Source of the DNA: Anolis carolinensis
Lineage: Eukaryota
Reading direction: 5' to 3'
Assembly (NCBI RefSeq): GCF_035594765.1
Contig: NC_085843.1
Coordinates: forward strand, 147,723,971 to 147,787,970
DNA length: 64,000 nt
Shown: one piece after another, positions 1 to 64,000 of the stretch
Numbering within the stretch: the stretch's first letter is position 1
How the letters are laid out: each line of letters starts with the position of its first letter
Translations under genes and position numbers: made by a program
Notes under the pieces: model-generated
The model's input: only the letters and a program-made list of their open reading frames with translations
Databases searched by the model: none
Told to the model about the DNA's origin: nothing

Positions 1-229
1 TAAAGAAGGCTTATTATAGATCAAATGCTTACATTGGTTTAACGGGCATTTAAATTTTAGCAAGAATTTTCACTCACTCGATCAGGGGTGATCTACAAAT
101 GGAAAGGGACACTCATAACTTTGAGAGCATATTCAGGATTTTTATTCAGCTCCCCTTTTCACTGTAGTCAGTGTAGTCAGTGCTACAGTGCTACACTATT
201 CATCCAACTAAAATCCCAGATTTGTTCAA

Positions 230-420
230 CTGTCTCTAAAGAATAGATAGAAGACAGAGAGGAATCAGATACTAATGGCACTTCTCTGTCTGGAACAAAA
301 TGATGTAAGCAGACAAGGATGTCCTCTCCCCAATCCCATCTATTTTCAATGAAAACAAGTTTGTGTGGAGTTTCTAGGGGGATTTTTTTCATTGTGATCT
401 AGGAGTATAAACAATGAAAA
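230..420 (+). mobile_element. Degraded L1-like RT remnant
   Basis: AGACAAGGATGTCCTCTC encodes RQGCPL near 310-330. Confidence 0.4.
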
Positions 421-869
421 GGTTACCAATGAGGTGAAACATAAAACAATCTTTTTCTGAGAACTTGCTTTTCCCCATCTTGATTACCCTCAAAAATTTA
501 TGACCTCATGTTACCTCTTGAAAAATTCTGTGCTGGAATCAAGGAGGAAATCAATTACACACAAAATCAAGACTTTTTATTAATCATAGACTATTGGAAG
601 GCAAAAGCAGGAAACAAAAAAGAAGCAACAATTATAGGAAAATTTGACATTGGAATTTGTGAAGCCAACAGTCAGTTCATCACAAAATGTTTCAAGCAAC
701 ACAACAAGGGGCTGTATGCATAGATATCATATAATGACCAATACAGAAAAAATAGATTACATAATTGAAAACAGAAAATGGGAGCCTCAGTTTTTTCTGC
801 AAAAATAGACCAGAAACAGATTTAACTTGTATGTTGTACATATATTAAGTATTGCAGAATTAGACTCTG

Positions 870-1510
870 AGGAATGAGGCATGGAAACTGAAGCAAAAAA
901 TACCAACAATGTAAGATATACAGATGACACACACAATATTACTCGAAGAAATTAGCAATGACATTGATTAATTATTGAGGAAATGATACAAAGTGCAATG
1001 GCATGTTTTAAAGAATAGGAAAAAACACAGATTAAAAAAGACAATGGTTCAGGGTTTTTCCATCCCTTGGCTCAATCATGAATTAGAATGGAGATCTTAG
1101 TCAAGAAATCAGAAGAAGCTTAGCATTTGGAAAGGCAGCTATGAGGCTCTAGATAAGATCCACAAGTATAAGACATGCCATTAAGTACATGAAGGATGCC
1201 ATGTCCCTAAGTCTATAAGGCCTGAACTGTTGATCAAAGTGTGATTTGGATGTCTCTCATTCCTCACAATTACAACAACAAATTGTACTCTGGAAATATG
1301 AGATGCCATGGCCAATTAAAAAGACAATAATACTTGGCAAACTGAAAGGGAATAAAAAAGAGAAAGGTCACATTACTGGTGGATGGACTCAATCAACGAG
1401 ACCATAGTTGTAAATTTTTCAGAACCTTAATAAAGCTGTTAATAACAGATTCTCTTGGAGGTTTCCTATTTATAGAGCTGTGATAAATCACAGCTGATGA
1501 CAGCAATTAA
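870..1510 (+). mobile_element. Degraded RTE/BovB-like LINE fragment
   Basis: Remnants of NNLRYADD, SQEIRRRL..GKAAM and KTIILGK....KRGR...WMDSI, with many disruptions. Confidence 0.7.
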
Positions 1511-2802
1511 AAACAAACTATTGACATAAGTGTTGGAATTTTAAAAGGTAAAACATAAAACACTAAGAAAAACTGGCATAGCACCTAAGAATTTGAAAGG
1601 AGTCAATAACTGTTCATAAAGAACACATAACAAATAGAAATAGGAATGCCTCCATACAACACAGAAGCTGGGGAAGAACAAAAAGGAAATGTGTCAATTG
1701 CTCTCTGTATTAGTATTTATTTTATATAGTTTATACAGAGCCAAAAGAAGAAGAGGAAAGAAGGGAGGAAGGCTGAAATTCTACATCTTCCTGAACCCCC
1801 CCCCCCCCCCCACACACACACACTGAATGATTTCCAAGAAATATTCAATGTACCCATTCACATAAAGTATATAGGCTGGAATCTATGGTATGAGACACAA
1901 ACTCTTTGTGTCTTTACTCACATTGGGTTCCTTAGACATGGGCAGGAAAGGTTTAATACCTATGTCAATGATCTGCTTTAATGTAGTCTTTTTTTAACAA
2001 ATAAGTACAATTCTGTGATTATATTTAGGGTCAACATTATAATTGTGTACAGGAGGGAGGAGCACAATTTTATCTCAGAGGTAGTAGTGACTCCATTAAT
2101 ACAGTGCAGGGTGTCTATTTCCCATGAGTTTAATGGAACTCTTCTGCCATGTCAGTTGTATGGGAGTTATTCAGGTGCTGAAACTATATTGAATATAGAG
2201 TTCAGCCTGGAGAAGGTGTTTAAGTAATGCCATTTAATTCTAGAACTGCTGTTAAGACCAAAGATGAATTCACAACCATTTTTTAGCTAGAGCAGGAAAG
2301 ACCCTCGATTTGCAGACTGAAATCATACATAGTACTTCATTGTTAGGTGCCATCACACTCCATTTTGGAAGGTTAGCTTTCAAATGTTTAGAGTCAAGAA
2401 ATGTCAAAAGAGGATTTTTTGAATATAGCTGAGTGACTCATACTGAATTCTCATATTGATATTTCGCTGAACTGATGTGGATTATCTCCTGGAACATGCA
2501 AAGTGCAGCGACTCTTTGATATACTGAATATAATATTACAAATTAAGGGAAGGCTTTGTTTTTATTTCAGAAGAAAATGCCTCTCTACGCTACACTTGGA
2601 CTAAAGTTTGTTTCTATTAAGAAAAAAGGAATTCAAGAACCAGTGGGTTAGAAAGTCCATAGAAAAAACATATACTCTTTGACATATTTAAAGCTAAATA
2701 TAAAAATTGAAAAGAAGTTGAAAAAAGAGTGCATAATGAAATATATGCTTAGAGGAACAAGGAAAAAAAAATATTTAACTGTAATATTTGTATCTTCTTA
2801 AT

Positions 2803-3120
2803 GGAGCCCCGGTGGCGAAGTGCGTTAAAGCACTGAACTGGAGACCAAAAGGTCCCAGGTTCAAACCCCGGGAGCGGTGTGAGCGGCCACTGTTAGCTCC
2901 AGCTCCTGCCAACCTAGCAGTTTGACAACATGCCAATGTGAGTAGATCAATAGGTACCGCTCCAGCGGGAAGGTAACGGCGCTCCATGCAGTCATGCCGG
3001 CCACATGACCTTGGAGGTGTCTATGGAAAACACCGGCTCTTCGGCTTAGAAATGGAGATGAGCACCAACCCCCAGAGTCAGACATGACTGGACTTAATGC
3101 CAAGGGAAACCTTTACCTTT
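2803..3120 (+). mobile_element. Sauria SINE (tRNA-derived)
   Basis: GGAGCCCCGGTGGC head, B-box GGTTCAAACC, (ACCTTT)n tail; homologous to the copies at 36.9 kb and 60.0 kb. Confidence 0.92.
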
Positions 3121-4149
3121 AATGTGGCAAAATCTCCAAGAGGATCATTGAAATACACATATAATATGGTATTCAAACCAGATACTATGCTGTGGTATCC
3201 AAACCTCTTCACTCTTTCTTGTGTTTGCCCCATCTTTCTCAATTTTTGCAGTTTCTATAAATAAAAATGTCTCCCTAAAGATGACTCGGGATAGAATTTC
3301 TCTTCCCCCACCTGCCTGGAAAAGTCTACATCATAGAGAGTCTGTTTAGAGATAATTGAGGAAGGCAAGGTAGCAGAGATGTGCTATTTACTAATTTTTT
3401 TAAATAGACACAAGGTAAACCTTTGAGATTCTTTCTTTTTTTCTTTCTCCATCTTCTTTGTGAGCGTGATGATGTTTGAACTTTCCCTCTTTACTTGTTA
3501 TCATTCATTGAATGTGTGCATTAACCAATAAGAGTACAAAGTGGATATAATGTAAATACAAGGTGCCAAGTAAACAATAGATTATTGTTTGATAGGGTTA
3601 TGCATTCTAGAAAGAAATAAAAAATAAAAAATAAACCTTTGGTAAATAATATTTGAATCTGGGCATGGGAAAAGTGTATCTATTAGGGTTGTGTCCGGAT
3701 CCACGTTAAAACCAATATTTGGCTGATTCGGTTTATTTGGACACATGTAACAACAAGGGCTCCACAGTCATGTTTTTTTCCAGCCACAACAGAACAATGG
3801 CTGCCAAAAATGGCTGCTTTCAATTTCTTTTGGCTACATGTGGGTTGTGGGGAGGAAGGCAGCTGCTAGAAGAAAAAAGGATCACAGAAAGAGTGGTTTC
3901 CTAAGCCCTTGCCCTAAATCCAGAGCTCCTTGAAAGACAGAAGGGAAAGGATTATAGAAAGGGTGATTTCTGAAGTCAGATGCTATAAAGGAGTCTCCCA
4001 TTATTGCCAATGGGCCAGATTTCCCCAGATATTTAGGTTGCCAAGCAGGAAAAAGCTTTTTCCCCCATTAGTCTATTTCAGGAGGTCCCCAAAAATGGCT
4101 CTGTGTACCCATCAAATTTTTGATATGGAAAAAGGATTGCGGTCCAGCT

Positions 4150-5050
4150 GAATTACACAATCCTAGTATCTATCAATATAATTAGAATCCAGTTTAGTTG
4201 GAATAGGTATGGAATGACATTTATTGGGATGAAGTTTCAATTTGTTTGCCCTCATTACTGATGGAAGATATTGGTTTAGGACCATAATAGTTTCATTGTT
4301 TTGCGTTAAAAGGAGCAGTAAAGCTGGGTGTCATCTGCATATAGATGACACCACACTCTAAAACTCTAGATGACTTCTCTTAGTGGTTTCATTTAGATGT
4401 TAACTAGCTTGGAGGGAAATGCAGAGTCCTGAGGAAACCCACAAAACAACCAGGGGCTCAAACAGAAATCCCCAAGCACTACCTTCTGAGGCCCTCACTC
4501 CAGAAAGGGATGGTGCCACTGTAAAACCATTCATCCAAGTCCCATCTTAGCAAGGCAGCCCAAAAGGATATCATGGTCAATAATACTGAAAGTCATTGAA
4601 AGGTCCAGGAGAACCAACAGGGATCACACTGCCACTTTTCAGTTCTCTGTGTACTGTAGGTCATCCACCAAGGCAAGTAAAGCCATTTTTGTACCATAAC
4701 CAGCCCTTAAACTAGATTGAAATGGGTCTAGATAATTTGTTTAATCCAGAAACCCTGGAATTAGAGGACGTTACATGCTTCAATACCTTGCTCAAAAATA
4801 GGATACTGGCTAATAGCTTTCCATTATAGAGGGTTTAGGGATGGTCTTTTTAATTTGGGCCTTTAGAAAAGTTTGAATTCTGCCTTCATCTACTCCATCA
4901 TTTCCTCGTTTGGTCTGTTTGATCAGCCAGGTAGGACAAGCATCTAGAACACAAAGGGTAGCTCTCACCTCTACAAGGATCCTGCCCACATCCTCAGGCT
5001 ACACAAATGAAAAGCATCCATGGAATCCTGGAAACGGCAGTTTGGTGAGG
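4150..5050 (-). mobile_element. Degraded L2 LINE RT fragment
   Basis: Minus-strand YADDTQL, G.PQ.S and L.LLDLS..F..IDH.IL motifs; homologous to 56500-56935. Confidence 0.8.
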
Positions 5051-6639
5051 AAGCAGCACTTATTGGCATTGAAGGCTAACACCTTGGAAGATATGATTCC
5101 ATAGCACTGAGCCATGACAGTTAAAGTGGTGTCAAACTGCATAAATTCTTTAGTATAGATTCATTCTGAGACTAAATTTGCAGCCACTGATCTTTCTCTA
5201 GTCCTTTCCTTTCCAGTGTCCCAGTTCCAACATCAGCATAAAATAAAGTGCATAGGCCAAGAGCATGTCATGGGTAAATCTGGATATGCCCAACGATACA
5301 TTGCCAAGTGTCTTCCTTCTTTAACTCTATCATTATGATAGAAGTCCAGCAGGGCTTGGATTATGTTAGAACTCACAAATTCTTCAGAGAGTTGTGAGCA
5401 ATAGGATTGCCTTGTAAATTCGTTAAATTTTTGATATAACCATCACACTGAATCTGCAATTAGAAAGACATATTTTACTTTATGTGGAAATAATGACATA
5501 TCTCACAGGAGAACTGCAGCAAATGTTTTCTGAGTTCAGTATGTGTTCTAAAAGTTGCATAGTCAATGTTGCTGAACAAATTATTAAAAAACTCTAAAAA
5601 CAAAAATAATCATACCAAATCTTCATTTTGTTTTGTCATCATTTAGTTTTCCTGCTGGCTGGAAAAAGGTGGGGAGAGAATTTGATTGTGCACAAAAGAG
5701 TTCATCAGAATTGCTAATAAGCCAATAAAAATAAATACATGGAAAGTTTTTTTTTTTTAAAAAAAAGTTTCAGATGGTTTATAGAAGAAAAGCTGAAATT
5801 GTAGCCATGATTGCTACTATGTTACAATAAAATACTGTTTTGTTACAGATACTACAATACACCAGACATATGCTAATATAGATTGTTTATTGGAGTTAAT
5901 TTGAGGAATATGATGAAATTGGAAGGAAGTAGTAGTAAATTGGGAGTAGTAGTACATTTTGCCAGATTATGATTATTTTTAAAAAAGCAGGTCACCAATT
6001 TTCTTGGGTTTGAATTATCTAGCTTTTTAATTATGCATACAATGCAAACTAAAACCGAGGCATGGTATTCTTTCAGTGACAGCATACTAAATAGTAACAG
6101 AACTCAAAAGTTTTGCTGCAGAATGTTAACTGCTACAGAAACTTGCTAATATTTGTGATTTCTACGTACAGATAAATCTAAACACATTCAGAATCTATTT
6201 CATTTTACCCATATTCTATACATGTATTAGAAATTTGGCTGTAGAAAACTAACATCTGTATACCTAGAGGGAAAGTAATTTACAAGAAAATGTGATGAAT
6301 AATGACCATCATTAAGTATTTGTCTATCCTATGGCTTTCAATATTATTTTGCCAATAAAAAGGCTGATAGTGATTTGTTGCCAATAAAAGACATATACAA
6401 GTTTATTTTATGCATATCTACATATAGTCCAAGAGCATGGAGCATAAACAATGGAAACATTATCAGAGCCTTTCAAGCAGAGCCAGCCCAAGGTAATTTC
6501 CAAATATAGGCGAACAGAATTTTGGCGCTCCCCCCCCCCCCCCCCAAAAAAAAACCAATCACTGAAAAATAGAAGCATTGGATAAGCAAAAATGTTGGAT
6601 AATGAGGGATTAAGGAAAAGCCTAAATAAAGAACAACAC

Positions 6640-6945
6640 TCTGAAAACAGGGGAAATCCAGACAGGAAACAATCAGGGCCAGCTAACACCTCCCAACCAA
6701 GGATGCCCCCAGGCTTTGAATATACAAGGCCATTAAATGCTAATCAAGGTGGCTAATTGCAGCATTCACACTAGCCTCAAACAGACAAGAGCTCTTTCTC
6801 CCACCCTGTACTTTCCACGGATATATAAACTCCATTTACCAAGCTTCCAACAGACCTCACAACCTCTGAGGATGCCTGCCATAGATGTGGGTGAAACGTC
6901 AGGAGAGAATGCTTCTGGAACATGGCCAGGCAGCCCAGAGACCTG
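6640..6945 (+). mobile_element. Penelope-like element terminal fragment inside the hAT element
   Basis: Typical lizard PLE end ...CTGAGGATGCCTGCCATAGATGTGGGTGAAACGTCAGGAGAGAATGCTTCTGGAACATGGCCA. Confidence 0.75.
6863..6903 (+). ncRNA. Minimal type I hammerhead ribozyme motif (Penelope-type)
   Basis: Stem I CCT / AGG, core CTGAGGA, stem II GCCTGC / GTGGGT with G-U pairs, then GAAA-CG-TC cleavage site. Confidence 0.7.
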
Positions 6946-9900
6946 GCCTCAAGGAAGGGGTGAGAAGGAAGGCATTTGCCACTTTGGGGAGCAGAGAAGC
7001 GGCGTTTGTCTACTTTGCAGAGTGGGGATCACCTCCTTTCTCGCCAGGAAGGCGATCCCCACTCTGCAAAGCAGAAAAGCGGCATGGGGATCGCTTTTTG
7101 GGCGATGGGCCTGTGTGCACACGCAGGTCTTCCAATCAACCGCATGGATGGGTGGCACTCTCCAGGGGGCTACCGCCACCGCGGGGGCACCTCAACAGTG
7201 CCCTCAGGAACAATGTGCCACATACGACCGCCTAATTGGCCTTGCCGGTGGACCGCCTCTGCTTTCAAGTCACCACTAATTTAAGGCTAAGACTGAGCAA
7301 AGAGTGATGCTGAGACCCTCCTATTGTCTACTCAATATGGCAGTATTTCCTTCATTGCACATCTCTGCCCTATTGCAATATAGCATAAGATATCTATTAA
7401 TCTACTTACTGAGATGCTTTGACTTGGTCAGTCACAAGTTGTGCCATGTATTCTGGAGTAATGCTGTATGAATTATGAAAATGTTCTTTAACACAGAGAA
7501 ATTTACCTATTTTCTCATTGCTGGTATTTTATAATTTCAAAACATGTTCACAAGTACATATTGTTGAACCTCTTAGAAACAAGTTAAGCAATCAAGATTA
7601 TGTTTAAGATCAAGCATCCTACCTTGCTGTTATTAAATAATTTACTTCTAAACTAAGAGCTGATCCGAAACCTCACCAACTAATAACTACTTTTTTAATG
7701 CAACACATTGGAGAGGTCATCTTAATTTGTCAAAAAAGAGAGTCCAGATTAAATCAATCTGCTTTAGAGGAAATACCATAACTCTGCACTGAGACACTAC
7801 AGCAGAAAAAAAATGTATTTTGTTTCTTTTAAAAAGTATGTAGATTTTGTTTGACCATAGAGCAATATCTGAAACATGCATTGTGTTGACCACCTAAAAG
7901 CTCGGGGGTGGGGGGAGCTGTCTTAGATTTATCAGACAAAGATGACAAAAATAATGCAGGGAAGAAGGTGATCATGTTAGAGCCACAGGTCTGCATCATT
8001 TGTGATATTTGTTTAATGTACCCCTTGAGATAGCCTAAATCAGGGCTTCTTAAGCTTTGTCTACTCACAATCCCTTTTTGCTCAAGAAATGTTTATGTGA
8101 CCCTGGATATATAAGTATTAAGCTTATGCAATCTGGGGAAATTGTGAACCGTTTCAGCGTCCTAGATTTGGTGGAGATCCCGATTCGTTTTTGGGAGCCC
8201 CCCCCCCCCGGGGGGGGGAATCTGGGACAGACATCTGTTTTCGCTCTAGGAAGCTGAAATATTTGTTTTCTATCTGGCCCATTGTTGGGGGGAAAGACTT
8301 CTAGGATCCCCTTCCCATCATTTTAGGCATTGCTTGTCCTTATACTCTGTTTCTACTCTAGAGGAGAGGCATTGCAGGCAGGCGCTCGCACTTTAAGGAG
8401 GCTTCTTAACATTGTTTTTTTCTAATTACTCTAGAGGAGAGGCACTGCAGGCAGGCATGCATGGCTTCTCTCCTGGGCCTGTACCACACCACACACTCTT
8501 TCCAAAGCATTTTAAGGAGGCTTTCCACTTCCAGGTAAGGAAGAGCAATGACCTCCTGGAATTATCCTCTCTGGGCTACCTTTAAAAAACCCTCTTTTTT
8601 CTTGACACACTTTAATCTCCTTTCTGCTTTGGTTTTAATGCTTCCTTAGAGCTGTTTCTACCTTATAGTAGAAGGAAGGTAACTAGTTGGTAATAGGTTT
8701 CAGGGAATGAGGGTTTTCTCTTTGTTTGCTGGGATTCTAAGTCCTTGTTAGCTTTGTCCTTTCTACATACAGGTGTATGTTTGTGACGTAGAATATTTAT
8801 CATTTGCATTATCATAGATTGATAAAATCAAAAAGGAACGGAGAAATTGTACATCCTGATTAAATTATTTGTTATTTCAAGCCATAACTTCTAATCAGTA
8901 GCTGTATATATTTTTTTCAATTCGCATCTGGCTTTATACATTTTTTTTCTTCTGAAGTGCATTTCAAACTTTGAAAATGTATGAATCTCCAAGGAAAGAT
9001 GAGTTTTGTTCTGTTTGTGATGTTGAAAAGTGCAAAATTGATACCCTTTCAGAGAAATGTGAATCTAATGGATTTGTTTTATGCTCCTTGTTCACTTTTT
9101 TATGAATTTTGCTAAATTCGCTTGCAGATTATACTTTGCTTCTTGCTGTATTTATAACTTCAATGATGTTGCTGAGCATAGATTTAGCCCAAACCCCTTC
9201 AAATGATTTCATGGTCAATCTCTTTCCTATAAATGTCAGCAGTGAGAAAGACGCTGTTTTCTTATTAAACTTGAAAAGGCCTGCCTATGTTCCACTGTAA
9301 ATGAACAAAGGTGTGGAGCTTGGAGTTGCAGTGTTAGCTTAATAGAAAGGAAAAGAGTAGCATGTGTCTCATTCACTTCCACCTGTCAGACAGGCTCCTT
9401 TGAAATATTCATGAGCTGCATTGTTCTGTCAAGTATAAGGCATCCTTGTTAACATTTTGCTATAATTTAGGGCATATTTCATAAGCACAACTGTTAAATA
9501 TTTATGACTTATGTTCATTACTTAAAAAGCACTTCACATATACATCCCTAGTTTAATTATTAATACTGAGAGTTTGGACAGACCTTGTTTTTATAGCTCC
9601 GCACTTTGGAAAATTAACTTCTCATCTATTGCGTTATTAATATCCCAAGATACTGAACCTACCGAAGAAGAGATGTATATCAGGACAAGCTTGACTATAT
9701 TAACTCCTTAAATACACAATCAACAGCAGACTTGTGAGTAACTGTGATATGAACTGACAGCAACAAAATATCCTCGACAAAACTGTACACCCTGTACACA
9801 TTTTGGTGCAGTACCGAAATGTCATTGTTGTTATCAGGCTTGTACAATGAAATATGGTCCTAAACAAAGTTCAAGCCTGCTTCAAGTGTATGCATATATT

Positions 9901-10093
9901 GTATTATTACTCATCATTTGATCCTGCAGGCCTGTGAGGAAGGTTAATAGTGCCCTGTACAGTCCTGAAGATTTATCCGCTCCATTCATTTCAGAGTTTT
10001 GTGTCTTTAAAAAGTGATGTATTTCTCTCTATATAAGGCAATAACAGGAGGAGACAGAGAGAAAGAGGTGACATTTAATGCTTTTTAAAATTT

Positions 10094-10850
10094 AATTTAT
10101 TTATTTATTTACCTTATTTATACCTCGCCTTTCTCACCCCAAAGGGGACACAAGGTGGCTTACACATGGCATAATTCAATGCCCCAAAACACATATAAAA
10201 TAAAACTTAAATTATTATACATTTAAAAATTTAAAACATAAACGATTAAAACATTACAAACAGTTAGAATCATGCCATCTGAAAAATCATAGTCTAAAGC
10301 CATTCCGAGGTCATTATCCATATTAGACATCTATTATTGCTTTGTGCAGTCATCCAAAAGCTTTATCCCAGAGCCAGGACTTCACTTTCCTTCTGAAGGC
10401 TAGGAGGGAGGAGGCTGATCTTCTATCACTTCAGAGGGAGTTCCACAGCTGAGGGGCCACCGCCGAGAAGGCCCTGTCTCTTCTCCCCACAAACTGCACT
10501 TGCGAAGCAGATGGGAACAAGAGCAGGGCTTACCCAGATGATCTTAATCTACGAGGTGATTCGTAAGCGGAGATATGTTTGGACAGGTAAGCTGGGCCAG
10601 AACAGTTTAGGGCTTTGTAGGCTAAAGCTAGCTAATTGTGCTCAGTAGCAGACTAGCAGCCAGTGGAGCTGGCGTAACAGGGGAGCTATGTGCTCCCTCT
10701 ACGCCACTCCTGTGACCAACCTGGCTGCTGCCCGTTGGATCAGTTGAAGCTTCTGAACAGTCTTCAAAGGCAGCCCCACGTGGAGCATGCTGCAGTAATC
10801 TATTCAGGATGTAACTAGAGCCTGGACCACTGAGGCCAAGTCAGACTTGC
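10094..10850 (-). mobile_element. L2 LINE 3' portion
   Basis: (ATTT)n tail, conserved 3' terminus GTAAGCC...CCC...GGGGTGAGAAAGG, ORF2 C-terminal remnants. Confidence 0.85.
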
Positions 10851-11859
10851 TACGGTACAACTTTTCTTCACTTCTATTCAGAAGGAATCATTTTAGTAGT
10901 TATTTCTGGCCCATCATTTTCTATACGGCATCCTAAAGGGATATTGAAAAAATGACAAATTTCAGTCCTCTTTCTAGATTTTTCTTCCAATATCAGGAAA
11001 GGTCAGTGCTTTTCTTACCACTCTGTGATCTGGAGGTTGTAGTTTTGGGTGTTTCCATAGAAAAACAGCAGATTTATCTGTTTCTGGCACATCCATCATT
11101 CAAAGAAACAGATACAGATCTATGTATATCTAATCTGTCTCATATGTGTGTGTATGAATGAAGCAGGAATGACTATGTATGCTTGTATATCTCTCTGTGT
11201 ATGCATAAAGGGTGTATTACATACCCTCCAATGTTTCACAGATGAAAACTGGGACAGCTGTGGCTAAGTTAACATCACTATGTTGTCAAGATGGCAAAAG
11301 TTAATAATGAACAAAAACACACAAGCTAGAAGAAGCAACAGAATTTTCTTTTTGTCTGAATTGACTTGGAAAAACACGATTTTTGTGCCTTGTGAGTTAA
11401 CTTCAATGAAAACAACTAAATTGAAATATGCTGAGGGCAAAGAGGGACAAAGGGAAGAGAAGAGAAAAACTAGGACTTATAAAGACAGCTGAGAAAGTAG
11501 GACAATAGAGGATTAATTACGACCGTCCCTGTCACATTGAGGAAGAAGTCTACAAAAATGTAAAATTAGGAAGAGTGAATAAACAGATGCATCCATATTA
11601 AAAAATATTTAAATATGTACAAAATGTTAAATTAGTAAAAGTAAACAGATATATTTATTATGGAAAGTGTTTCTATGTTAAAAATGCCCCTAAATTTCAC
11701 AAAAATTGATGGGAATTTTTGACAAAGACAATGAAATCAGGATTGAGCATCGCAGATGTTATGAGTTTTCCAAGAATGCTTTGTTTCACACTCTCTCTTA
11801 TGGCTTGGATGCTGCACCTAGGTTTCATTTATTTTGTTTTTCATAGGCTTTGGAACACC

Positions 11860-12185
11860 CTCTTCGGAGAGATTAGGCAAGCACTTACATTCATGTTCTT
11901 TAGGAAGGAATTGAAAACTCGGCTTTTTAAACAGGCCTTTGACAATGGTGAAATGTAAGAATCCTTAATAAACACCAAAAGGAATCTATGGCTTATCTTT
12001 CTTAGTGCAATGGTTTGAACCCTAAATGTTGTTCAAATTGTTTTATATAATAATTGCCTATTGACGTGACAGTTGTATTGTGTTAATTTTGTGATTGTTT
12101 TACATTTGATATGCTAATTATCTATTATGTTTTTATACCTGCAAGCCGCTCTGTGTCCCTTGTTGGGAGATAGGGCAGGGTGTAA

Positions 12186-12234
<49 letters not shown>
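11860..12234 (+). mobile_element. L2 3' end with (TTA)n tail
   Basis: GCAAGCCGCTCTGTGTCCC...GGGAGATAGGGCAGG terminus followed by (TTA)n. Confidence 0.8.
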
Positions 12235-13669
12235 GTTCACCTTCTTGTCTTTATGTGGGCCTACATTAAACAGAAGTCCCACAATTGAATATTTATGTAA
12301 TTTTAATTGATGAACTTGTGCATTTAAAGAAGAAACGCTTTAGACAGATCCCAAAAGATCCATGCTACATCCAAACATCTGTATATAGTCCAACACGCTG
12401 TTCAAACTGCAGCCAAACAGTTGTGTTTGACAGTAATCTGCTGAAAGTGATGGTCTCCATATTAGTACCAGTGTGTGAGCTTTGGGCTGCCAATGCAGAG
12501 AGCTTTCAGGAAGGAAATAAGCAGGTGTAGTCATCCTCAATGAATTTATCAAAACTTCTTAGCTGTCAAGAATGGCTACTTCTTAAAGTATCAGATCTAA
12601 GAGTTTGATAATGAGTATTCATGTCCTTCAAAAATAATGTAGCCTTAAGAGTCCTCTAGCTGAATTTTCCCCAAAACCTTGTTTTGAAAGCACCACTCTT
12701 CTTAACAAGGCTGATTACTTAACTTCTATGCAGAACTTGTCAGGCATGGTGTTTGTTGTTTGTTGTTCAGATTTACATGAAACTAGTGAAAACTTCTGAG
12801 GGTCGCTGGCACCAAATGTTGCTGAGAGGATGAGAAGAATCTACAAATTTGGCTCTCCCTTACTTTGTAGAAGTCCTTCTGCACAATAGGGAGAATGTTT
12901 TTTGTTGTTTTGCCAAAAAAATAGACCTGCAACACAATTGAATTAGATAAAATATTACTGTTTCATCAGAGTAGTTGCAAGTAGCTGGAATCTATGCACT
13001 TTGAAATGAGGAGAACATTAGTATTCCGTTGTGTTTTTACTCTTGCATTTTTAGTAGAAGAAAGGTTACTAACCTACTGATGTTACAATATAAGTCACTT
13101 GATACCAATTAGAGGAGAGTGGATTCTCACCTCACTATCAAATGTTTATGTCTAAAATTATTACCTGGACTGGTTGGCATTTGAAAGATGCAAAATATGT
13201 TTTAGAAGATTTTTTTTTTTAAAAAAGAGGAAAACTATTCTTGTATAGTCCTTATCATTTAATGACAATGATTAATTTATATATTGTGTAAGAATATGGT
13301 GAATTTCTGAATGCTGTTATTCTTTTAAGGAATTTTAGGAGGTTAGTGGTATTTGAAATTATACTTTCACATCTTTAACACATTTTGTTTTTATCAGAAA
13401 ATGAGTGGCAATATGAAGCATTACTTAGATTTATTTTGGAGCTTAAAATGTGTGGCTGAAATAGAGATGTGAAAACCTCAATTTACCTGATTCCATGTGT
13501 ATTGTCTTTGTCTTGCACTGCATTGGTCTTGTTAAAAGGTGGGCAACTTTCATATGGTTTGAGCCATTTCTCTCTCTACAGCCACCTTGTGAGCCCCATC
13601 AGCATTTTTCAGCATGCCCTGAAATAATATGTCACTTTTTAAAACCATATGGATGTTTATATGAATGGT

Positions 13670-14005
13670 TTTAATTAATGTTTAATTTTTTTAACTGTAA
13701 TCATTTTAAATATTATGTGTCTAGCATCTAATGATGGCTAATTGTAAGGCTGCCCTGAGTACCCCCTCAGGGGTGAGAAGGACAGGATATAAATGCATTG
13801 TTTTGATATGCTGTTTTATCCTGTTTTATGCTGTTATATGGTTTTATTGTTTATATTGTTTATATTGGTTTTATTGTATGACTGTTTATTATATTTGACA
13901 TTGGGCTTGTTCCACATGTGAGCCGCCCCGAGTCCCCCTGGGGGAGATGGAAGCAGGATATAAAAAATAAAATATATTAAATGCTCGAAATAAATAAATA
14001 AATAA
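13670..14005 (+). mobile_element. Two stacked L2 3' ends
   Basis: Two L2 termini (about 13745-13795 and 13918-13970), (TAAA)n at the end. Confidence 0.75.
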
Positions 14006-14304
14006 ACAAACAGGGGTTAGGAGAAACAACATCTGCATTTTAGGTAGTTTTAAAAGATTAAGTACAGTTTAGGAGTAAACAAAATGAGCAAAAATATTTT
14101 AGGGGGCCTGGAGGCTTTGAGTTCATGGGGCGGCTCTCCTGACCCAGTTATCAGTTCATCTCATCTCTAATTTATAATATTTTCAAGTTCATTCAAGATT
14201 ATTTTTTCTCAAAATACATGTATATACTTTATTAACTTTGAGCATTTATTTTGGGAAGAACATTTTTTTCTGTTCTTCCCTTATTATTATTTTTTTGTCA
14301 CTTG

Positions 14305-14667
14305 GGACCTCTTCACATGGCTGCTGGGGCCATAACCCTTTCACTGGTAGTTGCTGGTGAAAGGGAACATGCACAGAGTGCCTTGTGGCATCACGTGTGC
14401 CCTCTCTCCATCCGCCATCAGATGAGAGAAAAGACAGCAATGCTTGGCAACGTGCCCCATTGCCCTTTCCCAATGGAGCTATCCGAAAAAAACACTTTCC
14501 TCCCAGTGGTGGCAGAGGAAGTGTCTTGCAAAACTTCTCCTCCACTTCAGGAGGAATGTGGTTGAGGCCTACCAAGCGTTATCTGATTATGCTTGGCAGG
14601 CCCTGTCCAGGCTCATCCACAACTGGAAAAATGGGGCAAAAAAAAAAAAGCCCCATGTGAAAGGTCC
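14305..14667. mobile_element. PIF/Harbinger-like MITE
   Basis: TIRs GGACCT(C)TTCACATGG / CCATGTGAAAGGTCC, 3-bp TTG on both flanks. Confidence 0.65.
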
Positions 14668-14928
14668 TTGATTCAGGAAAAATCAATACTCTGGAATTGG
14701 TTTTTCCAATTGACTCCCCCCTCCTCACACAGCTGGGGATGGCACTGCTGCCTGTCTTCATGGTGCAGAGGAATGTTTGATAAGTATCCCAGATTTTCTG
14801 GCATTATTTCAACTTTGCTTTGTTTTTTGGCAAAGTTGGTGATACTCCAGAGTTTTCAGGAAACTCTAGAGTATCTTGGGACTTGAGAGCAATCAGAACA
14901 GCTGGTTTTGGTCAATTTCAGCCTAAAC

Positions 14929-15033
14929 TAGTAATTCTCAACCTGTGGGTCCCGAGGTGTTTTGGCCTACAACTCCCAGAAATCCCAGAATTGAAGGCCA
15001 AAACATCTGGGGACCACAGGTTGAGAACCACTG
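14929..15033. mobile_element. 105-bp palindromic hAT (Charlie-like) MITE
   Basis: Fold-back TAGTAATTCTCAACCTGTGG ... CCACAGGTTGAGAACCACTG; 8-bp TSD GCCTAAAC; lies beside or inside an older related copy (to about 15160). Confidence 0.88.
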
Positions 15034-18000
15034 GCCTAAACCCTTGATACTCCATGTGTTTTGGACTTAATCTCCCAATTATTATGATAATTGCCAAGAA
15101 AGCTACAGCTTCTGGGAGTTGGTCTAAACCTCCTGGAAGACTAGAGTTTGGGAATCACTGATCTAGACACGGGATGATTAGTGCAGAGGAATGGGATGTT
15201 TCATGACTATGTTGCCCTGTTAGGCACAGAGTTCCGGCAAGAGCCTGGTCATCATGGCGATATCTGTTGATGTCAGAATCTGGATCCCAGAATACCAGGA
15301 GTAAGGAGGGGGTTGATGTAGTCTCAGTCAACACTGGATCAAGAGCTGGCGTGAGGTAGATATGTGTCAGAGTAACCCAATGTGGACAAGCCTAAATACG
15401 ATGTAGAGCAAGAGGAGCTATGACATTTTGTGAAATACATAAACATCTCCATGTAACACATCTCAATTTGTCTATCTGATTATGTCTCAGCAGTTATTGC
15501 AATTATATATATCTTATTTTATATGGAAAGGGATAAATGTAATTGCATTTATGTTTTTGTTCAATTGTTTCTTAACACTCAGCTCTCAATAAACTGTTTA
15601 GATCTTAAAAGTGTTGTTAAAAACTCATTTTAGTGAAATTTCTTTTTCAAACCCTTCCCCATATTTTTGATAACATTGTACATCTGTAGCTTTAATGAAT
15701 ACAAAAATATAATATACTACAGAGTAAATGATTGCACCTGGATACAGGATCAATTTTTTACAATTGGTTTCATTTTTGAGTTGTGGATGTGCTGACACAA
15801 AATTCCTTATCTTAGAGAATAAAATGAGGGAGTGTGGAATTGCAGCTTTCATTGGCTTAGTTCTTAGTAAGAAATAGTGCTGTAATTTTCAAAGAATAGT
15901 ACATTTTTATATTTCTTTCTCATAAATAAAGATTTTCGAATTGTATAGAGACTAAAATCTGGATCTCTAAAGACTGAAACAATTGGCAAGACTGAGTACA
16001 AATTTTGATATCAATAAAGAAAATATTTTTTCAATGTTATTTTTACAATGCTGCAAAATATATATATAAAGAAACGAAAACCAACATTAAAAGGGCAAGG
16101 GCTTTCCTGTTTATGAAGAAAAAAGAATGTACAAGAGTGGTTGGAGGAATTGGAGTGCAAAAGATCTCGGCATTTCGGATCCTGGATTGTGATCTTGGCT
16201 ATCACTTGTTCCAGACTTGATTCTGTATTTTTATGGCTTGATTTGGCTAATTGGACTTTAGGCTTAGGCATTGAATCATCCCTTATCAGTTGCTGTTTAG
16301 ATTTTGTGCTTCTGACTCTGGATTGTTGACTTTGCTGGTTAACTCCTTTTTGCTATTTTTTTAGACCACATTTCTGATAAAGCAGTGAATTCCCGACAAA
16401 AGAGGTGTAATGCATAATGTTAGTTAAAACTGAGGTGGAATTCAATGGTGACTTTGTAAAGGGAGAAAGGTCTGTGATTGCTTAAACAGCTTTGCTGTAG
16501 GCATTCTCTAACTAAATACCCTCCACAGATCAAGAGTAATTTCTGATGAGATCCCTAGTACTTGAAAACAGATACCTTAATTCCAAAAATGAATATAGTT
16601 TCATTATTAATATGACATGAACATTTGAACTGAGGCTTTCCCTAGATATTTGAAGTATTTTAGTATTTGTAATTGCTGGTAAATATATACTTCTCTTAAT
16701 TCAAAGGGATGAAGAACATATTTTGCACTCTAATCATCCCAACCACTCTTGTGCCAGTTGTTTCAGGCAGTTAGGAAGTCTTTAGTAACAAACTAATATT
16801 TAATGAACTGATTCTAACTAGAAATTGAAAGGATATTTGATGACTTAGGGTAAAAATATCAAGAAAGGTATTTCTCTAGAGTTGGTAAACCCCTCTCCAA
16901 ATCTCTGATCCTATCAAGAAGCTCTGATCTTGAGACCCTGTGAGGAGACATAGAATTTTCCTTGTTCTTTTCATCACAGCCACCTTCTCTTCTTTTTTCC
17001 CACTGCACTCCCTGCTTTTTGTTTCTGTCTTCTCCACACATTCCCAACTTTGTTTACATTTCACTACATTCTACCCATCTCCCCTGTCCTTCAATCAGCT
17101 TTCTCCGCTTGGTTCCTCTTACTCCTTCAAATCTCTCCTCAACTGATGACCACTTACAACATATCAAGTTTCCACTGCTGCGATAAATTCCATCCACAGC
17201 TTTTATCATTTCTGATGTCCTTCCATGGACCACAGTTGATGTCAGAAGCATGCTCTGATTGTTTTGTTCGTGATTAAGCAGTGCTTTTTCTTCCTCCTCC
17301 TCCTCCTCCTTCCCTCAGTCATGTAGAAAGTATTTATCATGGCTACATTGCCAGTAAGGGATCTGGCAATGGTGAAAGCTCACCTTTAGAATTCTCACAA
17401 AGTTACCTCTCTCTTTCTTTCAGGCATTTCAAACACCTGAAAAATAAGATTTAAAAGAACTATTTTGATTTTTTTTATTTAAAAAATCTTTCTAAGGAGA
17501 ACGTGGATACAGTCATATCTTTGGGATATTGTCAAGATAGTGGCTGGAATTTGCTCCCAGCTTTTCTACACACGCATGCATTGCTTTTTTGTCATGGCCT
17601 TGGGCCGGTACAATAAACTATTTTGATTTGATTTGATACACCCAATTTTCCTAAATTCAAGATGAGAACAAGGTTACACTGGAATATCCTATTAAAATGT
17701 GTTGAATGAGGTTTTTGTAAAAGAGTCACTTTGGGTATTATTTTCACTGTTAAGTTAGAAAAGAGAGAAAAAGAAGCCCATTTGGGACATGTTCAGAAAA
17801 ATGTTCATGTGTAAATACAAAGCTAATGTTTACAATGAAATTGTAAAACAAGTTACGTCACTTCTATTAAGCTATGTAGGACAGAAAATTAAATAGCAAA
17901 TTCAATGAAGGCCAAAAATGTCCTTTAATTTCTAACATTGAATTTCCTTGGAGTATAAAAAAATAAAAGGTGTTTGGGTAAAGCAAAGATAAAATCAATT

Positions 18001-18229
18001 TCTAGCATATTGATTTGGAAGAGAACAATACAATGGATGAAGTTTGCAAGTATTTATGCCCTGAAGAGGGAAAGATCAAAGATGGTCAGTATTTTCCATT
18101 GAAACTTTCCCTTGATTTAAGTCTACTGGGAGGAGGCTTATAGCCATACTGTGGTTGGCTTTCACAGTGTTCAACCTGGATTTATTGTGACCTATACAAT
18201 GAGAGGCCTTCAAAACCCTTGGACATCAA

Positions 18230-18480
18230 AAACCTTGGTCTGCTCATGTATGGCAAGTTCAAGGTCATAGGTTTATTGATTGAGTTTATCCATTCATAGT
18301 GTGATTGTCCACTTTTCTTACTACACTCCATTTTTAAAGCATAATCATCTTCATCTTTTCCAGTGAATTGTGTAATCTGATAGCCAAGTATGATAGTCTC
18401 ATTTTATCTTCTGATAGTTCAGATTTTATTATCTCCTGAACTATTTTTTTTGTCCTTCTCATAATCCTTTGTATTTTTAT
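18230..18480 (-). mobile_element. Degraded RTE LINE 3' fragment
   Basis: Minus-strand remnants of RLSY.G...SLEK.IML....RK.G.....W..SI. Confidence 0.5.
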
Positions 18481-19269
18481 GACTATTTTTCATAATTAAT
18501 TTAGGGCTACAGCTTATGTTTAGCCTTGCTGATACATAGCTCTTCGGGATTGATTTGAAATTCACCTGGATCTCACTTCTCATTTCTATAAGAAAAATGT
18601 GATGGTGCCTTATGACTGTGAGAAAGCCTTCCTAAGCAATTTCACTATTTTATCAGTATGCCTTACTGCCCATAAAATTCCTTGCATGTTACTCCTGGGG
18701 AGGATCAATCAAATTTCCCCCAGTTTTGATGCACCTATAAACATAAAATTCTGAAACACTTTTATCTGCTGATCTATGGTTGAGTTGCTCTTCTTACTTT
18801 TAAACATCTTTTTTTTAAAAATTGCTAAAAGCAGTTCATTGTTTACAAATAATTTTTGGTACAAAATAAATGCAAGAAAAGAAATCAAGTCAAAATTTCT
18901 GGGTATCGTACTTAACATACCAAAAACATCCAGAACAAGCTCCCTCTCCCCAAAGCTAAATATCTCATATTTATCTCATATCCTGGTCCCAATTGTGGCC
19001 CAAAATAACCTTTTTGTAAATAAAATTAAGTTAAAGTTCCCTGCTTTTAAAATATGGGCAGATGCAACCTGGACCCTCCTATTCATGAACTAGTTATAGC
19101 AAAAAGAAATGATTTATTTTAATAGATTATTAGAATTGCAATCAAATAACTATTAAGCAGGGAAAATTAGTCTATTTCTTATCTTGATCACTTTCAAATT
19201 ATTACATATTGATGTAGTAGTTTGTCATCAAGTTCTTTTTGACTTAGAGCTACTCAAAGACTGAAGTGA

Positions 19270-19410
19270 CTTATTTATTTATTTACAGTATTTATATTCT
19301 GCCCTTCTCACCCTGAAGGGGATTCAGGGCGGATCACAGTGTACACATACAAGGCAAGCATTCCATGCCATTAGAGATACAACATATAGACAGACACAGA
19401 GGCAATTTAA
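19270..19410 (-). mobile_element. L2 3' end
   Basis: (TTTA)n followed by CCCTTCTCACCCTGAAGGGGATTCAGGGCGG. Confidence 0.75.
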
Positions 19411-21189
19411 CCTTCATATATCATATGTATTACAGTATTTTTCCATGTAATGACCATTCAATTTGATACATGTTGTCATCAATGGGATGAGTTTTTTATG
19501 CCTATGTCATAGAAGTCTTCTGCCAGCGCCAGAGCTGGGAGCGGGAGAGGGAGGCTCCAAGTCAGTGAGTGAGAAGGAGGGAAGGAGAGTAAGATGAGGG
19601 AGACAAAAAGGCAGTACAGACCTGGTTAACTCGCAGCTGGGCCTCCAAAGTAGAAGGAGGATGTCAGCCATAGTCATCTCTTCTTCCTTTCTTTCTCTCT
19701 CTTCTTTTTTTCCTTCTGGATTGGGGGTGTGTGGCTTTGCTTGTCGCATGCTTTCCTTCTTGAGAAAAAGAGGGGGGAAGACAGCGAGGGTTCCCTAAAG
19801 TGTCCGTTCCTTCTCTTCCTCCCCGTCGCTTTCCTTCCTCTTCCTGCACTGAGGGTTACAACCTTAATTGTGTGCCAAAGTTGCATTGATCAAACTTATA
19901 ATGCTATTGTACACCTGTTCTCAACCTGAATACAAACCCCAGATTGCAATATTACAGTGTGCATTCTAGGGAAATTTCATGAAAGGTAGATGAGTTATTC
20001 CTAAGGAAAGTATTGTCTACCATAACATGTTCAGGGTCCATGCAGATAAAAACCAATCTAGAAGAAATGAACAGCATGAAAATAAGCAGCAGTGCCAGGA
20101 ATTATAAAGTATCTACGATCGTTTCATGCATTGTTATGGATCCGAAGCTTCACAAATGTTCACATTGTTAAAGCTAGTATATGTGACATACTGATAATTA
20201 CAATGTCACATTCACACTATAATCAGGATTTCATCATCCCTACCATTATGTGATTCCATTTCCAAAGGTTTATGGCACTATCTTTACAATTTTCTCTTGA
20301 AGCATCTTAACACATGAGATCTCAAAACCCAAATTTTATTTGCTTTGTTATTTGCTTTTACAAATGCAAAAGAAGGAGGTAGGAATATCCATTAGTGTAA
20401 CATTCTTGTTGAGTCTTGGAATATACTCCCCCTTCCCAAAGAACAGCTTTTGTCCAGACATTTTTAAAATCTTTTCTTGGATAATTTATATTAAAATGGA
20501 ATGTGGCAGGTACTTTGACTTCATTATGGATTTGAGAGGTCTAAAAATACTAAAATTACCTTTTAATTACACATTTGAGAGCTCTAAATGTGAAATCTAT
20601 AATGTTAAAGTATAAATCGAGGTTCTATGTGCATATTGACAGTGAATAATACGCAATTTTTATCACTTTGAGTTTTAAAATATTGGCATTGAAAACCTTA
20701 ACATAGGCACCAATGAATCATGTCTTGGAAGAATTCACTTCCCTGCCATGTTGCTATGTAATGCGACAGGTGACTGATAAAAAGAAAAAGTGCTGTTGCT
20801 GAGGAAGGTGCAACCTTTAAAAAATGCTTTTGAATGTAGACCTAGCTTTTCAAGAGCTAATCAATTCTCCCAACATAGTTAAATCTTATACTGCATAGTT
20901 GTACAGAAATTAACATTATGTGGTTTGCTCTTATGCATCATTAGATGTAACATGAGAGGAACAACCCTGTGTGTATTGTAAAATGCTATTTCTAGGAAAT
21001 ATACAACAGTGATTGAGGTTTTCTGGGTTAGCCTAGTGAAGGATAAAGGCTAAGTTGATACTTGCCTTTTATACATCACAGTAGTAACTGGAGAAAAAGT
21101 GGAATGACAATTATGTTGAAGTGAACAGCTTTGGAACTGACACTTTAGGTCATGTGGCTTGGGTTGAGGTTCCCTGCATGATCTTCTTT

Positions 21190-21600
21190 AACCATATAAT
21201 CTGCCCCTTAGGACCATTAAGTCCTCAGAGGGGTGTTTACCTCAGCCAGCCAGAACCCAATTGGTGACCGTCACCATAGAACCTTTTCATCAGCCACCCC
21301 ATGACTATGGAATGACTTGCTGGAAGAGCTCCAACAGTTAAATGAGTAATCAGAATTTAAAACAAAACTAATGACCCATCTCTTCCAGCAGAACTACCCA
21401 GTCAACTTTGAACCACAAGTTTTGGATGTGTATACTATTACTGCTGAATTTTGATTTTTGTACTATGTGTTTCAGTGTATTTTATAGTGATGTGTTTTGA
21501 TAGATGTCCTTTGTTGTATTTTTTATGTTGATGTGTTTTGCTGGGGTTGTATCCCACCTCAAGCCATGAGAAGAGGAGGATAAGTAATGATGATGATGAT
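21190..21600 (+). mobile_element. Degraded L2 3' fragment
   Basis: ORF2 C-terminal remnants, T-rich UTR, (GAT)n tail. Confidence 0.6.
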
Positions 21601-24422
21601 GTGACATGGGATGGGTGGGTAGGAATACTTCTTTTGGGGCTGGTTTGAAGGTTTTGCCCCCAATTTCTATAATTTGAGGGAGGGATCCTCAGGTTGGTCT
21701 TCCAGTTGCAGGCCAGCTGCAGATTGACCCAACTTTGAGGTTTTCCTTAGGATTCTGATGTTTTGTCCAGGAAAAGCTGGATATGACCTCTGGGAGAGAC
21801 CACTTGCCTCAAATGATCCCACACTAGGCTATTCCACCTTCTTTGAATCTCTCAGGAGTTAAAAAATTATATAGCTTAACAGTTGAAATAAGGTGTCCCT
21901 TTCAATCAAATCTCTGTTTTGTAGCCTCCTTATTTCCATGATTGGTCACATGTACACAGAAAGTATATATCACTGTATACATTTTGCTGAATACTCTGGA
22001 AATGTACATAATTCAAGTTGAATGTTGCTGTATAAAAAGTTTTAAACTCTCATACTGATTAAAATAGTGGAAAATTTCACCAAAAATCACAATTACACTG
22101 ACATACACATATACAAAGAAAAACAACGAAAAACATAGGCATTATTCCAGGTTAAAGAGAAAGCAGCTTCCTTAAGACAATACAATTATAACATTCAGAT
22201 TTTTGACCAAGTGTGCAGAAAGTTGCTTATTTAACCTCGTATTGTTAAATTTATCTTTTTTTTTAAAAAAAAAATTGATTCATTCACATGAGTGATCAGA
22301 ATTCTGGATAGCTGAATGTCACACTATAATGCTAAAATTCAATATTTTCAATTTGGTATGAATTGGATTTTCCTTCACCCACACATGCTGTATTTCCAGT
22401 GATGTCTCCCCATTGCTACCTGCCCACTTGCTAATAGCTATCACTGCAGAAGAGGTTCAGAAGTCACTGTGATGCTTGTAAATCAAGAGCTTATTTAGAA
22501 TGAATTTGAAAAGTCATTTCATGATGTGCTCAGTTTAAAATGCAAATTTGAAGAGAACTTGGGCAAGAAAATGAAAAAGTGGCACTGGTCTTCATAAGTT
22601 GTCTATCAGATCCAGAAGGCATATTCAAATAAGGTTAGATATGCAAAAGGGAAATCATGGACAAAAAAAAATACTCATGTCTCATCCAATGGTCACTTGT
22701 CAGTAAAGTATGTTTATACTCCTGGCCCTTCATATCCATGTATGAGATTATTTTTCTACTGGACTTATGTATATTACAGATTGAGCCTTCAAATCATCCC
22801 AAATATATTAAAATCTGTTTGAGCTTTCATTTCCCACAGTAATCAAGAATCTGCCACTTACATTTTCCAAAGTTTTGTCCACTTCATAGAACCATTTGGA
22901 TATTTGATACGTTCTTACTGGAGAACAAAATATATTTAGTGTATTATCAGTTGCATCCATTTGCCAGCTTGGATATATACATTTCTAGTATGAAGACGAT
23001 AATATTCTGTGTATCTGCCATGAAATTGTTAAACACGAGAAACCTATTAGGGAGAAAAAGTGTATGTAATGGAATCAAGTTATGCACAGATATGTTTGAA
23101 TCAACCCAAAAGTAGAAGAAAGATCTGGGGGAGTTTTAGTAATAATTAGTTTTGGAATGGACAAATAAAAAACTGAATAGCAATAAATATTCTAAATGAG
23201 TGTGGAGATAGGTAGGGTTGACATTATAAACAGAATATTTTTGTCTTGCTGTGCTCATCTCAGCTAAACACTGAAGACCAAAGGGGGAAAAATAAATATA
23301 ATTCATGTACTGCAACTGTAAGAAACAGTTTACCTTGAGTGTATGGGGAGGAATGCTGTTGGACAGTACGTATCTACCTCCTTTGTTTTTAATCCACCAA
23401 TGTCTTAACATTCTCTGTAGGGAAAAGACAAAATGGAAATGCTCTTTCCCTTGTTAAACTTTTATCATTTAAGCCACCTTAATGGTAACATATAATAAAC
23501 ACACTATAACAATGTCCAGGCACTTTAATTAGGCAATGCATTTGACTTCCAGTTCCATCCTCTTTCAACCACAGTGCAATTTTATGCTGCACAAGTCTCT
23601 ATTCTATGATGTCAGGAGCCTTAATTGAGAAGGAAATGTTTCTCTCTTCTGGGATTTGAATAGCAAGTTGCATACCAAGTTTCCAATTTTCCCTTCAAAT
23701 CTCCTGTGGATCTTAACAGTACACTTCAAGTCTGATGCCACAAATGACAGACAGCTTCTTCCGTCTAAAAATCCGCAAAGATACCCTTTGCAGATTTAAT
23801 CTTCATTGATGATCAATATGAATGATTCATCTTTAATACTAATGGATCCAATCAAAAGCCTTGAAACAAAAGCTCAACAGAAACTGACATTCACTTATTT
23901 ATAACTTGGAAGCAGTACAAAACCAACTGACTTGGCATGTGGCATCAGCCCTACTATAGTGTTAACTCTTGTTTCAGATTTAAGAAGAAATGGATTCTAT
24001 TGTATCAATTTGATCATGAATAAGTTATACTTGATTCAAAGCTGGAGAAATAGAGGTGTCTTAGAGTGGATTCCAGGAAATATATTTTCACTGTTGATAC
24101 TGAGGACCCATCCTGACAGGGCCCATAATGAGGAAGCTCCCATGGTTTTACCAGAGGCATCCAAATGACGTTTCTGGTAAAAGCAAAATAATTTGACACA
24201 AAGCAGGAAAACTTTGCTTTATCCCAAATCAATTTGATATTCCATGAGACCCAGGTCTTCCTGAAAGATCTGGGTCTAATGGAGTATGGGCTCTGTGGTA
24301 GTCCTGGGACTACTGAGGGTCAGTCTCCACAGCCCAATGCGCTTCTTTGGGCCCTGTGGGCCCAGAAAAGCAAAGAGGGAACCCACCTACTCCCCAAATA
24401 CCCCCTAAAACATCTATATCTA

Positions 24423-25341
24423 CAGTAGAGTCTCGCTTATCTGACTTCCGTTTAACCGACACTCCGTATTATCCGACACCATCTTGTGGCAGATTGGAAA
24501 TATTGCACCCTTTGCCTTTATTCAATGCATTGCGGGAGTCCCGTGCAAAAAAAAAAAAAAATGGGGAGGAGGAGGAAAGCACATCTCCGGAGGGAAGGGA
24601 GGTGAATCGCCCCATTGGGGGCCATTTGTATGCAATGGAGGGAGGAGGGAAAAAAGGAAACGCTATGGCTCTCCTCTCTCCGCTCTTGGTGCATGAAGAG
24701 CCTCGGAGACGTCTCTCCAGCTCAGCCTAGTTCCCAAATCAGTGCGAGAAAAGAGCTCATGATTCAAAGGAAGGAATTGAGGGGAGAGAAGCCAAGGCAA
24801 CGGGCTGGGTTTCCTGCACACACACACTTTGCTCCATATCCTCTCTCCTCCTCCCTTCTCCCTTCCTTTTTCACCCCCACACACTCTCTCTTCCTCCTTC
24901 TCCTCTTCCTCCCGCTTTTACTTCTGACAGCCTTACAGCAACTTGCACTTCTGGCCTTTTTTTTTGTTAAGAGGCTATCCAGTCCGACCCCATTCTGCTG
25001 GACTGGAAGACACAAGCCAAGCCTTCCCAACACAGACCACCAGCTCCAGGTGAGATTTTGGAGACAGTTGACCAATATCAGTGTTTAGCAAACTTTGGTT
25101 TTCCTATGTTCCCATTCCTCTATGCTCAATGTGGGATTCTACAGTATATCAGTAGAATCTATAGTATATCAGTGTGTTCCCAACTCTGATCTTCCAGGTA
25201 TTTCAATTTCAAAAATGATGTTTTGGTGCTTAATTTGTAAAACCATAATGTATTTTGATGTTCAATAGGTTTTTTCTTAATCCCTCTTTATTATCCAACA
25301 TTCTGCCATCCCGTTTATGTTGGTTAAGTGAGACTCTACTG
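24423..25341. mobile_element. Tc1/mariner (Tigger/pogo-like) non-autonomous element
   Basis: TIRs CAGTAGAGTCTC(G/A)CTTA with TA on both flanks. Confidence 0.85.
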
Positions 25342-25395
25342 TATATCTATCTATATCTATATCTATATCTATATCTATATCTATTTATATCTATA
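25342..25395. repeat. (TATATC)n microsatellite
   Basis: Read directly from the sequence. Confidence 0.9.
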
Positions 25396-25554
25396 CACAT
25401 AATAATAGTGAAAACCTGTATACATGTATGTGGTACGGGTGTCCGCTCACACAGACAGCCTCCGGACTCCACAAACAGGCTATAGTTCCCAGTACTGAGG
25501 AGCCACCAAGTCACTCTTTCCCAGGACATTGCAGGTTACAGCGAGCGCCATGAA

Positions 25555-26547
25555 CATAGAATCATAGAACAGTAGAGTTGGAAGACACCTCATGGGCCAT
25601 CCAGTCCAACCCCCTGCCAAGAAGCAAGAAATCACATTCAAAGCACCCCCGACAGATGGCCATCCAGCTTCTGTTTAAAAGCTTCCAAAGAAGGATCCTC
25701 CACCACAGTCTGGGGGAGAGAGTTCCACTGTTGAACAGCCCTCACAGTGAGGAAGTTCTTCCTGATGTTCAGGTGGAATCTCCTTTCCTGTAGTTTGAAG
25801 CCATTGTTCCGTGTCCTAGTCTGCAGGGCAGCAGAAAACAAGCTTGCTCCCTCCTCCCTATGACTTCCCCTCACATATTTGTACATGGCTATCATGTCTC
25901 CTCTTAGCCTTCTCTTCTGCAGGCTAAACATGCCCAGGTCTTTAAGCCTCTCCTCATAGGGCTTGTTCTCCATTGATCATTTTAGTTGCCCTCCTCTGGA
26001 CACATTCCAGCTTGTCAACATCTCCCTTCAACTGTGGTGCCCAGAATTGGGCACAGTATTCCAGGTGTGGTCTGACCAAGGCAGAATAGAGGGGTAACAT
26101 GACTTCCCTGGATCTAGATGCTATTCCCCTATTGATGCAGGCCAGAATCCCATTGGCTTTCTTAGCAGCCACATCACATTGCTGGCTCATGTTTAACTTG
26201 TTGTCCACGAGGACACCAAGATCTTTTTCACTGCTGTCTAGCCAGGTGTCCCCCATTCTGTATCTTTGCATTCCATTTTTTCTGCCGAAATGAAGTATCT
26301 TGCATTTATCCCTGTTGAACTTCATTTTGTTAGTTTTGGCCCATCTCTCTAGTCTGTCAAGATCATTTTGAATTCTGCTCCTGTCTTCTGGAGTGTTGGC
26401 TATCCCTTCCAGTTTGGTGTCATCTGCAAACTTGATGATCATGCCTTCTAACCCTTCGTCTAAGTCGTTAATAAAGATGTTAAAGAGAACCGGGCCCAGG
26501 ACGGAACCCTGCGGCACTCCACTCGTGACTTCTTTCCAAGATGAAGA
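25555..26547 (-). mobile_element. CR1 LINE, 5'-truncated (ORF2 RT and C-terminus, 3' UTR)
   Basis: [50 protein letters not shown]; TTCTATGA-type tail; frameshift or deletion near 25970. Confidence 0.95.
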
Positions 26548-27719
26548 CCCAACCCCTGCCAATGTTTTCCCCAAACACCACGGCCCACCACCCAAAGAAT
26601 GTTTTCATTGGGGGACCATTTCATCCTAGATTTTGCATTTTCCTCCACCACAGGCAGGCATCCCCTCCGCCCTGGGCGGTGGCAGCGGCAGCAGCAGCAG
26701 GGGGGAGAGGGCAAGTGGGGAGTTCATCCTCTCAAGCCTAGGAGCCGCACTGCATGAGTAGAAAAAGGAGGAGCACCGCCCACTTCGAGCGCCCGCAGTG
26801 GCCTCAGCAGCCATGCAACGACACCTCCCTCAGAGGTGTCACTCTTCTTCTTCTGCTCCTCTGCTCTTCCTTCCCTTCCCCCCACTCTTGGCTGCACGAG
26901 ATGACCAAATGCAGGCTTTTCCTGCCCGGGAGCTTGCCAATTGGGGGGACCCCCAAAGGTCATCTAGTCCAACCAACCACATTTTGCACGTGGTGAGGAG
27001 GAGAGGAGAGGGGGAGGAAGCCAAAGCTGCAATGGCACCTGCAGGCTGCATCAGAGGATTGATTCATGAGTGACCCTGGGAGGAGGAGGCGGGGGGTGCA
27101 TGCGCATGTGGGAGTGCCTCAACTGTGCCCCATAGAGGATGGCACCTTCGGCAACTGCCTAATTTGCCTTGCAGTTGAACCACCCCTGCATATGGCCTTC
27201 CCTACACCTAAGCATAGGTGCACATAGGGCAGGTGTAAGACATTGTTTCATTATGTAGTCTAGCAGGGAGAAGCATCTACCAATTCTGTTGGGTTTTGTA
27301 CATTAACTGGAATAAGGTCACCATCTTGTCCTTCACTTCATAAAAGAATTGGCCCAGACCTCTCAGGTAAGAATGCTTGAAGCACACAATCTCTGTTAGT
27401 TTCAGTTATGAACTGGCTTGGTCTACATTGAAATAATTCATAGGTCAGAACAGATTTCTAAATGTCCTCTTTTTCATATGTTTGGGAGGTTAATTGATAG
27501 GTTGCATACGTACAATAGGCACCGCTTAATGGCCTAATCACAAAATAAACAAATAAAAACAAATCAAAAGGCCTTTGATACTTAATCTGGTGTTGGACTG
27601 ATCGATCTGCCCATTTTATAATAGCCCCATTCTTGAGGTGTCGCCAATGCTATATTGCACTTTGTCCATTTTAACTGTGAAATTACCTTCCCCATTTCGG
27701 CCCATTTCGGCACATGTTG

Positions 27720-27926
27720 CAGGTTGCCTGGGTTCTATGAATTAGTCTCCAGTGTTAATATTGTATGTTTTATGTTGATTTTAACGATTGTTTTTACTGT
27801 AATTAATGTTTTTATTGGATAACTGTTTTATTGCTATGTTTTGATATTTGATTGTTTTATCGGGCAAGGCCCCATGTAAGCCGCCCCGAGTCCCTTCGGG
27901 GAGATGGGGCGGGGTATAAAAATAAA

Positions 27927-27975
<49 letters not shown>
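27720..27975 (+). mobile_element. L2 3' end with (TTA)n tail
   Basis: GTAAGCCGCCCCGAGTCCCTTCGGGGAGATGGGGCGGGG followed by (TTA)n. Confidence 0.85.
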
Positions 27976-27976
<1 letters not shown>

Positions 27977-28952
27977 ATGAATAAAATGAAACAAAGAAGG
28001 ATGCATCTATTTCAAGTAACCCATTTGTAAAGTTAAATAAAACATATGATTTATTCAATACTTACAATAAAGTAGAAAACATAATATATAATATTAAATT
28101 TTGCACATCATTAAAAAGTCCTAATTCTTGCTAACGGTAGCACTTTTTTTTCACAAAAAACTGTAGCAGACTGACTAAAATATAATTTAGAGGGTTTGGA
28201 AGTATTCTCAAGAGTTTGACTATTTCACATTTGGCTCTCTCAAACAAATCTTGGGGAGCGACAATGGTTGCATGACTGTTCTCCCCACCATCCAGATACT
28301 CTGGTCACCCCAAACATCCCAAAAGTTTGCTCTGGAGAGTTCAGAACCCCCCTGGAACTTGCCTTCCAATGCTGAATACTTATGAGTGGAGGGGAGGGGA
28401 AGACTCATATTGTTGCTTTAAGCTACAATTCTTTATTTCAAATATATATATATTGAAACTCAATTTGAAATAAAATAAAATGTGCATTTACATTCATGAT
28501 TAGCTTTTTAAAAACCCACATTAATGAAAAATAATAGCAAGCATATCATGAATCAGCAACAAGTTGATTTCTCTCTCTTTCTGTTTTCAGAGATCCTTTT
28601 CTGCTATCACAAATCAGGCTCCCAATAAACTCAAAGTAATTCTCAAAGACATATAGTTTTCAAAACACAGATTCATGTGATAATCATTGCTCATGTAAAT
28701 AACTCCTTTACATGTGTTGCATCTCTGACAAGCAGATTCATTTTTATAACATTAAAATTAATGAGAGGTGTGGGGGTTAGTGGAATTGCATGAAGTCTTG
28801 TACAAGAGGGAGCAGAAAATGTCTATCCATGTGAGAACACAATGTAGTAAGATTTGTATTCTAGAATGAAAATAGCATTTAATTAAAAACCTTTTAAAGT
28901 ATAGTATTACAACAATATTTACAAGGCTGCTAAAGTAGTTATTGGAGTTGCT

Positions 28953-29741
28953 CTCCACAAAAGTCAACACTGACACTGAAATACAACACCGCCTGAGCTC
29001 TGCGAGTGCAGCATTTTTCAGAATGAAGCAGAGAGTGTTTGATGATCGGAACATCCGTAGAGATACCAAGGTGCTTGTTTACAAAGCCATTGTCCTCCCA
29101 ACCCTGCTCTATGCCTGTGAAACATGGACGGTCTACAGACATCACACCCAACTCCTGGAGCGTTTCCATTAGCGTTGCCTCAGAAAAATCCTGAAAATCT
29201 CTTGGGAAGACAGGCGGACAAATGTCAGCGTGCTGGAAGAAGCAAAGACCACCAGCACTGAAGTGATGCTCCTACGCCATCAACTCCGCTGGACTGACCA
29301 CGTTGTCCGAATGCCTGATCACCGTCTCCCAAAGCAGCTACTCTACTCTGAACTCAAGAACGGGAAACGTAATGTTGGTGGGCAGGAAAAGAGATTTAAA
29401 GATGGGCTTAAAGCCAACCTTAAAAACTGTGACATAGATACTGACAACTGGGAAGCCCTGGCCCTTGAGCATTCTAATTGGAGGTCAGCTGTGACCAGCA
29501 GTGCTGCGGAATTCAAAGAGGCACGGATGGAGGGCTTAAGGGAGAAATGTGCCAAGAGGAAGGCCCATCAAGTCAACCCTGACCGGGACCGCCTTCCACC
29601 TGGAAACCGATGTCCTCACTGCGGGAGAACATGCAGATCAAGAATAGGTTTCTTCAGCCACCTAAGAACCCACCCCCAAGACACCAGAGATGGAAGACAA
29701 TCCTCCTCGAGCTACGAGGGATTGCCTAAGTAAGTAAGTAA
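28953..29741 (+). mobile_element. RTE-clade LINE 3' fragment
   Basis: YKAIVLPTLLYACETW, QLRWxxHVVRM, C-terminal CPHC...HLRTH zinc finger, (TAAG)n tail, TSD GGAGTTGCT (28944-28952 / 29742-29750), one in-frame stop at 29170-29172. Confidence 0.93.
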
Positions 29742-31352
29742 GGAGTTGCTATAAGTTTCAAAAATCTCATTCTTTCTGAGATTTAATATCCTCCTTCATC
29801 AGTGTTCTACATGTTGGAGGTGAAACTACATTTATGCCAGTACCTAAATCACAAGCCTTGCTAGGGGAAATGGTACACCAACATTGTGAGAAAACATTGT
29901 TTAGCATATGCATAATGACTTCAAAGAGGACACTTGAGGCAGGTGCATATTCTCTCTCCCCCAATGCAAAATCAATGGCTAATTTGTAGGGTCTTTTCAA
30001 AGAAGACCACAAGTGTTTAAAGAAATCTAAAGAAAATTCAAATACAGTTTTCCTGCATAAATTGTACATCTCACTCATATATAAAGATAGAACTTCAGTT
30101 CAGAATGCAAGGACACACACACACACACACACACAGATTATATTAACCTTTTCCCCCAAACCAAGAAATGTAGGTTTCCTCCCTGAACCGTTTACAAGAC
30201 TATATGGCACTCTTATTTTCCTTACCTTCTTTTCTACATGAGAAGGAAGTGGAAAATCAATGCTGTCTCATCTTTCTAAATTATTTTTAAAAATGAACAT
30301 AGCTGTGTGGTTTGGGGAAAAAACATTGCTGGATACAATCAGTCACCCAGATATTTATGCTCTAGAAATGCCATCTTTCCTATAACTGCATTGACCAAAT
30401 CATTAACTTTATTACATCCCTTGTGGATTTGATGCTTTTAAATAAGTTTAGTGGTAACTGTCTACATCAAGGTTATTTCCATGTATTAAATATGTGGTCA
30501 AATAGCTGGCATTCCATGCTTGTAGAAAACAAGTGTAAAAAAAAAACATGACAGAAAAAAAATGTTTGGGGTACAAAAACAAGCTCCAACCTTGTTGTAT
30601 CTAATCGTATGATTGATGAGCACCAGAAGAAAAGAATAGATTTTTACAAAACTTGGTTTCCTATAGTACTATTCCTTGTCATCTTTATTGATCATCATTA
30701 TTGTAGAAAACAGAATGTCAAGGTGATCCTGGAATAGTAGTTTTCAGGTGTCGTAATAAGCAAATGCTTCTCTGTCAAAGGTTATCTGCTGGAAGATGAA
30801 TGTCTGCATTATTGACTTTAGCTACTGCATTATAGAAAGATATAAAGGAAAAATCTCTTGCAGGTACCCTTTAAGTGACCTTGACGCTGGATCTTTATCT
30901 TGATACATGTTTGTCAAATCATTCCATAGTTGAGGATTTGAGGTGGAGCATACTAGATGAAATATTCCAATAACTCCCACACCCCCTATCTTACAGCTGA
31001 ATATTTATAAGTGTTTCAGGAAGACATTATCAAATATACAACATTCCTGAAGAATCCATTTGTTAGAGCCAAGGTTTGCAGTAACCATGACCCAGCCAGT
31101 CTGTATGGCTAAATTACAAAGACATCATCAAGAAATCATAGCAAGGAGAAAGTCTTTTGGGTACATGTGCTAAATAAGCACTGTTCCCATACTATAGTCT
31201 TACTTATAGCAGTGCCACTGACATATTATTCTCAGAAATGGTTAGGAGTAAGTAAAAAAGTGGCAGAGTTTAGTGACTAGATGTGCTGTAGCCTCATTTA
31301 GGATTATATTCTTGATGTTTTGTAACCCATTCTGGCATGAACATTAATATAT

Positions 31353-31590
31353 AGCATGGGTCTCCAAACTAAGGCCCGCAGGCCAGATGCAGTCCTCCAA
31401 GGTCACCCCCCCCCCCACACACACACACACCAGAAATTTTGAAGTCACTCAACAACAAAAACAATCCTAATTAATTTGACTATCTCATCAGCCAAAAGCA
31501 AGCCCACATTTCCCACTGAAATACTGTTAAATTTACTGGTTGTTGTGAGTCTTTCGGGTTGTATGGCCATGTTAAATTTACGTTGGTTAA
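31353..31590 (+). mobile_element. hAT-Charlie-like MITE fragment
   Basis: GGGTCTCCAAACTAAGGCCCGCAGGCCAGATGCAGTCC start; far end not found. Confidence 0.55.
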
Positions 31591-32907
31591 AACCAAAGGG
31601 AAAGACAAAAGAAGAGCAGTCTTAAATAGCCTGCAGATCTGCCCCGTCACATGATTGGGGTTGGTGAAACCAACTGGCATCACCAAGTCTGGCCTTCTTC
31701 ATGGAGGCCTTCAAAACTCCCACCTTCACAGATTAGAGTGAAATTTCTTTTTGTTTGTTTGGAAATTTTTCAGCCTTTCATGCAAGGAGGAACCTTCAGG
31801 TTTACTTTGAAATTCAACATGAAATGCGTACTAATTCTTACTTGGTTTGTGCATTCCAAAGATTGGGAATTGTGTTTTCTTTTTATTTTCAGTGCCTCAG
31901 TTCCATTCCACTTGATTAATAAGTCATGATAACAAGAAATAATGAATCACAACTGAACCCTCTTTGTACATTATCAGAAAGCAAGCTGGTGTTCCAATAA
32001 AGGATTATTTTAGATGTGGCAGCAGTGAGAAAATCTGAAGGGAAATTATACCTGAATATTGCTATGGCAATGGAAAAAGATACTGGAAATGTAAGAACTA
32101 TTGGGATACATAGTCAGCCAAAAAACCTAAGGCATGGTGCCAAGATGTAAATAAGTTTAAAACAGACAGTGAAATGAGCCACTTTGCTTCCAAAAAAGTT
32201 TACAGCTTGGATGAAATGCAGTATGACTAACAGTATTCTCCAACATGGCATGCTAGTCCGCAACCCCATAATTCCTAACAGCATGGCTATAAACAGGGGC
32301 TATATTTGCCACTCCAACTCCCACATGTATACTTCAGACAGAACAGAAGGATTAGGTGATAGGAGTATTTATTAATCATTTACAAAGATCTTTAGCTGTG
32401 TAGGACCAGGGGTCTCTTAGGTTTCCACTTGCCATCAATGTGATATATGAGCTACCATTGGATCCAAAGGGTTTCTAGCTTAATTAACTGCCCATGCTGG
32501 CCTCTAGGAAATTGATCCAAGCAAGAAACCCTCTCCAAAGTCCAAAAAGGCTCCCAGGATGTTCACAAATGTTCATCTGAGCATCATAACCAGAAATACA
32601 CTCCAGAGGATAACCCTTTGGCCTACAAATTGCATCTCGATGGTCAACAGGGTGTTCTGGGTCAAACACTTCCAAAAACGATCCAGTCAGTTGGGTGAGT
32701 ATTTTAAAGCCATCACTAATGGCAATTCACATTTCTCCTTGCAATCATTGCAAAGGACACACAATAAAAAGGAAAAGATAAACAAAAACACTGAAGAGAA
32801 GCTTCAGCTGTGAGATTCAAAGTTCTTTGAAGCACACACTAAACACAATGGAGAATGTGACCAGGACCTTTCTGTAACCTAGTTTAACACTTCTGATCAT
32901 TATTAAT

Positions 32908-33963
32908 GACCTCTTCACATGGCCTCTTCACAGTCACCAGCAAAAGGCAAGGTGCGGGGGGGGGGTGGCTTGTGGTGCCCCATGCACCCTCTCTCCTTCC
33001 TCTGTCATATGGTGGGGACAGGGTGCATTGGCACCCTGTCCCCATCAGATGAGAGAAAGAACAGCAATGTGTGACAATGCTACCCTTTTCCCCGTCATAC
33101 GGGGAAAGGGGGAGGAAAGAGGAAAACACACTTTCCTCCCCATGTTGGTGGAAGAAGCGCTTTCCAGCGCTTCCCCTCCACTTTGGGAGGTGTCACACCT
33201 CAGGTTAGCTTCACCCTGCTGTATACATCAAACTGCACACAGGTTGAAGTCTTTTTAGTTTATTAGGAAATAGAAGATAAAAAGTTATTTAAAAGCAAAC
33301 ATAAAGTTCCAAAAGATGGTTACAAAATAAAGCTTTAGAAAATAATAATCCAAGAAATCACAAGGAATAAACAAAGTCCCATTAGAGCATGACAAAGTTC
33401 CATGAACATGAACACAAAAGCTGCAAGATAATCCAGGAAAACAAGAGCTTGCTTTTGGGTTGAACAAAAGTTGCTTTGGCAAAGGTTTGTCTCCAAACAC
33501 ATTGCTTTAATACCCTTTGCAAAGCATGAAAGCATTTGGCCTCTGACCTCCTTCTTGTTTGCTATTCTCACACTCCTTTGAACCCTGAATTCCAAATGGT
33601 CAGCTCGATCTAAAGATTCTGTTTCATCAAGGTCAGCCTGCTTGCTATCAGACTGAGAACTGTCCTCCTTTTCTAAGTCAATTTGCACCTGGCTAGTTTC
33701 AGTATCAACAACATCATTCCTTGCTGTGGGAAAATGAACTTGCACTCTTTGTTACTCATCTTCTACAACAGGGACATTTTGAACCTGATTTTGAGCCTGA
33801 ATCCCACCATCCTCATCAGAGTCCATCTGAGGCTCCAGCTGAGTCACAACAGGAGGAATGTTGGCAAGTCTGCTGAGCATTATCTGATGATGCTCAGAAG
33901 TCCCTGTCTAGGCCTGGCCAAAAGCAGCAAAACGGGGCTGTTTTAGCTCTATGTGAAGAAATC
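32908..33963. mobile_element. Second copy of the same MITE family, split by the solo LTR
   Basis: Shares CCATCAGATGAGAGAAA, AAACACTTTCCTCCC, CCTCCACTT..GGAGG|AATGT and TTATCTGAT.ATGCT with 14305-14667. Confidence 0.7.
33191..33851 (-). mobile_element. Solo LTR of a second Gypsy-like family (661 bp)
   Basis: TG...CA termini, 5-bp TSD GGAGG (33186-33190 / 33852-33856), minus-strand TATTAAA and CTAATAAACT signals; cleanly interrupts a MITE whose halves rejoin across it. Confidence 0.85.
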
Positions 33964-34049
33964 TTGAGAATATGTTAGACTTTGATCATGTTTAGATTCT
34001 CTTATAATACATATGAGGATCGTTGACTCTTTACAATTCTAAGATTGAA

Positions 34050-34243
34050 TACTGCTTTATCTACAACAATTGCTGTATTTTATTGTTTTTACCAGGGGGT
34101 ACCATGAATTTATGATGTTGTGTTGACTGTTTATCGCCTATGTTTTGTTCTGCACTTCTTGTATTTTGCATTTTGTGCTACACCTTGAGTGTTTTGTGAG
34201 CTGCCCTGAGTCCCTCTGGGAGATGGTGGCGGGATATAAATAA

Positions 34244-34285
<42 letters not shown>
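34050..34285 (+). mobile_element. L2 3' end with (TTA)n tail
   Basis: GTGAGCTGCCCTGAGTCCCTCTGGGAGATGG terminus. Confidence 0.8.
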
Positions 34286-36003
34286 TTGTTTTTGTTGTGA
34301 TCCACTAAGGGGTTGACACAACACTGAAAAACAGCCCACCAATCCTCAATGCATGCCCATCTCAAACTATATGACTATTACAGGCCACCTTCATCCCTAT
34401 CCAATTCTTGTCCATTCAGAATTAGGAATGCCACATATATGGTCAGAAGCTTTGAATACTTTTTCTTTAGGATCTGTCAGTATACTTTCCCCTCTTCTTG
34501 GATCATATTCTTCAACTAGAAGGAAAAATAAAATAAGTTATGCCTCAAGATCCTTTATCTAGAATTGGATAGTTCTTTACCATATGTTGAAGGGTATAAC
34601 ATATGGTAAAGTATTATGTGTTTTGAAAATGAAGGAGTAATTATTGGCTTTAGTGAGTCTTGTAAGTCTGTCTATTGCATCATGGGAGACAACATGTCTC
34701 TTCAGATATCTCATGAGGTCCACTCACCTCTCAACAAGGAACCCCCTTTCACCTCTTCTTGCTCTATGAACTGACAGAGCCTTTTCATTCATAGAACCCT
34801 GAAAAGATAACTCTTATGTCTTCTGAGAAGTAGTCTGTTATCCCTCTTCATGTATATCATTATTTTATTTTCTCATTCTAAACCTCAGCTTTGGTCTTAA
34901 TAGTTCCTTTTCTTTGTCTCACATTTTTCCAAGTATCAGTTTCCTATGATTGGGAAATACCTCTCTCCTAACTGATAACCAACGTATTTTGCCCTTCCAG
35001 GGAATTAATCTTGTGACCTGCTCATATTGCAAAAGGGGAAAATAATGCACAAACCTCTTGTGCTAAATGGTAGAAAGCGAAAATATCTTTAAAAACTAAA
35101 CGGCATGTACGCACATATTTTAAAAATCTGTTGCACAGAAAGCTAAGTCATGTGGTATGAAATTTCATCCACCCTGAGTCTTATTAATATACACATGTAC
35201 AGCTTTCTGGTTTTTCTTATTATGTGTTTGCTGTTGGAAGAGACTCCACTGAACTATTTTTTTATCTCGAGTCTTGTGAACTAATATGAATACTGTAACT
35301 CTTATACATATTTGATAATGTTCATTTGCATAACAATTTGCTGTTGTAGTGATTCCACAGTGAAGAGACATGTATCAAACAGTTCCCAAGGAAGTGAAAG
35401 TAATCTTACTTACAGCTTTATTGCTTTGTGGCAGCATTGGTCAACAAAGCTGAAATTTTAAAACTGAAATCAGACTTTGGGGAAGCACTTTGTGATCCAC
35501 TGAGAATTATGCTACATATAGAACATTTAACTCAATGTATGTAATACACACATTTAATTACAGTATGCTTCTGTACTGTTTCACTTTCCTAATTATAATA
35601 CTTTTCCTAGTGTTCCAGAACAAGTGCTAGTAAACCATGAAGGATTATCATAAATTACTAAAACTAAGCTACAATTGTCAAACACATAAAGCCTAGCTTA
35701 TGTATATACTTATGATGTTGTTATTTCATTCCCTTATGGTGTTATTATTTCCCTTCTGATGTATTATTTCATTCAGTTTTCTGGCTTATGTTCGATATCC
35801 CATTGTAAGCCACTGTAAGAGGTGTCTTAAATTGCATGTGCACTCTCATAACAAGAGCTTAAATGAATACTGTTTGGACTGAGGGAGACTTGAGATATTT
35901 GAGGAAATAGCAGATTGAATATTATTGATTGATTTAGAGTATTTATACCCTGTCCTTTAGCCAAAATATTTCCCATAGTTGCTGGCAACTTGTATATTTG
36001 ACA

Positions 36004-36230
36004 AATAATAATAATAATAATAATAATAATAATCATCATCATCATCATCATCATCATCACTTTATTTTTCTATCCTGTCTCCATCTCCCCAAGGGGACTC
36101 GGGGCAGCTAACACAGGGCGAGGCCCGAGGACAATAAAACAAAGTTAAACAAATAAAATAATATCATCAAATAAGTAAAAGTATAATAAAATCAATCATC
36201 AGTACAAATGCAATACAGTATCGAGTAAAA
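36004..36230 (-). mobile_element. L2 3' end with compound (AAT)n(CAT)n tail
   Basis: CCATCTCCCCAAGGGGACTCGGGGCAGC next to the microsatellite. Confidence 0.75.
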
Positions 36231-36890
36231 CCACTCTAAAAGATGACATATTGAGATGGAAAGACCGCCAATTTGGGGAATGGGGTACGATTCCCTGCCT
36301 TCAGCCTTATAATTTAAAAGAACACAAAACACATGGAAAAGACTATAGTAATGAGAGATAAAATTCAGTCCAGCAAATACTAGTTCTTGTTCTGTCTCTC
36401 AGAGATCAGACCAATGGCAGTTGTCATGGAGAGGAGATCTCCCACCAATCCTGGGAACCAAGGTATATGTAAATCCTTGCTGTTTTCATATCTCCTAGAG
36501 TCTACATTAGTATAGTGGCATAAAAAGGGATTGCTATTTTCCTTCATTTTATCTGGTTTGAGAGGAGATCAAATAGAAGACTTATACTTTTCAATATAGT
36601 TTTATTTATTTATTTATTTATTTATTTTTATCCTGTTTTTCTCCCATGGGTGGCATTCAAAACAGCGTACAATGGTTAAAAACTACAAAATTGTGTAACA
36701 TGAAAACACAAGAAAAAAACATCATAGAAGCAAAGTAAATGGAAATACACACTACACAGGCCAAATTTAATACATTAATAAATTAAAACATTATACCATT
36801 ATACTATTAAAAATTCCCTGACCCTCAGGCCATTAAGATTATCCACTAATATAATTATTCGAGGGTTCCGAAAGCTCCATTTCCTTTAGG

Positions 36891-37216
36891 TTAAAAGGTT
36901 TTCCCCTGACGTTAAGTCCAGTCGTGACCGACTCTGGGGGTTGGTGCTCATCTCCGTTTCTAAGCCGAAGAGCCGGCGTTGTCCGTAGACACCTCCAAGG
37001 TCATGTCGCCGGCATGACTGCATGGAGCACCGTTACCTTCCCACCGGAGTGGTACCTATTCATCTACTCACATTTGCATGTTTTTGAACTGCTAGGTTGG
37101 CAGGAGCTGGAGCTAACAGCGGGTGCTCACTCCACTCCCGGGATTTGAACCTGGCACCTTTTGGTCCGCAAGTTCAGCAGCTCAGCACTTTAATGCACTG
37201 TGCCACCAGGGGCCCC
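36891..37216 (-). mobile_element. Sauria SINE
   Basis: Reverse-complement copy of 2803-3120; flanking direct repeat CCATTTCCTTTAGG (36877-36890 / 37215-37228). Confidence 0.92.
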
Positions 37217-37597
37217 ATTTCCTTTAGGGTGTGTTAAAATACAGCCAGTCTGAAATAGCATTCCAAAAAAATACAATTACCTGTTTCTATCTGGCCATTG
37301 CCTATTGTTGATCTTCAGTAAAGTAGGATTTTCCATTCATGTAAGTGGTCCTGAAACAATATCTGGTTTACATTATTATTATTATTATTATTTAATTTTA
37401 AATTGGCCTCTACCTTCCAATTCTTTTTCCTTTCAGTTGTAATGGATTATGATCTAATGTTGTGTGCCAAGACTCACTTGGTATTAAAGACTGGGGTTTA
37501 TCAAACAAGCACAAGGTGAGCCAAGACCATGTTTAATAATAATAATCATCATCATAATCATAATCCAGCATATCTATCTTGTTTGCTGTGTCATACA

Positions 37598-38198
37598 ATA
37601 ATAATACTTTATTTTTGTATCCCACCACCATCTCCCCAAAGGGACTCGGGGCGGCCTACAACAAGGACAAGTCCAAACAACAACATAACTTAACATACAG
37701 CCAAATTTAACAACAGTAATTTAAAATAACATAACAGTAAAATAACAATAAATATAACAATAACTTTAATCTGAGCCACATCGCTACATACAACAAAGGG
37801 TAATTATTTCACGGCACCAGGAGGGTCCATAGATAAAATCAAAATAAGTAGGGAGAGAATGAGGGAAATGGTGCCATTAAAGTGCTGAAGCATATAGAGT
37901 GAGGAGTAATGATAAAATGGACAATAGATTTGTAAACAGATTACATATCTAATAAGCTTGTTTATTCAAAAATGCTCCGGAACATCCAAGTTTTCAGTTC
38001 TCAGCAAAAGATGGGCAAGGAAGGAGCCAGCCTGATCTCCCTGGGAAGAGAGTTCCAGAGCCGGGGGGCCACCACCGAGAAGGCCTTCTCCCTTGTCCCT
38101 ACCAACCGCTCTTGAGACAGACGTAGGAGTGAGAGAAGGGCCTCTCCAGATGATCTTAAGGTCCGTGCAGGTTCGTAGGGGAGGAGGCGATCGCAGAG
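37598..38198 (-). mobile_element. L2 3' portion
   Basis: L2 terminus at about 37620-37660; ORF2 C-terminus homologous to 10380-10560 and 55870-56070. Confidence 0.85.
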
Positions 38199-38213
38199 AC
38201 AGGCAGAGATACT

Positions 38214-38929
38214 TATAAGGAAAACTAAAGCCCCGAGTTTTCCAAAGGTCTGGCCAACAAAACAGAATCACAGCACACAGCTTGAGTAATGAGGAACACG
38301 ATCTAAGGTCAAAAGTCCAATTTGATATAAATAAGCCAAGTACTATATAGCCAGTTCAGGAGCAAGGATAAACAATAGCCAGAGTTACAGTGCAATAGTC
38401 AGATGTGAGGAGTTCACTTATCAGAGTTCGAAAGTTCAAAAGTACAAACTGACGTGAGAGTTCCAAAGTCAAGCCAGATAGTCAGGGATCAAACTGAAGT
38501 CCAAATCCATAAACTAAAGCTGGGAAGTTAGTCTAAAATTCCGAGTCAAGGTGTCAGGATGCAACAAGGTCCAAACCAGGGTTGCAGGAACAGCAAATTC
38601 CAAAACAGGATTACAGGGGAAAGGTCTCGGTTCAGAATTCTAACTCAGGTGAAGCAGAGCCAAGATCCAGGACATGCATATCAAAGTATGATGTTATCTG
38701 TTACCAAAGAGCTATCTCTTCCAGACCCCTTTTTCATCAAAAGATCTCAACTGCTGCTCATTTCAGCAACCCTACACAGATAATCCTAGAAGCCTGTGAT
38801 GCTTTCTTTGAGGAGGAGATCAGCTTAACCCCTTCCAAGCTTGCTACAATACTGAGAAGAGTCCTCCTCTGCTGGAGACTTGTTCTCAGCTGCAGTTTAG
38901 CCAGGTCAGACAAATTGCTGGCCATGACA
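38214..38929 (-). mobile_element. Probable degraded solo LTR
   Basis: Minus strand begins TGTCATG and carries LTR-like TTGGAC/TTGAC-rich sequence; truncates an L2; no convincing TSD. Confidence 0.4.
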
Positions 38930-38949
38930 TCAGATTACTTTCTTGTATG

Positions 38950-39240
38950 GTTTGTATAAGTGTGGTTATGGTCACTTCTCATGTATTTGGAATTTTATTT
39001 GATTCTAAAATTGAGTGAAATAACACCTGTATGGCGCTTAATAATTCATTTTTGAATCCCTTACAATAATTTTTTGAAAACCCATCAAATCCTGGAGATT
39101 TAATTAATTTTGTTTTTGCTATTGTTTTGGAGATTTCAATTGTAATAGGGTTATTATCTTGTTTTTGCTAATATATAATGTTGATACCTGACAATAACAT
39201 GAAATAAATCCAGTCAGTGACTCAATCTGTTCTACTCAAT
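38950..39240 (-). mobile_element. Degraded L1 ORF2 remnant next to the Gypsy insertion site
   Basis: Minus strand reads PITIEISKTIAKTKLIKSPGFDGF, like the L1 PIT..EI...I......KSPGPDGF motif. Confidence 0.65.
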
Positions 39241-39248
39241 AATGTGAT

Positions 39249-40398
39249 TGTTATGATTGAGCCTCATGGCTCTGTTACTGACAGACGTGGGCGTAAGACT
39301 CCTCGAGAGTCAGATACTCTCGAGGAGCGAGAGAGAAAAAGACTGCGAGACATATTTGCAGCACCATCTGACGAAGAGTCTTTCGAGGGGTTTACGGAGA
39401 GAATGGAGGAGGGGCTGGTTAGCTCAGAGGAGGATGAGATGGATTGGACTCGGGTAAGGGAGGAATTGGGTGCCACTGGCCATGATGGGATAGAAGATGA
39501 ATGGGGACCTTCAGGATTAGACCCATGGCTTAGCTGGAGGGATGGGACGGGATCCACAGCTGGAGATGCTGTTGGGCGTAGTCAGAGGTGTTCCAGCTCT
39601 GACGAGGAAAGTGATGAGGAAACGCCCGGGTTAAGGAGGACAGCTGACAGTGATGAGGATTTGTAACTGGCATAAAATGGGGCTTGGGAGCAATTGCAAA
39701 TTGCGTTGGGCAAGGTAATCTGGACAAACGCTTGGGATCTGTGTGTGTGGGACGCTTTCCTGAAGACTGGTGTGTTTTCCTGTGCTGAGACGTAAGTGGT
39801 TTTGGAATTCAGGGTCAGACGGCGGGAGGAATTGTGTGGGCATTTGTTTGTGCAAACCTGTGCTTACTCTTATTAGCTTGACCTTCCGTCGTCTTCTTGA
39901 CGGACGCCATCTCCTGCTTTGAAAACTCGGACTGAACTGACCACGGCTTGTCTTCCCCCCCTTCTTGGACTTGGAAAAACTACAAACGTCTGCTTCTGGC
40001 TTTGATCTACGGAACGGAACTGGTCTACTCTACTGCTACAATCCTTGGCTGATCTGCTCGTGTTGGAAATCCTGTCTGCTGTGTGTGTGTGGGAGCGACG
40101 CAAGTTACTCTAAGCACAGTGTTGGCAGCAGAGAGGAATCTGCTGCCAATTAGTTGCATTCTTTGTATCTTTTGTTCCTTGGCTTTCGTTTTGTTTATAC
40201 CCAGGCTGAAGCAAGCAGTTTGTTTTTACCCGGATTAAAATCCGGTTTAATCCGGTTTATCTTTTGAACATTTACTTTTGTCCCTTTTTGCTCCTAAAGG
40301 CAAATACTGCCTGGCCCTTGTGTTTTACGGGCATTTTTTGAGTTCTGTAATCTAATAAACTCTGTTACTTTGAATCTTGTGGCGTTCTGTCCTTGACA
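39249..40398 (+). repeat. 5' LTR
   Basis: Starts TGTTATGATTGAG and ends CCTTGACA. Matches 44442-45591 except G/A at 39860/45053 and A/C at 40240/45433 (differences found by eye). Confidence 0.97.
39671..39677 (+). promoter_or_regulatory. TATA-like box of the LTR promoter
   Basis: CATAAAA about 32 nt upstream of the inferred transcript start at 39703. Confidence 0.6.
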
Positions 40399-40400
40399 GA

Positions 40401-40411
40401 TTGCCCAACGC
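40401..40411 (+). promoter_or_regulatory. Self-priming-type primer binding site
   Basis: TTGCCCAACGC lies 2 nt after the 5' LTR, lacks the TGG of a tRNA PBS, and is the exact reverse complement of GCGTTGGGCAA at 39703-39713. Confidence 0.8.
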
Positions 40412-40453
40412 CCATAAAAAGTTTATTGCAGCAATAAACCCGTCAGGAAGACG

Positions 40454-41254
40454 ATGGATGAGTTAAGGGCCAGATTTGACCAATTGCAGACGGCTTTTAT
40501 CGTTAGCCAAACAGCTCATGCTGTGAAAGGACATGTTTTGCCTCCTGAACGCTTTGACGGAACCAGGTGCAAGTTGCCAACCTTTTTGGCACAAGTGGAG
40601 CTTTATTTTTCTCAGCTCAGTGCTCATGCTTTTCCTACAGACACTAGCAAGGTGGCCTTTATTTTGAGTTTGTTGACCGGTCCCGCAGGACAATGGGCCA
40701 CTAATTTAATTTTGGGAAATGACCCAGTCAAGGACAATTTGAATAATTTCAAAAAGTTGTTAACTGATACTTTTGGGGATCCTCTCCGCACGGAGAACGC
40801 TGGGTGGGCTCTGTATCGGTTGAAACAGGGAAAGGGGACTGTTTTGGATTACTTAAATAAGTTTAACCTGTATCGCCACCAGCTGGATTGGGGGGAAAAT
40901 GCATTCATGCTTTTATTTACTGCCGGGTTAAGTGATATGCTCCAGGATGAATTAGCACGCTTGGAGCCGGCTGAAAGCTGGGACGCCTTAGTAGCCAAGG
41001 TGCTGCGTTTAGACGCAAGGTTCGAGGCTCGCAAACACTCAAAAGCAATGTGTGCGCCACCCATGCATGTAACCAGGGCACCTGTGGTGATGGGGGAAGA
41101 GCCCATGGAGCTTGGGGTCTTTAAAAAGCTGTCTACAGAGGAAAAGAGCCGTAGGAGGCAGCTGGGCTTGTGTTTGTACTGTGGGAATGCTGGGCATTTT
41201 GCCAAAGATTGTAATGTGAAACCTTCCCAGCTTTCGGGAAAAGGCCAGCCCTAG
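40454..41254 (+). CDS. gag: Gag, 266 aa, retrotransposon capsid plus CCHC zinc knuckle
   Basis: PERFDG...FLAQ, LxQGxxxV..Y...F major-homology-like region, EPMELG and CLYCGNAGHFAKDC, as in sushi/PEG10-type Gag. Confidence 0.95.
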   Translation: MDELRARFDQLQTAFIVSQTAHAVKGHVLPPERFDGTRCKLPTFLAQVELYFSQLSAHAFPTDTSKVAFILSLLTGPAGQWATNLILGNDPVKDNLNNFKKLLTDTFGDPLRTENAGWALYRLKQGKGTVLDYLNKFNLYRHQLDWGENAFMLLFTAGLSDMLQDELARLEPAESWDALVAKVLRLDARFEARKHSKAMCAPPMHVTRAPVVMGEEPMELGVFKKLSTEEKSRRRQLGLCLYCGNAGHFAKDCNVKPSQLSGKGQP

Positions 41255-41282
41255 TGCGACGTGAGTCCAACGCACTAGGGCT
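41236..41282 (+). promoter_or_regulatory. -1 programmed ribosomal frameshift signal
   Basis: G GGA AAA heptamer in the gag frame (41236-41242), followed by a perfect 12-bp stem AGCCCTAGTGCG / CGCACTAGGGCT (41247-41258 / 41271-41282). Confidence 0.85.
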
Positions 41283-44200
41283 CCTCAAGCAGTCAACTGA
41301 GGGGAGGAAGCATGTTTTCGTACCCATTACATTATCTGTTGGGGGAAGGGAACTTGTTTCTACTTTGGCACTGCTGGACTCAGGGGCTACGGTCTCTTAT
41401 GTAGATATTGAGTTTGCTAAGAAGCATGGCATTCCTAGAGTGCGCAAGGCATGCGACGTGTGGGTGGAAGGAGCAGATGGGAGACTGCTGGAGACTGGGG
41501 TGGTTAACCATGAAACCTCAGCAGTAATGTGGGAGGTGCAGGGAGTAACGGGAACGTTTGTGTGGGATATTACGAGCTTGCCTAGATATGATGTGATCCT
41601 GGGGATGGATTGGCTAGCTGTAGTAAACCCACAAGTAGATTGGGCGACACGTAAAGTGATCTTAAAGAGGCAGGATTGTTGCACTCTAAATGTTACTCAT
41701 TCTGATATGGAGGGAGTGCCTGCTGAGTATGGGGAGTTCTCTGATGTATTTTGTAAAAGAGAAGCGGACAAATTACCACCGCACAGGCCATATGATTGCG
41801 CCATCAAGTTGGCAGAAGGTGCGAAATTGCCAGCAGGGAGGCTGTATGCCTTGACTGTACTGGAAAGGCAAGCTTTGCGGGAGTTTCTAGATGAAAATTT
41901 AGCCAAGGGGTTTATTCGCCCATCTAGTTCTCCAACTGCGGCACCAGTATTCTTTGTAGCCAAAAAGACTGGGGAACTTAGGCTGGTCTGCGACTATCGG
42001 ATCCTAAACAAATACACCATTCGGGATAGGTACCCGCTCCCTTTAATCTCGGAACTGTTATCAAGGGTGCAAGGGGCTAAGGTCTTTACCAAGCTTGACC
42101 TGCGGGGGGCCTATAACTTAATCCGTATACGGGAAGGGGATGAATGGAAGACGGCATTTAACACGTGTTTCGGATGCCACGAGTTCCGAGTCATGCCTTT
42201 TGGGCTTTGTAATGCTCCTGCGGTCTTCCAGAGGTTCATGAACGATGTGTTCAGGGACCTAATTGACCAACTTTTAGTGATTTATTTGGATGATATCTTG
42301 GTTTTTTCTAAGGACGAGAAAGAACATCGTCAACATGTCAAGCAGGTTCTGCACCGACTGCGGGCTAATGGGCTTTTCGCCAAGGCTTCCAAGTGCGTCT
42401 TTCATGTGCCTGAAGTGGAGTTCCTAGGTCATGTAGTGTCAGGTAGGGAACTTAAAATGGACCCACATAAGGTTGACGCCGTCAACTCATGGCAGGAGCT
42501 GAAGACTAAGAAGGATGTACAAAGGTTCTTAGGTTTCGCTAATTACTACCGGGAGTTTATTCCGAATTTTGCAAAGCTCACGGTACCTTTGACGCAGCTC
42601 CTGCGCAAGAAACAGCCATTTGTGTGGGGGCGGGAAGCTCACGAGGCGTTTCTACAACTTAAGTCTAGTTTTCAATCGGATAACATACTAACCCATCCTG
42701 ATGTTGACAAACCGTTCGTGGTAGAAGCGGACGCTTCTAGCTACGCGTTGGGGGCTGTATTGTCTCAGAAGGATTCCTCAGGGACCTTGCGTCCCTGTGG
42801 ATTTTACTCGCGGCAACTAACACCCTTCGAGCAGAACTATACCATATGGGAGAAGGAGTTGTTGGCGATTAAGGTGGCGTTTGAGGTGTGGCGGCACTGG
42901 CTTGAAGGGGCACGGCACCAGATCGTGGTCAGATCTGATCACAAGAACTTAGAGCACTTGCAAACAGCAAAGAAGTTAAACCAGCGTCAAATCCGATGTG
43001 CTTTGTTTTTCTCCAGGTTTAACTTCAAGGTGCAGTTCGTGGAGGGGAAGGCAAACTTGCGGGCCGATGCTTTATCCCGCAAGCCGGAGTTTAAGACCAA
43101 TGAGCAGGTAGTATGTCAGACCATCTTGCCTACTGCCTCTCTGTGTGTTGTAGATAATGAGCTCGGGTTACATGACCAGATCCTTGAGGCTCAGAGGGAT
43201 GATGTGTGGACACAGGAGCAACTGATGCTGCTCTCAGCAGGTAACCGTACCATACTGCCGCATCTACAAGATCAAGACGGAGTATTGGTACGCAGGGGGC
43301 AGGTCTACGTACCAGTGGGGGCCCTCAGGTTGGAGGTGATTAGAGCCCACCATGACGAACCCATGGCTGGGCACTTTGGCAGGTTCAAGACCGTACAGCT
43401 TATCACCAGGAGCTACTGGTGGCCAAAGATGCGGCAAGACATTCTGCGCTTTTGTGACAGCTGCGCCGTTTGCCAGCAGAGTAAGACGCCTGTTGGGCGC
43501 CCTAGAGGGTTGTTGTCGTCTCTACCTGTTCCGGAGAGGGCATGGCAAATCATTTCCATGGATTTTATTTCAGATTTGCCTAAGTCTGGGGGTTATACTT
43601 GTATTTGGGTGGTGGTGGATTTATTTAGTAAACTGGCTCATTTTATTCCTTGTTCAACCATTCCGGCGGCCCCTACGTTGGCCTTACTATTTACTAAGCA
43701 CATCTATCGTTTGCACGGAGCACCCGAGGTGATTATTTCAGATAGGGCTCCGCAATTTGTGTCACGCTTTTGGAAACATTTCCATGAGTGCTTGGGGACT
43801 AAGTTAAACGTTTCTTCAGCCTTTCATCCGCAAACGGATGGACAGTCGGAACGGGTTAATGGGCTCTTAGAGCAGTATTTGCGTTGTTTTTGTTTAGATC
43901 AACCCACGGCTTGGGTGAAGTGGTTACCGGTGGCGGAATTCGCTTACAACAATGCGGTGCACACGTCTAGTCAGCATACGCCATTTGAGCTAACTTATGG
44001 TTTTCACCCACGGGGAGGTGTGGCGCCGTCGACCAATGTGGTCTCTTCGGACCCTGTATACCGCTCTTCGGAAATGGCTGCATTGCATGATGTTGCCCGT
44101 CGCTTACTGTTGGAAGCTGAGGCAACGCAGAAGACTCAGGCTGACCGCCACAGGCAGGCAGGGGAGGAGTTGGAAGAAGGGGATTTGGTGTGGTTATCTT

Positions 44201-44859
44201 CCAAACATATTAAACAGGCTGGGGGAAAGTTTGCGCCTCGGTATTTGGGTCCCTTTCCTATCGTTAAAAAGATTTCTTCCGTTGCGTTTCGTTTGCGTTT
44301 ACCGTCTAGTTTAAAGGTCCATCCAGTCTTTCATCGTTCGCTGTTGAAACTTGATACCTCTAGTCGTCGTGGTGCTATAGCGGAGGGTATCACTGCCACT
44401 TCTCCGCCATCGGGGGAGGAGGCCTTTGTGAGAGGGGATAGTGTTATGATTGAGCCTCATGGCTCTGTTACTGACAGACGTGGGCGTAAGACTCCTCGAG
44501 AGTCAGATACTCTCGAGGAGCGAGAGAGAAAAAGACTGCGAGACATATTTGCAGCACCATCTGACGAAGAGTCTTTCGAGGGGTTTACGGAGAGAATGGA
44601 GGAGGGGCTGGTTAGCTCAGAGGAGGATGAGATGGATTGGACTCGGGTAAGGGAGGAATTGGGTGCCACTGGCCATGATGGGATAGAAGATGAATGGGGA
44701 CCTTCAGGATTAGACCCATGGCTTAGCTGGAGGGATGGGACGGGATCCACAGCTGGAGATGCTGTTGGGCGTAGTCAGAGGTGTTCCAGCTCTGACGAGG
44801 AAAGTGATGAGGAAACGCCCGGGTTAAGGAGGACAGCTGACAGTGATGAGGATTTGTAA
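41254..44859 (+). CDS. pol: Pol (protease, RT, RNase H, integrase plus LTR-encoded acidic tail), most likely made as Gag-Pol by -1 frameshift near 41236-41242
   Basis: LLDSGA protease, YLDD RT, ADAS..LGAVL and EKELLAI RNase H, HH..CC zinc site, D-D-E core, GPF and HPVFH..LLK module; uninterrupted 1201-codon ORF in the -1 frame relative to gag. Confidence 0.96.
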   Translation: MRRESNALGLLKQSTEGRKHVFVPITLSVGGRELVSTLALLDSGATVSYVDIEFAKKHGIPRVRKACDVWVEGADGRLLETGVVNHETSAVMWEVQGVTGTFVWDITSLPRYDVILGMDWLAVVNPQVDWATRKVILKRQDCCTLNVTHSDMEGVPAEYGEFSDVFCKREADKLPPHRPYDCAIKLAEGAKLPAGRLYALTVLERQALREFLDENLAKGFIRPSSSPTAAPVFFVAKKTGELRLVCDYRILNKYTIRDRYPLPLISELLSRVQGAKVFTKLDLRGAYNLIRIREGDEWKTAFNTCFGCHEFRVMPFGLCNAPAVFQRFMNDVFRDLIDQLLVIYLDDILVFSKDEKEHRQHVKQVLHRLRANGLFAKASKCVFHVPEVEFLGHVVSGRELKMDPHKVDAVNSWQELKTKKDVQRFLGFANYYREFIPNFAKLTVPLTQLLRKKQPFVWGREAHEAFLQLKSSFQSDNILTHPDVDKPFVVEADASSYALGAVLSQKDSSGTLRPCGFYSRQLTPFEQNYTIWEKELLAIKVAFEVWRHWLEGARHQIVVRSDHKNLEHLQTAKKLNQRQIRCALFFSRFNFKVQFVEGKANLRADALSRKPEFKTNEQVVCQTILPTASLCVVDNELGLHDQILEAQRDDVWTQEQLMLLSAGNRTILPHLQDQDGVLVRRGQVYVPVGALRLEVIRAHHDEPMAGHFGRFKTVQLITRSYWWPKMRQDILRFCDSCAVCQQSKTPVGRPRGLLSSLPVPERAWQIISMDFISDLPKSGGYTCIWVVVDLFSKLAHFIPCSTIPAAPTLALLFTKHIYRLHGAPEVIISDRAPQFVSRFWKHFHECLGTKLNVSSAFHPQTDGQSERVNGLLEQYLRCFCLDQPTAWVKWLPVAEFAYNNAVHTSSQHTPFELTYGFHPRGGVAPSTNVVSSDPVYRSSEMAALHDVARRLLLEAEATQKTQADRHRQAGEELEEGDLVWLSSKHIKQAGGKFAPRYLGPFPIVKKISSVAFRLRLPSSLKVHPVFHRSLLKLDTSSRRGAIAEGITATSPPSGEEAFVRGDSVMIEPHGSVTDRRGRKTPRESDTLEERERKRLRDIFAAPSDEESFEGFTERMEEGLVSSEEDEMDWTRVREELGATGHDGIEDEWGPSGLDPWLSWRDGTGSTAGDAVGRSQRCSSSDEESDEETPGLRRTADSDEDL
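44430..44441 (+). promoter_or_regulatory. Polypurine tract
   Basis: GAGAGGGGATAG directly abuts the TG start of the 3' LTR. Confidence 0.8.
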
Positions 44860-45591
44860 CTGGCATAAAATGGGGCTTGGGAGCAATTGCAAATTGCGTT
44901 GGGCAAGGTAATCTGGACAAACGCTTGGGATCTGTGTGTGTGGGACGCTTTCCTGAAGACTGGTGTGTTTTCCTGTGCTGAGACGTAAGTGGTTTTGGAA
45001 TTCAGGGTCAGACGGCGGGAGGAATTGTGTGGGCATTTGTTTGTGCAAACCTATGCTTACTCTTATTAGCTTGACCTTCCGTCGTCTTCTTGACGGACGC
45101 CATCTCCTGCTTTGAAAACTCGGACTGAACTGACCACGGCTTGTCTTCCCCCCCTTCTTGGACTTGGAAAAACTACAAACGTCTGCTTCTGGCTTTGATC
45201 TACGGAACGGAACTGGTCTACTCTACTGCTACAATCCTTGGCTGATCTGCTCGTGTTGGAAATCCTGTCTGCTGTGTGTGTGTGGGAGCGACGCAAGTTA
45301 CTCTAAGCACAGTGTTGGCAGCAGAGAGGAATCTGCTGCCAATTAGTTGCATTCTTTGTATCTTTTGTTCCTTGGCTTTCGTTTTGTTTATACCCAGGCT
45401 GAAGCAAGCAGTTTGTTTTTACCCGGATTAAACTCCGGTTTAATCCGGTTTATCTTTTGAACATTTACTTTTGTCCCTTTTTGCTCCTAAAGGCAAATAC
45501 TGCCTGGCCCTTGTGTTTTACGGGCATTTTTTGAGTTCTGTAATCTAATAAACTCTGTTACTTTGAATCTTGTGGCGTTCTGTCCTTGACA
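44442..45591 (+). repeat. 3' LTR
   Basis: Direct repeat of the 5' LTR at offset 5193, followed by TSD GTGAT. Confidence 0.97.
45547..45552 (+). terminator. LTR polyadenylation signal (copy at 40354-40359)
   Basis: AATAAA about 40 nt before the LTR end, followed by GT/T-rich sequence. Confidence 0.65.
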
Positions 45592-47039
45592 GTGATCATT
45601 TTACACAAGTTGCCATTTGAATATAGTTCTATTAGCAATGAAATTGAACTTTTTCCATGTTGGCATATGCAGTCTACTTTTACAGATAAGTATAGTTTTT
45701 GAATGTATATTTTCTGACTGTATATTAGATTGTCTGTGTCAAATAATCAATAAAATAACTTTAAAAAGATTAAAACATTAAAAAATATTTTGATCATCAT
45801 TTTCTGTTATCATTCTAATTCTGGTGCTCTCAGAAATTTAACACTTGAATCACTATGAGCCTGATATTGCATCCATATTTGAGGGTGTTGTACCAGCAAA
45901 GCCATGGTGCTGTTGGTTACTAGGGCCAAGCCAATGTTTTTATGCAAAAATCTATTTGTACACAGCACAGTATTTCTGTGTGCCCCTATGCATGTACCCA
46001 GAAACACACACAAATCTTTGTAAAATTTTCACTGAAAAGGGCCTGAAAAATGTCCATCTAGTAAAATTTCACCCAGTAGAAGAAAGCTGATATTTTTGTT
46101 CCTTTGTGAGAGACTGATTACAGATGTGCACTTCTAAATTACAGTGACTTAAGGTGTAGGCTTAGCATCATCATAGAGGAAAAAATAGATATTCATAATT
46201 ATCTGAGTCAAAAGGAAATGAGTACAGTGAGTAAAGAGTACAGTTAGTTTCCCAGGAGATGACTGAAGAGGGTTAGTTGTTATCACAGAGATCCAATTCA
46301 GAGGGAAGTAACCCAAAGCTATTTCCAACAGTTAAAAATGTCATAAGCAATTAACCTGTAATTATCCTCTAAATATCACATCACCATGCTCTGTATAGGT
46401 AAAACAAATTTGAAAACAGTTACTGCTGCACATATTGAAATAAAGTGAATTGCCATTTAATGAAAGTTGAAGAGTCAGACTACAAACGTGTACAGCCAAA
46501 TTGCTTGGAGGAGGGAAAATCAAGGGATTACTTTAAATGAAAGTGGTTTGGCCTGTGCAAGAACACAGGATAATACAAGCCAAAAAGGTTCTCCAAGCTG
46601 GAAAGGGTGTTGCCTTAAGCACTGACATTTGAAAGGAATAATGCTACAAATGAAAGTATTTTGGGAAGCATGTGTAAATACTACGAGTAATTTAAGTTCT
46701 CATGGAAACAGAGGAGTGAAAGAGGCTAGAAAGAAACAGAAGCCTTTTTGATTCACATCACCAATGGAGGATATCCCCTCAAATAAAAATAACATTCAAA
46801 TTGTTGACTTCAACTCTCTATAAAAATTCATTTACACAGGATTGTGATGATCTATTTAGGCTACTGGGGATATGCCCTGTTTCTGCTTTTGTGTTTTTAT
46901 TGTTCTATTACTGCCCTCATCACTAGAATACTACACTACACAAAAATATTCTACACATATTAGGGAGATGCAGACTTGTTAAGTCTACATCTGGGAAATT
47001 CCTCCACTCTGGCCAGTTGTTAGAACTAGGGCCACTTTA

Positions 47040-48120
47040 TAAAGTAATAGCCATTCTGGCTGCCCTGGGCAGAGATTTGCAATGCCCAGGGGCAGCCACC
47101 AAGAAGGCTCTCTCTTGCATTCCTAACAACTGTGCTTGTGATGGTAGTGGGATTGTGAGAAAGGCCTCCTATGATGATCTCAGAGCCCAGGCCTGCACAG
47201 GGAGATAAATCTGCCTATTAGCCTGAACTTGAGCCATATATGACTTTACAGGTAATGACAAGCAATTTGAATTGTGCCCAGAAAAAATGGTAGCTAGTGT
47301 TGCAACAAAGGAGTTGTGTGTCACAGGCCTCATCTAACCTCCCATATAATGTAGTTTCATATAATGAACTGTGTTATATGGGTCTACATTGCCATGCAAT
47401 GCAGTCCAATAAGTTAGAATGCATTATGAAGCTACATTATATGGCAAAGTAGATGGGGGCTCAGTGAAGTCTTGCTGCAGCTCTTTGGACCAGCTAAAGT
47501 TTCCAAACACTCTTCAACACCCAGAAAGAGCACATTACAGTAATCCAAATCTAATCCAACTAAGGCATGCACCACCATAGCTAGATCATTAGACTCAAGG
47601 AATGGGTGCAGTTGATGCACAACTTTTTAAATGTACAAAGGCATTTTGGTCATCACAGAAATCTAGGTCTTCAGGTTCAACAGTGAGCTCAGGAGTACCT
47701 CCAAACTGTGGACCTGTGTCTTCATGGGAAATGTAAACCCATCTAGTACAGCCTTTCCCCTGGTTTGCCTTCTGAAGAACATGAGCACTTTAAACTTGGC
47801 CGGATTAAGTTTCAATATTTTTGCCCTTGTTCAATGCATTACTGATGACAAACACTGGCTTAGGACCAGGACAGCTTCATTGGCTTGAAGTGGAAAGGAG
47901 AAGTAAAAGATGTTATCACCTTATAGATGGCATAGCACCCCAAAACACTGGATGGGCTCTCCTGGTGGTTTTGTGTATATGTTAAATAGCATGAGGGACA
48001 CAACTGAGCCCCGAGAGACTGAGCCACTGTCCAGGGCTCAAGCAGGAATTCTTCAGCATTACCATCTGGGTTCACCTCTCCAGAAAGGAACAGAGTCACT
48101 TTAAAACAGTGCCCTCAATA
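47040..48120 (-). mobile_element. Degraded L2 ORF2 fragment with a nested palindromic MITE (about 47328-47462)
   Basis: HALV...LDYCN.L motif; homologous to the other L2 copies in the window. Confidence 0.75.
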
Positions 48121-49900
48121 CCCATCTCAGCTATTTAAACTATTTAACTCATTAAGTTATTGTGAAGTCATCTAAGTGCATAACTCTGATGCCAAATTCT
48201 CTCTCTATCATCTCCTCAACTGCTAAGGGCAAAGTCCCCAGGTCAGCATGAACTTCATTGGAGATTGTGAGACTGCCACTACAGGATATCCCAATCATAA
48301 TGTGCCATCTGCTGCAACAGAGGTACCTTTTCCGCAAAGCAAGGCCTGATTAAACTTGTAATATGACATTTGCTGATGAGATTCTGGAGATTTGTGTGTG
48401 TGTGTACTGATTTATTAAATTTATTTTTAAAATATATGATTTAGGTTATTTTTGGTAACTTATTGAGTTCGACAAGACTGATGTCAAATGGTGTGCATAC
48501 AGGACTACAACTTTAATGAGTTTCCTAGCTTACTGGGATTTGAATTTACTAGTCATCAACTTTTACTCTGTCCATAACCAAATTTAGGCTCTCATCATTT
48601 TTGACTCTTGGGATTTTATTTCTGTAGGTACAAGCTATTACAAACAAAAAAAGAATGGAAATGATGGAACACAAGCAAATAGCTAGGTGAAACATGCAGG
48701 ATCAATGAGTTCAGGTTCTGTGAGAAATGCAAGGTTGCTTTGTGCTAGGATGACATAGACAAAAAGAGTCGTTGATAGTCATTAAATGGATAGTATTTAC
48801 CTGCAAAATGAAAAATGAAACTGTCTCAGAGAAGGTCTTTATGTCTGTATCATTTGTTTGGCCACAATTATTATTGGTTTTGTACACATAGCTCCTTCTC
48901 TGATAGGTTAGGTCTGAGATTACTGATTTGGTCTCTGAGCAATGTCACCTGGTTCACTTCTGTATGCAAATATAAGAAAAACATTTTTTCACAATTACAG
49001 CATTATGGAAAAGGAGACATGTTTAAAGGGAACACAAAAACCCTCCTGAACCAACTGGAACATATTCTGAGATCTAGATAAAATCTCTCTTAGCTAATAT
49101 GAAACAATTTAAAATTTAAAATAGCTAAAAAAGAATTCAAATAGACTATTAGCATATAACAACATTTTAAAACAAAGATTTGATACTTTATACTGTAAAT
49201 CTTTGAAATGGTTTTAGAAACATCATATTCCAAGATCCTCGAAGCTTTATTTGTGAATTATCATTGGCTTAAAATTAGCTTAATGCAAGGGTGGACTGCA
49301 TCTGACTACAGCCACTATTGTCTGCCTCCATACACACTCAAAATTGTCCCTAGGTTGAGATCGTAAACTTTTATTAGCCTTGGCTAACGTATTTAGCCAT
49401 TTCCTGTCCTGCCTTTAAAAATTCTTTGGGAGTCTTTAGGGCCAGGAAATCCCTCAGCCCCAAATGGCCAATAGCTCCTCTTTGAAGTATAGGGGACACA
49501 TCTAGTCAATGTTACTTGGCAAGTATTACAGTGGGGGCATAGGGCACCCAAATGGCATCGGTTGAATGCAGTTTGTCACCTTAACTGAAAAGGTATTTTT
49601 ATTAACGGCGTAAAAAAGTAGTGCCATTTAAATTTGCTTAGTTGTAGTCTAAATATGCATTTAATGTATCAATGCAAGTATAAAATGAGATTTCTGGAAA
49701 ATATCCAGCATTACCAACATAAGTTGTTGCATCTGTCTGTAATTTTAATGGCACAAATTGTAAAAATGTGAAAATGTGTAAATCTAACCCACTTAAATCC
49801 ATGCCTCTGAATGTCACCTCCATGCCACCACCATTCCATGAGGCCATGGGGCTCTGCCCAAGTTTCTGGCCATTGTGGATGTTTCTGTTGATGTCAAAAT

Positions 49901-50408
49901 ATTTATTTTATTTATTTATTCATTTACGGTATTTAGATTCCTCCCTTCTCACACCAAAGGGGAGTCAGGACAGAACGAGAGAAGGACCTTCTTAGTGGTG
50001 GCACCACGGCTGTAGAACTCCTTCCCCAGTGACATTAGACTGGCCCCATCCGTCCTGGTCTTCAGGAAAAGAACTAAAGACCTAGCTCTGTACACAGGCA
50101 TTTGGGGAGTAGGGCAACATGGAATTCAACCTAACCGAGCAGTCTGAATAATAACTATGAAAACTAAGAAATTGGAAACCACATTTGGTATTTTGTATGT
50201 TTCTTATCTGTATTACTGTTTCTAATCTGTTTTGTTGTTTTCATGTTTTAATTGTGTATATGTTTTAACTGTTTTATAATGTAATATGTGTGTTATTGTT
50301 ATGTGCACTATATGGCACTGATTTTTTCCCGTAGTTTGTAAAGCTGCTCTGAGTCCCCTTTGGGGTGAGAAAGGTGGAGTATAAATAGAGTAAATAAATA
50401 AATAAAAT
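49901..50408 (+). mobile_element. L2 3' fragment with an inverted copy of the L2 terminus at its 5' end
   Basis: 49901-49970 is the reverse complement (roughly 85% identity) of 50347-50408. Confidence 0.75.
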
Positions 50409-53400
50409 CACTTTTAACTTTAAAAATGACAATACTCACTGGAAGCTGCAGTGCATTGTGGGTCAGCAGCCAATTTGTGGTGAGTTGTGGATTTGGGGCT
50501 CATATAAATAAGCCCTCAGTGTTTGTTTTGTCCCCAAACCCCAGGATGTAAACTCAAAGACAGCAATGCAGAATTACATTATACCATATCTTTGCTGATT
50601 GAACTAAAACTGCAACAAAAAAAGAAAGATTTATTCAAAATAAACTGGAAACTAGGGATAAATTACATAAGGTATCCAAAATATGAGGATAAAACACCAT
50701 GAAGGCTGCAAGTCCCTCCAAAGCCATGTGATATCAGTTCCTTGTGCCTTGTGATACTACCAGTTCTTCTGAAGAGTCTAAAATCTTGTAGAAAGGCAGA
50801 GATTACCCCTTGGCATAATTCTGGTGAACAAGCTTCTTGCATACATACAGATTCCATCTGTATTTTCTTCCCAACCGTGCTATGTTATTTAACGGAAAAG
50901 TTGTTTCTTTAGTTCCCACATGAACATTTGTACATATTTGAGCAAACTGTTTTTATATGTATTCATTTTAACACATTGGTATTACCATATGCATTCGTCT
51001 ATGTTTTTCCATTGATTTATGTGTATTTCTGTACATTTTCCTGTGACACAATTTTATTGTATACAATGGAAACTTGTTGTTTCGTCACAACAATGGACAA
51101 TTAAAAGGTCTGCATTTTTGCTAGTCTTATAGGCCACAAACCAAAAATTTTGTTTTAAAAATGTAATGTGCATTACCACTGCTCTTGCCATGTAGTATGA
51201 GGATTTATTGGTAATTTCAAATAAAAAAAAAACACACACACACATGTGTGCACAAGTACAATGGAATTCTGTGGAAGGTAGTTTAGTGAGGCACCAACAC
51301 TCTTTGGCAAAGAATGCTAAAGACCTTGTATATTTATAACTTCTGTGACCATAGCATTGAGCCATGGCAGCTAAAATGATGTCAAACTACATAGAGGCAC
51401 CTTATGATCAAAATCGGTATGTTAATGTCTAAAGAATAGGTCCTCAAACCTTTCAAGCCAAGCATCAGTTCTTAGTCCTTCAGACTGATGGGGAGCTGGA
51501 TAATAATTTGAAAAAGCATGAACGAATTCCTATGCACACTGCACATATTGTATTTGTAGTACAAAAAACCATAAAAGAACAATACAATATTTAAAATTAA
51601 GAACAATTTTAACCAACATAGACTTTCCAGTATTTGAATGGGAAGTGTGAGCCTGCTTTTGGCATATAAGATAGTCAAGTTAATTAGGGTTGTTGTTGTT
51701 GTTGTTGTTGTTGTTGTGTGCCTTCACATTGTTTCAGACTTAAAGCAACCCTAAGTCTAAAGTTTAAAGTAGGGGCTGAGTAAATGACTGCATCCAGCCC
51801 ATAGTCCTTTGTTTGGGGACCCCTGGTCTAAAGCATGCACAAACAATTGCACTGCTTAGGATTTGTGGGAAGTCTAAGACATTCTTTTGCAAATACATAC
51901 ACAGTCCTCTTCCACACTTTGAATTGACGGCTAATTGACCATTGTGCAATGGATGATCTCAAAGCCTTGACACCTATTGTATAATTAGTTGTTGATGAAA
52001 ATGTATGGCACATTGAATGTGAACAAAATTGTGTCTGTCAGGGACATGAGAGAAGCTTCCCACAGGATCATAACACATCTGGGCACCCCCTGGGCAATGT
52101 CTCTGTAGATGGCTGACTCTCACACCAGATTTTCTGCTTTGAAATGGATTATATGGCACTGTAGACTCATATAATCCAGTTCAAAGCAGATCATGTGGGT
52201 TATCTGATTTGATAATCTGGATTATATGGCAATGTAGAACAGACCTCTGATGCCTCTGGACAAATCTCATTTGTCAAGATCTTTCATAGAAATGCATGAA
52301 AACTTTCTCTATATCCTGAGCAATGTAGATTCAGTGTAGGAATGGATACAGAGAATGGCTGTTATGTCTCATGAACTAAATGACTTTTGTGTCCTTCGTG
52401 ACATCACCGTTCAGTGCACTGAAAGATATCCTTTCCAATTGATAGCACCATTTTGGTCCATGATGGAAACTGAGCAACTATTTGATTCTCTTTTAATTTA
52501 TTTTTATTAATTATTTTTGGTTGCTACTGAGCACTAAAAATAACATGGATCCTAATAAGCGGCTTGATTGTAGCAGAAGTGTAGCAAAGCAGTTAGTTCT
52601 GCAAATTAGATAAATGTTCTGGAAAGTGCATCTCCTACCACCCTGTGGCAGTTTAGAATCATTGCATATTAACACACCTCATTAAACATACTCAGTTTAA
52701 TAGATACTCTGCTAATGAATTTATGCATCAATCAGTATTTTTAAAAAAGAAGTTCAACAAAATGCTGATTAAATGGAAAATGTCTGGATCCAATCATGTT
52801 GTCATTTTCCTTCTTTTTAAATAGAGTTAGTAGCACTAATTTGAGAGCAAGGTTACAGAGCTGTACATCTATCCATCTTTTACTATTCTACAAATATAAC
52901 ATTTTTAAAAACTAATACTGACATTCCAAAATGAGTATACCTGGCTCTCCATGCTTTTCTTTGTTCATGCCTTTCAGGGGAAAAATGTGATTTCTGAATA
53001 AATCAAAACACTGGCCTTTTTGTTAGGATCTGGATTATTCCTAACCTAATGAGAGCCCCATTGTTGGTAACTATCACTACTTTTTATGAAAGAATCTGCA
53101 TATGCTATTGTGCAGCTATGAGGGGATAAAATGAGAACTATGTCCCTTCATATAAGAATTATGTCCCTCAAATGAAATCTTCCTTCAGTGCCTAAATTTC
53201 CAGCAACAAAGTTGGAAGGAAACCTTCATTAGGAGGCAGAATTCTTATTTTAAGGGAGAAGATGTCCTTGTTTTGTCTTCTTTATAGCTGCGTACTGTAC
53301 ACATATAGATGCATGTGTGTGTGAGTGAACATACACACATGCACACAAACCTAAAAAGGGTTAGATATCACATTAGGGAAGGGAAAATCGTATTGAAATT

Positions 53401-53529
53401 AGTTATGAAGACCACACAGTATGAAATATGTAAAATGAAATATAAGCTTCATTTAACTAGGTAAAGAAAAAAGAACAAAATAATACATTTACTCAAACAT
53501 CTGTCTTGAGAAATGTTACTGATCTGTGA

Positions 53530-53720
53530 GTGTATATGTGCCTTAAGGCACCCTGTTGACTTGTGGAGAATATATGAATTTTGCTGGGCTTTCTTATGCA
53601 GGAAATACTCAAATGTAGCTTTACCGGTTCTTCCCTCTGGAATATAGCCTATAAAACCTGATATTCATAGGCAGACTCCTATTTCATAATGACAATAATG
53701 ACTACAGAGCTGACTCTGTA
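53530..53720 (-). mobile_element. Degraded 5S-rRNA-derived SINE
   Basis: Reverse complement of about 53645-53686 resembles the 5S rRNA 3' end (GGGAGACCGCCTGGGAATACCGGGTGCTGTAGGCT), joined to an RTE-like tail. Confidence 0.5.
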
Positions 53721-54047
53721 GTGATTTCAGCTAGGGCTATGGATAGAGTGGTCCATGCCCAGTGAGCCTTCGCTAAATCAGATCAGCCGAGAATTAGAAC
53801 TAGCAAAGCTACAGAGATTTATTACAATTTGGCCAAATAGGATACAAGTAAAAGCAAGGTCTTTCAAAAGGCACAAGCATATTCACAGAAAAATACATGA
53901 CATCTTATACAGTTCTGACAGCTTTTCAGACTTCCCTCTCCCTCCCCTAATTGGCTGAAAAGAAGGGGAGGCTAGATATTGTGCCAGAATTGCCCTGGGG
54001 TTCCTTTGACATCACAACCTGCAGGAGAAGATTCTTGTGATTGGAAG

Positions 54048-54381
54048 CAGAGGCGGTTCAACCACCAGGCCAACTACGCAGTTGCCTGTAGCGCCATCTT
54101 GTTGGGGGCACCATCGAGGCAACTCCTGTCTCCTGCGGCCTGCCTCCGCAAGGTATTGAACTGCTTTTTCTGTTGATTTGTTGTAAAACATGATGTTTTA
54201 GTGCTTAATTTGTAAAATCTTAATGTAATTTGATGTTTAATAGGTTTTTCCTTAATCCCTCCTTATTATCAAACATTTTCGCTTATCCAACGCTTTTATT
54301 TTTCAGTGATTGGTTGGGCGGGGGGGGGGGGGGACAAAATTCTGTTTGCCTACACTTGAAAAATACCTAAGGCCGGCTCTG
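54048..54381. mobile_element. hAT MITE
   Basis: Ends CAGAGGCGGTTC / GGCCGGCTCTG; perfect 8-bp TSD ATTGGAAG. Confidence 0.88.
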
Positions 54382-55437
54382 ATTGGAAGAAGGGCAACTG
54401 GTGGTTGGACAGTTTAAAGAGCCAATCCATTTAGGGATGCCCTCTGGGAGGGCAGAATTTAGGAGGAAATTGTGATGTGAATATGCTGATGAGTCCCTGA
54501 TTAACTCAAGTGTCCAGTTCCATATAAAAACAAAGGCTGCAAGACCCAAAAGACAAAGGTGATAATTCCAGACAATCAAGGGCTTGGCTGCCTGTATAGA
54601 AAGTTAATGAATTCATATTTGCTGAGCTCCTTCTTCCACAGGAGCGGCAGACTCTCAGCCTCCAGTTGAATAAACAAACATTCTGAGCTCATCCAGGTGA
54701 CAAAGAGGACCATCTATCTGCAAACCAACACAAAGTTTTTGATTTTATCTAGCTTGGAAAATAGCTGGAGAAACTCTGGCTATGATCTCCTCTCCCAAGG
54801 GCTTATGTAAACTGAGGACACAGAAAGGTATCTGCCTTCAAGATACATTTTGATAGATTCATTTGATACAATTTATACATTTTATACTTCTAGGAATGGA
54901 CACAGTACATGGAAGATACAAGCTACACAAAATCACCATGTTGGTACATTTTACTTAAGGATTAGATTTGATAGAGTTTTTAAGGTACAGTTGCTGCTAG
55001 GTCAATTCCAGAGCCTTTAGCTTTTTCGACAATTAACAGAAATTGTTTAGAAAATAAACAGGGAAAATCATATAACTTACTTGAAATCTCTTGATGATCT
55101 ATAAAAATGGGGGTAGGGGTGCACCATGGCTCAACAACTACCCTGCTTAGTTCCCAAGATGCCTATATGGTAAGTCCCTAGTGCCTTCTCTTTCAAATCA
55201 AACAAACAAAACAAAACACCAATTCAGAAGGACCTATTCTTGAATGCCACAGCACTAAGTGTTATGCCAAAGATGTAAAACAACAGAGAAGCCATAATTT
55301 TACATAGAACACAGCCAAGGCAAATATGGACAAATCTGGTAAAGGCAAAATATCCACAGGAATGTTAATAGAACTAATATAAATTGTACTGGATTGCAAT
55401 GAACCAAAAGCTGGTTTTTAATTGTTTTTAACCTTTC

Positions 55438-55504
<67 letters not shown>

Positions 55505-56935
55505 TTTATTTTTATATCCCACACCATCTCCCCTCGGGGACTTGGGGTGGCTTACATGGGGCCAAGCCCGACAACATAATTAAAATAGAATGAACAAGAA
55601 AACATAATGCACAATTCACAGTATCAAAAAGGATAAAATAGCAATACAGTATAAAACAGGAATATTATAACAATGGCTAATAATATCAACCAGGCACAGT
55701 TTCTATCGTCTTCATGGGGGGGGGGGGGGGGGACTAAGGCATCAGTACAAAATAGGATGATGGCCAAAGTGTGTAAAATGATAAGGACCTGATAAAGTGC
55801 AAGATAGATTATTATTACCATCTGGAACTGGTTATCTAATGACTGTCTTGTCAAAAGCCAGACAGAACATCCAGGTCTTCAATTCTTTTCTGAAGGTGGA
55901 TAGGGAGGGAGCTAACCTAATCTCCCTGGGGAGGAAGTTCTAGAGCCGGGGGGCGCAGCCGAGAAGGCCCTTTCTCTCCTCCCCACCAATTGTAACTGTG
56001 AGGAAGATGGAAGTGAAAGAAGGGCTTCCCCAGATCTTAGAGATCGTGTAGGTTCATAGGGGAAGACGTGGTCACGAAGATGGATAGGTCCCGAACTGTT
56101 TAGAGCCTTATAGGTAATAACCTGCACCTTGAACTGGGCCCGGAATGTTATCGGCAGACAGTGGAGCTGCTTAAACCGGGGGGTTTACCATTCCCTGTAA
56201 GCAGCTCCAGTTAGTAACCTAACTGCTGACCTTTGTACCAACTGCAGTTTCCAGGCCGTCCATCCTTGAGATAACTAGAGCATGGACCACTATGGTCAAG
56301 TCAGACTTCTCGAGGTACGGTTGCAGTTGGTGCACCAGCTTTAGTTGTGCAAAGGCCCTCCCGGCCACCGCTGACACCTGATCATCAAGCAACAGTGATG
56401 AGTCCCCCAAACTGCAGACCTGTGTCTTCAGGGGGAGTGCGACCCTGTCAAGCACAGGTTGTCACCCTATACCCTGATCGGTCGAACGACTGATCTGGAG
56501 GACCTCTGTCTTATCAGGATTGAGCTTCAGCTTGTTGGCCCTCATCCAGCCCATTACAGACACTGGTCCAGGAACTGAGGGGCTTCCTTGGAAGTAGGTG
56601 GAAAGGAGTAGTAGAGTTGAGTGTCATCTGTGAAGAGATGGCACCGAACTCCAAAACTCCAGATGACCTATCCCAGTGGTTTCATGTAGATGTTAAAGTT
56701 TATGGGGGGTGGGGAGAATAGAACCTTGCAGGACCCCACAGGTCAAAGGCCAGGGGTCCGAGCATGGCGAGCAGATATCTCCCCAGAAGGATACCATGGT
56801 CAATGGTACTGAAAGCTGCTGATGTGTCCAAGAGAACTAACAGGGATACACTCCCCCTGACAAGTTCTCTGTGGAGGTCATCCACCAAAGCCTGGTACAG
56901 TGACCAGGCCTGAAGCCAGACTTGAATGGGTCAAG
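55438..56935 (-). mobile_element. L2 LINE, 5'-truncated and internally deleted, with (TAA)n tail
   Basis: LVLLD.SAAF.TIDHGILL, .DDTQLY and HALV.SR motifs, L2 terminus, (TAA)n at 55438-55503. Confidence 0.9.
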
Positions 56936-57055
56936 ACAATCAGTATCATCCAAGAATCCTTGGAGTTGAGAGGCAACCACTCACTCCAGAACCTTGCCTA
57001 AAAATGGGAGGTTTGAAATTTGTCAATAGTTTGAAGATTGATCAGTCTAATCTTT

Positions 57056-57130
57056 GGCTGCATCTACACTGCCATATAAAATCCAGATTATTTGCTTTAA
57101 ACTGGATTATATGGCAGTGTAGATCCAGTC
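57056..57130. mobile_element. Short palindromic MITE (related pieces at about 52130-52250 and 47328-47462)
   Basis: ATCTACACTGCCATATAA ... TTATATGGCAGTGTAGAT inverted repeat. Confidence 0.75.
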
Positions 57131-58454
57131 ATTAGCTCCACACAGGTTGACTATTTGTTTGAATTCTTTAGTGTTTTTCTTCTTTTTCCATTTCTTATCC
57201 CTTTCCCTTTTAAGCCCTAGCTCTCTAGAAACTTTTTTAGCCATCAGTCCTAGTTTCTTGAGATTCCTCCCAAGTTTTTCCTCCCTGAAACTGTTTGAAA
57301 TTGTGCTTTCAATATCTCACTTTTAAGAAAAACTCATTCATAGTAAAGTTCTTTTTCCTTTTAATATTTTTGACTATGAGATCAAATGCAGTATTTCCAT
57401 AAGTTTACTGAAATCACCTACTTGACTATGCTTGGCTTCCCTTTTCTAATGTTTAATACACTCCAGATTGTCTGTTCTGTTCCAGGTGAAATGGAATACT
57501 CTGGTCACGTTACATCTTCTACATGTCACGGAGTAGCATGAAGTTTAAGAAGAAATCCTTCTGGAGTGGGTTTTTTTTAAAAGGAGAAGACAGTAGGAAC
57601 TTATTCAGCATTTGTAACATTTGCTTTGTTTATAAATATGAAATTGTTTCAGAAGCACACAGTTGCTTCTTCAGCAAGGTAGGAATGCCAAGACAAAGAC
57701 CCTGTTTTTCCTCTAAGATCCTGTAGCTACAACAAGCTGGCAGTGTTTCTATTCCATTCTTTTAAAATGGAATAACCTCTGACCCTTCCCTTACACATAT
57801 ACATACAGTCTGCCAAGTATTTTCCTCACACTCAATCCCTGTCAGCATATTACCTTCTTTGGGAACTACTCACAGCTATTAGGAGCCATAAACATTATTT
57901 TGTCAGGACCCTGGCCACTCATTTATTGTGATGAAGCTTATCAACACCGCAATATATATGCTCAAGTTGAGAAGCTTCAATGTGCACCATAGGGAAGGGG
58001 GCTATCAGCCAAAATGGTCTGCCCTCTTCTCATCTATTTTCAAGGAAGTTTCTCAGAGAACAATTGCAATGCCTCATTCTGTTCATGGAGATGGAGAGGG
58101 GTCTTGGAACATGCTGTGCCCAGGCTGTTCACGAGCATTGGATCATGTTTGCCAGAAAATTCCTCACACAAGAACAAGGAACTTTCATGCTGGTCCATGC
58201 CCCAGATAGCCATTCCATGCTAATGCAAGGCTGACAGCAATAAAGTACTGGCTGCTTTGGAACACCCTGAACAGAATGTGGAATCAGTGGGGCAGAAAAA
58301 GAAATAGCTAAACTTACAGCGGAGAAGCTTAGAAGTTACGTTTCAGACTCATTGAATTTAGAGACATGCCTAAGAGTTAAATATTAATAAATGGGGAAAC
58401 TTGAGTTACATTAGGATTTTCATTTGTTATCAGTTACAGCTTCAATTATATGTT

Positions 58455-58640
58455 GTTGTTATTATTATTATACTATATTTATACCCCACCCTTCTCACCC
58501 CAAACTCAGAGCAGCTTACAGACCATGGCAAATTCAAAGCCACATTACATATACCACAATAAAAATAACATATCAATTTAAACAATATAAGTACAATGAA
58601 ACAGTACAGTTAAAATATAAGTACAATAAAACAGCTTAAA
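58455..58640 (-). mobile_element. L2 3' end
   Basis: CCCCACCCTTCTCACCCCAAACTCAGAGCAGCTTACA terminus. Confidence 0.65.
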
Positions 58641-58965
58641 AGCATACATTCAATCCCAACTAAAGTTGGCTGATGAAATAAAAACATCCCAAGCAGACAG
58701 CAGGCATGGAGGGGCAACCCCGAAAATGAGGTTAATTGACTGAACTCAAAGCACCAACAATGGGGTAGTAATCGTCCGGGCAGCAGGATAGTAGGGCCAT
58801 GGGGCCCCGCTGCATCAAGCTGAAGCAATAGAGTAGATGGCAAAGCAGTTGGGGGGGGGAGGCATGGTGGCCGCTGAATGTTGCTCATGAATTACTTTGA
58901 ATTCATTCTCTTGACAATTTTGGGTTTATGTACACTTTAGAATTAATGCAGTTCTCACCATGGAC

Positions 58966-59260
58966 CAGAGCTGGTCCAACAATGAGGCAAATTAAGTGGT
59001 CGCTTCGGGCGCCAAACATACAGGGGCACAGTCGAGACTGCTTTTTCTGTTGATTTGTTGCAAAATGTGATGTTTTGGTGCTTAATTTGTAAAATCTTAA
59101 TGTAATTTGATGTTTAATAGGCTTTTCCTTAATCCCTCCTTATTACCCAACAGTTTCGCTTATCCAATGCTTTTATTTTTCAGTGATTGTTTTTTTTTGG
59201 GGGGGGGGGGCACCAAAATTCTGTTCGCCTACACTTGAAAAATACCTAGGGCCGGCTCTG
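58966..59260. mobile_element. hAT MITE
   Basis: Ends CAGAGCTGGTCC / GGGCCGGCTCTG; TSD CCATGGAC / CCACGGAC. Confidence 0.88.
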
Positions 59261-60014
59261 CCACGGACTCAATGATATAGAATCATGGGAGTTGTAGCTT
59301 TAACTTTCTTTGCCAAAGAGGGCTGGTGTTTCTCCAAACTTCAAATCCCAAAATTCCATAGCGTTGAGCCATGACAATTAAAATGTTGTTAATCTGGACT
59401 GATTCTGTTTCGTTAATGTATAATTTATGCTCCATGTAAGGTTGAGTCCTAGTTTAAACTTGCAGACAGACTGGGCAGCACTTCCATTTAGAAATAATTG
59501 AGTTTGCCAATTAAACTTTAGGTTAGGTCTCAGATTCTTTTCCTGTTTCTTGTCACAGACATTTGCAATATTTGGTAAGTTCCTGTTTTTTTGTTTTGTT
59601 TTTTAAAACTGAGCAGCATTTCCTTCCATGTGCACTGTTCAGAATTTGATAGTTTTCGCTATTTCTAGAATGAAGAAGATTATGTTGTATTTCACTGGCA
59701 TGTATCTGTCAAATAAAAAAAGGTAGAAACTAATTCAGCAATAGGAACATGGTTCAATACATCGAGATACAAAGGCAGACTTCTAAGAGCTAACTCACTC
59801 AAAGCACTTTGCCTGGAAAGGTGAATATGTCAGTTTGCTTTCTCCTACATTAGATTTGTCAGTTTCTATCTGTTGAATTTATGGGGGAAACTGCAACTTT
59901 GGAAATGTCTTATCAAAACGAGAATGAAATCACTTTTTTATTTCATTTTCACTCTAATTAGTCTTGGGATAAGCAAAAGGCAATTCTTCAATCAGCACTT
60001 ATTAATAATAGGTA

Positions 60015-60345
60015 AGGTAGGTAAAGGTCTTTCTGTGACATTAAGTCTAGTTGTGTCCAACTCTGGGGGTTGGTGCTTATCTCATTTCTAAACCGAAGAG
60101 CTGATGTTGTCCATAAACACCTCCAAGGTCATGTGGCTGGCATGACTGCATGGAGCACCGTTACCTTCCAGCCAGAGCAGTACCTATTGATCTACTCACA
60201 TTTGCATGTTTTTGAACTGCTAAGTTGGTAGAAGCTTTGGCTAACAGTGGGAGCTCACTACACTCCCCTGATTTGCAATGCTGACTTTTTGGTCAGCAAG
60301 TTCAGCAACTCAGCGGTTTAATCCTCTGCACCACGGGGTGCTCCC
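60015..60345 (-). mobile_element. Sauria SINE (older copy)
   Basis: Homologous to the other two; TSD TATTAAT(A/G)ATAGGTA at 60000-60014 / 60346-60360. Confidence 0.88.
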
Positions 60346-61789
60346 TATTAATGATAGGTACTCAGTTTAGAGAACTATGTTCATAATGGAATAGTTCTTG
60401 TGTTTCTCACTTTCCCATTAAAGAGAAAAAGATACTGTAAATACTTCTACACAGAGCCCTCTCTTATAATTTCATTTCTGCATTGTTGTAGAGTTAAGCT
60501 AAATCAGATTCCTGCCCAAGTGAGTGGCTCAGGTAATGGTTCAAAACAGTGTTAAATGTAGATCAACTCCATCCTAAGTTTCCACTACTCCATACATGCA
60601 CTTGCTCTCTTTCAAATTACTGCAAAATGCTTGAAGATCACTATGGTATATCTGTGGCTGTCATTTCTTGAAAAGGAAGTAATGACTAAGGATTTCTCAA
60701 TTTCTTTGTATAGATATAAGTATTTTGGGATCTCTTGTTATTAAACCAACCTGAAAGTCATTCTGAGATGCTTAATTGCTCAATTTTTCCCTCCACAGAT
60801 ACATTTCACTGTGACATAGATTCATTGATGTTCATGATCTCCCATTCACAGAGGTTAATAACACTACAATAGTTTAATCTCACTGAGTAATTAGTACAAT
60901 TTACATTTCTCATTTGTTTTGATCAGGATACACTGGCCATTTCAAAACTGTGATCAGAAGCACTCTGGCTAGGAGAAGGCATTCTCTTCCCTTCCATACT
61001 AATATTTCCATGTCAAAAAATTACTAGAAAATAAAGACAGCAAATCAATCAAAACATTGCTCAGGAGGAGAAAAACTTTTTTCTACCCTCAAGAAATGAA
61101 ATATAGACTAAATGAAAGCAGTTCTAGAGAGAAATTAAATCAGCATCGATGTGCTTGAAACCGTATTACCTGCATTTATCCCAGGAAGTAATGTTGGTTG
61201 TATTTCAAAAATAAAAATGCCAATTTAATAACCTAACATTTTGAGATGTTTTCTTCATTAAGTGAAACAAATCATGATATTTGCATTGTGAATATAGACA
61301 TATTGAAGTTAAGTCTAGGAGCACAATTAAATGCATTTCTATTCAGCGATGTCCATTGAGTTCTAAATTAGTACAAGATCAAGAGGAACATGTGTCGGAT
61401 TGCACATGATAATTGAAGGGCTTCTGCACAGAGGAGTCTGTTATTTGTCCAGCATGATAACTTGGAGCATGTCAGTTAAAGTGATACAATCCTGGGAGGG
61501 GGGGATTTATGGCCTAATGTTCCTGTGGACTCAGATCTAGAGTGGAAACTACCTAAATATCACAGTGTTATTCACTGCTTTCTCCTGGGTCCTTGCTTGG
61601 GGAAGGAAATAATGAATTTCATCTTTGCATTAGGGGAGAATGGACCATTTGCTTACTTTTGATGTCAGGATCAATTCACACATTTCAACTGACATTTCAA
61701 ATAATCTAGCAGGACTTACAAATAAATCTGAATACTTCACATGATGAAATGAAAAACAAATGAGTGAAGTGAAATTCATGGTAGAGGTA

Positions 61790-62350
61790 ATAAAAGCAAC
61801 ACATGATCAACATGGAAAAAAATAAAGGAACTAGAAAAAAAAACAACAGTATGAAGGACAACCTCAAAATGAAGTCAACCAGATACAACGTCTGGACTAT
61901 CTGCAAAGACAAATTTCATTGAAACCAAGAGGTACCTTGAAAGAGATTTAAAAAATTACGAATGGCAATAGTAGAAGTATTTGCAGAATTGCTTACCATT
62001 CAGCCCCATGAAATTGAAAAATAGCTTATGTGCACAAAATTAATTCTAATTATACCAGAAAGATCAAAGTCCTGAGAGATGTAGTCGTAACCTTTGCTAA
62101 AAGAAGCCTGAGAGACTTGTTCTACAAATGGCAGCAATGATCCCATTAAAATAAAGGACAAGAGAATAAGGACGTCACTCAGATAGAAAGGAGTCTATGA
62201 TAATGTCCAAAATCTGAGAAAGATGTGGATTGATATTGTAGAACATGAAAAACAGGAACCAGAGGTGGAGAAAAAACTGAGCAAGATGCTGGAGGCAAAT
62301 GTTGAATGGCTTAGTGAGAACAAACCCTTGAGAAAGAGTAGTTTGAGAGA
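61790..62350 (+). mobile_element. Degraded L1 ORF1-like remnant
   Basis: A-rich strand bias and a RDVVVTFAKR motif resembling the L1 ORF1 PR.IIV.F motif; many stops. Confidence 0.5.
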
Positions 62351-62489
62351 TCTGGTCTTCAGGACCTATCTGGAAAAGTTTTTTTAAAATGAACTATAAA
62401 AAATATTATCATACTGAATGATTATGGTTAAATCAGAAGAGATTTTGAACCCAAGAGTTGTGAATGGAAAATATTATTACTGTTACTAT

Positions 62490-62507
62490 TGTATGTGTGT
62501 GTATGTA

Positions 62508-62532
<25 letters not shown>
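62490..62532. repeat. (TG)n microsatellite
   Basis: Read directly from the sequence. Confidence 0.9.
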
Positions 62533-62538
<6 letters not shown>

Positions 62539-63329
62539 TAGGGTTGGGTGAATTGTTCATATGCCCGTTAAATTAGGATCAAATTCAGATCTAAAGCACT
62601 TTTGAAGCATGTTCTGATGCACCTGCTCAGTACCTTCCCAATATTAAGAATTTGAATCAAAAGTCACCTTTTTCTCATCTGTCTCTGATGTCTTCAGATG
62701 TAGCTGTGACCAAGCCCCGCTGAGAGGTGAAGCCAAACATGTTGGCATGCCTCTCAGCCAATGAGGGCTGACAGAAGAGGGAGGGAGAGGCGGGACCATC
62801 ATTCCTGTAGCCTTTTTTTAAAAATGTTGTTTTAAAAAACTTTGAAAATTCCCAAAAAACCAGTGGATGGGTGAAACATTATGAAACTTGATAGGCAAAG
62901 AGTGGTAAATATTTTCTGCGATTGCAGAAAATTTCACCCCAATAGCTTTAAAAATGTAGGAGAACGGAGCCTCTGAATCTTCCCCATTTATTTAAGGGGA
63001 AGCAAGAAGCCATATGCCTGGACTAAACTACATTTCTCAAAAAGCATTGGGCTGAAGCAGACATTTCCCCAATAGTACTATGCCCTCTTTAAAACTACAA
63101 TTCCCAGATGTCCCAGGCCCTCTCTCCTCTTAACATTCCCCACCCCTTTTTGTCCTCACTTGACCATCTTGACCAAACTTTCATATGTGAATTTTTGGAA
63201 GGTATGAGAAGTTTAGAGAGAGGGAGGGAGGGAGAGGTTTGAGAATTGGACTCCGATTGTGACTTGATTCCCCACTCAGCCATGGAAACTCACTTGGGCA
63301 AGTCACACACTCTCAGCCCCAAGAAAAGC

Positions 63330-63684
63330 CAATGAAACAGGAAATAACACTTTCAAACCAGGAACAGATTTCCTTATTCAGAGGCTGATGACCATCTGTC
63401 AGGAGTGATTTGATGGTGTACTATGATCTCTGTTCCTGGGTGATAAATGTCATTTCCTAATTGTTTCTGTCATAGAAACATGGCTAAACTTTATTACACT
63501 GTCAAAACTTTGTCTTTGCACAAGGGACATGGTGCTATGATAGCACATTATGTTTTGCTGGGTGTCCACCAATTTCACTGAGTTTCAGCCACAAAAACAA
63601 AGTTTCTGAAGTAGAAAAATGACTTTCAAAGTAAAGACAATCCAATGAAACAGGAAATAATACTTTCACACCAGGAACAGATTT
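63330..63684. repeat. Direct repeat of about 42 bp within an unclassified interspersed repeat
   Basis: CAATGAAACAGGAAATAA(C/T)ACTTTCA(A/C)ACCAGGAACAGATTT at about 63330-63371 and 63643-63684. Confidence 0.8.
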
Positions 63685-64000
63685 CTGCAATTATTAAATA
63701 ATGGTTTCTTATCTAAGCTATGAAAATTTTCCAAAAATTAGAGGATAGGGGAAACGTTCTGAATTTTGGTGAGCTAGCAGTGTTAAATGTGTTTTATCAC
63801 TGTTCCAAGTTTGCAGAGGATACCTAAAAAATCAGGGTGGGAGAGTCCTGTAAATCCCCCCCCCCCGGTGCTGTTTTTGGCCACTGTGCATGTCCATCCA
63901 CCATTAACTAATTAATTTCAAATATTCAGAATATTCATTAAGTTTAAAAAAATGGGTCAAAATTTTGAAGTAGTTTCAGAAACGAAGTGCCAGCGCCCCC

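Follow-up and report, generated by a model that had tools for sequence, protein, structure and literature searches.

The 64,000-nt stretch of Anolis carolinensis DNA analysed here (the window) contains, on its minus strand, a solo LTR of 661 bp at 33191..33851, with TGT…ACA ends and no internal region. The target-site duplication CCTCC flanks it at 33852..33856 (5' side) and 33186..33190 (3' side), both in minus-strand orientation. The initial annotation had placed the LTR limit at 33335, which is the end of the reading frame described below; the true LTR end is 33191. A TATA-like TATTAAA at 33506..33512 (-) marks the presumed end of U3, and an AATAAA polyadenylation signal at 33259..33264 (-), ~70 nt from the LTR 3' end, leaves a short U5. 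The LTR is a sharp-ended member of a dispersed multicopy family with promoter and poly(A) signals in place. It is inserted in an older dispersed repeat (33042..33190, no strand assigned; families D14 and D18), whose paralog at 14415-14554 has the corresponding empty site near 14550-14560, where the CCTCC pentamer occurs once. Contig comparison of other copies of the host repeat gave joints from 33190 to 33876/33881.

The 5-bp duplication and the AATAAA near the LTR 3' end are chromovirus-type features that are not exclusive to that clade; 5-bp duplications are found outside chromoviruses too. In the reading favoured below, the parent would be a chromovirus-type Gypsy element. Sushi-like LTRs are described in the available part of PMC3601003 (section 12) as having a 5-bp duplication, a 3'-proximal AATAAA and a short U5, and the same source gives terminal motifs of TGTYANR and CNTNACA for Sushi and TGTTRKR for Mag A. 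Over the 40 of 89 variant rows covered, the 5' end of this LTR, TGTTGTG, differs from the Sushi motif at position 5, and the 3' end differs at the first C. The 5' end fits Mag A, and the 3' end is nearer to Sushi/rGmr1.

The window also contains a near-intact, very young Tf1/sushi-type Gypsy element at 39249..45591 (+), which served as a comparator. Its LTRs show 2 mismatches in 1151 aligned columns, and it is flanked by a GTGAT duplication. The gag gene (40418-41254, +) is in a different frame from pol (41215-44859, +), with a short overlap. Pol crosses into the 3' LTR at 44442, is read there in phase 2 and stops shortly ahead of a TATA-like signal; it has no chromodomain, and over the searched region is 91-99% identical to Anolis carolinensis UniRef proteins. 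The LTR-encoded pol tail carries DEESFEGF (44563-44586, +; 5' LTR copy at 39370-39393), which is retained in anole relatives and has the acidic FxGF pattern of LEDGF-IBD partners, according to the available text of 10.1101/624023.

The element also has an 11-nt complement between its putative R start (39703-39713) and the sequence just after 40398, and no tRNA-type primer site was seen in it; we take this combination to indicate Tf1-like self-priming. For the solo LTR, complementarity between U5 and R close to the putative start did not exceed 4 nt, a test that is uninformative because the full element failed it as well, giving 5 nt. Elsewhere in the window, LINE-like frames lie at 25954-26604 (-), 29173-29733 (+) and 6737-7279 (+), presumably fragments of CR1 and RTE/Bov-B LINEs.

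The initial annotation called the two LTRs unrelated, and their best match is only 15 nt long (E = 0.12). This common 15-mer (33582-33596 and 39801-39815) reads LEFRV in phase 2 of both LTRs and was dismissed as a chance match.

The U3 reading frame in this copy and its family

Translation of the solo LTR in phase 2, the phase in which pol of the full element reads its own LTR, reproduced the acidic peptide with one stop that had been reported. The acidic U3 frame covers codons 1-106 (33533..33850, -), with 24 Asp or Glu residues, and extends to 33335 in this copy; we propose that it is the C-terminal tail of an upstream protein. Its single stop is at codon 33 (33752-33754, -). Within LTR nt 1-337, phases 1, 2 and 3 contain 14, 1 and 6 stops, and their counts of acidic residues are 7, 24 and 4. 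In 20,000 dinucleotide shuffles, the probability of at most one stop was 0.011 for phase 2 and 0.032 for any phase, that of at least 24 acidic residues was 5e-5, and no shuffle combined few stops with this acidity. The frame shows codon periodicity, with G at position 1 in 46 of the 106 codons and A at position 2 in 49. In R/U5, each of the phases contains 4-6 stops. A Pfam search with both pieces of the frame matched no family.

To compare this copy with others, contigs of four runs (24 listed) were examined over 33131-33911; no RNA data set was among those listed. In run X1, the summed contig depth, which is not a copy number, was ~5,000-48,000 inside the LTR against 34-52 at 33860-33911. 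Depth in the LTR is hundreds of times above that of its left flank and the edges are sharp at both ends; the LTR belongs to a high-copy family. Most contigs resemble this copy at the 90-95% level, so its insertion is not recent.

At 33754, the first base of the stop, 99.96-100% of depth differs in all four runs, as predicted for an intact codon in the family, so the stop is a private change of this copy; P0086, a predicted protein from another copy, reads through its place. At 33579, 93-96% of depth differs in all four runs, changing codon 91 to Arg (codon effects at both sites were read by hand). Most copies therefore carry the predicted RRSxR[IL]. For its single early ATG, at codon 9, 96-99% of depth has another letter, and translation in most copies must therefore come into the frame from upstream.

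Among gapped pieces, the net change in length was divisible by three in 10 of 11 from U3 and in 3 of 11 from R/U5 (Fisher P = 0.0075). After collapsing likely repeats, about 5/6 to 6/7 of U3 indels kept the frame (P = 0.02-0.007), values drawn from 32 of 8,636 pieces that are non-independent, since alleles repeat, and from a U3 whose 12-nt tandem unit favours slips of 3n. A 4-letter length difference at 33534, present in 26-52% of depth, places the frame end at the TATA-like signal when read by hand, and the frame end in this variant resembles that of pol in the full element. The variant rows covered (40 of 89) include 13 U3 sites, four of them at intermediate frequency.

This high-copy LTR family thus has an open, frame-conserved U3 frame that carries the motif and lacks a start of its own. 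Two findings had been named as counting against such a frame, its closure in the family and the loss of the RSxR motif; neither occurred in the contigs of the four runs.

A search for the parent element recovered no pol with this tail among 55 candidates within proteins of 187-2000 aa. A phmmer search of 1.84 billion representatives returned only P0086, a 78-aa gene-model chimera, and the fetched proteins gave no tail match beyond it. A 21-nt U5 pattern had no matches in metagenome and viral contigs. Each run gave 20-62 loose ends at 33851, the LTR 5' end; over 24 of 747 rows they revealed no dominant purine tract (agreement 0.34-0.40), and their reading as a purine tract was dropped, the ends being heterogeneous. 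The plurality letter adjoining the LTR 5' end is identical in all four runs at this low agreement (0.34-0.40), possibly a target-site bias. The P0172 family, a 160-member anole Gypsy cluster, could be the parent of the LTR. Its gag and pol form a single frame of 1606 aa, which is extended at the N-terminus by a long acidic stretch and lacks both chromodomain and tail; its pol ends right after SH3/GPY-F, at the same place in 13 of 17 listed members.

The basic motif and the tails of related elements

The acidic tail carries the basic motif QRSVRIANK at 33554..33580 (-), with Arg as the first residue in most copies, and this motif is its only net-positive 15-residue block. The probability of RSxR[LIV] in phase 2 was 0.010 in DNA shuffles, and that of RSxR[LI] was 0.002 in protein shuffles, both for patterns chosen after seeing the sequence. 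CENP-C is an arginine-anchor binder of the acidic patch on nucleosomes, and the lizard motif resembles a further group of such binders. The R-R-S-x-R-[L/I] spacing noted as HMGN-like in the lizard motif is indeed that of HMGN RRSARLSA, RRSSRLTS of the tardigrade protein Dsup and RRSARIAT of the yeast protein Dot5, and most lizard copies share 6 of 8 residues with the Dot5 motif, among them the Ser and all three Arg.

In the accessible portions of the respective papers, RRSARLSA is given as the HMGN core (PMC12480509), and the RRSSR segment of Dsup contacts the acidic patch through R363, R364, S365 and the anchor R367 (PMC12487698). RRSARIAT of Dot5 binds the acidic patch and requires R6, R7 and R10 (PMC13347269, text available in part). 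Dsup was called the sole known non-vertebrate protein with an HMGN-like motif at that time, and an 'untapped realm' of others was predicted (PMC12487698, same portion); Dot5 joined these proteins afterwards (PMC13347269). HMGN, Dsup and Dot5 are host proteins with tested binding, whereas the lizard frame belongs to a retroelement and has no homology to them outside the motif. Over the HMGN nucleosome-binding domain, the search gave 0 Pfam families and phmmer found no HMGN match; the LTR-encoded tail is not an HMGN protein. Chromatin tethering through the acidic patch has likewise been proposed for LANA of KSHV, IE1 of CMV and the foamy virus Gag CBS, but their motifs differ, and foamy virus uses Gag rather than an LTR-encoded integrase tail (PMC9040877, as far as its available text goes).

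To place the tail among related elements, the pol C-terminus of the full element, which lacks the RRSxR motif, was used as a query and retrieved 84 proteins. Tails were parsed for 65 of them; 19 of the 84, and 10 of the 75 proteins retrieved by a second query, were left out for want of a GPY/F anchor or for a tail above 420 aa. Five squamate-type families continue past an RGDS/VM-like junction: the window's own, P0006, P0009/P0010/P0079, P0007 and a degraded cobra sequence. Outside the window's own family, these junctions were read from protein sequence rather than DNA. The tails are acidic in four of the five families, and the HMGN core is present in one, P0006 from Podarcis.

Podarcis muralis P0006 (UniRef100_A0A670IJD3) retains a chromodomain and passes a putative RGDG/VM junction (RGDS/VM in the window element) into an acidic tail of ~110-117 aa (117 aa in the parsed sequence), with RRSARL 16 aa from the end (PRRSARLK). 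Of 15 listed members, five extend as far as the junction, and all five retain the motif although there are indels in their spacers. It was first found by the query without the motif, and its shuffle P was 3e-4. The charge profile of this tail is similar to that of the lizard LTR frame, but the two have no alignable similarity and P0006 keeps its chromodomain.

The other families end differently. P0009/P0010 from Podarcis carry an acidic FxGF in the linker before the junction and end in the basic RRESRRR; P0007 ends in RRRWDRRR, neither basic end having the HMGN spacing. At its junction, DG/VV, P0007 has the same first two residues as the solo-LTR frame. Of the 65 parsed tails, one contains RRSxR[LI] and five contain acidic FxGF; both are absent from protein bodies (65,614 residues for RRSxR[LI]). 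With one tail in 65, the HMGN-type motif is not general.

The initial annotation had suggested that U3-encoded acidic integrase tails are a general design in this lizard Gypsy group, with different families carrying different docking motifs. The second part is borne out by RRSARL in P0006 and acidic FxGF in the window element and P0009/P0010. The first holds in so far as pol also seems to continue into an acidic tail in other squamate chromoviruses; as a general rule it goes too far, since the HMGN core is found in only one of the five families and the 160-member anole family P0172 is tailless.

The second query, the P0006 tail with its motif included, retrieved 75 proteins, and four extra RRSxR[LI] matches were fetched by the motif word. 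Among them is a metagenomic chromovirus lineage (P0179-P0181, P0184 and cluster members) whose 11 aligned proteins all have an unchanged RRSARL, within a variable acidic insert that splits the chromodomain. Having been fetched by the shared word, this lineage shows conservation, not frequency.

Proposed function of the encoded tail

Because the genomic RNA contains U3 from the 3' LTR only, the frame would form the end of an upstream ORF. We propose that the final ~105-110 residues of the parent's last protein are encoded in U3, that they belong, most likely, to the integrase end of a chromovirus-type Gypsy pol, and that reading would pass into the frame from upstream, over the polypurine tract. 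Its product would be an acidic, probably disordered spacer ending in the RRSxR[IL] arginine anchor, through which the integration complex may be held at the H2A-H2B acidic patch in the manner of the HMGN, Dsup and Dot5 motifs. This solo copy would be a silent, decayed remnant. The nearest design known to us is that of plant CRM group A chromoviruses, whose CR motif is tied to centromeres, with its partner unidentified in the available part of PMC3059260; the lizard frame differs from it in being acidic, low-complexity, HMGN-like and reptilian, and in that its link to pol is deduced.

Fusion of the frame to pol in the parent is probable, and, given fusion, binding of the motif to the acidic patch is about as probable. 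That the motif helps choose integration sites is more speculative. For the whole proposal, that the U3 of this LTR family encodes an integrase tail with an HMGN-like acidic-patch anchor in a CR-motif-type design, we see the chances as evenly balanced.

The frame could instead be the end of a separate 3' ORF overlapping U3, as are nef, sag and bel, in a parent such as an early-stopping-pol Gypsy of the P0172 kind, a BEL element or a class III ERV. We consider this rather unlikely. The protein and DNA-pattern searches found no parent pol, 13 of 17 listed P0172-family members have a pol without a tail, the LTR ends are mixed (Mag A-like 5', Sushi/rGmr1-like 3') and the 5-bp duplication is not exclusive to chromoviruses, all of which would fit such an ORF. 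Against it, the phase and length of the frame match the pol read-through of the window element and the four putative squamate-type cases, and the short U5 is as in Sushi.

Less probable still is that the integrase tail is real and the basic cluster serves as an NLS, a DNA-binding patch or a kinase site. The tails of P0009/P0010 and P0007 end in basic clusters without HMGN spacing, motifs of five to six residues are weak evidence, and a Ty1 integrase NLS reportedly serves targeting by another route; but three lineages share precisely the R-R-S-x-R-[L/I] spacing, which coincides with the Dsup contact positions (PMC12487698, available portion). We regard it as very improbable that the frame is non-coding, its acidic open phase an accident of a purine-rich U3 with 3n-periodic enhancer units. 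The 12-nt tandem unit, the mostly non-synonymous listed private changes in this copy and the lack of a Pfam match for either piece are in keeping with such an accident. They stand against the joint signal in 0 of 20,000 shuffles, the private stop, frame-keeping indels confined to U3, and a phase identical to the proven read-through in the neighbouring element.

The integrase-tail reading can be extended. The U3 of the 3' LTR, together with other acidic linkers, might be a swappable cassette of host-mimicking chromatin-docking motifs, with this family and P0006 independently of HMGN type and the neighbouring element carrying FxGF; we hold this only tentatively. A full-text literature search, covering titles and abstract openings, with most subscription journals, Repbase and supplements outside its scope, gave no such motif in a retrotransposon and no U3-coded tails in squamate Gypsy elements among the matches listed.

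The proposed tail bears on the way in which vertebrate Gypsy elements that lack a working chromodomain get to chromatin. If it is real, families with different motifs in one genome are predicted to differ in their insertion patterns. Were the cassette reading true as well, vertebrate Gypsy elements would have foamy-virus-like and lentivirus-like targeting routes written in their promoter DNA.

Follow-up and report, generated by a model that had tools for sequence, protein, structure and literature searches.

Lentiviral integrase binds the integrase-binding domain (IBD) of LEDGF/p75 through its folded core and N-terminal domains. Short integrase targeting peptides are found in Ty1 (TD, with AC40), Ty5 (with Sir4), and MLV (the tail, with BET); to our knowledge, none of the Ty1 TD, Ty5, and MLV tail peptides is encoded by an LTR. 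POGZ, a domesticated pogo transposase, binds LEDGF. The polyprotein of plant CRM group A continues into the 3' LTR, where the CR motif is encoded (PMC3059260). For the Tf1/sushi group, a preprint names self-priming as the hallmark and -1 frameshifting as the mode used by most non-yeast elements (bioRxiv 10.1101/2022.12.06.519325). On the host side, TND-interacting motifs (TIMs) are described as a hydrophobic helix (F/V/L/I), an acidic linker of 8 to 16 residues with phosphorylatable Ser/Thr, and an optional FxGF (PMC9987994). The same article gives FxGF as common to all known LEDGF/HRP2 partners, assigns several TIMs to each of JPO2 and IWS1, and describes LEDGF/HRP2 PWWP domains as readers of H3K36me2/3 and lentiviral integration as tethered to gene bodies.

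The window analyzed here, that is, the whole 64,000-nt stretch of Anolis carolinensis DNA, contained a complete, young Ty3/Gypsy retrotransposon of the Tf1/sushi type at 39249-45591 (Table 1). Its assignment to this type rests on self-priming, the order protease, RT, RNase H, then integrase, and an RT-integrase affinity with chromodomain-bearing elements. The 11-nt PBS was complementary, without a mismatch, to LTR nt 455-465 (39703-39713), and this pairing was present in both the MFE and the centroid folds of the leader. From the position of the self-primer, the transcript likely starts near 39703, giving a U3 of about 454 nt, of which 418 are coding. gag and Pol overlapped in different frames, and Pfam models for protease, RT, RNase H, integrase, SH3_Tf2-1, and also Integrase_p58_C matched Pol. 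In a compared set without named reference elements, the best non-anole RT-integrase match was P0005 (57%), which bears a chromodomain. The closest database proteins were from A. carolinensis. One Anolis entry, P0014 (UniRef H9GK86), a dystrophin-family EF-hand gene model, was 100% identical to the integrase-to-tail query over 20% of its length and is probably a chimeric gene model containing element sequence. The family is young and also large, its LTR DNA having about 2000 candidates at first look. Tandem arrays of the element with shared LTRs were found at G000:C2:200844636-200857190 and C5:177122919-177133667, the 4054-nt period of the C2 array representing an internally shortened unit. Elsewhere in the window, an RVT_1 fragment of a LINE-type element was present at 25954-26604 on the minus strand, and a 186-codon frame at 29173-29733 on the plus strand had a weak C2H2 zinc-finger match below the Pfam cut-off (E 0.008).

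Table 1. Parts of the anole element, in positions of the window
Feature	Position	Strand	Basis or remark
Left target-site duplication GTGAT	39244..39248	.	same 5 nt at 45592-45596
5' LTR, 1150 nt, TG..CA	39249..40398	+	2 mismatches vs 3' LTR
U3 of 5' LTR, probable extent	about 39249-39702	+	
U3 frame, 5' LTR copy, 137 aa from ATG; upstream of likely transcript start	39253..39666	+	
TATA-like box CATAAAA of 5' LTR, 32 nt before self-primer; putative function	39671..39677	+	
Self-primer, PBS-complementary; likely transcript 5' end	39703..39713	+	
PBS, self-priming type	40401..40411	+	
gag: Ty3_capsid / Retrotrans_gag, CCHC knuckle	40454..41254	+	Pfam
pol frame, 1214 codons: protease, RT, RNase H, integrase, SH3/GPF module, linker, U3 tail	41215..44859	+	ORFs, Pfam
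Slippery heptamer GGGAAAA in gag/pol overlap; likely -1 frameshift site	41236..41242	+	
SH3_Tf2-1 module (GPF ... HPVFH), no chromodomain after	44179..44349	+	Pfam
Short linker at the place of the relatives' chromodomain	44350..44441	+	
PPT, last 12 nt of linker, translated in frame	44430-44441	+	
3' LTR, 1150 nt; end of Pol encoded by first 418 nt	44442..45591	+	
Basic/charged block RRGRK ... EE..RKR, conserved, precedes motif; possible NLS	44476..44535	+	column identities
TIM/IBM look-alike: helix part LRDIF, acidic linker of 8 residues, FEGF	44536..44586	+	PDB 6EMO match; host CDCA7L/CDCA7 motifs
Rest of acidic tail, weaker selection; conserved DWT..E element within	44587..44859	+	
TATA-like box CATAAAA of 3' LTR, 4 nt past stop	44864..44870	+	
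Right target-site duplication GTGAT	45592..45596	.	

As an earlier note on this DNA had claimed, the Pol frame crosses the PPT and stays open for 1214 codons, through 418 nt of the 3' LTR, to a TAA at 44857-44859, just 4 nt before the TATA-like CATAAAA (44864-44870). U3 is thus nearly all coding (418 of about 454 nt, the latter length depending on the self-primer), and the sequence confirmed that an ATG at LTR nt 5 opens a 137-aa ORF. This 137-aa tail contains 39 D/E and 18 K/R. Such an open frame was also unlikely by chance, arising in 10 of 20,000 simulations under a dinucleotide model and in 3 of 20,000 base shuffles. The frame was not lost in most copies: 138 codons were intact in 29 of 30 LTRs picked by U5 similarity, a set of young near-copies to which the window's own LTRs belong. 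The same 30 LTRs had no indels in U3 versus 35 (3 distinct) in the remaining LTR. Open frames in copy lists ranked by U3 similarity were excluded as a biased test; in one such U3-ranked set the module was in frame with integrase in 29 of 30 copies, and many 1214-codon frames were found in another. Solo LTRs were found to spread the coding module in hundreds to thousands of copies, again in line with the note. Contigs from four read sets spanned integrase and U3 without a gap, and no joint of the leader to the start of U3 was found in them; none of the 24 sets is recorded as RNA and 14 were only guessed to be RNA, so these contigs give no firm word on transcription or splicing.

An open U3 frame might also be a by-product of promoter constraint in young copies, with no protein function; the window's subfamily consists of near-identical copies, whose open frames carry little information by themselves. 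Against this reading stood the codon-position bias that the note had proposed as a test. Compared with copies of subfamily B, the sister subfamily with 93.5% Pol identity, differences in the tail numbered 8, 6, and 33 at the first, second, and third codon positions. Two subfamily-B copies gave tail dN/dS values of 0.16 and 0.14 (Fisher p 2.7e-9 and 2.2e-10), and the more distant copies L166 and L172 gave 0.26 and 0.27, with synonymous sites near saturation; all values come from our own counting, of Nei-Gojobori type, between paired real copies, four diverged copies in all. Constraint was strongest in the 37 codons that span the basic block and motif (pN 0.09-0.12 at pS 0.69-0.76, L166/L172), and the region downstream of the motif was looser (dN/dS 0.34-0.41). 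An indel contrast within one LTR also argued against a by-product: the fully aligned LTR L097 had none in the 418 coding nt versus 28 in the other 732 nt. The codon-position bias refutes the by-product reading for practical purposes, and we give it next to no probability. The U3 frame genuinely extends the coding sequence of Pol and is under purifying selection.

The note had further proposed that an LTR-encoded tail replaced the chromodomain. The chromodomain is indeed absent: no Chromo match (PF00385) was found in Pol or its tail at E values up to 10, and the same Pfam scan detected Chromo in six of six related element proteins. The element therefore lacks the structural mark of a chromovirus, a chromodomain at the integrase C-terminus, and the distance from HPVFH to the LTR was about 42 aa versus about 108 aa in the anole chromodomain family. 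A simple replacement did not stand, however, because read-through coexists with a chromodomain in relatives. The anole chromodomain-bearing family has the same PPT/LTR junction, and its Pol enters U3 by 280-295 nt; relatives in Podarcis and cobra, together with one further relative, have a chromodomain plus a long tail. Judged from these sequences, read-through into U3 is clade-wide and older than the loss of the chromodomain, and what is special to the window's family is that loss combined with the TIM-like motif. In an older family, the decayed full-length member L200 (Pol pieces 58-81% identical) also lacked the chromodomain and had the motif in U3. The chromodomain-bearing sushi-type anole family (L143-L145 and L098-L142) is itself large, young, and self-priming, with a Pol of 1256/1261 codons and LTRs of 915-950 nt. 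Its tail of 194-206 aa from HPVFH was kept in 43 of 45 loci, in-frame indels varying the length. It also has an acidic stretch with LGF at its end, perhaps a remnant or variant form of the motif.

The tail had been described as acidic, which is correct but incomplete: its most conserved part, 44536-44586, reads LRDIFAAPSDEESFEGF and has the anatomy of a TND-interacting motif, with a candidate helix, an 8-residue acidic linker, and FxGF. A motif of the LEDGF-binding type did not figure in the earlier note. FxGF is represented by FEGF at 44575-44586, and an acidic linker of 8 residues, with Ser/Thr, separates IF from FxGF, as in JPO2 M1 and anole CDCA7L. LRDIF fits the sequence pattern of the helix; among 18 diverged LTRs, I was present in 13, and the last position was F or L, with F in only 5 and mostly L. 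The exons of anole CDCA7L and CDCA7 had the same anatomy and the same 8-residue linker. A recent capture from CDCA7L/CDCA7 was rejected by eye on the many silent-site codon differences, an older capture being possible. In shuffles of the tail, the helix-acid-FxGF pattern appeared in 2 of 200,000.

The only PDB match of the 137-aa tail at E values up to 10 was 6EMO, in which the integrase-binding domain of LEDGF is fused to motif 1 (M1) of JPO2, over residues 29-48 (E 1.6); a 40-residue query gave 6EMO at E 0.12, with a PPR repeat protein above it, and neither single-sequence E value is significant. A profile of 14 element segments placed 6EMO first with E 0.0035, the next match being at 0.5; these segments, as well as the 1852 pattern loci described below, were chosen by the FxGF pattern, which makes their core conserved by construction. 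A search of the ESM Atlas with the tail yielded no usable match. The host has PSIP1 (LEDGF, P0082) and a second gene with a LEDGF domain. A further PSIP1/LEDGF copy lacks introns and has its IBD interrupted by a stop; it is likely a processed pseudogene (L031, G000:C2:143718346-143718648).

A degenerate DNA pattern for the motif core, written so as to skip the window's own subfamilies, had 1852 genomic matches, and its reversed control had 3. The first 30 loci by position, which represent 27 distinct LTRs, were examined, and every one was a related LTR frame; they come from several families whose DNA is about 67-97% alike. Outside the pattern, the three positions of RKR were kept in 17, 17, and 16 of 18, the preceding E in 17 of 17, and P in 16 of 18. 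The conserved flanks consisted above all of the EE..RKR.R.I...P run-up, plus WT..E downstream, and the basic residues were conserved as strongly as the motif. In other families, the DWT..E element leads into a further FxGF unit. The unit was tandemly duplicated in four LTRs, with traces of a third copy. An older solo-LTR family (L147/L148, L158/L159, L161/L162, and L171) had the basic block and motif in tandem, its third FxGF unit being degenerate. Two older families, for each of which 150 matches were scored, consisted nearly entirely of solo LTRs. Of 1624 candidates from a homolog search with the tail region, only 2 were anole proteins. In the top 150 representatives, the full strict pattern was present only in two anole LTR frames and the acid-plus-FxGF pattern in 4, and these representatives showed no spread beyond Anolis and the Podarcis-type lineage.

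In that second lineage, P0007, P0008, and P0075 (Podarcis muralis) and P0273 had an intact chromodomain, and two similar motifs followed it immediately. These motifs lie before the apparent PPT, and about 90 more residues follow past the apparent PPT/LTR junction, which was placed from protein and not from DNA. The first unit reads LxGF in three of the four proteins, and the double motif alone had no match in PDB. In an RT-integrase tree, the Podarcis-type lineage and the anole chromodomain family formed one group, and the window's family formed another with a motif-less Podarcis element (SH-aLRT 87 and 85); this was a quick search with the first BLAST segment per protein and 19 rows. The tree and the different position of the motifs tentatively suggest separate origins in the anole and Podarcis lineages.

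Taken at the sequence level, the tail motif quite probably binds a TND, and given such binding, it would probably serve to tether integration. We lean slightly toward the full proposal that this anole Tf1/sushi lineage, which lacks a chromodomain, uses a U3-coded tail with a host-like TIM, likely still on integrase, to bind LEDGF/HRP2 and tether integration. The tail would be translated and remain attached to mature integrase, and its motif would dock on the integrase-binding domain of LEDGF/p75 or HRP2. Ser/Thr residues of the linker might be phosphorylated by CK2, whose consensus is S/T-x-x-D/E. Binding to LEDGF/HRP2 would then steer integration to H3K36-methylated, transcribed chromatin. 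More tentatively, and with somewhat less than an even chance of being right, squamate Ty3/Gypsy elements may have evolved a mimic of the LEDGF/HRP2 motif at the integrase end at least twice; the anole mimic, encoded in U3, would have multiplied there in tandem and made the chromodomain dispensable, and targeting would have passed from the element's own histone reader to the host reader of H3K36me on which lentiviruses rely.

Annotation-free insertion-site proxies showed no clear genic bias. Flank GC, CpG, repeat share, and absolute strand skew were alike for motif-family and chromodomain-family insertions (p 0.15-0.65), with 58 motif-family and 54 chromodomain-family flanks retained from 60 + 60, the 8 dropped having under 3 kb unmasked. 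Matches in small contigs numbered 11 of 150 for the motif family and 7 of 150 for the chromodomain family by hand counts, both below the 15% genome share, and an internal-only small-contig comparison was flat (p 0.40, rough hand counts). Signed skew alone differed (p 0.011), as one of six uncorrected tests with a flank proxy that failed its own validation. In the flanks concerned (L208-L327), signed skew was negative in 72% of the 58 motif-family versus 37% of the 54 chromodomain-family flanks; this may reflect an antisense intronic orientation, which it would fit, or may be noise. The proxies are low in power because they are annotation-free and because selection acts against genic insertions.

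The motif might instead bind a TND protein for transcription or anti-silencing, the tail being cleaved by the protease or made separately and recruiting or titrating LEDGF/HRP2, TFIIS, Elongin A, or PNUTS. nef and sag, the retroviral genes that overlap U3, encode accessory proteins, which counts for a separate tail, as does an in-frame Met that lies ahead of the module in 13 of the 14 diverged LTRs whose starts were readable. The absence of a visible insertion bias also agrees with a role in transcription, and TIMs broadly serve transcription elongation (PMC9987994). A separate tail is nevertheless hard to reconcile with the module being in frame with integrase in every intact internal-containing copy read, and with a frame that, in all families, begins at LTR nt 2 and so preserves the fusion. 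In addition, the LTR ATG is located upstream of the likely transcript start, and the Podarcis motifs precede the apparent PPT, which leaves no LTR-borne gene there. We consider this explanation unlikely.

The conservation of the basic residues, equal to that of the motif, would also be expected if selection acted on import into the nucleus or on contact with chromatin/DNA, made by RRGRK ... RKR together with a chaperone-like acidic tail, FxGF being incidental or vestigial; moreover, the FxGF-less tails of chromodomain-bearing relatives likewise have an acidic part and a terminal basic cluster. Left unexplained would be the 8-residue spacing from helix to FxGF common with CDCA7L/CDCA7, the low rate in shuffles, the duplication of the whole unit including FxGF, and a second lineage with the motif elsewhere, and this makes such a function quite unlikely. 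The motif could, alternatively, tether integrase to the TND of another elongation protein (TFIIS, Elongin A, IWS1, MED26, or PNUTS), with promoter-proximal or other targeting as the outcome, since TIM helices bind several TNDs with a selectivity unreadable from sequence (PMC9987994). FxGF, for which the same article describes a special role at LEDGF and HRP2, is present here, however, and we hold another TND to be very unlikely as the target.

If tethering through LEDGF/HRP2 is true, the element would be the first case of LEDGF tethering by a retrotransposon, and no earlier mobile element would have achieved it via a canonical TIM. LEDGF use is regarded as a lentiviral trait, and a canonical motif in a vertebrate retrotransposon would show convergence by a different molecular route, with 17 residues as the candidate targeting signal. 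One genome contains young families with and without the chromodomain or the motif, and another lizard contains a lineage with both, which bears on the long-open question of what the C-termini of vertebrate chromoviruses target. In the anole, a promoter region carries selected coding sequence that has been spread in well over a thousand LTRs. No TIM/IBM in a retrotransposon was found in the literature searched; subscription journals, Repbase/GyDB, and supplements lay outside that search and may note the LTR overlap.

With the Tf1/sushi chromoviruses (sushi-ichi and Tf1; Metaviridae), the element has in common the self-priming PBS, the slippery gag/pol overlap, the order of protease, RT, RNase H, then integrase, the GPF/SH3 module, and the 5-bp target-site duplication. 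It differs from them in lacking the chromodomain that its nearest relatives carry, in a Pol that extends 418 nt into U3, and in the TIM-like motif of the tail. The statement in the earlier note that U3 overlaps are known only as separate genes (nef and sag) overlooks plant CRM group A, in which the polyprotein likewise runs into the 3' LTR (PMC3059260). The element is not a member of that group: CRM elements are tRNA-Met-primed and centromeric and have a single gag-pol ORF, whereas this element is self-priming and has gag and pol in different frames. By analogy, the position of the tail matches that of known targeting modules such as the CRM CR motif; in contrast with the CR motif, the module described here resembles a defined host motif with known partners.

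A sequence pattern that fits the hydrophobic helix, an acidic 8-residue linker with Ser/Thr, FxGF, repeats, and an acidic context of the disordered type are all shared with the TIMs of JPO2/CDCA7L M1 (PDB 6EMO), CDCA7, IWS1, and MLL1 (PMC9987994). Unlike the host TIMs, the candidate motif is encoded by a mobile element, inside its LTR. The lentiviral integrase-LEDGF/p75 system offers a parallel in the predicted cofactor and the predicted outcome, transcribed gene bodies, but the predicted contact here is a short linear motif in the tail and not folded domains. The Ty1, Ty5, and MLV peptides are similar as short C-terminal integrase motifs that copy a host interaction, although their host partners differ. 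POGZ is likewise a transposon-derived LEDGF partner, but it is a host gene from a DNA transposon and not the integrase of an active retroelement. What is new here is the TIM-like motif in a retrotransposon tail; the element resembles CRM group A in layout and the lentiviruses in its predicted cofactor, and it is a member of neither.
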